From positions 648,847-712,846 of the forward strand of contig JAWQFM010000029.1 in the NCBI GenBank assembly GCA_033442325.1: 64,000 bases of DNA. Reading direction: 5' to 3'. The notes under the pieces are model-generated. The model had not been told where the DNA came from, did no database searches, and saw only the letters and a list, made by a program, of their open reading frames with translations. Source of the DNA: Salpingoeca rosetta. Taxonomy: Eukaryota; Protista; Choanoflagellata. The translations under genes and the position numbers were made by a program. Positions 1 to 64,000 of the stretch are shown here, piece after piece; the stretch's first letter is position 1; each line of letters begins with the position of its first letter.

Positions 1-822
1 TCGTGGCATGAGCACATCAGATGAGCAACAATACACGCGAATTCATCAGAACGAACACGCACGCACACGCACGCACACGCACGCACACGCACACAAAGAA
101 CACACAAAGAACACCAAGGCAAGGGGCTCACCGATGGGTGCTGCCAGAAGCGTGAGGGATTGGCTGTGCGTCCCATATGGGTAGACGCGGAGGAAGGAGC
201 AGTTGCGCGCGGAGGAGATGGGGTTGCCACACGACTGGCAAGACACCACAGTCTGTGTGAAGATGGGCTTTAGCAGTGCAGTCATCAAGCGATCGTACCA
301 CCCTTTTCGCGCATGCTGTGGGCCCGAAGCGTTGCGGGGTGCTGCTGGTGCTGCTGATGTGGGCGCTGGCCGCGTTGACGGCGCTGTCGTTTGCTGAGGC
401 TGTACCTGCTGCGGCCCCGATCGCTGCTGTGGCAGCTGCTGTGGCTGTTGCTGAGTCTGCGAGGTGCAGCTTTGGTCTTGCTTTGGGGTGTTTTGGCTCT
501 TCCTTCTACGCCTCTTCTTTTTGCTTGGCTTGCCACCTTGAGACGATGACGATGACGATGACGCTGCCACCACTGAAGACCACCGAAGCTGCTGCAGGCG
601 AGAGTGCGATGGCTGCACTGCAACGCGTATCGACATCAAAGCGCTGCTTTTCGTGCTTCTGCCCTGCATGCGGCTCGTTGTGGACGCCACCCGCGCTGCT
701 GCAGCTGCTGCAGCCGATGGCTGGTGGTGTATGGACCGAGTGCGCAGCACGCGGCCAGCCCCGCGCAACAGCGAACATGCCACGCACACCCCACTACGAC
801 CACTTGACGCACGCACAACCAT
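1..822 (-). CDS. Partial gene (first exon 822-132; continues off the window): Arg/Ser-rich N-terminus, low-complexity linker, then a CxxC segment, possibly a CULT/Yippee-like zinc domain
   Basis: ATG at 822 gives MVVRASSGRSG...KGWYDRLMTALLKPIFTQTVVSCQSCGNPISSARNCSFLRVYPYGTHSQSLTLLAAPI, then a GTGAG donor at 131. The N-terminus lacks acidic residues, like a mitochondrial presequence. Confidence 0.55.
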
Positions 823-957
823 TCCCACCGTGTGTGTGCGTGAAAAAGCGAGCAACGTGGTGCTGCTCTCTCGCGGCAAATGAGGCGATCGTTTACGACA
901 GTATAAAATGTAGCTAACACGGCGGCGGTGGAACGAAACAGAGAAACAGCGCGCGAG

Positions 958-1064
<107 letters not shown>

Positions 1065-1154
1065 CACACACACAGCTTGTCACACATACGCACACAGTTT
1101 GTCACACACACGCACACACACACACACACACACGCACACACAGAGACAGACACG

Positions 1155-8173
<7,019 letters not shown>

Positions 8174-8213
8174 TCACAAATCGCCAACAATCAACACAAG
8201 ACAACAAGACGCA

Positions 8214-8951
8214 ATGGCTTTGGACTTCTCCCAGACGCTGCCTCCAACAGAGAAAGGTGCCTGATGTGCGTGTGTCTGTGTCTGTGTCTGTGTCTGTCTG
8301 CCTGCCTGTGTCTGTATTTGTGTCCCTGCCTCTGCCTTTGACCCTGACCCTGTCTCTACCTCTGTCTCTATCTCTATCTCTGTCTCCGTCTCCGTCTCTG
8401 TGTTTTTCTTTTTCTCAGTCAGTCTCGATGTCCCCGCGCCTGTTTGTGTCTCTGCGCCTTGTTGACCGGTGTTTGGCTGTGCTCGCCACGCATTCCCACA
8501 GACTATGATGAAGAGCCGCCCAAGCGACCAAAGGCTGAAAGCCAATTGAAAGACAACGTTAGCCAATCCGCCGCCAACGTGCCATCGCTGCGGCAAGCAC
8601 CGGTATGCGATGACGACGGGAATGCTTCACAGCCTTGCTCTCCCTCTGTGCTGCCCGTTCCCATGCTGGACACATGGGCTTGTCTGACGTTCCTCGCTTT
8701 CCCTCATTCTTCCCGTCCTCCTCGTGTGACGCTGCAACTGCCATTGTCGCCACCAACGCTTTCTCAGCACCTGCCGACTCGGGATGACTTTCGGGAGGCG
8801 TTTGACCGGCAGCAGCGCCTGTTGCACATGCGCAACAACATCCTTGGCATGACCGCGCACGAGCGACACCAACGGTTCATCAGAGACTATGTCATGTGGT
8901 ATGGTGATGGCCAGGCCTTCCTCGAATCCCAGCGGGTGAGCGTTTGTACGG

Positions 8952-9017
<66 letters not shown>

Positions 9018-9623
9018 ACGGTAATGTGTGTGTATGTGTGTGTATGTGCATGTTGAAATGGCATGTATTCAGACGACAGTTGTGTTGTCTCGCACATCTT
9101 GCTGCCTGTCCTGCTCTGCTCAATGCTGCTTTGAGTGCACGACCCTCAACCCCTGCGCGTGCACGTTGATCATCGTCTGCAGCCGCAAGTTCGAAACGAC
9201 TACGATGTCATCGCTGAGCAGCACCGCTTCGTCTGGGATGACAAGTGAGGGCCCTCTTTGTGGCTGTCTGTGTGTGCCTGTGTGCCTGTGTGTCTGTTTG
9301 TATCTGTGTGTGTATGTGTGTGCCTGTGTGTCTGTTTGTATCTGTGTGTGTATGTGTTTCTCTGTGTGTGTATGTCTCCTTGTCCCTCCCCGCTCTCTCC
9401 CTCTCCCTCTCCCTCTGTCCCTCTCCCTCTGTGTGATTGGTTTCAACGAGTTGAATTACGGTGAAGAAGCGGCTTACGCTGTATTTGCACCGCCCCTCTC
9501 GATTCTTCTGGCCCACGCTCACATGTACATTCACTGGTGGTATCAGGGACACAGAGGAAATGGACTGGGAGAAGCAGCTGGCAAAGCGATATCACGACAA
9601 GCTCTTCAAGGTGGTGGTGGTGG

Positions 9624-9705
<82 letters not shown>

Positions 9706-10915
9706 GCTGCTGCTGCTGTTTGTTGTTGTTTAAGTTGTTGTTGTTGCTGCTACTACAACGACTCTTGTGGTTGTTGTTGGTGTTGTTGCTGCTGTTGTTG
9801 TTGTTGTTGTACATTTGCCGATGTACCGATGCCCGTGCACATAGTACAACGATGCTAACATCTGCAAACGCCACCCCCCCCCCCAACACACGCACATACA
9901 TGCACACATACACACACATACATTCATACACACTTACGCGCCCCTTGGTCAGGAATACTGCTTGGTTGACCTGGCGAGATACAAGACGGGACAGATTGGA
10001 ATGCGGTGGAGAACAGAGGACGAAGTGTTTGCAGGCAAAGGTGTGCTCATGATGCTTGCGTGTGCCTTTGTTTGTTTGCGTATGCCTTGTTTGTTTGGGT
10101 TGCTTGTTTGTAGCACCTCTGTCTATCAATTTTCTCACCCGCGCGCGTGCGCACACACATGTACACAATCACACACACAAACACACCCAACACACCATCA
10201 CAAACATACACACAGGCCAGTTTGAGTGCGGCAGCGTGCGTTGCGATCGGCGGGAGGGGCTGCGCACGTGGCAGGTGCAGTTCAAGTACACGGAGCACGG
10301 CCGCACGCGCCGCGACCTCGTCAAGGTCCGCCTCTGCCCACGGTGCTCAAAACGGTACGCACGCACGTGTGTGTGTAGTGTGGTGTGTGTGCCTATGTGT
10401 GTGTAGTGTGGTGTGTGTGTAGTGTGTGTGTGTCTGTTTATCTGTGTGCTTGCGTTCGTGTGGAAATGTGGCTCTTGCACATGCCCTCGTTCCCAAACCA
10501 TCTCCCACCGCCCTCACCCCCCCCCCCCTTATGCTTGTGTTGCGTGTGGCGGATCACCAGTCTGAACTACAAGCACAAGCACGCGCGTGTGCGAAGCAAT
10601 AAGGAACACAAGCAGACACGAGGCGTTGACGCTGATGACGACGACGACGACGATGGTGGTGGTGGTGGTGGTGATGATGATGGACCTGAGGTGCCTGCTG
10701 ATGTTGGCGAGAAGACAAGCGAAACAACAAGAAGCAGAAACAAACAGAAGCGACACCACACAAAAGCCAGGCATCGCCATGCACCAGAACGACAGGACCA
10801 CAGGGCAAGACAGGCACACTCATCACGTTCATCGTCATCACAACAACGACAGGAACCACCACCACCTCTCGCCACTGATGACGATGTCCTGCGTGCCACT
10901 CTGCTTCCCGAGTGA
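8214..10915 (+). CDS. FRA10AC1: FRA10AC1 homolog (spliceosome-associated protein), multi-exon
   Basis: Exons: MALDFSQTLPPTEK/DYDEEPPKRPK, AHERHQRFIRDYVMWYG, DYDVIAEQHRFVWDD, WEKQLAKRYHDKLFK, EYCLVDLARYKTGQIGMRWRTEDEVFAGK, GQFECGSVRC...TWQVQFKYTEHG...LVKVRLCPRCS, LNYKHK...LLPE*. Confidence 0.92.
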
Positions 10916-11627
10916 TGTGATGTGTGTGATGATGTGACATGACGTGAGAAATGTACACTTGTCGAATGAAAAGTGCGCGTGCGCGCGTGTCTCAAACATG
11001 CATGGCATGCATCGTTGCAAGCTCCAAAACTGGAGGAAAGTGACCTACGCTACCGCCCTTGAAACCATGACCGCAGGCTTTTCACCTGGTACTTGCACAC
11101 ACTTTTGGTTCTGACCAACCCTGTCCATGTGTAACTCATGAAAGGCGCCGCGCGTTTCGGGTGTTATGTCCCAGTTGGCCTAGGCAAATTACTCGAATTC
11201 CCCAGCGATTTCGTATCCGGAGCCGTTAGGGGGCAACAGTGACAGGCAGAGACGTCCCCACCCGCGATAGGCGGGCAGGCAGTGGGTCAGAGGGTGCGGA
11301 GAGAAAGAATGCCACGTGAACGCAGCGATGCAGCAACGTCGCCTCTTCTTCTCCGAGCCCTCGTCATTGGCATTGGGGCCTGCTCCCTCGCTTGCTTGGT
11401 TCGCTTGCTTAGTTCGCTTCTCCGACACCCCAGCTTCCTTATCTCCTCAACAGTGTTTGTCTTGTGTCTTCTCGTTCGTTTGTCCGACCTTTATTTTCTT
11501 GTTCTCCTGCCAGCCACTAGGCCAGCCGACAAGTATAAGAGCATAGCTGACAACGAAACACACACACACACACGTCCACACCTCTTGACAGCTTGAACAC
11601 CCCCCCCCCGCGCGGATATCGAGTGCC

Positions 11628-13004
11628 ATGAGCGCCTCCAACCACTGCCTCCACACCACGCTTAGTGTTGCTGCGGTGCTCCTCGTTGCGTTTGCCGCCT
11701 CGTCCCAAGCCATCGTCAACGACGTCCGTTTCTCCTGGGTGGCGTTGCTGATGGATATGAGTCTGAGGTTGGGAGGAGTTTGGTACTGGTTGGTTGGTGT
11801 GTGTGTGTGTGTGTGTGTGTGTGTTGCTTGTACCTTTACCCTGTCCCTGCCTGTCCTCCTTCCGTACGCACTTGCTCATTCCCCTCACTCCCCCCCCCCC
11901 CTCTCTGTGTCTGCTTCCCTTCCGATTACTGCCACACGCAGGGCATCAACCTGGGAGATGAGCTCACCCTCTCCGAGTTCCTCGCCGAAGCGGTTCGTGA
12001 GGCAGCACTCTTCGAGGCTTCGTGTCTCTTCTGGTTGTGCTGTGTTGTGCGTATTTATGTGGTTGTGGTTCATCTGATCGCATTCCATCAAAGACTCCCT
12101 CCACAAAGCACCTCTCCTTATCCCTCCTACACACACCACCTGATCCAAAGGCTGAATCCACCTTATCACTCACACCAGCACGCTTGCCTATGCCATCCTG
12201 CCGTTGAATTGCCTTGCGCACACGACAGAACCTGGATGGCTGCGCCAACCTGACTGCGTCCTCGGAGGGCTACTACTTCCAAGGCGGCCACGAGACTGGC
12301 GTGCTCCAGGCCCGCTGCGAAGTTGGTGCGTTGGTTGAAGCCAGAGCACAGAAGAGCGCACAGAAGAGCGAGGTGGGAGTCATGCTGTTGGTTGGGTTGC
12401 GTGATAGGCTGAGCGAGAAACACGAAAGCCGTTGCCTGGTAGCTGGCTTGGATGGTGTGTCAGGGGGCACGCCCAGTTCAGTTGTGCAGTTGGCGAGCCG
12501 GCGCCTAGCCTGCTGGCTAGCCATCTGGGTGTGGTCTTGTAGGTCTTGTGGTTGTACCCCTTTCATCGCGATCATCACAACCATCATCACTATCCTCACC
12601 AACACACTGCCCCACCCATGTTACATCCAACCCCACCCACCCGCGTGTGTGTTTACTTTTTGCAGGTGGCGAGTGCATGTGTACCAACTTCAACGAATGC
12701 GACAACGGAAGTACGTTGACCAGTGCGTGTGTGTGTGGGTGTGGGTGTGTGTACTCGTGTGCGTGTGGATATCTTCCGTCTCTGTCTTCCCCCTTTTTCC
12801 ACTCACCACAAAACCACCCTGTCCTCGCCAACTCACGCCCTTCATTGCGCATGTGCATCTTTCCATCTTACAACGCCTGCCAGACTGCCAGAAGATCTTC
12901 CGCTGCAACGATACAGAGACTGAAGGCTGCTTTGCTGTCGCAAACTGCACCCAGGCCACATTTGACACCTACTTTGCTGTGCGTTCCGCGCATTGTGTGT
13001 ATTA

Positions 13005-13036
<32 letters not shown>

Positions 13037-14995
13037 TGTGTATTATGTGTGTGCGCGTGCGTGCGTGCATAGGGGCGTGATATGACACCGTCGTATTGTC
13101 CACATGACTCTGTTATTGTCTCCACGGCACCTTGTTTGCCTGCAAGCACAGCCCATTGAGCCATTGTTGATTAGTTTCTTTATGTTTCCTCGCCGCGTGT
13201 GCCCGTATCTACCCCCCCCGGGCCACATCACGTTGCCTTCCATCAGGTTGAACTTGACTGCTCGCGTGGCGATCCGCTGACAGAGCGCAATGAGGAGGAG
13301 CTCGACTTCTTTGCCATGCGCTGGAAGCAGGCCCTCGAGGACGACTGCGAAATCTCCAGGGTATGTGTGCGCACATGTGTGTGTGTGTGTTGAGTGCGTT
13401 TAGTGCATGTACGTGTGGTTGGATGCTTGCATGCAGACACGCTACACTGCATGCACCGACAGACCAATCCAACCCATTCAACTGCACGTCAGCTTTCGCT
13501 CACCTGTTTCCAACACCCACGCATGCAGCTGTGCCGGTACAAGGGCGACACATCTGCCACGATTGACGTGATCAACGCCACATCGTTCCGCACCAGCGCC
13601 CTCAACAGCGCACATGTCGACGACCTGCTTGTGTGCGCGCAGTCCACAACCTTCCGCTTCAACCGCTGCACCGTCGTGGATGTGCGTGAGGTGGACGCAC
13701 CAACCACCACCACAACTACAACCACAACGACGACGACGACAACGACGACGACGACAACAACCACCACGACCACCACCACAACAACGACAACAACGACAAC
13801 GACAACAACCTCCACGACTACAACTACCCTTCCTCCTTGTGACTACACGTGCGATGACAACGTCTACAGCTGCCTTGGCGCGGTAAGTCACAGCACGTGA
13901 ATGGTTGGGTGCGTGGTGTGGTGTGTGGCCTGTGCTGGCTGCACAGTGCACACCCCAGTTGTGTGCACATTTTGTTCGTGTATGGCATTCACGCACGCAT
14001 GCTCGCACTGCACTCGCACTTACACACACACATGCACACACACTCACTCACTCTCTCACTCACACACACACACACTCTCACACACTCAACACTCATAAAT
14101 AAACCCCCTCCCCCTCACTTCACCACACAAACCAGGCCATGTTTGAGAACAACGTGCGCGACACGTTCTCTGAGTGCGTTGCGTCCTACGAGCACCACAG
14201 CACCTCTGGCCTGGTTGACTTTGGCATCTGCCTCGCAGACTGCGAGCAGGTCATGCCCAGTGACAACTACACCGACGTCAAGGTCATCCTCGCTTGCTAG
14301 TGAGTCGAAACGCCCTGATCGGGTCGAAGCGCAATGCTCAATGCAACTTGTCTGATGTGTTTCTGCGCTTGTGCGTCTATCACGGAGGATTATTGTTCCC
14401 ACTCCTGCGTGCTTGCGTGTGCTCCCGCTCCGCGTTTGCCCCAACCAGTCAACAGTCGCGTTTGAATATCCCATTTCTTGCGTCCCCACTAACCACGAGG
14501 GATGCCAATTGCATTTCCAATGTCGTTCCCAACAGCCGCTCCTGTGCGCTGTCAACGGCGGATATGGATTGCAACGTCACTGCGACAACCACGCCCACGA
14601 CCACGATCACGATCACCACCACAGCCGACTGCACGAACGACGGCTACGAGCCCAACGACAACCCGGAAGGCCCTGGTGCCACCACAGTCACTGCACCCGT
14701 CAACCTCAACGCCACCATCTGCCCAGGCGATGCCGATTGGTACAAGTTTGACGTGTGCGGCGGCGGCAACGCGACCATCAACGCCTACTTTACCCATGCC
14801 GAAGTTGACATTGGGGTTGCAGTGTATGACTCCATTGGATATCCTGCTGATGGCTCTGACGGCAGCACGGACACCGAGTACGTGTTTATCCAGAACGGTG
14901 TCAACGCGACCTACTTCTACGCGGCTTTGGACAGCAACCAAGAGGAGCAGTTTGGCGATTACCAGCTCACCATCTCCGTTGACTGCCCCGCCTAA
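11628..14995 (+). CDS. Secreted Cys-rich glycoprotein with poly-Thr mucin-like stalks and a C-terminal PPC (pre-peptidase C-terminal)-like domain; copy 1
   Basis: Signal peptide MSASNHCLHTTLSVAAVLLVAFAASSQA. About 9 exons with Cys-rich segments and N-x-S/T sites, and a poly-T run at ~13703-13828. The terminal domain reads YEPNDNP...ICPGDADWYKF...EYVFIQN...GDYQLTISVDCPA*. No TM segment seen. Confidence 0.8.
11700..14580 (+). repeat. Left arm of ~2.9-kb inverted duplication (partner ~49130-52068)
   Basis: Exons and introns match the reverse complement of the right arm. The match is near-identical from ~11860-14348 versus ~51860-49353, and many ORF-track translations appear twice on opposite strands. 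Confidence 0.95.
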
Positions 14996-15386
14996 GCGCC
15001 GCTGATGTATTGCACCATCCATGTCTCTTTCTTCCTTTCTTGCTCGTCTGTTTGCTCAACGATGTTACGCTTTTGTCTGGATGCACTGCGATATGTGTCT
15101 GTGGTTGTATTGTTTGCCTGTGCCTACCTTCTGATGTGAATTCATTTCGCACCCATCCCATTCGTTCGTTCGTTCGTTCGTTTGCTTGAACATTACATTC
15201 ATTCAATCGCCATCATCAGAAGAAGAAGAGTGACACACAGTCATGAGCGGGGCAACATGCCAAGAAGTGTAACAGCACAGCAAAGAGGGAAAAGCCGAAA
15301 CAAGGCACCTTGACTGCGTCTCATTCCCCACGTGTGAAAGAGGGATACACATCATGTCACAAACACAGCCTCACGTTAGCGCATGT

Positions 15387-15422
<36 letters not shown>

Positions 15423-15441
15423 GCATATGCATCTACACACT

Positions 15442-27733
<12,292 letters not shown>

Positions 27734-27781
27734 TTCTCTGGAACGAATTTCAAAAAGAAACGAACAACAAGTCGACCGCAG

Positions 27782-28062
27782 ATGCTAGAGGAGAAGAGCG
27801 GCAGTGCCGCATCGGCACAGGTGAGACCAACACGGACGGAATGATAGAAGGATAGAGGGAGAGAGAGAGAGTGCGTGGGACGCGAGTGGGCGGTTGAGGG
27901 CTGAGCAAGTGGTAAGGAGGGTGACACTCAACGTGTCTTGCAGCGCACGCAGCGTGTGTGCGATGGTGACGGTCCAGTGCCACCTTGTTGTCGAGGCACT
28001 GTGCTCGACCACAAATGCGCGCGCTTTTTGACTTCTCACATGTCTACGCCAACACGCGTGTG

Positions 28063-28145
<83 letters not shown>

Positions 28146-30037
28146 ATGCACGATGCAAGGGAGCGGTGCAAAGCAACAACGCCGCTGGGTCCACCTCTCA
28201 AAAGACGAAAACCAAAGGATCTGACATCTTCACAAGCCTGTCGACAAACGAAGTGGGTTATTGTTGCGCCGATGTGCAAGCCTGCAAGCGTGCAAACGTG
28301 TGGCGAGAGAACGAGAGGGCGCGTGTATGGTGATCTGCATGTGTGTGTGTATGTGCATGGCATGCGTTTGCGTGTGTGTGTATGTCTGTGTGGTGCGTGC
28401 TTTCAAGGCCCAAAGCATCATCAACGCCCATTTGGCACCAAAATGTCTACGTGCACAGCATCCATAACATCTCACTTTGTGGGCACCTGCTGTGTATCTT
28501 TTCCTTCTCCTTCTCCTTCTTCCTCCTTGCTTTCAGGCTTGCGTTCTTGCGCGCGCAAGTTTGCAAGCAGCAACAGACGAGTACAAGAACATTTTAGAGG
28601 GCACGCAGCCAGCCACCGGTCAACAACACGACACCTACGCCGAGAGGATCCGAGCAATGGCCGGCAAGCATGGGATCGAAAACATCGGCACGCCTTGTGA
28701 CGAACCTCCAAAGAAAAATGGAGCACAGGGAGCACAGCAATACGTCGAGAGCATGCTGAAGCAGCCCTTCACGGACAACATCAAGACACTGCTTCAGGAT
28801 ATCCGCAGTGTGGTGAGCAACAAGAAGCAGATGCCGTTGGACGACGTGAAAAGCATCCTTGAGAAGCTTGACAACGTCACGCGCAAAGGGCTGTCCGAAG
28901 AACAGCGGCAGTTTCGACGCGGTACGCCTGTCTCACTCTGTCTTAGTGTCTTGCATGTGTGTGTGTGTGTGTGTGTGTGTTGCTTGCGCATGCGTCTCCG
29001 TGTGTGTGTGCATGAGTGTTGTGCTGCTGTTAGTTTTGTTGCGAGCGTCTTGCTTGCTGGCTGCCGCGCTGCTGGCATACTGGACTCATCCTGGCTGTTT
29101 TGTGTTGTTCGTGGCAGATTTGGAGTCAAGCGTCACCCCCAGCAGCGCTGCCGAAGAGAGGAAGAAGGACGCGGACTCGGCCCACAGAACAGTCTATGCG
29201 CAGCCGTTCTCTGCCGAGCTTCTCTGCCCGGACTGGCACATGCACAACGAGGGGTTTCAAGAGGCAATCAACAAGGACATAAGCGCAGGTAAGGTCATTG
29301 TCGAGCATGCGCTTGCTTGCTGTGTGCACGTGTACGTATGAGCGTCCTTTTTGTGAGAGCACGTGGCATGTGTGTCGGTGCTGATGAATGGCCGTTAAGT
29401 CTTCGACACTCGTTTGTACGCGTGAAAGACGTGTTTGTGCTTGTGAGAGCGCTTGTGCATCGTGTATGCATGCATGTACGTGCGTGTACGCGAAGCCTGA
29501 AGGGGCATCTCTCACACACCAACGCTGCGCTGACTGCCTGCAGACTTTGCTGATGCCTTTTGCACGCCAGAGGCGCGGTTCAATGACAGCATGCAAGAGC
29601 CCCTGATCAAGGCGTGTGCTGACGCAGCAGTGCACGTCAAGAGCCACGCGTCGTTCGAGGCCGACCCCGCTGTTCAAGCGGACTATGTTGCGCGTCTTAT
29701 CTCGAACCTTGACTTCTATCCGCTGTTGCTTGAGCTCAAGACTGATAACAGCAAGCAGACGCAGGATGCTGCCAAGGCGCAGGTGCTGGAGTATGCGTCA
29801 CGGGCCATCAAGTCTGCGGGGCCGAAGTGGCGTGACTTGAAGGGGTATTTGTTCCCCTTTGCCATCACCGTCTGCGGGAAGAAGGTGTCCGTGTACGCGT
29901 GCACGCTGGGCGATGAGGTGCACGGCGACGAGGTGTTTCCCAGTGTCCTTTACACAAAACTTGGCGACACCACAGTGAGTTGCCATCGCATATGCCAAAT
30001 AGTGCTGGAGGGTGTTTGCATTTTGTGTGTGCATGTA

Positions 30038-30085
<48 letters not shown>

Positions 30086-30456
30086 TGTGTGTGTGTGTGT
30101 GTCACATGTACCCGCACATGCATCTGTGCTGTTGCTGTTGTTGTTGTTGGTGCACGTGGGCCAGTGCATGCCGTCGTGCGTGCTTGGACATGGCGCTCAC
30201 ATTTTGGATTTCTTTGCTGTGGGGTTCAGCTGAGCAAGCTTGGGCATGTGATTGAGTGGCTGGTCGACAAAGAGCACATGGCGCAGTACGAGAAGGTTTC
30301 CGCCATTGCCCAGGTAGCCGTTATAGGCGTGATGTCGTGCCCTCTAGCTCTCTTGCCCTCTTGCTCGCTTGCAACACATTCATCACATCACACATGTCCT
30401 GTGCACGTGTGTATGTGTCTTCTTTCTTCCGTTCAACAGCAATTAACGATGCCACT

Positions 30457-30510
<54 letters not shown>

Positions 30511-31777
30511 GACACAGGGCCGCCTCTCCACCCTTGAGGAGCACCCTAACGAGAATGGCAGCGACAAGGAAGAAGCAGCCCAGTTAGAGTCCCCGCCGCC
30601 GCAGCAGCAGCCGCAGCACGCACAGGCACCAGGCACAAAGACAGCCACAGGCAAAACCAAGCCCAAGCCCAAAACCCCAAGAAAGCAGCAGCAGCGTCAG
30701 CGTCAGCGTCAGGAGGCAAAGGGAGACGGGCCCGTGACTCGCAGTGTCTCCAGGGTGTCACAAACACGCGGCACCGGGCGTTCTGATTCGGGCAAGAAGA
30801 AGGCCCGCCCATCCACAGCACAGCGGCGTCAGCAGGCAGGCCGAAGCAGGAGCCCAACGCCGCCTCAGCGGCAGCGGCAGCGGCAGCAGCAGCATGCACA
30901 GGCAGCAGGTTCCCCCACCACACCAGCAATAGTGCCCAAGCACACCAAGGCAGCCACGCAGACCGACACAGCAGACAGCGGCGAGGAGGAGCAGCGTCAG
31001 CAGCTTGCGGTCACCAAAGCAGCACGGGAAAGGTTTGCCAAAGTTGCCAGGAGATACGAGATACGCGTCTACAAAGGCGGCAAGAAGACTGTGTCGGTTG
31101 CACTGGTGAACGGCGAGGTGTTGAAGGTGTGCGGCGGCCACGAGATTGGCGCTGCCAAGGAGGCTAGCAACGAACGGAAGGGCTGGGAACTCGTCTATCC
31201 AGAGGAAACGGTGAAAGTGCACGAGCGGTCACGCCCCGTGTTTGCCTGTCCCGACCTATCGAAGCGTATGACGGGCACGGGCATCAACGGTGAGCCGGCG
31301 CTTGAGGACACGGATGCAGATTCCAAGGGTACGGGCATCGGTAGCCAGGAAGCGCTTGAGGCTGCGGCTGAACACCTCCTCATTTTGTCGAAGAACGATC
31401 TGTGTCACTGCGACATGCGCTCGCACAACATCCTGCCCAACGGCTGCATCGTCGACTTTGGTTTCCTCAGTGGCCCTAAAAAGAAGAAGCTTCCTCGTTC
31501 CTATTCCACAGCGCTGCGGGAGCGCCCTCGGCGTGTGCTGCATGGCGACGCACGAACCATAACTATGGACGTGGTTCTGGACTGGGAATCGCTGCTGTTT
31601 GCGTACGTGTTCTCGCCCGACTCTGTCTCCACAGCCATGCTTCAACTGCTTGAGGGCAAGGCTTTCCTGCTGGAGTGGCTTGACGCCAAGCTGGCCAAGC
31701 TGGACAAGGACGACGAAAAGGAGACAGCAGCGCTGCTGCACAAGATTATGGAACACGTTGCGCGTGCGTACTTCTGA
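27782..31777 (+). CDS. Crinkler/RHS-type effector-like protein: PD-(D/E)xK restriction-endonuclease-fold domain, disordered basic linker and atypical protein kinase
   Basis: Probable exon 1 is MLEEKSGSAASAQ followed by a gtgag donor. The REase-like motif QADYVAR...PLLLELKTD...AAKAQVLEYA is at ~29675-29800. The last exon has kinase motifs VLKV, NE, HCDMRSHNIL (~31406-31435), IVDFG and DWESL. The 5' exons are tentative. Confidence 0.75.
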
Positions 31778-32196
31778 TCGCGACGAGACGTGTGGTTTGC
31801 ATGGTATGCTCCATGGACCTCTACTTTGTTCTGTTTGTGTGAGTGTGTTGTGGTGATGGTGGTGGTGGTGGTGGTGGTAGCTGTGGTGTGTGCATGCGGG
31901 GTGTGTGCAAGAGAGTGAGTGCCAGACAGCCAGAGAGGCAGTCAGAGAGACAGTCAGAGACAGAGAGAGAGAGAGCGCGCGTTTGCGTGTTTGTGTGTTC
32001 TCATCGTTTGATGTGCGGGGGCATGCGTGTGTCTGTGCGTGTGCATGATGCGTGTGTTGCGGTTCTAGCTAGTGATGAGGATGATGATGGTTGTTTTCTT
32101 CTCTTCACTCCTTCAGAGTGGCCCTCGAGAGAGCAGTCGTGTTATGTGTGAATTGTAATGAATAACATTAAATCAGGTCCGGCTACAATCAGCCCC

Positions 32197-32319
<123 letters not shown>

Positions 32320-32547
32320 CCATCAGCACGCTGTCTGGCTCGACAACACCATAAAATGCACTGTGCACATTGTAGATTATTATTTAAAGATATTTTCAAT
32401 TTATCCAGATTGCCTCGTTTTTGCTTTGACAGCAGCAGCAGGAGCATGCTTCTTCGTTCAGTGGCTGTTTTGTTGTTGTTGGCGTCATTCACGCACAAAC
32501 CAACCCTCTGTCTCTGTTAGCTCATCCATCAGCATCAGCGCAGCACC

Positions 32548-34635
32548 ATGTCTGACCACGGCAAGTTTGCCACGTCTGCGATCCACGCTGGGCAGGAGCC
32601 CGAGAAGTGGAAGTCGTGGGCCGTGTGCCCTCCCATCTCCCTGGCGACGACCTTCAAGCAGCCTGATCCGGGAGTGACCAAGTCTGGCTTCGAGTACTCG
32701 CGCGGCGGCAACCCCACCCGCAACTCGCTCGAGGAGGCCTTTGCCGCCATATGTCATGGCAAGAAGGGTACGTTCATCAGGGCTCATTGGAGGCAGCAAG
32801 GGTGCATGTGACAGTTTGAATCTTGCGCGTGTGTTCGTCCCCCCACCCCCAGCATCTATGTTGTTTGCGAGTGTGTGCGTGTTTTTTCCTGAAATTACAT
32901 ACAACACACATGCCTACTGCGCCATTCACGCTTTGTCTTGGATGCCATGAACATGCCAATTCAAACAGCTCTTGTGTGGGCCTCTGGTCTTGCCGGCACC
33001 AACGCGGTGCTCCAGCTCCTCCGCCCAAATGACCACGTCCTTGCCATTGATGACCTCTACGGCGGTGCGTTCAGCGTGACGCCGTGCACTTGATTCGCTG
33101 CAGCCGCTGCCAATTCTTCCTTTATGTATATGAAAGCTGACAGCCTTTCTCCTGCTTTCTTCACACTGTTCACCCCCATTCTCACGTTGCTGCCGCCAAA
33201 TGTCACACACACACGCACACACGCATGCACTCACTCTTTCAATCCTTACTCTCACAATCACTCAACCCAAACTGTCTCAATCTCTCACGCCCCCTTTCGT
33301 GGCTGCGTGTTTGCATGACTGTTTCGTGTAGGCACCAACCGGTTGTTGCGCCGTCTTGGCGAGCCCATGGGCATCCAGGCCGACTTTGTTCCCACCGCCA
33401 ACGTGGATAAGTTTGCCGACTCCATGAAGCCTAACACCAAGGTCCGGTATCCATTTGCGCCACAGCCAGCACTGCGTGCACACATGCCTGTGCGGCACCC
33501 TTTCTTGTGTTTGTCTATGCTGTTGTTCCGTGTTGTGCTGTCAGCAGTTCACTTCACGACCGCCACCAAATCGCACCAAGCCACACATGTATGTTCCTTT
33601 GCCTCGCGCATAAACTCACCTTTCGTGTCTGCCAACGTGATTCGTGTCTTTCCACATTTTTCCCAACCACCACAACCACCAACTGATACCACGTGTGCAG
33701 CTTGTGTGGATTGAGTCGCCAACCAACCCGCTGCTGCAGATCACGGACATCCGCGCGGTTGTGAAGCAGGTCAAGGCGAAGAACAAGGACTGCATCATCG
33801 TTGTCGACAACACGTTCATGTCGGCATACTTCCAGCGCCCGCTTGACCTCGGCGCTGACATTGAGTTTGCCTCTGTCACCAAGTACTACAACGGCCACTC
33901 TGACGTGCTCATGGGTGTGACCATCACCAACAACGCCGACCTGGCCGAGCGGCTGCAGTTTATCCAGTTTGCTGCGGGTGCCGTGCCGGGCCCCTTTGAC
34001 TGCTACCTGGTCAACCGTGGCCTCAAGACGCTGCACGTGCGCATGGCTGCACACGCCAAGAACGCCATCCGCGTTGCCCGCTACCTCGAGGCACACCCGA
34101 AGGTGGCGTGACCTGGACGTGGTGTGGGGAATGGACAGTGGAGGGGAAGAGGGGGGAGTGGGAAAGGGGGGAGGAGGGAAGAAGATCAAGGGTGGGGGAT
34201 AGAGGGCGAGCGGTGGTTGTGTGCACATGTGTTGTGTCATGTCGTGTCGTGGGCTGTCACGTGCAGTTGGGGTGGGGGAGGGGGAGTGGGGGTTCACGTG
34301 GTCACAAAGACGCATCTGTGCGCCCATTCTCACCGACAGCCACCACGGTGCCCACGCTGCCATGTATGTGTCGCGTGCACAGGTGCGGCAAGTGATCTAC
34401 CCTGGCCTTGAGTCGCACCCTGGGCACGAGATTGCCAAACGCCAGTGCCACGGCTTCAGCGGCATGGTCACCTTCCGCATCCGCGGTGACATTGAGGCCT
34501 CCCGCACCTTCCTCAAGTCCATCAAGGTGGGTGTCTCGTGCGTGTGTGTATGCCTGTGTGTGTATGCCTGTGTGTGTGTGTGTGCATACGTACGTGGTGC
34601 TACGGTTGCTCGCTTGCTTCGATTCTTCGTTACAA

Positions 34636-34666
<31 letters not shown>

Positions 34667-35003
34667 AACACCAACTCGCACTGACACGTTAACTCCCACC
34701 ACTGACACGTTAACTCCCACCGCCGCCGCCGCCGGCACCACCACCACCCTTCCGGTGTCCTTTTCACATGTATGCGCAGGTGTTCACGCTCGCGGAGAGC
34801 CTTGGCGCCGTGGAGTCGCTGGCTGAGCTGCCGTGCATCATGACGCACGCGTCTGTCCCCGCTGAGCAGCGTGCCCAGCTCGGCATCACGGACGACCTGA
34901 TTCGGCTCTCGGTCGGCATTGAGGACATTGAGGATCTCATCACCGACCTGCAGCAGGCCCTCAATGCTGCCGTGCGTACTGCCTTTCAGTCGCGGCGGTG
35001 GTG

Positions 35004-35071
<68 letters not shown>

Positions 35072-35374
35072 AAGAGAGGGAGACAGTGTGTGATTGTGAG
35101 TGAGTGCGTGTACATCCCTTTTCAGCCCCTCTTCCTCACCCCCACCATCACCCTTTAGGTCCCGGGCTACGAGGCGACGCCTGCTGTTGGCGAGTTCATC
35201 ACCGAGGACGCTGCCAAGACGAGCGCTGTGTCGAAGCAGCCCGCGACCACCGCCGCCCCGGGCAACGTACGCGCTTCTTGGGCAGGGGTGGGAGATGGAA
35301 TAGGTGGTGGCGGGAAGTGGGAAGCTTGTTGTGGAAGATGCAACCTGTGTATGCGTATGGGTATGTGTGGGCGG

Positions 35375-35405
<31 letters not shown>

Positions 35406-35635
35406 CGAACTATCGACAACGCTACCCCTCAGTGATTCACGTTACACATGTTGTATTGACATCCACACTGCCTCCTCGTGTGCCGTGTTCGACAGATGAC
35501 GCCACGCACGCCCAAGGTCAACTCTGTTTCCTCTGGTGTTGCCACGCCAACGCGCAGTGCTGCTGGCTACAACGCCCCAACCACCTCTCGGTAGGTCGTG
35601 ACTCAGGCAGGGGAGGGGAGGCTGTGGTATTTGCT

Positions 35636-35707
<72 letters not shown>

Positions 35708-35863
35708 CTTGCATGACCAATACCCGCACGACCAACGCTGCTCACTGAACTTCCCCCCCCCCCCTTCCTGCATAGCCTGGCTGAGTCACCTGCGCGCTAC
35801 GAGGGCTCCCGCCCCCCTTCGCGCCACCCGCCTGGCGGCCAGTCCACCATCACTTTTGGCTAA
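32548..35863 (+). CDS. CTH: Cystathionine gamma-lyase with a ~95-aa C-terminal extension
   Basis: Motifs FATSAIHAGQEP, PPISLATTFKQ, EYSRGGNPTR, DDLYGG, VWIESPTNP, VVDNTF, PLP-lysine SVTKYYNGHSD, YPGLESHP, LAESLGAVESL and LIRLSVGIED. Three extra in-phase exons follow: 35159-35266, 35496-35590 and 35776-35863. Confidence 0.95.
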
Positions 35864-36460
35864 GCAATGTAGCCCTTGCTGGCACGCGTGATGTGACCTG
35901 ACCTGACGACCCACACAAGGTGTTTTCTCTCTCTCTCCCACACCCATCCCTTTTGGTTTGATTCGCCCTGTTCCTCTCTCTCTCTCTCTCGCTGTTGTGG
36001 CGATCATGTGGAGACACAACACAAGCTGATACGATACACCACGCTTGTCACGTCACCCTTTGCCATACGCCCACCCACAATGAAGCTCGCAAGCAAAGCA
36101 ACACGGCAAGTGTATCAAGATGTCGTGCGTGGATGGATGGTGGAGAGTCAAGCAAACACAAACAAGTCGGGTGTGCGAATGTTGTTGCTTATCATGCGTC
36201 AATTTTCTACACTCGCTGTCACGTGGGCAAAAGCAGCAGCACGAGGTGACTGAACCAGCACGCTGTGCACCTTGACTTGCTCCCATCGCTTGCACCATCG
36301 CTTGCACCATGGCTTGCACCTTGATTCACCTGCTTTGTATCTTCTTCTTCGCCCGCGCACAACACACGCACACACACTCTCTCTTCCTCTGGCAACTAAC
36401 CCCGCTTTGTCAATCACCTTCGTGTGGTCTTGCTGTCCCCAGAACAGCAAACCACTCACC

Positions 36461-37458
36461 ATGGAGGCTCCGTTCGAGCGCATCATCACACCAGCCGAGA
36501 GGCTGAAGATGAAGGAGAAAATGCAGATTGTGAGTGCATGCGCCATTGCATTGTACTTGCACATGCCCTTTGCACCTCATCAAACACAGCACTAGTGCAC
36601 GTACAAACACAAGTACACGCACAAACACTGTTGCACACGCGCACGCACATAGACATGCACAAGCGCGCAACCATACACACACACACGCACATTCACATCC
36701 ACACTCGCATACACGTGATTTGATCCCCTCTGACCATGGTTTCCCTTGTCTTCATGCACGCAGGATTTGAGGGACATCACGCGTGCACATGTGGAGTCCT
36801 TCAACGAGTTTATCAGCCACAACCTCCCGCTTGCGGTGGAGGACTTGGAGCCCGTCATGTTCGATGTGAACGACCAGACGGTCACCACGCGCATCGTGGG
36901 CTGCTCGATTGGCGCCCCAAGCCTCAACAGCAGAGTCGTTTCTGCACAAACAGACATCACCCCGGCAGAGTGCCGCCAGTGCCACGTCTCCTACAAGGGC
37001 AACATTACTCTCGAAATCGAAATCAAGTAGGATGCACGCGCATGCACATGTGTGTGTGTGTGTAAGTCCACCAGGCTGCAGGTCTGATGGGAAAAGCATG
37101 TTCTCACTGTCATGTCACCTCGTGCATCATCATTCATGTTTGGTTGAACCAGCGTCAACGGGCACGTGACGACCGTGCCGCGGTACGTTGGCCAGGCGCC
37201 CATCATGGTCATGTCTGACAAGTGCATTCTGTCCAAGCTCACCACAGCCCAGAAGATTGCAAAGCAAGAAGAAGCAAGGGTACGTGTGTGTGTGTGTGTG
37301 CCTGACCGTGTTGTGTGTGTGTTGTGTGCATGAATGATGACTTGTACCGTGCGCATACGTGTGCCCATGTGCGTGTGTGTGTATGTATGCGTCCGTATGT
37401 CTTTGCCATGTTGTGTGCGACGTTGGGTCTCCTCGCTAGCACTGCCTTGTGGTGACCC

Positions 37459-37490
<32 letters not shown>

Positions 37491-37586
37491 GAGTTCGGTG
37501 GTTACTTTATCATCAACGGTAACGAAAAGGTCATCCGCATGCTCATGATGGCACGGCGCAACCACGTACGTGCATGCAGCGACTGA

Positions 37587-37663
<77 letters not shown>

Positions 37664-40600
37664 CACCAATCATCACAGCACTTTCATGCTGCCACTCATT
37701 TTCACACACGACCACAACGACGACGACGACGACGACCACCACCACCATCATCACCACCATCACCATCACCATCACCATCACCATCACCATCACCATCACC
37801 CTCTGCGCAGCCGATGGCACTGATCCGGCCCTCGTTTATGAACCGCGGATTCAAGTACACGGAGTACGGTGTGCAGATCAGATGCGTGCGCCCCGACGAG
37901 ACGTCACAGGTCAGCAGCGTGCACAGCCGTTGCGCCCGCTGGTCGCTGCCGCAATGCTTGTGTTGTGTATGCGTGCGTGTGTGTGTGTGTGCGTGTGTGT
38001 GTGTGTGTGTTTGGCAAGTTGCCGCAGAAGTGGCATGGTGTTGAAGTTGGTCGGTATTAACAATGCGGTGTTCGTCTCGCTCGGTACCGCACAATACCGG
38101 GTCATGCATCCACACCACGCAACTCACCGACCGCCTCCAAACCACATCACGCAACTCACCGACCGCCTCCAAACCACACCACCACCCTCCACTGACCATT
38201 TACGGCGACCAGCGGCTTGTGCTGCATCTGATTGAGGGCGGGCGGTGCACGCTCGGATTCTCCATCCGCAAGCGCCAGTACCTCATCCCAGCCATCCTCC
38301 TGCTCAGGGTATGTCAAGCATCATGCACGGCACGTTACGCGTTCATTGCACACGCACATGGAGTTGATTGTTTCACAGTACACAGCTATCCTGCCGTGCG
38401 TGCTCGTGAGTGTATGTGTGTGTGGGTGATTGCTCTCCTTCACATCTTGTGATTGCGTACATGTGCTTGTTATGCTGCACGTTTGTTCACGCATCTCGTG
38501 CCATTTGCGATCATCCCGGTGGTGGCTGGCTGCGCCATCAGGCGTTGAAGGACGTGACGGAACGCGACATCTACGAGGCGATTGTGGAGTCGGACCCAAC
38601 GGACTCAACGCTGAAGGAGCACGTCAAGGCCATGCTCAAGTAACGCGCAACAATGCAACAGCCCGTGTGAATGTTGATGTGTATGTATGCGTATGTGTGT
38701 ATGTGTGAGAGACATTGTGTGTATATTGTGGTGTGTATGTGTGAGAGACATTGTGTGTATATTGTGGTGTGTATGCGTGTGAGGAATTATGTATATTTGG
38801 TGTGTGTGTGTGTGTGTGTTTGATGCCGGGATACCCGCCCGAGGTTGCCAGCTGCACCATGCCAAGAATCACGTGCTTCCGCCACTCACACGTCCCCACA
38901 CGTCCTCCCTGCTTTCAAACCCCCCTCCCCTCTCCCCCACGCCTCTTTTATCCCTTCTTCTCCCTTCTTCCTTCGCCACTGCCACCACCGTGGCTACTGC
39001 AGCGCTGCGCCGGACAACACGTACAGCCAGCACACGAGCCTGGAGTACCTTGGGGCAATGTTCCGCATTGAGCTGGGTATGCACCCGTCCATCAGCAACA
39101 TTGAGGCCGCTCGCCACCTCCTCAAGCAGTACATCTTTGTCCACATTCCCCAGCACGACTACACGGTGCGTGCATATAGGGGGCAAGGGAAGAAGACAGG
39201 AGGGGGGAGCTGGGAAGACAGTGCGGCGATTCTATATCGTGGCGTATCGTGTGTTTCGCGCCCTTTCGTGAATGTGAATGCACGTGCAGTTGTGTGCATG
39301 CATATTACACACCGTGTATCCGTGTTTTTGTGAGCGCATAAACACACACATCGCGCCCCAACCCACCCCTTCTAATACGCTCGTGCAACCGCCAATCCCC
39401 CTCCCCTCCTCCTCCTCCTCCTCCTCCCTTCCACAGGCGAAGTACGACCTGCTGATTGCGATGATCCGGCGACTGTATGCGCTCAAGTCTGGTCGCGTGC
39501 GCGCCGACAACCCCGACTCTCCCATGAACCAGGAGGTTCTCCAGGCAGGCCAGATCTACGGCGCTCTGCTCAAGGTGCGCCTTGCTGCGACACGTGGCGT
39601 GCGGAAACGTGGGCCATGTGGTGGGGCGGAGTGGCCGTGGGGTGCTGTTGGTGAGAGGGTCACAGGGTTACATCGTGTGCTGGGGTTGAGCATGCATGTG
39701 TGGCGCCCGAGCGTGCATTGTATGTGAGTAACATGGTTGTGCGACGAAGCGTTTTCTGTGATGCAATAGCCCTCGTCCTTTTGCATGCTCGCTCACTCAC
39801 TCACACACGCGCAAACGCATACGCTCACACAACCGCGCACAACGAATACCGACACACACGTGGATGCATGGCCCACAGGAGCAAATGCAGGAGTATCTGC
39901 TTGCGATGAAGCGGTTTATCACAATGCAGGTGAACATGGGCCGCGAGGTGGACGTCGGCGACCAGTCGTACTTCAGAAACAGGGTACGTCATGGCGCAGC
40001 GCACGCGCACTTGTGTGTTTTCATGCGCGTGTTGCTGCTGTCTCGTCTCTGGCTTTTCCTCGTGAAGGTTGTTTACCAGAACAATACATGTACATACACA
40101 CACGCGCACAATCACAATCACACGCACACATACACACACGTATACACACGCACAAACCATTGCCTCTGACCACACTGCGCGTGCAGGTGTTCCCGACAAT
40201 GCCCGACATAGGCAAGGCGCTCGACTACTTCCTCGCCACGGGCAACTTGAAGTCCACGACGGGCCTCGACCAGATGCAGGCGGCCGGCTTTGCGATTGTT
40301 GCCGACAAGCTCAACATTCTCCGCTACATGTCGCACTTTCGCTGCGTGCATCGTGGTGCATACTTTGCTGAGATGAAGACCACGGCCGTTCGCAAACTCC
40401 TCCCAGAGGCCTGGGGTCAGTTGACTTGCGCCTGCAGGAGGGAGAGGAAAGGAAGGGAGCATGACTCTTTGTTTCACTTTGGTTTGATTGGTTTAATTGT
40501 GTGTATCTGGCAACTTTTGGTTTCGTGTGGGTGGGTGTGATTGGCTGTTTGGATTTGTTCGTGGCTCGGCTGCTAGGACTAAGCCTTCAGCTTCCCCTTT

Positions 40601-40791
40601 TCTCGTCGTTTCACCCTCCTCCTCCTACACCACCCATCACTGCGCCTTGCAGGCTTCATCTGCCCCGTGCACACCCCCGATGGCGCGCCCTGTGGTCTCC
40701 TTAACCATCTCACCCGCCACTGCACCCCGCAGAGCAAGGCCGTCAGCCCAGCGGTCATCAAGTCAGTTTCTGTGTCTACATGTGTGTTGTG

Positions 40792-40823
<32 letters not shown>

Positions 40824-41968
40824 TGCGTGCATGTGTGCGTGTTGTGTTGTGTTGTGTTGTGTTGTGTTGTGTTGTGTGTTTGTGCTGCGTGCCCTTGGCA
40901 TATTGCATCTTGTTGTCCTGCGTGCGCTTGGTTGAATTGTATCTTATGTGTTTTTTTTTTCGGCACATTGCGCTCACACCCGTCTCAAACCATTACGCTT
41001 CACACAACAACAAAACAATATCCACCTCTCCGGCATGTCTGTTGTGCACAGGCAATTGCGGCAAGTGGTGCACTCGCTCGGGGTGCAGGAGGTTGGCATG
41101 CATCGCATCGAACCGCCCGTGCTCGACGTGTTCCTCGACGGCGTTGTTGTCGGTGTGGCCAATGTCAAGACGATTGAGGCTGTCGCCCTCAAGCTGCGCG
41201 AGTACAAGGTGCTTGGCCTGCACAATGTTCCGGAGGTGCTGGAGATTGCATTCATCCCGCCTGCGGAGGGCGGCGTCTACCCAGGTGATGACCATGATCA
41301 TGGTGGTGGTGGTGGTGACGATTGTTAATGGCTTCACATTGTGTTGGTTGCAGTGGTCGTGGTGATGGCTGTGTTGCGCTGGCGGTGGTGGTTGTGATGG
41401 CTTTGTTCTGGTAGTCGTGGTGGTGATAGAGCACGCATGTTAGTACATACACGTTGCAGTGCTTTTCGACATGTTGCTGCTCTCTCGGGAACATCGTGTT
41501 CGCTTGGCTTCACCACTGGTCATCATCAACCACACCAAACACGCCACCACTCATCCCCACGTCCACCCACAATCACCCCACTCCACCGAACACATCTACG
41601 ACCGATCACACTCCGCGCGTGGCCATTTGGCGCGGTAGGCCTGTATCTGTTTACGACACCGACACGCATGCTACGGCCTGTGCTGCACCTTGGCACGAAC
41701 AAGCGGGAGCTCATCAGCTCGCTGGAGCAGGTGTACCTCGACATTGGCGTCGACATTGCAGAGTGCCACCGCAACCACGAGAAGTTTGGCATCAACTACA
41801 CGCACATGGAGATTAGCAAGCACGGCATGCTCAGCGTCGTGTCAAGCTTCACCCCATTCTCGGGTGCGTACAACTGGCAGCGATGGTGTGTGTGTATGTG
41901 TGGGTGTGTGTTGTGTATGTGTGGGTGTGTTGTGTGTGTGTGTGTGCGTGCGTGCGTGTGTTTGTGTG

Positions 41969-42008
<40 letters not shown>

Positions 42009-42515
42009 TGTCCTCCTCCTCCTCCTCCTTCTCACACGGTGCCTCCTCATGTCACTGCCTTGTTGGCTTCGCATTGGCAGACTTCAACCAGAGTCCGCGT
42101 AACATGTACCAGTGCCAGATGGGTAAGCAGACCATGGGCATTCCCTCACAGGCCATCCCGTACCGCGCGGACAACAAACTCTACGTCCTCAACAGCGGGC
42201 AGGTGTGTGTGTGTGTGTGTGTGTGTATTCTTGGCCTCTCGATATCGTTTCCGAACGAGGGACTCCTGGCGTTGTTGAGTCCTGTTTTTGACTTGCGTTG
42301 AGAACCTTGGCACCCATACCCCTCACCCTCGCAACAACAACTTCCAACCCCACATCAACTCTGCCTTGTATGTTCATTGCCGCGCCAGACGCCTGTTGTG
42401 CATCCGCGCGCGTACAACGAGTACAACCTCGACGACTACCCTCTCGGCAACAACGCCGTCGTCTGCGTCATTGCTTACACCGTACGCCTTATTACGCCTG
42501 TGTTACCGTTGCCGT

Positions 42516-42585
<70 letters not shown>

Positions 42586-42848
42586 CGTGTGCACGTGCAC
42601 GTGCTTGCATCTCTTCTCCCTCTGCTTTCCCATCCCCCTTCCTCTGCTGTGCTTCTCACGATTGCATTTTCCGCCACACCATCGCCACCGCACCCCATCT
42701 CCTTTGACGTTGTCCAGGGCTACGATATGGAAGATGCAATGATCATCAACAAGGGCTCCATCGACCGCGGATTCATGCACGCGCGCGTCCTCAAGACGGA
42801 GATTGTTGATCTCGTCGACCGCAGCGGCGTCTCAAAAGCCTTTGGTGC

Positions 42849-42933
<85 letters not shown>

Positions 42934-43031
42934 ATGGCAGGTCGAGCGCCTACCCCTTGAGCCGCCCTGTCGCAACACTCCACATCGGCTCACCATCACC
43001 GCAACCCTCCATTGGTTCACCCCCTCTACCC

Positions 43032-43125
<94 letters not shown>

Positions 43126-43778
43126 CTTTGCCTCTGCCATCAAACAGGCCTGCTGCCACGGCACCGTGCGGAGAACAGTGACTTTCTTGACGACGATGGC
43201 CTTCCACGCGTTGGCATCATGGTTGAGAAGGGTGATCCGTTTTATGCTGTCGTCGACGAGGAGCAGTCGAACCACATCCACAGATACAAGGGCGAGCCAG
43301 CGCGCATCGAGAGCGTACGTTGCTGTCGCCTGTAGTGTCCTTTATTGTGTGTTGTGTGTATTTGGTTGCTGCTGCTGTAACTTCTTTCGACTCGCTGTCC
43401 AAGTAATGTGATGTTGCTGTCCCGTTCTATGTCTCCATGCCTCACATGTGTACATTCTCCAACACCCCTTCGTGCCCGCCCCCAAAACCCCTTTCGTGCC
43501 CGCCCCTCTTCCCTTGGCATGTTCAGGTGCGCCTGCTGCTTGCGTCGGACACGTCCACGAAGCGCGAGGTGCAACGTATCGCCATCACGGTGTCTGTGAA
43601 CCGAAACCCGATTATTGGCGACAAGTTTGCCTCCAGGCACGGTCAGAAGGGCATTCTCTCCCAGGTGCGCATGGTGGTGGTGTGGCGAGGTGATGGTGTG
43701 GTGCATTCCACATGCGCTGCAGCGATGCAGGCGTTTGTAACTGAGACACCTGAGAAAGGGGGAGGGCAACGGAGATGG

Positions 43779-43810
<32 letters not shown>

Positions 43811-44167
43811 ATGCACGAGACACGCACACTATTCGCGACTGCTCTCGCAAATGCGGCTCTTTGACATGTGCTCACACCTTCGCCCTCCACTGCCGTTGCC
43901 ATTCTGTCATCATCCTCACCACCACAACCACTACCGCCACAATCACAACCACCTGTTCCCCCCCCCCTTGCGTGACCCTCATGTGTGCAGATGCTGCCGT
44001 CCGAGGACATGCCATTCACGGAGTCTGGCATCACTCCCGACATCATCTTCAACCCGCACGGTTTCCCCTCGCGTATGACCATTGGCATGCTCATTGAGAG
44101 CATGGCGGGCAAGGCCGGCTGTCTCCACGAGCGCTTCTACGACTCAACCCCGTTCCAGTTTGACGAG

Positions 44168-44199
<32 letters not shown>

Positions 44200-44439
44200 G
44201 TGTGTGTGATGGTGATGGTGATGGTGATGGTAGTGGCTCCCGTGCACCGCATGTCTTACTGTATCCGTTCACCCGAGTCCACTGTCCTGTGCCGCCGTGC
44301 CCCAGGACGACACGGCTGTTGAGTTCTTTGGGGAGGAGCTGCGCAAGGCCGGATACAACTACTTTGGGCACGAGCGCATGTACTCGGGCATCACCGGCGA
44401 GGAGCTGGAGGTCGACGTCTTCATCGGTACGCAGCAGGC

Positions 44440-44492
<53 letters not shown>

Positions 44493-45311
44493 ACGCACAC
44501 GCACACACACGCACACACGCACACGCACACAGCAAACAGCCTGCCAATCAAACAACCAACAAAACGACAACGATCAAACAAACACGAGTGAACCAGAGCG
44601 CATTCAACTGACTGCGCCGTTTTTTTCTTCCTCTTTTGCTTGCAGGCAATGTGTTCTACCAGAGGCTGCGTCACATGGTCTCTGACAAGTACCAGGTGCG
44701 CGCGACAGGCCCCGTTGACTCACGCACGCGCCAGCCCATCAAGGGCCGCAAGCGCCACGGTGGTGTCCGCTTTGGTGAAATGGAACGCGATGCACTCATT
44801 GCGCACGGAACCGCGTTCCTCCTCCAAGACAGGCTCCTTCGCTGCTCAGACGACAGCGAGGTAACGCGTTGCGCTGCTGTTGTAGTCTGTTTCACGGACT
44901 GTGTTGTGGTTGCCCTGTGCTGCGTTCTTTTTGTCATCTGTCACTCTACATGCAGTTTTCCTGCCCTCCCGCTCTCTTCCCCACTTCTTGCGATACTCCC
45001 CGCTCACCACCGCCCCCCCCCCCTCCTCCACCAACATCACCACCACCCCCCCCCCTCTCTCTCTCCCAACATCACCACCACTATCATATCCTGTGCTGGC
45101 ATGTCAGGCGACTGTGTGCAAGTCGTGTGGCGGCGTGCTGTCCACAACCTCCATTGCCCAGTCGGCAGCATCTCGCATTCGCAAGGACGTGTGCTTGAGC
45201 TGCAAGGACAGCAAGGTCGTCAAGGTGCGCCTGCCGTACGTCTTCCGCTACCTTGGCGCCGAGCTTGCAGGCATGAACATCAACATGAGTCTGGATGTGT
45301 CGGAGATCTGA
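36461..45311 (+). CDS. POLR1B: DNA-directed RNA polymerase I second-largest subunit (RPA2/RPA135), many exons
   Basis: Motifs [155 protein letters not shown] and C-terminal CxxC...CxxC. Confidence 0.97.
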
Positions 45312-45351
45312 AGCTGACTCTAGAGCACCGTGTTGTTGGCACGATACAAGT

Positions 45352-45389
<38 letters not shown>

Positions 45390-45596
45390 TTGATTCGTTT
45401 TGGTTTTGTTGTGCGGGACAGCCCAATCAAAGAAGAAGTAAACAAGCAAGCAAGCAAGAGCACACCACAACAGAACAGGACACGTGGATGTAGTCACAAG
45501 GCAAGAAGCTGCGGTGCATTGCAAGCAGGCAAGGGTGGACAACAGGTATCACGCAGGCAAGCACCAAACCATGCGGTGGCGCGGTTCCACCAACAT

Positions 45597-45649
<53 letters not shown>

Positions 45650-45666
45650 TGCAGCCAAGCGCATAC

Positions 45667-48235
45667 TCATTCCTCCACACGCTCATCATCGTCGTCAACA
45701 TAAACCAACCTCCCTTCCCCATTCCCCTCCTCCTCCTCCTCCCCGTCGTGCACATCGCCCTCCTCGTCGTCGACTGCGCTCTCGTTAAGCTCGCGCCTGA
45801 CATCGTCTGCGTCATCGCCTTCTTGGAAGATGACTGTGAATTCAGGCCACACCTTGTTCGTGGTGATGGTCTTACACTCACCGCGCATCTGAAAGGTAAA
45901 CGGCGCAGCGGTGAGCGGCAGTGTGTCGACGTTGTCAAACACGCACGCGTTCACAATCAGGCGGCGCACGCCAGCAAAGCCGCTCCAGTCTTCAATCTGA
46001 CATCCGTCCAGCACACACGTCGTCACGTTGCTGGTGGATGGCACGCGCACGTGCTCAATCGCGATCAAACGCGCGCGTCGCACATCTGCCAGCGTCAGCG
46101 TCAGGGCGCCTTCGTCCACCTTGACAAAGTCAGCGCCTTGAACGGAAACTGCACCCTCACACCCGCAAAGCCCGAGTTGACCAACACCGTGTACTTGACC
46201 CTCCATGGCGCACCCGTACATCTGCACGTGTTCGTGGTTGCACAGCAGTGCCATGGTTGGCTGGGCGAGCTTGTTGTGGGCAGTTTCAAAGGCCACTTGA
46301 AGGCGGCTGGCGACTGCAACGTCGGGCACGTGCTGTGCACTCAGGGTGTCGACGTTGACTGCCTGCACGCACGCGGGAAGCGGCCGGCGAATGTTGCAGC
46401 CGTCCGCAGCCACCTCCACGCGCACGTCAGCGCTTACGTTCTCCAGCAGCGACAAATCGAACGTCGGGTCGTGAGCCGCGTTGATGATGAGCGTGCGAAC
46501 GCGTCCGTTGAGGCTGCGCAAGAGGGCAGCGTCCAGCCCTGTCACGAAAGACAGGCTGAGGACGTCAACTCGCCCAAACGCAGGCAATGTCTGCAACTGA
46601 TCGCAGCGGTGCAGCGCCAAGACGTCGAGAGCCTCAAAGCCGAGGTCAAGGTGGGTGGTGTCCGTGTTGGAGAGGTGCACGCGCGTGGCGTGTGGCAGCT
46701 TAATGTTCAACTGCATCCCGCCATCCAGCTTGAACGCGCGTGCATTGCATGTGAAGTCGCTGTCAATGCCCTGGCATCTGTGCAGTTCGAGATGGTCCAC
46801 GTCCTGGAGACAGACGGCACCGGACGCAAGCTCCACCTGATACAGAACAACCCGCCGCGCGTGCGCCAGGGGGCCAGCCGACACGTTGTCAAGGCGCATG
46901 AGCGTGACATCGGACACGTTGGCGAGGGCGTTGATGTCGCTGATGGACTGCTCCTCGTCGCCAAACACCTTCACCTTGCGCACGTTGTCCAGGGTGCCCC
47001 TGAGGTAGCGCTGGTCGGCAGCAAGGTGCCAGTGCAATTCGACCACGTTGTGCAGCTCAACGCTGTCGATGACGGCGTCATCTGCACATTCGATGTGGAC
47101 ATGCCGAGCATCGCGCACACGCACATGATCCAGTGGGCCGTGCGTGCACAGGAACAGGCGGTCGCACGTGCACTTGTGTTGTTCTTGCAGTGTCTCGATG
47201 CGGCGCATGACCTCGTTGAGGGAGGCCTGGTCCTCAACCCCTGCTTGCGCCATGAACAGGGCGGGGCGCATGGCTGGGTTCTTGTGCCGAAACGTTTGCA
47301 GTGGTTCCTCCTCGGTTCGCTCGTCACCGTTGTTGGCAGGGGTGCCGCAATCACCAAGGCCGTTGTCACCCTCGCCCAGCTGGCCATCGCCATTGCCATC
47401 ACCATTCTCATCGCCATGCTGCGGCCGCGGTAGCTGTGCCGTGCCGTCGGTCCAAAGGAAAATGTCGGCCGTTGAGAGGCCCCGGAAAGTGATGCGGCCG
47501 TAGCGGCCAAACGCCTGCATGAACTTGGGTGTGCGCGGGCTAAAGGCCAGGAACTGGCACGTGCTCACCCACGTGGCGCCCAGCCAGGAATGCACGAGGA
47601 AGCGATCTTCCAGCCACGCATGCATGCTGCTGCTGCTGCTGTTGCGGCTGGGTGGGGCACTGATTGAGTGCGTGGCAGCACGGGGATCTGCCAGTCCACA
47701 GGCGCCATCACAAGCAAGCGGATCGCCGGTGCTGCCCTTTGTGCCTTTGTCGTCTTCTCTGCGGTTGTCAGAGTCCTTGCCTCCATCATTTTCTTCCCCT
47801 CCTTCTTCTTCTTGTTCTTCCTGCTGCGGTTCTTCTTCCTCCCACTGGAACGTGTCCAGCCACGCGCCGGAGACGTAGCACGTGTGCCGTTGGCCCAGCA
47901 TGTCTGTGCGCACAAGGTGTGCCAGATACCACTTGGGAAGCGCCCAGGGAAGTTCGTTGTAGAGCGTGCGGCACGACAACATGAGGTTGAGGACGGCGCG
48001 CGCTCCATCGCGTTCTCGCGCGGACAACAAGTCGGCGTCCACGTCATCTTCCTGAAGAGCCCGGCCCACACAGTAGCCCTCACCGTCATCAAAGCCTTCG
48101 CGATCCTGGTTGATTCGTGCAAACTGCTGTGCGAGCAAGTGCTGTGCAACACACGCCCACTCGTGCACACCAAGGCCGCCAGGGGCGGCACTTGTGTTGA
48201 TGTCGGTGGACGGAACAGAGGAAGGTTGTGAGGTC

Positions 48236-48237
<2 letters not shown>
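45667..48237 (-). CDS. Intronless 856-aa protein with possible split F-box-like N-terminus, degenerate leucine-rich repeats and acidic tail
   Basis: Uninterrupted ORF with coding-like composition. It contains LGVHEWACVAQHL...VLNLMLSCRTLY and repeated LxxVxxLxLxxC-like units (LQDVDHLELHRC, FEALDVLALHRC, FAGVRRLIVNAC). Confidence 0.7.
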
Positions 48238-48300
<63 letters not shown>

Positions 48301-48680
48301 TGTTGTTGTCTTGTGTGCTGTCTCTTGCTGGGTGTTGTTGTGCGTTTTGTTTGGGCTTGTTTGGACCGGTGGCGATTAGCTGGTATCTTTGCAAAAACCA
48401 CTGAAACAGAGGGTCGTCAAAGAAGGACGCACGTGATGGCGTGCCACCAGCCAAGCGCTCAAGCGCATCGCAGCAGAACAGCAAGGACAACAAGACAGCA
48501 GGCTTTGTGGAGGGTGGCGGGCGCAGAGAGGAGGCACATACAAAGACAAAACAAAACAAAGAGGCCAACAAGATGAAAAGCTCAACAGTACATACATGAA
48601 CAGCGCACGACAGCACGACCTTCGCAGAGACGGAAAGGCAAGGGGTTCCTGGGATCAGGCCACCAATCGCAGTGCAGTCA

Positions 48681-51600
48681 TTACGCAGGGCAGTCAGCGG
48701 TAACGGTCAGCTGGTAGTCGCCAGTGTCAGAGGAAGAGGTGCCGAACACCACCAGAAAATATGTGGCCCCAGCGCCAGGGTTCTGCAGAAAGATGTATTC
48801 GTTGTCAGTTGTGGATGTCGCGGAAGTAACAGGAGCACCCTCCGAGGTAAACAATTCAAGGTCGAAGTTGGCCACGGCGTGCGTGAAGTAGCAGTTGATG
48901 GTTGCGTTGCCACCCGAGCACACGTCGAAATTGAACCAATCCTCGTCGTCTGTGCAGATGGTGGAGTTTAGGTCAACCGGTACAGTGACCGTGGTGGTGA
49001 TGTCTGGTGGGCTATCGTTTGGCTCGTATTGATCGCAGAGGCCCATAGTTGTTGTGGTTGTGGTGGTGGTTGTCGTGGTGGTGGTTGTCGTGGTCGTCGT
49101 TGTGGTCGTGGTTGTCGTGGTCGTGATGGTCACGTTGCAATCCATATCCGCCGTTGTCAGCGCACAGGAGCGGCTGTCGGGGACACATGTGGATGATTGG
49201 GATGGTGAGTGGAGATGTAAACGGGAGATACAAGCGTGGCTGTTAGATACATGGGGCAAACGCGGAACGGGAGCACACGCAGGAGTGGGAACAATAATCC
49301 TCCGTGATAGACGCACACGCACAAGCACAGAAGCAATAACGCATTGGGCACGTTGCATTGAGCACTGCGCTTCGACCCGATCAGGGCGTTTCGACTCACT
49401 AGCAAGCGAGGATAACCTTCACGTCGGTGTAGTTGTCACTGGGCATGACCTCGTCGCAGTCTGCCAGGCAGATGCCAAAGTCAACCAGGCCAGAGGTGCT
49501 GTGGTGCTCGTAGGACGCAACGCACTCAGAGAACGTGTCGCGCACGTTGTTCTCAAACATGGCCTGGTTTGTGTGGTGAAGTGAGGGGGAGGGGGTTTAT
49601 TTATGAGTGTTGAGTGTGTGAGAGTGTGTGTGTGTGTGAGTGAGAGAGTGAGTGAGTGTGTGTGCATGTGTGTGTGTAAGTGCGAGTGCAGTGCGAGCAT
49701 GCGTGCGTGAATGCCATACACGAACAAAATGTGCACACAACTGGGGTGTGCACTGTGCAGCCAGCACAGGCCACACACCACACCACGCACCCAACCATTC
49801 ACGTGCTGTGACTTACCGCGCCAAGGCAGCTGTAGACGTTGTCATCGCACGTGTAGTCACAAGGAGGAAGGGTAGTTGTAGTCGTGGTGGTTGTTGTTGT
49901 TGTCGTTGTTGTCGTTGTTGTGGTGGTGGTCGTGGTGGTTGTTGTCGTCGTTGTCGTCGTCGTCGTTGTGGTTGTAGTTGTGGTGGTGGTTGGTGCGTCC
50001 ACCTCACGCACATCCACGACGGTGCAGCGGTTGAAGCGGAAGGTTGTCGACTGCGCGCACACAAGCAGGTCGTCGACATGTGCGCTGTTGAGGGCGCTGG
50101 TGCGGAACGAGGTGGCGTTGATCACGTCAATCGTGGCAGATGTGTCGCCCTTGTACCGGCACAGCTGCATGCGTGGGTGTTGGAAACAGGTGAGCCAACG
50201 CTGCCGTGCAGTTGAATGGGTTGGATTGGTCTGTCGGTGCATGCAGTGTAGCGTGTCTGCATGCAAGCATCCAACCACACGTACATGCACTAAACGCACT
50301 CAACACACACACACATGTGCGCACACATACCCTGGAGATTTCGCAGTCGTCCTCGAGGGCCTGCTTCCAGCGTATGGCAAAGAAGTCGAGCTCCTCCTCA
50401 TTGCGCTCTGTCAGCGGATCGCCACGCGAGCAGTCAAGTTCAACCTGATGGAAGGCAACGTGATGTGGCCCGGGGGGGGGTTAGATACGGGCACACGCGG
50501 CGAGGAAACATATTGAAACTAATCAACAATGGCTCAATGGGCCGTGCTTGCAGGCAAACAAGGTACCGTGGAGACAATAACAGAGTCATGTGGACAATAC
50601 GACGGTGTCATATTACGCCCCTATGCACGCACGCACGCACACACACATAATACACACGCACGCACGCACGCACACACACACACACATAATACACACAATG
50701 CGCGGAACGCACAGCAAAGTAGGTGTCAAATGTGGCCTGGGTGCAGTTTGCGACAGCAAAGCAGCCTTCAGTCTCTGTGTCGTTGCAGCGGAAGATCTTC
50801 TGGCAGTCTGGCAGGCGTTGTAAGATGGAAAGATGCACATGCGCAATGAAGGGCGTGAGTTGGCGAGGACAGGGTGGTTTTGTGGTGAGTGGAAAAAGGG
50901 AGAAGACAGAGACGGAAGATATCCACACGCACACGAGTACACCCACCCACACTCACCCCCACCCACACACACACACACACACACACTGGTCAACGTACTT
51001 CCGTTGGCGCATTCGTTGAAGTTGGTGCACATGCACTGGCCACCTGCAAAAAGTAAACACACACGCGGGTGGGTGGGGTTGGATGTAACATGGGTGGGGC
51101 AGTGTGTGTTGGTGAGATGGTGATGATGGTTGTGATGATCGCGATGAAAGGGGTACAACCACAAGACCACACCCAGATGGCTAGCCAGCAGGCTAGGCGC
51201 CGGCTCGCCAACTGCACAACTGAACTGGGCGTGCCCCCTGACACACCATCCAAGCCAGCTACCAGGCAACGGCTTTCGTGTTTCTCGCTCAGCCTATCAC
51301 GCAACCCAACCAACACCATGACTCCCACCTCGCTCTTCTGTGCTCTCTTCTGTGCTCTGGCTTCAACCAACGCACCAACTTCGCAGCGGGCCTGGAGCAC
51401 GCCAGTCTCGTGGCCGCCTTGGAAGTAGTAGCCCTCCGAGGACGCAGTCAGGTTGGCGCAGCCATCCAGGTTCTGTCGTGTGCGCAAGGCAATTCAACGG
51501 CAGGATGGCATAGGCAAGCGTGCTGGTGTGAGTGATAAAGTGGATTCAGCCTTTGGATCAGGTGGTGTGTGTAGGAGGGATAAGGAGAGGTGCTTTGTGG

Positions 51601-51937
51601 AGGGAGTCTTTGATGGAATGCGATCAGATGAACCAACCATCCCTTGACACCACAACTACATAAATACGCACAACACAGCACAACCAGAAGAGACACGAAG
51701 CCTCGAAGAGTTGTGCCTCACGAACCGTTTCGGCGAGGAACTCGGAGAGGGTGAGCTCATCTCCCAGGTTGATGCCCTGCAAGTGGCAGTAATCGGAAGG
51801 GAAGCAGACGCAGAGAGGGGGGGGGGGTGAGGGGAATGAGCAAGTGCGTACGGAAGGTGCGAACGCGCGAGGACAGGCAGGGACAGGGTAAGGGCTGGGT
51901 ACAAACAACAAACAAACACACACACACACACACACAC

Positions 51938-51978
<41 letters not shown>

Positions 51979-52068
51979 ACCACACAACCACCAAGAACAA
52001 AATCCCCCTCCTAATCCACAACAACCACAATCAGTGAAAACGGAAGGCGTTGATATGGCTTGGGGCGA
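48681..52068 (-). CDS. Copy 2 of the secreted Cys/Thr-rich PPC-tip protein; 5' end lost in the assembly gap
   Basis: Same exon series as 11628-14995 in reverse orientation, with a different terminal domain: YEPNDSPPD...ICTDDEDWFNF...GDYQLTVTADCPA*. Confidence 0.8.
49130..52068 (-). repeat. Right arm of the inverted duplication (partner ~11700-14580)
   Basis: Reverse-complement match including introns. Confidence 0.95.
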
Positions 52069-52168
52069 NNNNNNNNNNNNNNNNNNNNNNNNNNNNNNNN
52101 NNNNNNNNNNNNNNNNNNNNNNNNNNNNNNNNNNNNNNNNNNNNNNNNNNNNNNNNNNNNNNNNNNNN
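52069..52168. other. Assembly gap (100 N, probably unsized)
   Basis: Run of exactly 100 N. Confidence 0.99.
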
Positions 52169-52496
52169 GACATGACCCACAAACGAGCGATTCGCAAGTG
52201 CGAGAGTTCTTGTCATGAGATGGCGACAAAGACAGGCCGGCCGGGCATACTGCGTTGCCAGTGTGTTGGCATGTTGTTTTGCCAGCGTGCAGGGCGCGGT
52301 CTCGAAGTGAATCAGTCGGTTGGGTGGAGAAAATCGTGTGGCGAGAACGCCAAAAAGCTCATTGCAAATTGCGTCGATGCATGCATGCATTTGTGAGGCA
52401 CGCAACGGAACTTCGATCATCAGTTGTTTTACTCTTTGTGTTGTCGCAATGTCACACGAAGCTGGTCAGTCGTTTGGTTGTGTGTGTGTGTGTGTG

Positions 52497-52534
<38 letters not shown>

Positions 52535-52664
52535 TGTGTGTGTCTGTGTCTGTGTGTGTCTGTGTGTGTCTGTGTGTGTGTATGTGGTTCTCATCTGCCA
52601 CTGCAGCACAGCAGCTGGCATTCAGCACATTTTGAAGTTGGTTCAACCTCGTTTACGATAACAG

Positions 52665-52696
<32 letters not shown>

Positions 52697-52755
52697 AGAC
52701 ACACACACACACAGACACACACACATAAGCACACACAACCCCTAGCACAGCACCC

Positions 52756-55700
52756 TCATCCACCCTTCCCACTACCAGTCTCCAGGACTTCCATGCATGT
52801 GTGTGTGTCAACGAAGAGCGCAGTGGCCCCGTCACCGGAGAGAGCAAGCACGCCACCTCCACTGCCCCCACCGCCACCTCCACCGCCACCGTTGTCATCA
52901 GCAGACGGGATGGCAACTGTCGTCTTCCATACGGCGTTGGCGGTGATGTTGCCAAGGCCGCCCATGCTGGTGTAGTCGATGGTGTTGCGGTTCGGGTCAA
53001 TCACGAGCACAGTGTCTCCATCCGAAGGGAGCACGTGGATGTAGCCCTTGCTGCTCAGCACGGCGCGGGACCACAGGATGCTGGGCAGCGCAGGCACGGT
53101 GCTGATGGTGGTTGTGTCGATGGCATCTGTGTGCGGGTCGATGATGAGCACGACAGGCACTCCTGTCGCCGGGACGCAGTACACCTTGCCGTTGCCTGCA
53201 AGCACGGCCGAGGACCACTTCTTGCGGTCGTCGTCTTCGGTGTACAGGGGAACCGGCAGGGTGCGCACCTCGTCCTTGGCGGCGTCAATGACAAGCACGC
53301 TGGTGGCGCGGAAAGGCGGCGCATATGCCAGGCCGTTGCCTGCAAGCACGCCACCAAGCCACGCGCGGTGGCCGTCGTTTTCGAGCGGCACAGCCACCGA
53401 CGTGGCGTCCGTGGTGTTGGTGGTGGGGTCAAACAGCAGCAGGTAGCCTCCTCTCCACGGCAGCCCGCACACTCGGCCATCACCGACGAGCACGGCCCCA
53501 CGCCACATGTCGTTCGCGCCGGAACGGGCAACAGCATGCACGTCGTGCGTCCTGGCCCAGGGGTCGATGACAAGCACACCCTCAGCCATGGTGGGCACGG
53601 CCACAATCCGCCGCTCATCCTGCGTCAGGACAGCGCCTGCCCAGCGCAGCGTGCCTGCGCTGCCGTCAAACTCAGCCATGGTGGTGGTGTCCACGGTGAA
53701 GGTGGCAGGGTCGATGATAGCCACTGCTGAGGCAACGGATGGGATGGCGTACACGAGGCCGTCGGGGGCAAGCACTGCTGTGTCCCAGGCGATGCCGTCT
53801 TCCAACCCCTCGTTGAGGTTGGTGGGAAACGTGTGCGAGAGTGCGCCGTGTCTGCACCTGTATCGGGTGATGGCATTAAGGGTGGCTGCTGTCCTTGTCA
53901 CGCCTTTTACCACGTCCACGCCGTTGACGAGGATGCGCTGCCCTTGTGTTGCTGTGCGAATGTACAGGTTGCCTTCCACATCCTCTGTCATGTGCACCTC
54001 CCTCTGTCATTGAGTGAGTGAGTGAGTGAGTGAGTGGGTGAGTGGGTGAGTGAGTGAGTGAGTGAGTGAGTGAGTGTGTGAGTGAGTGAGTGAGTGAGTG
54101 AGTGAGTGCGTGGGTGAGTGAGTGAGTGAGTGAGTGAGTGAGTGAGTGAGTGAGTGGGTGAGTGAGTGAGTGAGTGAGTGAGTGAGTGAGTGATTGATAG
54201 ATGCTCGCACTGCACAAGGAAAAAAAAAAGAAGAGAGAGATTGCCTATTTCGCCACCACCATTCACACAGACACACACACACAACCGTACCAGAGGTGCT
54301 TGTTCGATGTGGATGGTGAGCGGCGCGGTTGTTATGAGGCCGCCAGTAGCTGTGATCACTGCCGTGTAGGTGCCGGCTTGCAAGCGCCGGCCTGTTGTCA
54401 CCGTCACACTGCTGGCCTCAATGTGTAAAGCACCACTCGCGCTCACCACAGCACCACCAACCCCTGGCGGCTTGAACAACACGTTCTCCACACGCAACAC
54501 CAGGACATCGTTGCCGTCGGGGTCAGTGATGGCGATGGGGAGCAGCGGTGTGCCCACGGCAACATGGCTCGTGGCACTGGCGTGATATGCGCTGCGCAGG
54601 AACACAGGCGCTTCGTTCACATTCAAGACACGAATGGTCAGGCTGGTTCTCCTGGACAGGGGCGGATCCCCCGTGTCCTCTGCCGTCAACGCAAGGCTGT
54701 AGACAGACGTCCTTTCATAGTCGAGCGGCTTGCGTAGCACAAGAAGGGTTTCGTTGTCGGCGTTTGTGACAAGGGCAAACGTGTCGTCCTCATTTCCCGC
54801 ATTGATGGCCACCGTGACGCCGCTGTTCGCTGCAGACTTGTCGCCGTCAGAGACGCGCAATGCAGTGACAACGCTGCCCACGGCAAGGTTCTCCGACACA
54901 TTGAGCTGGTTGGTGCCCAGGTCCCACATTGGCGTGTTGTCGTTGACATCGTGCAAGTGCACGCGCACCGTGATGGTGGCGTTGAGGGGCGGCGATCCGT
55001 TGTCGCTGACGATGACGCGTAGGTCAAATGTGGGCGGGAGCATTTCCGCGTCCACGGTGTCTGCAACAATCAGCGCGTTGCTGTCCATTGCAAAAGCGTT
55101 TGTGGGGTCCGTTGAAGGGTCGATGGTGAAGGAGAGCGACTGCCCAGCGTCAGGGTCGGAGACCGCAAACACGTGCAGAATCGTGTTGATGTTGGCGTTT
55201 TCTTCGAGCAAGACTTCCACCACAGGCGATGTCGCCACCGGTGCGTCGTTGGCATCGAGGACGATGACGTCGACGTCCACGGTGGCGGACAAGCGCGGCG
55301 AGCCGCTATCGGTCACTCTGACAGTGACGGTGTGCGAGGGGGACGTCTCAAAGTCCAAGGCCTTGTTCAGCAGCAGCACAGCGGACGTGGCAGTGGTCTG
55401 GTTGAGCACGAAGAGCTGCTGCTCGGATGCGGCCGTGATAGAGTCGATCGAGAAGGATAGCTGGTTGTTGGTGGACGACGTGTCTGGGTCCATTGCATCC
55501 ACGGTGACCACGGCGGTGCCCACAGCAGCGTCCTCCCGCACTGTTCTCGTGTACATGTTCGCCGTAAACGAAGGGCGCTCGTTCACGTCTGTGACAAGCA
55601 CAATCACCTGAGCGTTGCTTGTCAGTGCGTTGGAGTCCGTGGCCTGCACTGTGAATTCGTACCGGGCCCGCGTTTCCGCATCCAAGGTACTGGTGAGCAT

Positions 55701-56033
55701 CACATCCCCCGCTGGGTTGATGCTGAACGTGTCGGTGGAGACGAGCGATAGCACAATGTCATCGTTGTCGGGATCCGACGCGGAGACATGGCCCACAACA
55801 GTTCCCTGTGGCGAGTTTTCGCTCACGCTGAACTGAAATGGATCCACCGCAAACTGTGGTGCCTGGTTCGACGCACGCACGCTGTGTGGGAACGCCGAGA
55901 GGAGGAGGAGGAGGAGGAGGAGGAGGAGGAGGAGGAGGAGACGCGAGAAGCACAGGAAGACCGCACTGACAGCGCGGCGATGGTGGTGCATGTTGTTCTT
56001 GTTGTTGCGATGGTGGGTGTGTTCGTCGTGCAT
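52756..56033 (-). CDS. Secreted cadherin-domain protein: signal peptide, 5 cadherin repeats (fifth degenerate), short linker and 7-bladed beta-propeller; one intron (~54290-54004)
   Basis: Poly-Leu signal. Ca-binding motifs xSEN, ASDPD, LDAE/LDFE/LDYE and DVNERP/DANDAP/DVNDNTP/NVNEAP. Exon 2 has seven W-x-x-(A/G)VL...G..Y..P.....V..IDP repeats. A phase-0 splice links the two ORFs. Confidence 0.88.
54011..54192. repeat. (TGAG)n tetranucleotide microsatellite filling the 3' part of the cadherin intron
   Basis: Read directly. Confidence 0.95.
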
Positions 56034-56567
56034 CTTGTTGTCGTTTGTCTGCCTTGTCTTGCTTGCTTGCTTGCAAGCACACAAGAACAAATGTGACGAT
56101 TTTGTGCAAATGTTTTCACCTGCACGCTTGCATGCGTGTAGCAGGAAGCGTGTCTCTTATATGCAAACTGCAATGTTCTGCGAAACGCAGAACGAAAAAG
56201 AAGCGCAACATCGATATCTGCGTCCTTCCTCCAACCACAACACAGCACAACACACGTTCTCATTTCCACCCATCACCACTCTGATACACACGAACCCCCC
56301 CCCCCCCACCCTCCGTCTCCCCCGTCTCTCTCATTCCGGGAAGGAACTGCTGACAAAGGCGCACAACGTGTGTGCCTGGTTCCCTTGCTGACCTTGTTTG
56401 AACGATCCTCTGTCCCTCCTCGCTTCTTGCCTTACTTGTCATACTTTGTGTTTCGTGCCCTCCTTCTCTCGTGTGGCAGCAGTGTGCAGTGTGTTGTTTG
56501 TTGAACCTTCTTCGGATTAGCGTGTGTGTGTGTGTGTGCGTGTGTGTGTATGAGTGCATTGCCTCTC

Positions 56568-56617
<50 letters not shown>

Positions 56618-56867
56618 CCTCTCCCTCTCCCACTCTTTCTCCACAACTAGCTAGCTTTGTTGTAGTTTGCCTGTGTTGGTGTTGGTTTGTCCTTGCGCTC
56701 GTCTGCCCTTGTTGAAGCCACATCACAAGAGCGAGTGACAACATACAGTGAGAAACACAGACAGAGAGCGCTAAACGTCTAGCTTTGCAGCACCTGTTGA
56801 CACGTCGCCTCACCTCCCTCGCGCGCCACAACGACCAACACTTCTTCCACCCTCCTCTCCAAACACC

Positions 56868-57546
56868 ATGCCCCCGTTCCGCCACGCGCTCAGGATGAGC
56901 TTCGACACAGCCAAAGCCGTTCTGGCGAAATCATTCCCGGAGCACAAGGCATTTCCCTCATCCAAGTTTGTCACTGAAGGTGTGTGCGTGTGTGCGTTTA
57001 CCTGCGTGCGTTTACGTGTGTGTGTGTGTCGGTGTGTGTGTGTGTGTCGGTGTGTGCGTGTGTGTTTGTGTGTATTGTACTTTGCGCGTTGGCCACACTT
57101 GCACCCACCACAATCACTGTGTATCAACAAGCATTGTTCACCAGATGTTTTCCAGCTACTCACGCGACACACGCACGCACGCACACACACACACACACGC
57201 ACGCACACACACACGCGCGCACCACCGACTAACGTGCACGTGTCCAGCCAACAATGTACTGATGGCTCGCGGCTACAGCAAGGAGAACACGCTGTTTGCG
57301 TCGTCCTGCTGCTCTGATGAGATCAACCGCCTCCTCGACTATCAGATGAACTCCTGGGGCGAGCACTTCCAGCTTGGCGGCCTTGCTGGTTTCCCCTTTG
57401 TTGGCCGCACGGGCTTTGCCGCTTACCAGTCCCACATGCCTGAGAAAGACGGCAGGTGTGTGTTTGTGTTTGTGTGTGTTTGTGTTTGTGCGTGTGTGTG
57501 TGCGTGTGTGTGTGCGTGTGCGTGTGCGTGTGTGTTTGTGTTTGTG

Positions 57547-57607
<61 letters not shown>

Positions 57608-58874
57608 TGTGTGTGTGTTCATTGGCGTCGTTTCAGCGTCGCCCTCACATGTGCGCCCACCCCCCGTGTTCCCGTTTCCACTGCTCATCACGCACTGACG
57701 CCCACTCCACTGCACCAACTTGACACCTTCAGGCTGTTCATCATGTGCGCTGCGCACGTGGGTGTGTCGCGTGCGGGCAACCTCGGCTACTGCAACCGCC
57801 CCGGTATGGAGAGCGAGTCCAAGGCGTGCGGGTCGGCACTTGGCGCCTACAGCCACCTCCTCGAAAACAACGGCTGCGATGGTGATGGCACCGCTGCAGA
57901 GGTGCGTACGTGTATGTGTGTGTGCATGCGTGAGTGTATGTATGCGTGTGCGTGCGTGTGTGTGTGTATGCATGTGCGTTTGTGCATCTGCATGTGTCCA
58001 TATGAGCAAGTGCTTGAACGTTGTTTGCAGAAGCAACAACACCTGGGCTTTGCCCCATCCACCCCACCACTTACCCTGCTCACACCCACTTCATACATGC
58101 ACCACCACTACCACCACCACCGCCATCATTGTCGTCGTGGTTGTGGTCTGCCAGGCGCTCGCTGTTCACGATCTGCAGCAGCACCTCATCACGCGTCTTG
58201 TCAAGAAACACTTTGACGACATCAAGAAAGCCGGTGTGTGTGTGAAGTGTGTGTGTGAAGTGTGTGTGTGTTTGTGTGTGTAGTGTGTGTGTTTGTGTGT
58301 CTGTCTGTGTGTGTGGTGTGTGTGTGTATAGTGTGTGCATGTGTGTGTGTGTGTATGTGCGTGCGTGTGTGTGCCTCTCTCTCTCTCCCTCTTTCTCTCT
58401 CCTTCTTTCTCCCTCGCCCCCCTCTTTCTCCCTCTGTCTCCCTCGCCCCCCCTCTCTCTCTGTGGTGCTGAGGAGGCGGCCGCGTCATGGCACGCGTCCT
58501 GGTGATATGACTGACGACGATGCGTGTGCACCATCGCATTGCCGCTTCACGCCCGGCACTCACCCCCCCCCCTTTCCCCAAATCTCTCTGCGCCTTTGCA
58601 TAGATGACCCGATCGCCAAGCTGTCGCTTGTGGTTGCGGAGGAGAACTACAACGAGGTGTGCGCCATCATCCCGCCCGACTACGACCGCAGCGAGGTGGC
58701 AATTCTCGCCGGTCTTCAAGTCAACACGGACACTGAGGTGGACGACTTTTTCATTCCGCTCCATTTCAAAATTCGCGGCAAGGACGGCGCTTATCAGGAT
58801 GTGTTTGGCGAGCTTATGTCCAAGGTGAGCACTGTGTGTATGTGTGTGTGTGTATCTGTGTGTGTGTGTGTGTA

Positions 58875-58909
<35 letters not shown>

Positions 58910-59059
58910 ATGTGTTTGCTTGAAGACTGAAACCCTTTTCCCGGTTGTCAAGCGTGCTGTCAAGCGTGCTGTCTTCACGCTGCTCGCCATCTCACATTCA
59001 AATCCATCACCACCACTCGGCACCCATGCAACGCCAAACGCCCCTTGTAGCTCGAGTGA
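56868..59059 (+). CDS. LCIB/LCIC-family (theta-type) carbonic anhydrase homolog, 6 exons
   Basis: NTLFASSCCSDEIN, FQLGGLAGFPFVGRTGFAAYQSHMP, AAHVGVSRAGNLG..NRPG, ACGSALGAY, DLQQ and AILAGLQVNT match the LCIB family pattern with Cys/His/Cys zinc ligands. The last micro-exon CTCGAGTGA at 59051-59059 is tentative. Confidence 0.88.
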
Positions 59060-59482
59060 GCTCTCCCCCTGTTCCGCTGTCGTTGTGTGCAACCCATCGC
59101 ACCTCGACACGTGACACCGGCCCGTGCTGACGTACTTGTTGTTGTCGGTGTGCTTGCTTGCTTGTCCAGCGTGCACGCTTGCCCACTTGCTTCCTCCTTG
59201 CCCGTTGTTTCCCCCATTCTCTTGGTTGTGTTGCCGTTCATGCTTGTGTTGCTGCTTCCAATTCCACTCTTGGCTGTTGCTTTTCTTCGTGCATGCGTTC
59301 GAAGTTGTGCCCATGCTTCCTCTGTTGACCCATCCTGTTGACCCCGCTCCCATGCTTTCATGCTGACCCCCGTGCAAGTAAAAGCAATGTCGTCTGCCGT
59401 TTCACCGCTCGCGCGAGATGTGAGTGTGATATGAGATCGCACGCGTGCGCGCGCGTGTGTGTGTGCGCGCGAAGACAGAACG

Positions 59483-59580
<98 letters not shown>

Positions 59581-60003
59581 GCATACATGTGTGTGTTTGT
59601 GTGTGTTGTTGTTGCTGATGATGTTGGTAAAGACTGCTGCGTTTATGGGTGAAGCAAAGGAAAGAAGCAAAGCGGGTGGGGAGCACAAGCAAGAACATGG
59701 AATCGTGCAACAGAAGGCAGGAAGTGCGACCGTGTGATGAATGAGAGGACAACAGGCACAGGAGAGGACACAGCGCCGAAACAGAAGCAACGTGAGCACA
59801 CAAACACAAAGCGCAACAACCGTCACAAAACCAGAAACGAACAAAAGGAAAGTGACAACGTGTGATGTGTTGTCTGAACCCACGCGTGAAGGTGAGACAT
59901 GGGTAGAATATTTGTGTGTGTGTGTGTGTGTATGTGTGTGTGTGCTTTTTTGTTTGTTTGTTTGTGTGTGTGTGTGCGTGTGTGTATGTATGGATGTGTT
60001 TGC

Positions 60004-60303
60004 CTACTCCATTGGCTGGGTCTCCTGTGTTTGCTCTCCCTCCGATTGCTGCTCCTGTGGTGGCGGGGGTGGCGGGGTGTCGGCCTTGACCTGCACGAAG
60101 AACGCGCGCAGCACATCGCTGCCAACATTCTCAAACGCGTAGAAGTTGTCTGCACTCATGGTGGTGGCGGTGGCGCCAATGCGGATGAGCGTGGTGCGTG
60201 GCCAAGAGGAAGCTTGAAGTAAGGTTCGACCAGAACCTCACACATTGACAAACACGTAGAGAGAGACGGAGACAGAGAAAGAGACAGAGAAAGAGACCCA
60301 GAC

Positions 60304-60347
<44 letters not shown>

Positions 60348-60468
60348 CACACACACACACACACACACACACCTGGGGGAACGTAGAAGCAAGTGCCGAG
60401 ACCAACGACAAACTCGTCGTTGTGAATGCACACACGCGCAGTGCCGGCAGTGATGGTGAACACCTGAG

Positions 60469-60512
<44 letters not shown>

Positions 60513-60810
60513 TGGCATGAGCATTGTGCAAGATGCAAGCAAAAACAAGCATGTTCAGGGCAACAAAAAGCAAAGCTGATGGAGAAAGTAGACCCACAAA
60601 CCCACAAACCACCCGCTTGCACGCATGACACACCACGCCACAACCACGCCACCGTGCAACTGTCCCGTGTGCTCCTCACCAGAAAGTTTCGGCGGGTGAA
60701 CTGCCGCGGCTTCGACGCGCCGGGGTCGAGCTGGTGATGGTGGTGGTGGTGGTGGTGGTGGAAGGGTGAAGGACAGGTGTGAGGAAGGGGTGGGCAGACG
60801 AGCAGATTCA

Positions 60811-60882
<72 letters not shown>

Positions 60883-61148
60883 ACAAACACACACGGACGC
60901 ACGCATGCATGCATGCACACAAACAGTCACACACCAGGGCACGTGCAAGAGCCACACCTCAATTTGCCCGGAGGACCAGCGCGCGTCTGCGAGCGCAAAT
61001 GCTTTGCAAAACCGCATACCGCCCTTGCCCTTCCACGCATTCATGGCATACGTCTTGATGGCAGCTGGTGGGTGTGGTGGCGGTAGCGGTGATTGAAAGT
61101 TGAGCTTATGCGATGGCGTGTGTACACCCATCCACGCACACACACACC

Positions 61149-61225
<77 letters not shown>

Positions 61226-61823
61226 CACAACACAACACGTACATACACACCCACACACAGTTTCAGCTTGCATGGCTGTGTGCAGCTTACGGATTGTTGC
61301 TTCGCCTTCGCCCTCCCATTCCTTGACTGTGACCTCGTCTGTCGGCAGTTGCTGCATGTCCTGTTCACAACAGCACCAGACATGTGATGTTGGAGGTTGA
61401 GACACTGTGTTGGAACAAACACTCGTAGTCACGAAATGGTGTGCGAACGTGGGACGACGTACAAAGGCATGGTGAGATACACACTCACGCACGCACGCAC
61501 ACACAGGCACGCACGCACACACACACAGAGCGCATGCACGCGTGCTGCCCTCCAACGCACCAGTTGCGGCGGCTGCGTGACAATCTTCTCCACAACGCGC
61601 GGCTTGCGTTCACCATCATCATGATCATCACCATCACTGCCACCATCATTCTCGTCGTTGCTGCCACTGCGTTTTGCACGCGTGCTGCGGCCTGCCGTTG
61701 CTTTGCTGGTCCGCTTTCGCGTCTTGCGCTACAATTGCCAGGGGGCGCCAGTGGCATTTGTACATGTGAACGAGTTTGTATTTGTGTGTGCGTATGTTGG
61801 TTGGCTGGGTGGGTTGTTGCGCC

Positions 61824-61902
<79 letters not shown>

Positions 61903-62170
61903 GCCACCAACCAACAACAGCAGCAGCAGCATCAAGCCCTCAGCAGTTGGCTGACCTGGTTTTCCTGGGGTGTGTCAACGAGCACAACATCCTTCACCTG
62001 CACAAGACCCGTCTTGCGCCCCTGGTTCACAACAGGTTCATACACCACACGCTCGCCCTTCCAGAAGGCAAGCGGCTTCACCCGCGTGCGCTGAGGGCGG
62101 CCTGGCACGGGAATGGGGTAGAAATGACATGGGTTGATTGAATGAGTTGAGGTCATCGAGCAAAGCACAG

Positions 62171-62210
<40 letters not shown>

Positions 62211-64000
62211 CGCATCCAACACACCTGTCGCTGGGTTGATTGGCGTGGATGAGGTCGTGATGATGTCCAAGTCACGTGGGCCTTCCTTTGCTTCTTTCTT
62301 CACGCGTGTTGCCCTCTTCCCTTTCGTCTTCGATGCTGCTGCTGCTGCTGCGGTTGCCTTTGTCTTCCTCCCTCGCTTCGTGGCAGCAGCAGCAGCAGCA
62401 GGTGGTGGTGATGGTGATGGCGATGGTGACGGTGATCTTGCCTTTGTTCGTCGGCCCTTCTGCTTCTTCTGCTTCGCGCCACCACGTGCCGACTTTCCTC
62501 CCCTACGTCCCCTCACCACTCGTTCCTCCTCCTCCTCCTCCTCCTTGGTGCTGTCGTGCACGCTCATGTCCCCATCATCAGCACTCTCCTCCACGCCTTC
62601 TTCTTCGTCCAGCGGCGACAGGGGCCCAGCGGCTGCATCGTCCTCCTCCGCATGGAACGACGCGCGCGTGGAGACATGACGCAATGGCGTGCTGCGCTGG
62701 GGCGCATTTCGTTTTGACGGTGTCTTCGCAGAGCGCGGCGACGTGCGCGTCTTTGCGGACCGTTTTGCCGCAGTCGCTGGCGGTGACACCGCTTTCTGTC
62801 TCGTTGTGCGTCCCCTTTGGCTTTGACGTGGCGACACCACACCCGTGTCGGCACCATCACCATCACCATCACCATCACCGTCATCACTGTGCCGTGTACC
62901 ACGCTTCGACTTAGTCGTTTTCGTGGTCTTGGTCTTCGCAGCCTTCCTCCCTCCCTTGTTGAGTGGGAGCGCTGGGGAGACAGCCGTTTGCCTCGCACTC
63001 CGCCTCTTGTTCCCCTTGCCCTTTCCGCGATCACCACGCCGGCCACCATCACCATCGTCATCGCTCACATCGCCATCATCGTCGGCACCACCCAGATCAA
63101 ACAGGGGAACACCGAGCGACGTGCTCGGCACATCCGATGCGTTGCCATCATCATCATCATCATCATCATCGTCGTCGTCGTCATCATCATGTTCACCGTT
63201 ATGGATGGGTGATGGCACCTGTCAAGATGTGCGTGCGTGTGCGTGTGTGTGTGTGTGTAGACAGGTACACGTGAGGTGTGGAATCAGACACACATACGCA
63301 TACAAGAGCACGCACAAACGCACGCACAACGGGCGTAGCGCACAGGTGCAATTAAAACACGTGTTCACTCACGTCATCTTCATCAAAGTGCAGCTTCTTC
63401 TTGATGCTGGCAATCGGTGTGGAGGACGACATATGTGCGCGCTGCGATGAAACCAAAAGTTGTAGTTCACACACGAATGTTGACAAATCAAAACGCAAAC
63501 ACAAGCATGTGAGAGCAAGTTGGGTTGATCACGGCCCAAAGCCTGTTCCCCCCCTTCTCACTCACTCACGTACACACACACCTCACACTCACGTACATAC
63601 ACTCTCCCACACATTCACTTGCATCACATATGGTGGATGGGCATTCAAAGCGAGTTTTCCCTTACGTTGCCTGTGCGGCGGCGGCTGCTGGGACGCGAGG
63701 ATGCCCGTGCAGCAGCGCCGCTGGATGTCCCGCCCCGCTTCAGCACCGTCGATGTGTAAGGGGACGACGGGATCTGGTCGTCGTCGTCGTCGTCGTCGTC
63801 GTCGTAGTTGTCGTTGTCGTTGGCAGCTGCTGCGACGGCAGTGTCTGCATCCGAGTCTTCGTTAAACTCGCCAACGTCGCCCGTCACATCTGCATGAGTG
63901 GGTACATAGCAGCGTGGGAAAGAAGGACAAGCAGTGCATGAGCACGCGATCAGATGTGCATCAACAAGACACACGCACATACCTTCACACGCGCGTGTGC
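60004..64000 (-). CDS. CENPC: Centromere protein C (CENP-C/Mif2), 3' part; continues beyond the window
   Basis: CENP-C motif RPQRTRVKPLAFWKGERVVYE (~62040-62103) follows a basic/acidic disordered region. The C-terminal cupin is spread over exons: RFCKAF...WSSGQIE/LDPGASKPRQFT/VFTITAGTARVCIHNDEFVVGLGTCFYVPP/DNFYAFENVG. TAG at 60004. Confidence 0.9.

What the first reader, a model, noticed from the sequence alone, without database searches (positions are those of the whole stretch)
34972..35863. Cystathionine gamma-lyase carries a spliced tail ending in a Jupiter/SPIRAL1-like PPGG motif
Seen: no stop follows the enzyme core at the usual place. Three phase-consistent exons add VPGYEATPAV...PGN / MTPRTPKVNSVSSGVATPTRSAAGYNAPTTS / RLAESPARYEGSRPPSRHPPGGQSTITFG*, which the ORF track does not show. 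Established: PPGGxS(S/T)xxxG motifs typify the microtubule-associated Jupiter/HN1 and SPIRAL1 proteins. The tail also has S/T-P-x-K/R-like phosphosites. Inference: a cysteine/H2S-producing enzyme tethered to microtubules or the flagellum under phospho-control.
Basis: partly seen in the sequence, partly recalled or inferred. Interest (0 to 1): 0.7.

Follow-up and report, generated by a model that had tools for sequence, protein, structure and literature searches.

The report
Cysteine enzyme with Jupiter-like microtubule tail
In this choanoflagellate, and in at least eight relatives, the cysteine/H2S-making enzyme cystathionine gamma-lyase carries a floppy extra tail of about 96 residues that ends in the same short peptide that makes animal Jupiter/JPT proteins stick to microtubules, so the enzyme may be anchored to the cytoskeleton, though this has not been tested.

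Summary
The only cystathionine gamma-lyase (CTH) gene of this 55-Mb choanoflagellate genome has no stop after its core. Three GT-AG, phase-consistent exons (35159-35266, 35496-35590, 35776-35863) add 96 residues ending RHPPGGQSTITFG-stop.

The tail is not an artefact. Tailed CTHs occur in Barroeca, Hartaetosiga, Choanoeca and Salpingoeca helianthica, and on three unnamed intron-free contigs. In Monosiga brevicollis genomic DNA, core end, tail and stop lie in one uninterrupted frame. That frame matches the window's first splice junction residue for residue.

Across species the tail is variable (27% identity), but its last 14 residues are conserved (53%).

The end fits the JPT family motif PPGGxxSxxF. 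It matches 7 of 13 residues of the JPT2 C-terminal peptide that was shown to suffice for microtubule localisation.

The same genome also holds a standalone Jupiter-like gene and a proline iminopeptidase locus that end the same way. The scan had flagged that second locus before, on other DNA of this genome.

Microtubule binding and phospho-control remain untested. I found no paper describing this fusion.

The parts
32548..32767 (+). CTH exon 1 (start ATG; ends with 1 base of a split codon)
   Evidence: PF01053 profile positions 1-69. The junction gives ...GKK-A-LVWASGL, as in orthologues.
32969..33064 (+). CTH exon 2
   Evidence: It aligns to orthologues.
33332..33441 (+). CTH exon 3
33701..34102 (+). 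CTH exon 4, 134 codons, with the PLP-lysine stretch SVTKYYNGHSD
   Evidence: PF01053 positions 140-271, E 5e-55. It is 85% identical to Barroeca monosierra CTH and is the only such locus in the genome.
34383..34526 (+). CTH exon 5
34780..34971 (+). CTH exon 6, the end of the enzyme core (...DLQQALNAA), with no stop codon
   Evidence: PF01053 positions 320-381 of 381.
35159..35266 (+). Tail exon 7, 36 codons. Its first 13 codons (35159-35197, VPGYEATPAVGEF) are a conserved start-of-tail element.
   Evidence: It aligns directly after the core end to the contiguous M. brevicollis frame ...ALDAA-VPTREATPSVADF and to C. perplexa, S. helianthica and H. gracilis.
35496..35590 (+). Tail exon 8, 31 codons plus 2 bases. 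It is Ser/Thr/Pro-rich and variable, and holds a TPTR site (Thr at 35544-35546).
   Evidence: It is needed to keep the frame into exon 9. The share of 31-mers held by RNA-like runs fits its presence.
35776..35863 (+). Tail exon 9, with an SPAR site (Ser at 35786-35788) and stop TAA at 35861-35863
   Evidence: alignment A4.
35819..35860 (+). Conserved C-terminal motif SRHPPGGQSTITFG (PPGG begins at 35828)
   Evidence: The last 14 residues average 53% identity among 7 orthologues, against 27% for the rest of the tail. The end matches 7 of 13 residues of the JPT2 peptide quoted in PMC12773733. hhalign of the tail profile aligns C-end to C-end with a small PPGG-repeat protein, E 4e-5.

Best explanation
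The window encodes the single cystathionine gamma-lyase of a choanoflagellate as a 484-residue protein. It consists of a normal PLP-dependent core of 388 residues, then a low-complexity linker that is probably disordered, then a conserved 14-residue end, SRHPPGGQSTITFG. This architecture is old: it is found across craspedid choanoflagellates. The end piece is a Jupiter/JPT-type PPGGxx[S/T]xxF peptide placed at the very C-terminus, as in JPT2, where that peptide alone localises to microtubules. The most likely mechanism is that the tail tethers the enzyme to tubulin or microtubules. CTH is a homotetramer (established knowledge). Each enzyme would therefore display four such peptides on roughly 80-residue flexible arms, which could make up for having one motif per chain where JPT2 has several. 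Shown here: the exon structure, conservation of the tail and of its end, and the match to the published motif. Inferred: disorder, tetramer avidity, tubulin binding, and any regulation through the S/T-P sites. My odds: tail real and part of CTH 0.93; end motif related or equivalent to the JPT motif 0.7; it binds microtubules 0.4.
For: There is no stop after the core, and three phase-consistent GT-AG exons follow. Thirteen RNA-like runs from four studies hold 0.37-0.38 of the sampled 31-mers of 34700-35950. The value expected if exons 6-9 plus the 3' UTR are present and the introns absent is 0.369, against 0.30-0.32 if exon 7 or 8 were missing. Tailed CTHs occur in Barroeca monosierra, Hartaetosiga gracilis, Choanoeca perplexa and Salpingoeca helianthica; the latter three are complete ORFs on assembled transcripts. 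They also occur on three unnamed contigs; the two whose contigs I looked up have no introns. In Monosiga brevicollis one uninterrupted genomic frame runs from the core end through the tail to ...RAPPGGASSFTFG-stop, and the window's exon 6/7 junction reproduces that sequence without gap. Another species has a phase-0 intron at exactly the same core/tail boundary. The end is conserved and the linker is not. The JPT family motif and the sufficiency of the JPT2 C-terminal 13 residues for microtubule localisation are published, with Ser186 and Ser188 needed; the window has Thr at both positions. The same genome has a standalone gene whose best Pfam match is JUPITER and which ends PPGGHTHNIFG-stop. 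Only one CTH locus exists in the genome, so there is no tail-less copy.
Against: The likeness to JPT is a short motif only. Pfam JUPITER gives no hit to the tail. The tail profile retrieves PPGG-repeat proteins only at database E-values of 1-10. There is one motif copy, not four. The Lys of PPGGK, which the JPT2 paper links to binding, is Gln here and varies among species (Y, F, E, Q, A, K). Position 188 is Ile or Val in four orthologues. JPT2 is reported inside the microtubule lumen, an awkward place for a tetrameric enzyme of about 200 kDa. Nothing here tests binding.
Confidence: 0.45

Rival explanations
1. The tail is real and conserved, but its C-terminal PPGG peptide serves another purpose than microtubule binding. 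Candidates are docking to a different partner, condensate formation, another localisation signal or turnover control. The likeness to JPT would then reflect a shared short motif with a different or broader role.
For: Only about 13 residues resemble JPT. The Lys stressed for JPT2 binding is absent. JPT2 itself has other reported activities, namely NAADP binding and phase separation. A proline iminopeptidase locus in the same genome appears to end in the same kind of peptide. That suggests a general tag on enzymes whose target is unknown.
Against: The one experimentally defined activity of this exact kind of C-terminal peptide is microtubule localisation. The two hydroxyl positions needed there are kept as Thr in the window.
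Confidence: 0.4
2. Exons 7-9, or 8-9 since exon 8 opens with ATG, belong to a separate small Jupiter-like gene lying downstream. On this reading the fusion is an artefact of reading the genome.
For: Exon 8 begins with ATG. I obtained no junction reads for the window.
Against: The CTH core has no stop without these exons. Exon 7 has no Met and continues the orthologous sequence exactly where exon 6 ends. Orthologues carry core and tail in one ORF on transcripts and in one genomic exon in M. brevicollis. The genome's standalone Jupiter-like gene lies elsewhere, on contig 34.
Confidence: 0.03
3. The tail is translated but is neutral, drifting low-complexity sequence without function, and the PPGG end is a chance match.
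For: Most of the tail is variable low-complexity sequence. PPGG-like strings do arise by chance in this GC-rich genome: reversed-pattern controls give 1-9 hits.
Against: The last 14 residues are conserved in all nine further CTHs whose ends were read (seven full-length proteins, M. brevicollis genomic DNA and fragment P0366), while the linker is not. The motif always lies exactly at the C-terminus. A second conserved element marks the start of the tail.
Confidence: 0.05

Closest known systems
[quoted passage not shown]
   Same: The PPGG-x-S-[S/T]-I-[S/T]-F peptide lies at the extreme C-terminus, with seven residues after PPGG and then the stop. It matches 7 of 13 residues, with hydroxyl residues at both positions needed for microtubule localisation. 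It sits in a basic, disordered-looking context.
   Different: JPT2 is a small standalone protein with four PPGG motifs and a MASNIF motif. Here a single motif ends a 388-residue enzyme, Lys184 is Gln, and there is no MASNIF in the window. The Monosiga and Choanoeca orthologues have SSIF[D/G] at the aligned place.
Drosophila Jupiter / JPT1 (HN1), Pfam PF17054
   Same: The motif type is the same. The genome's own standalone 144-residue gene (G000 contig 34) has JUPITER as its best Pfam match and ends in PPGG plus seven residues plus stop, like the CTH tail.
   Different: PF17054 does not match the CTH tail at E up to 10. Even the standalone gene is below Pfam's cut-off (14 bits against 27).
SPIRAL1 (plant plus-end tracking protein)
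   Same: It is a small disordered microtubule protein with Gly-rich terminal motifs followed by Ser and hydrophobic residues.
   Different: Its motifs are GGG (N-terminal, essential) and PGGG (C-terminal, dispensable for tracking), not PPGG. It is plant-specific, and I found no sequence match.
Animal cystathionine gamma-lyase (CTH/CGL)
   Same: The core is 50-60% identical to named animal CTHs, with the full PF01053 profile and the PLP-lysine stretch.
   Different: The animal enzymes listed are about 390-410 residues and, where read, stop a few residues after the ...AL.AA core end (Branchiostoma, Ladona). None seen carries a PPGG tail.
DUF4057 (PF13266) and unnamed small PPGG-repeat proteins (P0368, P0369)
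   Same: They carry repeated [PA]PGG-x-SS-x-x-F-G motifs, the last one at the C-terminus. The tail profile aligns end to end with P0368. The C. perplexa tail weakly hits the C-end of DUF4057 (E 0.03).
   Different: They are standalone repeat proteins of unknown function. Similarity is limited to the motif, and database-wide E-values are 1-10.

Membership tests
Cys/Met metabolism PLP-dependent enzymes (PF01053), cystathionine gamma-lyase | Match to the whole Pfam profile above its cut-off | tested here: met
   Exons 1, 4 and 6 match profile positions 1-69, 140-271 and 320-381 of 381 with 45, 187 and 89 bits, against a cut-off of 27. Exons 2, 3 and 5 align to orthologues.
Cys/Met metabolism PLP-dependent enzymes (PF01053), cystathionine gamma-lyase | PLP-binding lysine in the conserved S-x-T-K-Y-x-x-G-H-S-D stretch | tested here: met
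   SVTKYYNGHSD is present in exon 4 and invariant in the choanoflagellate alignment. That this Lys binds PLP is established knowledge, not tested here.
Cys/Met metabolism PLP-dependent enzymes (PF01053), cystathionine gamma-lyase | Closest named relatives are cystathionine gamma-lyases rather than CGS, CBL or MGL | tested here: met
   The named hits of both profile searches are almost all cystathionine gamma-lyase of animals. Enzyme activity was not tested.
JPT / Jupiter / HN1 family | PPGGxxSxxF motif (PMC12803092) | tested here: met
   The window has PPGGQSTITF, with Thr in place of the Ser. One copy only.
JPT / Jupiter / HN1 family | Several (four) repeated PPGG motifs | tested here: not met
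   The window's tail has a single PPGG. Orthologues also have one canonical copy.
JPT / Jupiter / HN1 family | MASNIF motif | tested here: not met
   The window has SPARYEG at the aligned place. M. brevicollis and C. perplexa have ESSIFD and QSSIFG there, and one unnamed orthologue has NPILGD.
JPT / Jupiter / HN1 family | Match to Pfam PF17054 JUPITER | tested here: not met
   No hit at E up to 10 for the window's tail exons or for seven orthologous tails. The six-frame genome search was also blank, but its controls were silent too.
JPT / Jupiter / HN1 family | Small, basic, intrinsically disordered standalone protein | tested here: not met
   It is fused to a 388-residue enzyme. The tail itself is 63% Ala/Pro/Ser/Thr/Gly with K+R 8 against D+E 6, which fits disorder, but disorder was not predicted or measured.
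JPT / Jupiter / HN1 family | Binds microtubules | not testable with these tools
   The one complex prediction gave no verdict and is evidence neither way.
SPIRAL1 | N-terminal GGG motif and C-terminal PGGG motif (bioRxiv 10.1101/521047) | tested here: not met
   The tail has PPGGQ, with no GGG or PGGG.

The most novel reading that the evidence does not exclude
Choanoflagellates use the Jupiter-type C-terminal PPGG peptide as a portable address tag that places metabolic enzymes on or in microtubules, perhaps the flagellar axoneme. CTH would be one such enzyme in all craspedids, and proline iminopeptidase apparently another in this genome. Cysteine/H2S production would then be spatially organised by the cytoskeleton. 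The animal Jupiter/JPT family and these enzyme tails would share one pre-metazoan origin.
Probability: 0.15. Interest if true: 0.85.

Novelty: new variant of a known kind. Interest (0 to 1): 0.62.

Why it matters
CTH is the main source of cysteine by transsulfuration and a source of H2S. It is treated as a soluble cytosolic enzyme. A lineage-wide fusion to the peptide that localises JPT2 to microtubules would be an unreported way of placing sulfur metabolism in the cell. It would also show that the PPGG microtubule peptide existed, and was reused as a module, before animals arose. The idea is directly testable in Salpingoeca rosetta, where transfection and genome editing exist (my knowledge). 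It also corrects the public Monosiga brevicollis gene model. A full-text search for cystathionine, choanoflagellate and microtubule found no paper on this.

Tried and rejected
There is therefore no read-level junction evidence.

2. Complex prediction with this genome's alpha- and beta-tubulin plus a 44-residue orthologous tail scored 0.01 and gave no verdict. It is evidence neither for nor against binding.

3. Pfam JUPITER against the tails and against the genome gave no hit.

4. The ESM Atlas feature search with an orthologous tail gave only scores of 0.77-0.81, uninformative.

5. The representative search with exon 4 returned no near-identical protein. Records of the window's own genome seem to be left out of these collections (note).

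6. I first concluded from strict patterns that the CTH tail was the only such motif in the genome. That was wrong.

7. P0365 looked like a standalone tail protein. Its contig in fact holds the CTH core end, a retained intron and the tail.

8. Other loose pattern hits are non-coding frames, the antisense of a multi-copy gene family, or unrelated.

9. The spliced protein was never assembled or searched as a joined sequence. All searches used single exons or alignment rows given by reference.

Full report
**What is in the sequence**

The region 32548-35863 (+) is an intron-rich eukaryotic gene. Six exons encode a complete cystathionine gamma-lyase core: 32548-32767, 32969-33064, 33332-33441, 33701-34102, 34383-34526 and 34780-34971. 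Exons 1, 4 and 6 match Pfam PF01053 at profile positions 1-69, 140-271 and 320-381 of 381. The others align to orthologues. Exon 4 carries the PLP-lysine stretch.

Exon 6 ends ...DLQQALNAA in phase 0 without a stop. Read-through gives 44 junk codons from a GT microsatellite. Three further exons follow:
- Exon 7, 35159-35266, 36 codons.
- Exon 8, 35496-35590, 31 codons plus 2 bases.
- Exon 9, 35776-35863, 1 base plus 28 codons plus TAA.

All have GT donors and AG acceptors and keep the frame. Skipping exon 8 would break the frame. By my count the product has 388 core and 96 tail residues.

**Is the tail expressed and joined to the enzyme?**

Indirect evidence comes from 31-mer sharing. Thirteen runs of four studies, guessed to be RNA, each hold 0.37-0.38 of the sampled 31-mers of 34700-35950. 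Genomic-looking runs hold 0.70-0.74. If exons 6, 7, 8 and 9 plus the 3' UTR are present and all introns absent, the expected share is 0.369. Without exon 7 or exon 8 it would be 0.30-0.32, and with exon 6 alone 0.13. This fits all four exons being in mature RNA but does not prove the junctions.

**Comparative evidence, which settles the architecture**

Searches used one exon, or alignments whose rows were single exons and database proteins given by reference.

A profile search and a second one built from its hits found CTHs of 479-547 residues with tails:

| Protein | Source | End of the tail |
|---|---|---|
| P0153 | Barroeca monosierra, 85% identical to the window in exon 4 | ...RRAPPGGYSSLTLG |
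| P0154 | Hartaetosiga gracilis | ...ARQPPGGFTTFTLG |
| P0174 | Choanoeca perplexa | ...RRTAPGGESSLIFG |
| P0272 | Salpingoeca helianthica | ...GKNPPGGKGNFVFG |
| P0271, P0273, P0275 | unnamed contigs | same kind of end |

Sequences are, and names. The three transcriptome entries are annotated as complete ORFs. P0271 and P0273 lie on intron-free contigs of 1510 and 2104 bases.

The published Monosiga brevicollis model (MONBRDRAFT_12618, P0167) lacks the tail only because it is mis-spliced. In the genomic record, one uninterrupted frame runs from IMTHASVP... through ...DLEQALDAA-VPTREATPSVADF... to ...RAPPGGASSFTFG-stop. The window's exon 6 end and exon 7 start align to that continuous sequence with no residue missing or added. 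This validates junction 34971/35159.

A contig from another species retains a phase-0 GT..AG intron at exactly the same boundary. The genome holds only one CTH-like locus, so there is no tail-less paralogue.

**Pattern of conservation**

Among seven orthologues, mean pairwise identity is 68% in the core, 27% in the tail without its end, and 53% in the last 14 residues. P-G-G and the final Gly are invariant, and a basic residue precedes the motif.

A second conserved island opens the tail: VPG....P...[DE]F.

About 20 residues before the end there is a small hydrophobic-aromatic-acidic element. It reads ARYE in the window, SSIFGDE or SSIFDK in Choanoeca and Monosiga, and ARFE in the S. helianthica group.

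The middle is Ala/Pro/Ser/Thr-rich. The window's tail is 63% A/P/S/T/G. A variable linker with a fixed end is what one expects of a short functional peptide on a flexible arm.

**What the end piece resembles**

PMC12773733 makes three relevant points:
- The JPT2 C-terminal 13 residues LNPPGGKSSISFY localise to microtubules.
- Ser186 and Ser188 are needed for this.
- The peptide is predicted to sit in the taxane pocket of beta-tubulin.

The window ends RHPPGGQSTITFG. That is 7 of 13 identical residues, the same distance from PPGG to the stop, and Thr at both critical Ser positions.

Against this stand several points:
- Lys184 is Gln here and is not conserved among choanoflagellates.
- There is one motif, not four.
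- The window has no MASNIF.
- Pfam JUPITER does not match the tail.
- A profile of the tails retrieves small PPGG-repeat proteins only at database-wide E-values of 1 and 10. One of them belongs to Pfam DUF4057. Pairwise, the profile aligns C-end to C-end with P0368 at E 4e-5.

I therefore do not file the tail as a member of the JPT family. It carries a JPT-type C-terminal motif and may work like one. SPIRAL1 has GGG and PGGG motifs and is a looser analogy.

**Context in the same genome**

Strict patterns first suggested that the motif was unique to CTH. PGG plus five residues plus F-G-stop then occurs at three coding-looking places, against one reversed-pattern control hit:
- The CTH tail.
- An exon-like frame about 750 bases downstream of the last matched exon of a proline iminopeptidase on contig 10, ending ...KRPLQPPGGYSHNIFG-stop.
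- A 144-residue standalone ORF on contig 34. It has SSRVLAPPGGRSNFSF near its N-terminus and ends SSRVLAPPGGHTHNIFG-stop. Its best Pfam match is JUPITER, below the cut-off at E 0.03.

So the organism has a probable Jupiter homologue of its own, and the same kind of C-terminal peptide appears on at least one, perhaps two, enzymes. This favours a portable functional tag over a chance string.

**Mechanism proposed**

CTH is a homotetramer (established knowledge). With this tail it would present four PPGG peptides on flexible arms. I think the most likely role is tethering to tubulin or microtubules (about 0.4). A different partner for the same peptide is about equally likely.

The reported luminal site of JPT2 is hard to reconcile with a tetramer of about 200 kDa. 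If binding occurs, its mode may therefore differ.

Two full [ST]-P-x-[KR] sites (TPTR, SPAR) and two minimal TP sites exist. SPSR occurs in two orthologues. Regulation by phosphorylation remains a guess.

A complex prediction with the genome's own intron-less alpha- and beta-tubulin and an orthologous tail gave no verdict. It counts neither way.

**Novelty**

A full-text search for cystathionine, choanoflagellate and microtubule found nothing relevant. The enzyme is ordinary. The conserved fusion to a Jupiter-type peptide is, as far as I can tell, undescribed, and the public M. brevicollis model hides it. I class it as a new variant of a known kind, with moderate to high interest that depends on an untested function.

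Noticed in passing
L036:4458-4931 (Monosiga brevicollis CH991583.1): The public gene model MONBRDRAFT_12618 (P0167, 405 aa) leaves the true frame after ...LIRLSV and ends in junk. The genomic frame continues uninterrupted through the core end and a tail of about 110 residues to PPGGASSFTFG-stop.
   Followed up: yes
L045:1099-1533 (G000 contig 34, about 484775-485209, +): A standalone 144-residue ORF has PPGG motifs near both ends and a Gln-rich middle. Its best Pfam match is JUPITER (E 0.03, below the cut-off).
   Followed up: partly
G000 contig 10, 1228723-1231509 and 1232194-1232295 (L038, L044): At a proline iminopeptidase locus, an exon-like frame about 750 bases downstream of the last matched exon ends KRPLQPPGGYSHNIFG-stop. 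Splicing was not checked.
   Followed up: partly
P0153 (Barroeca monosierra model), residues about 78-106: The model has a 29-residue insertion exactly where the window has intron 1, so it probably includes a retained intron. Its tail also lacks the VPG...EF start element, so an exon may be missing.
   Followed up: no
P0272, P0273, P0275, P0363-P0365 tails: The CTH tails of the S. helianthica group carry one or two copies of a well-conserved 21-residue repeat, NPYARGRVP[AG]GTMPHPxxRFE, of unknown meaning. It is absent from the window's tail.
   Followed up: no
L001 and 12 other loci of G000: A multi-copy family of large ORFs (857 aa in L001) contains LLVVQDPPGGLSSATY. Its antisense strand produced most of the first pattern hits. 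It is unrelated to Jupiter.
   Followed up: partly
L025/L026:1495-2832 and L027:1495-2850 (G000 contigs 13, 11, 7): Beta- and alpha-tubulin genes are intron-less single ORFs in an otherwise intron-rich genome.
   Followed up: no
window 34972-35158, 35267-35495, 35591-35775: The tail introns hold long GT or CA microsatellites: (GT)n at about 35004-35070 and 35380-35405, and (CA)n at about 35637-35706. These are like the polarised introns noted for the neighbouring gene (s1-433596).
   Followed up: no
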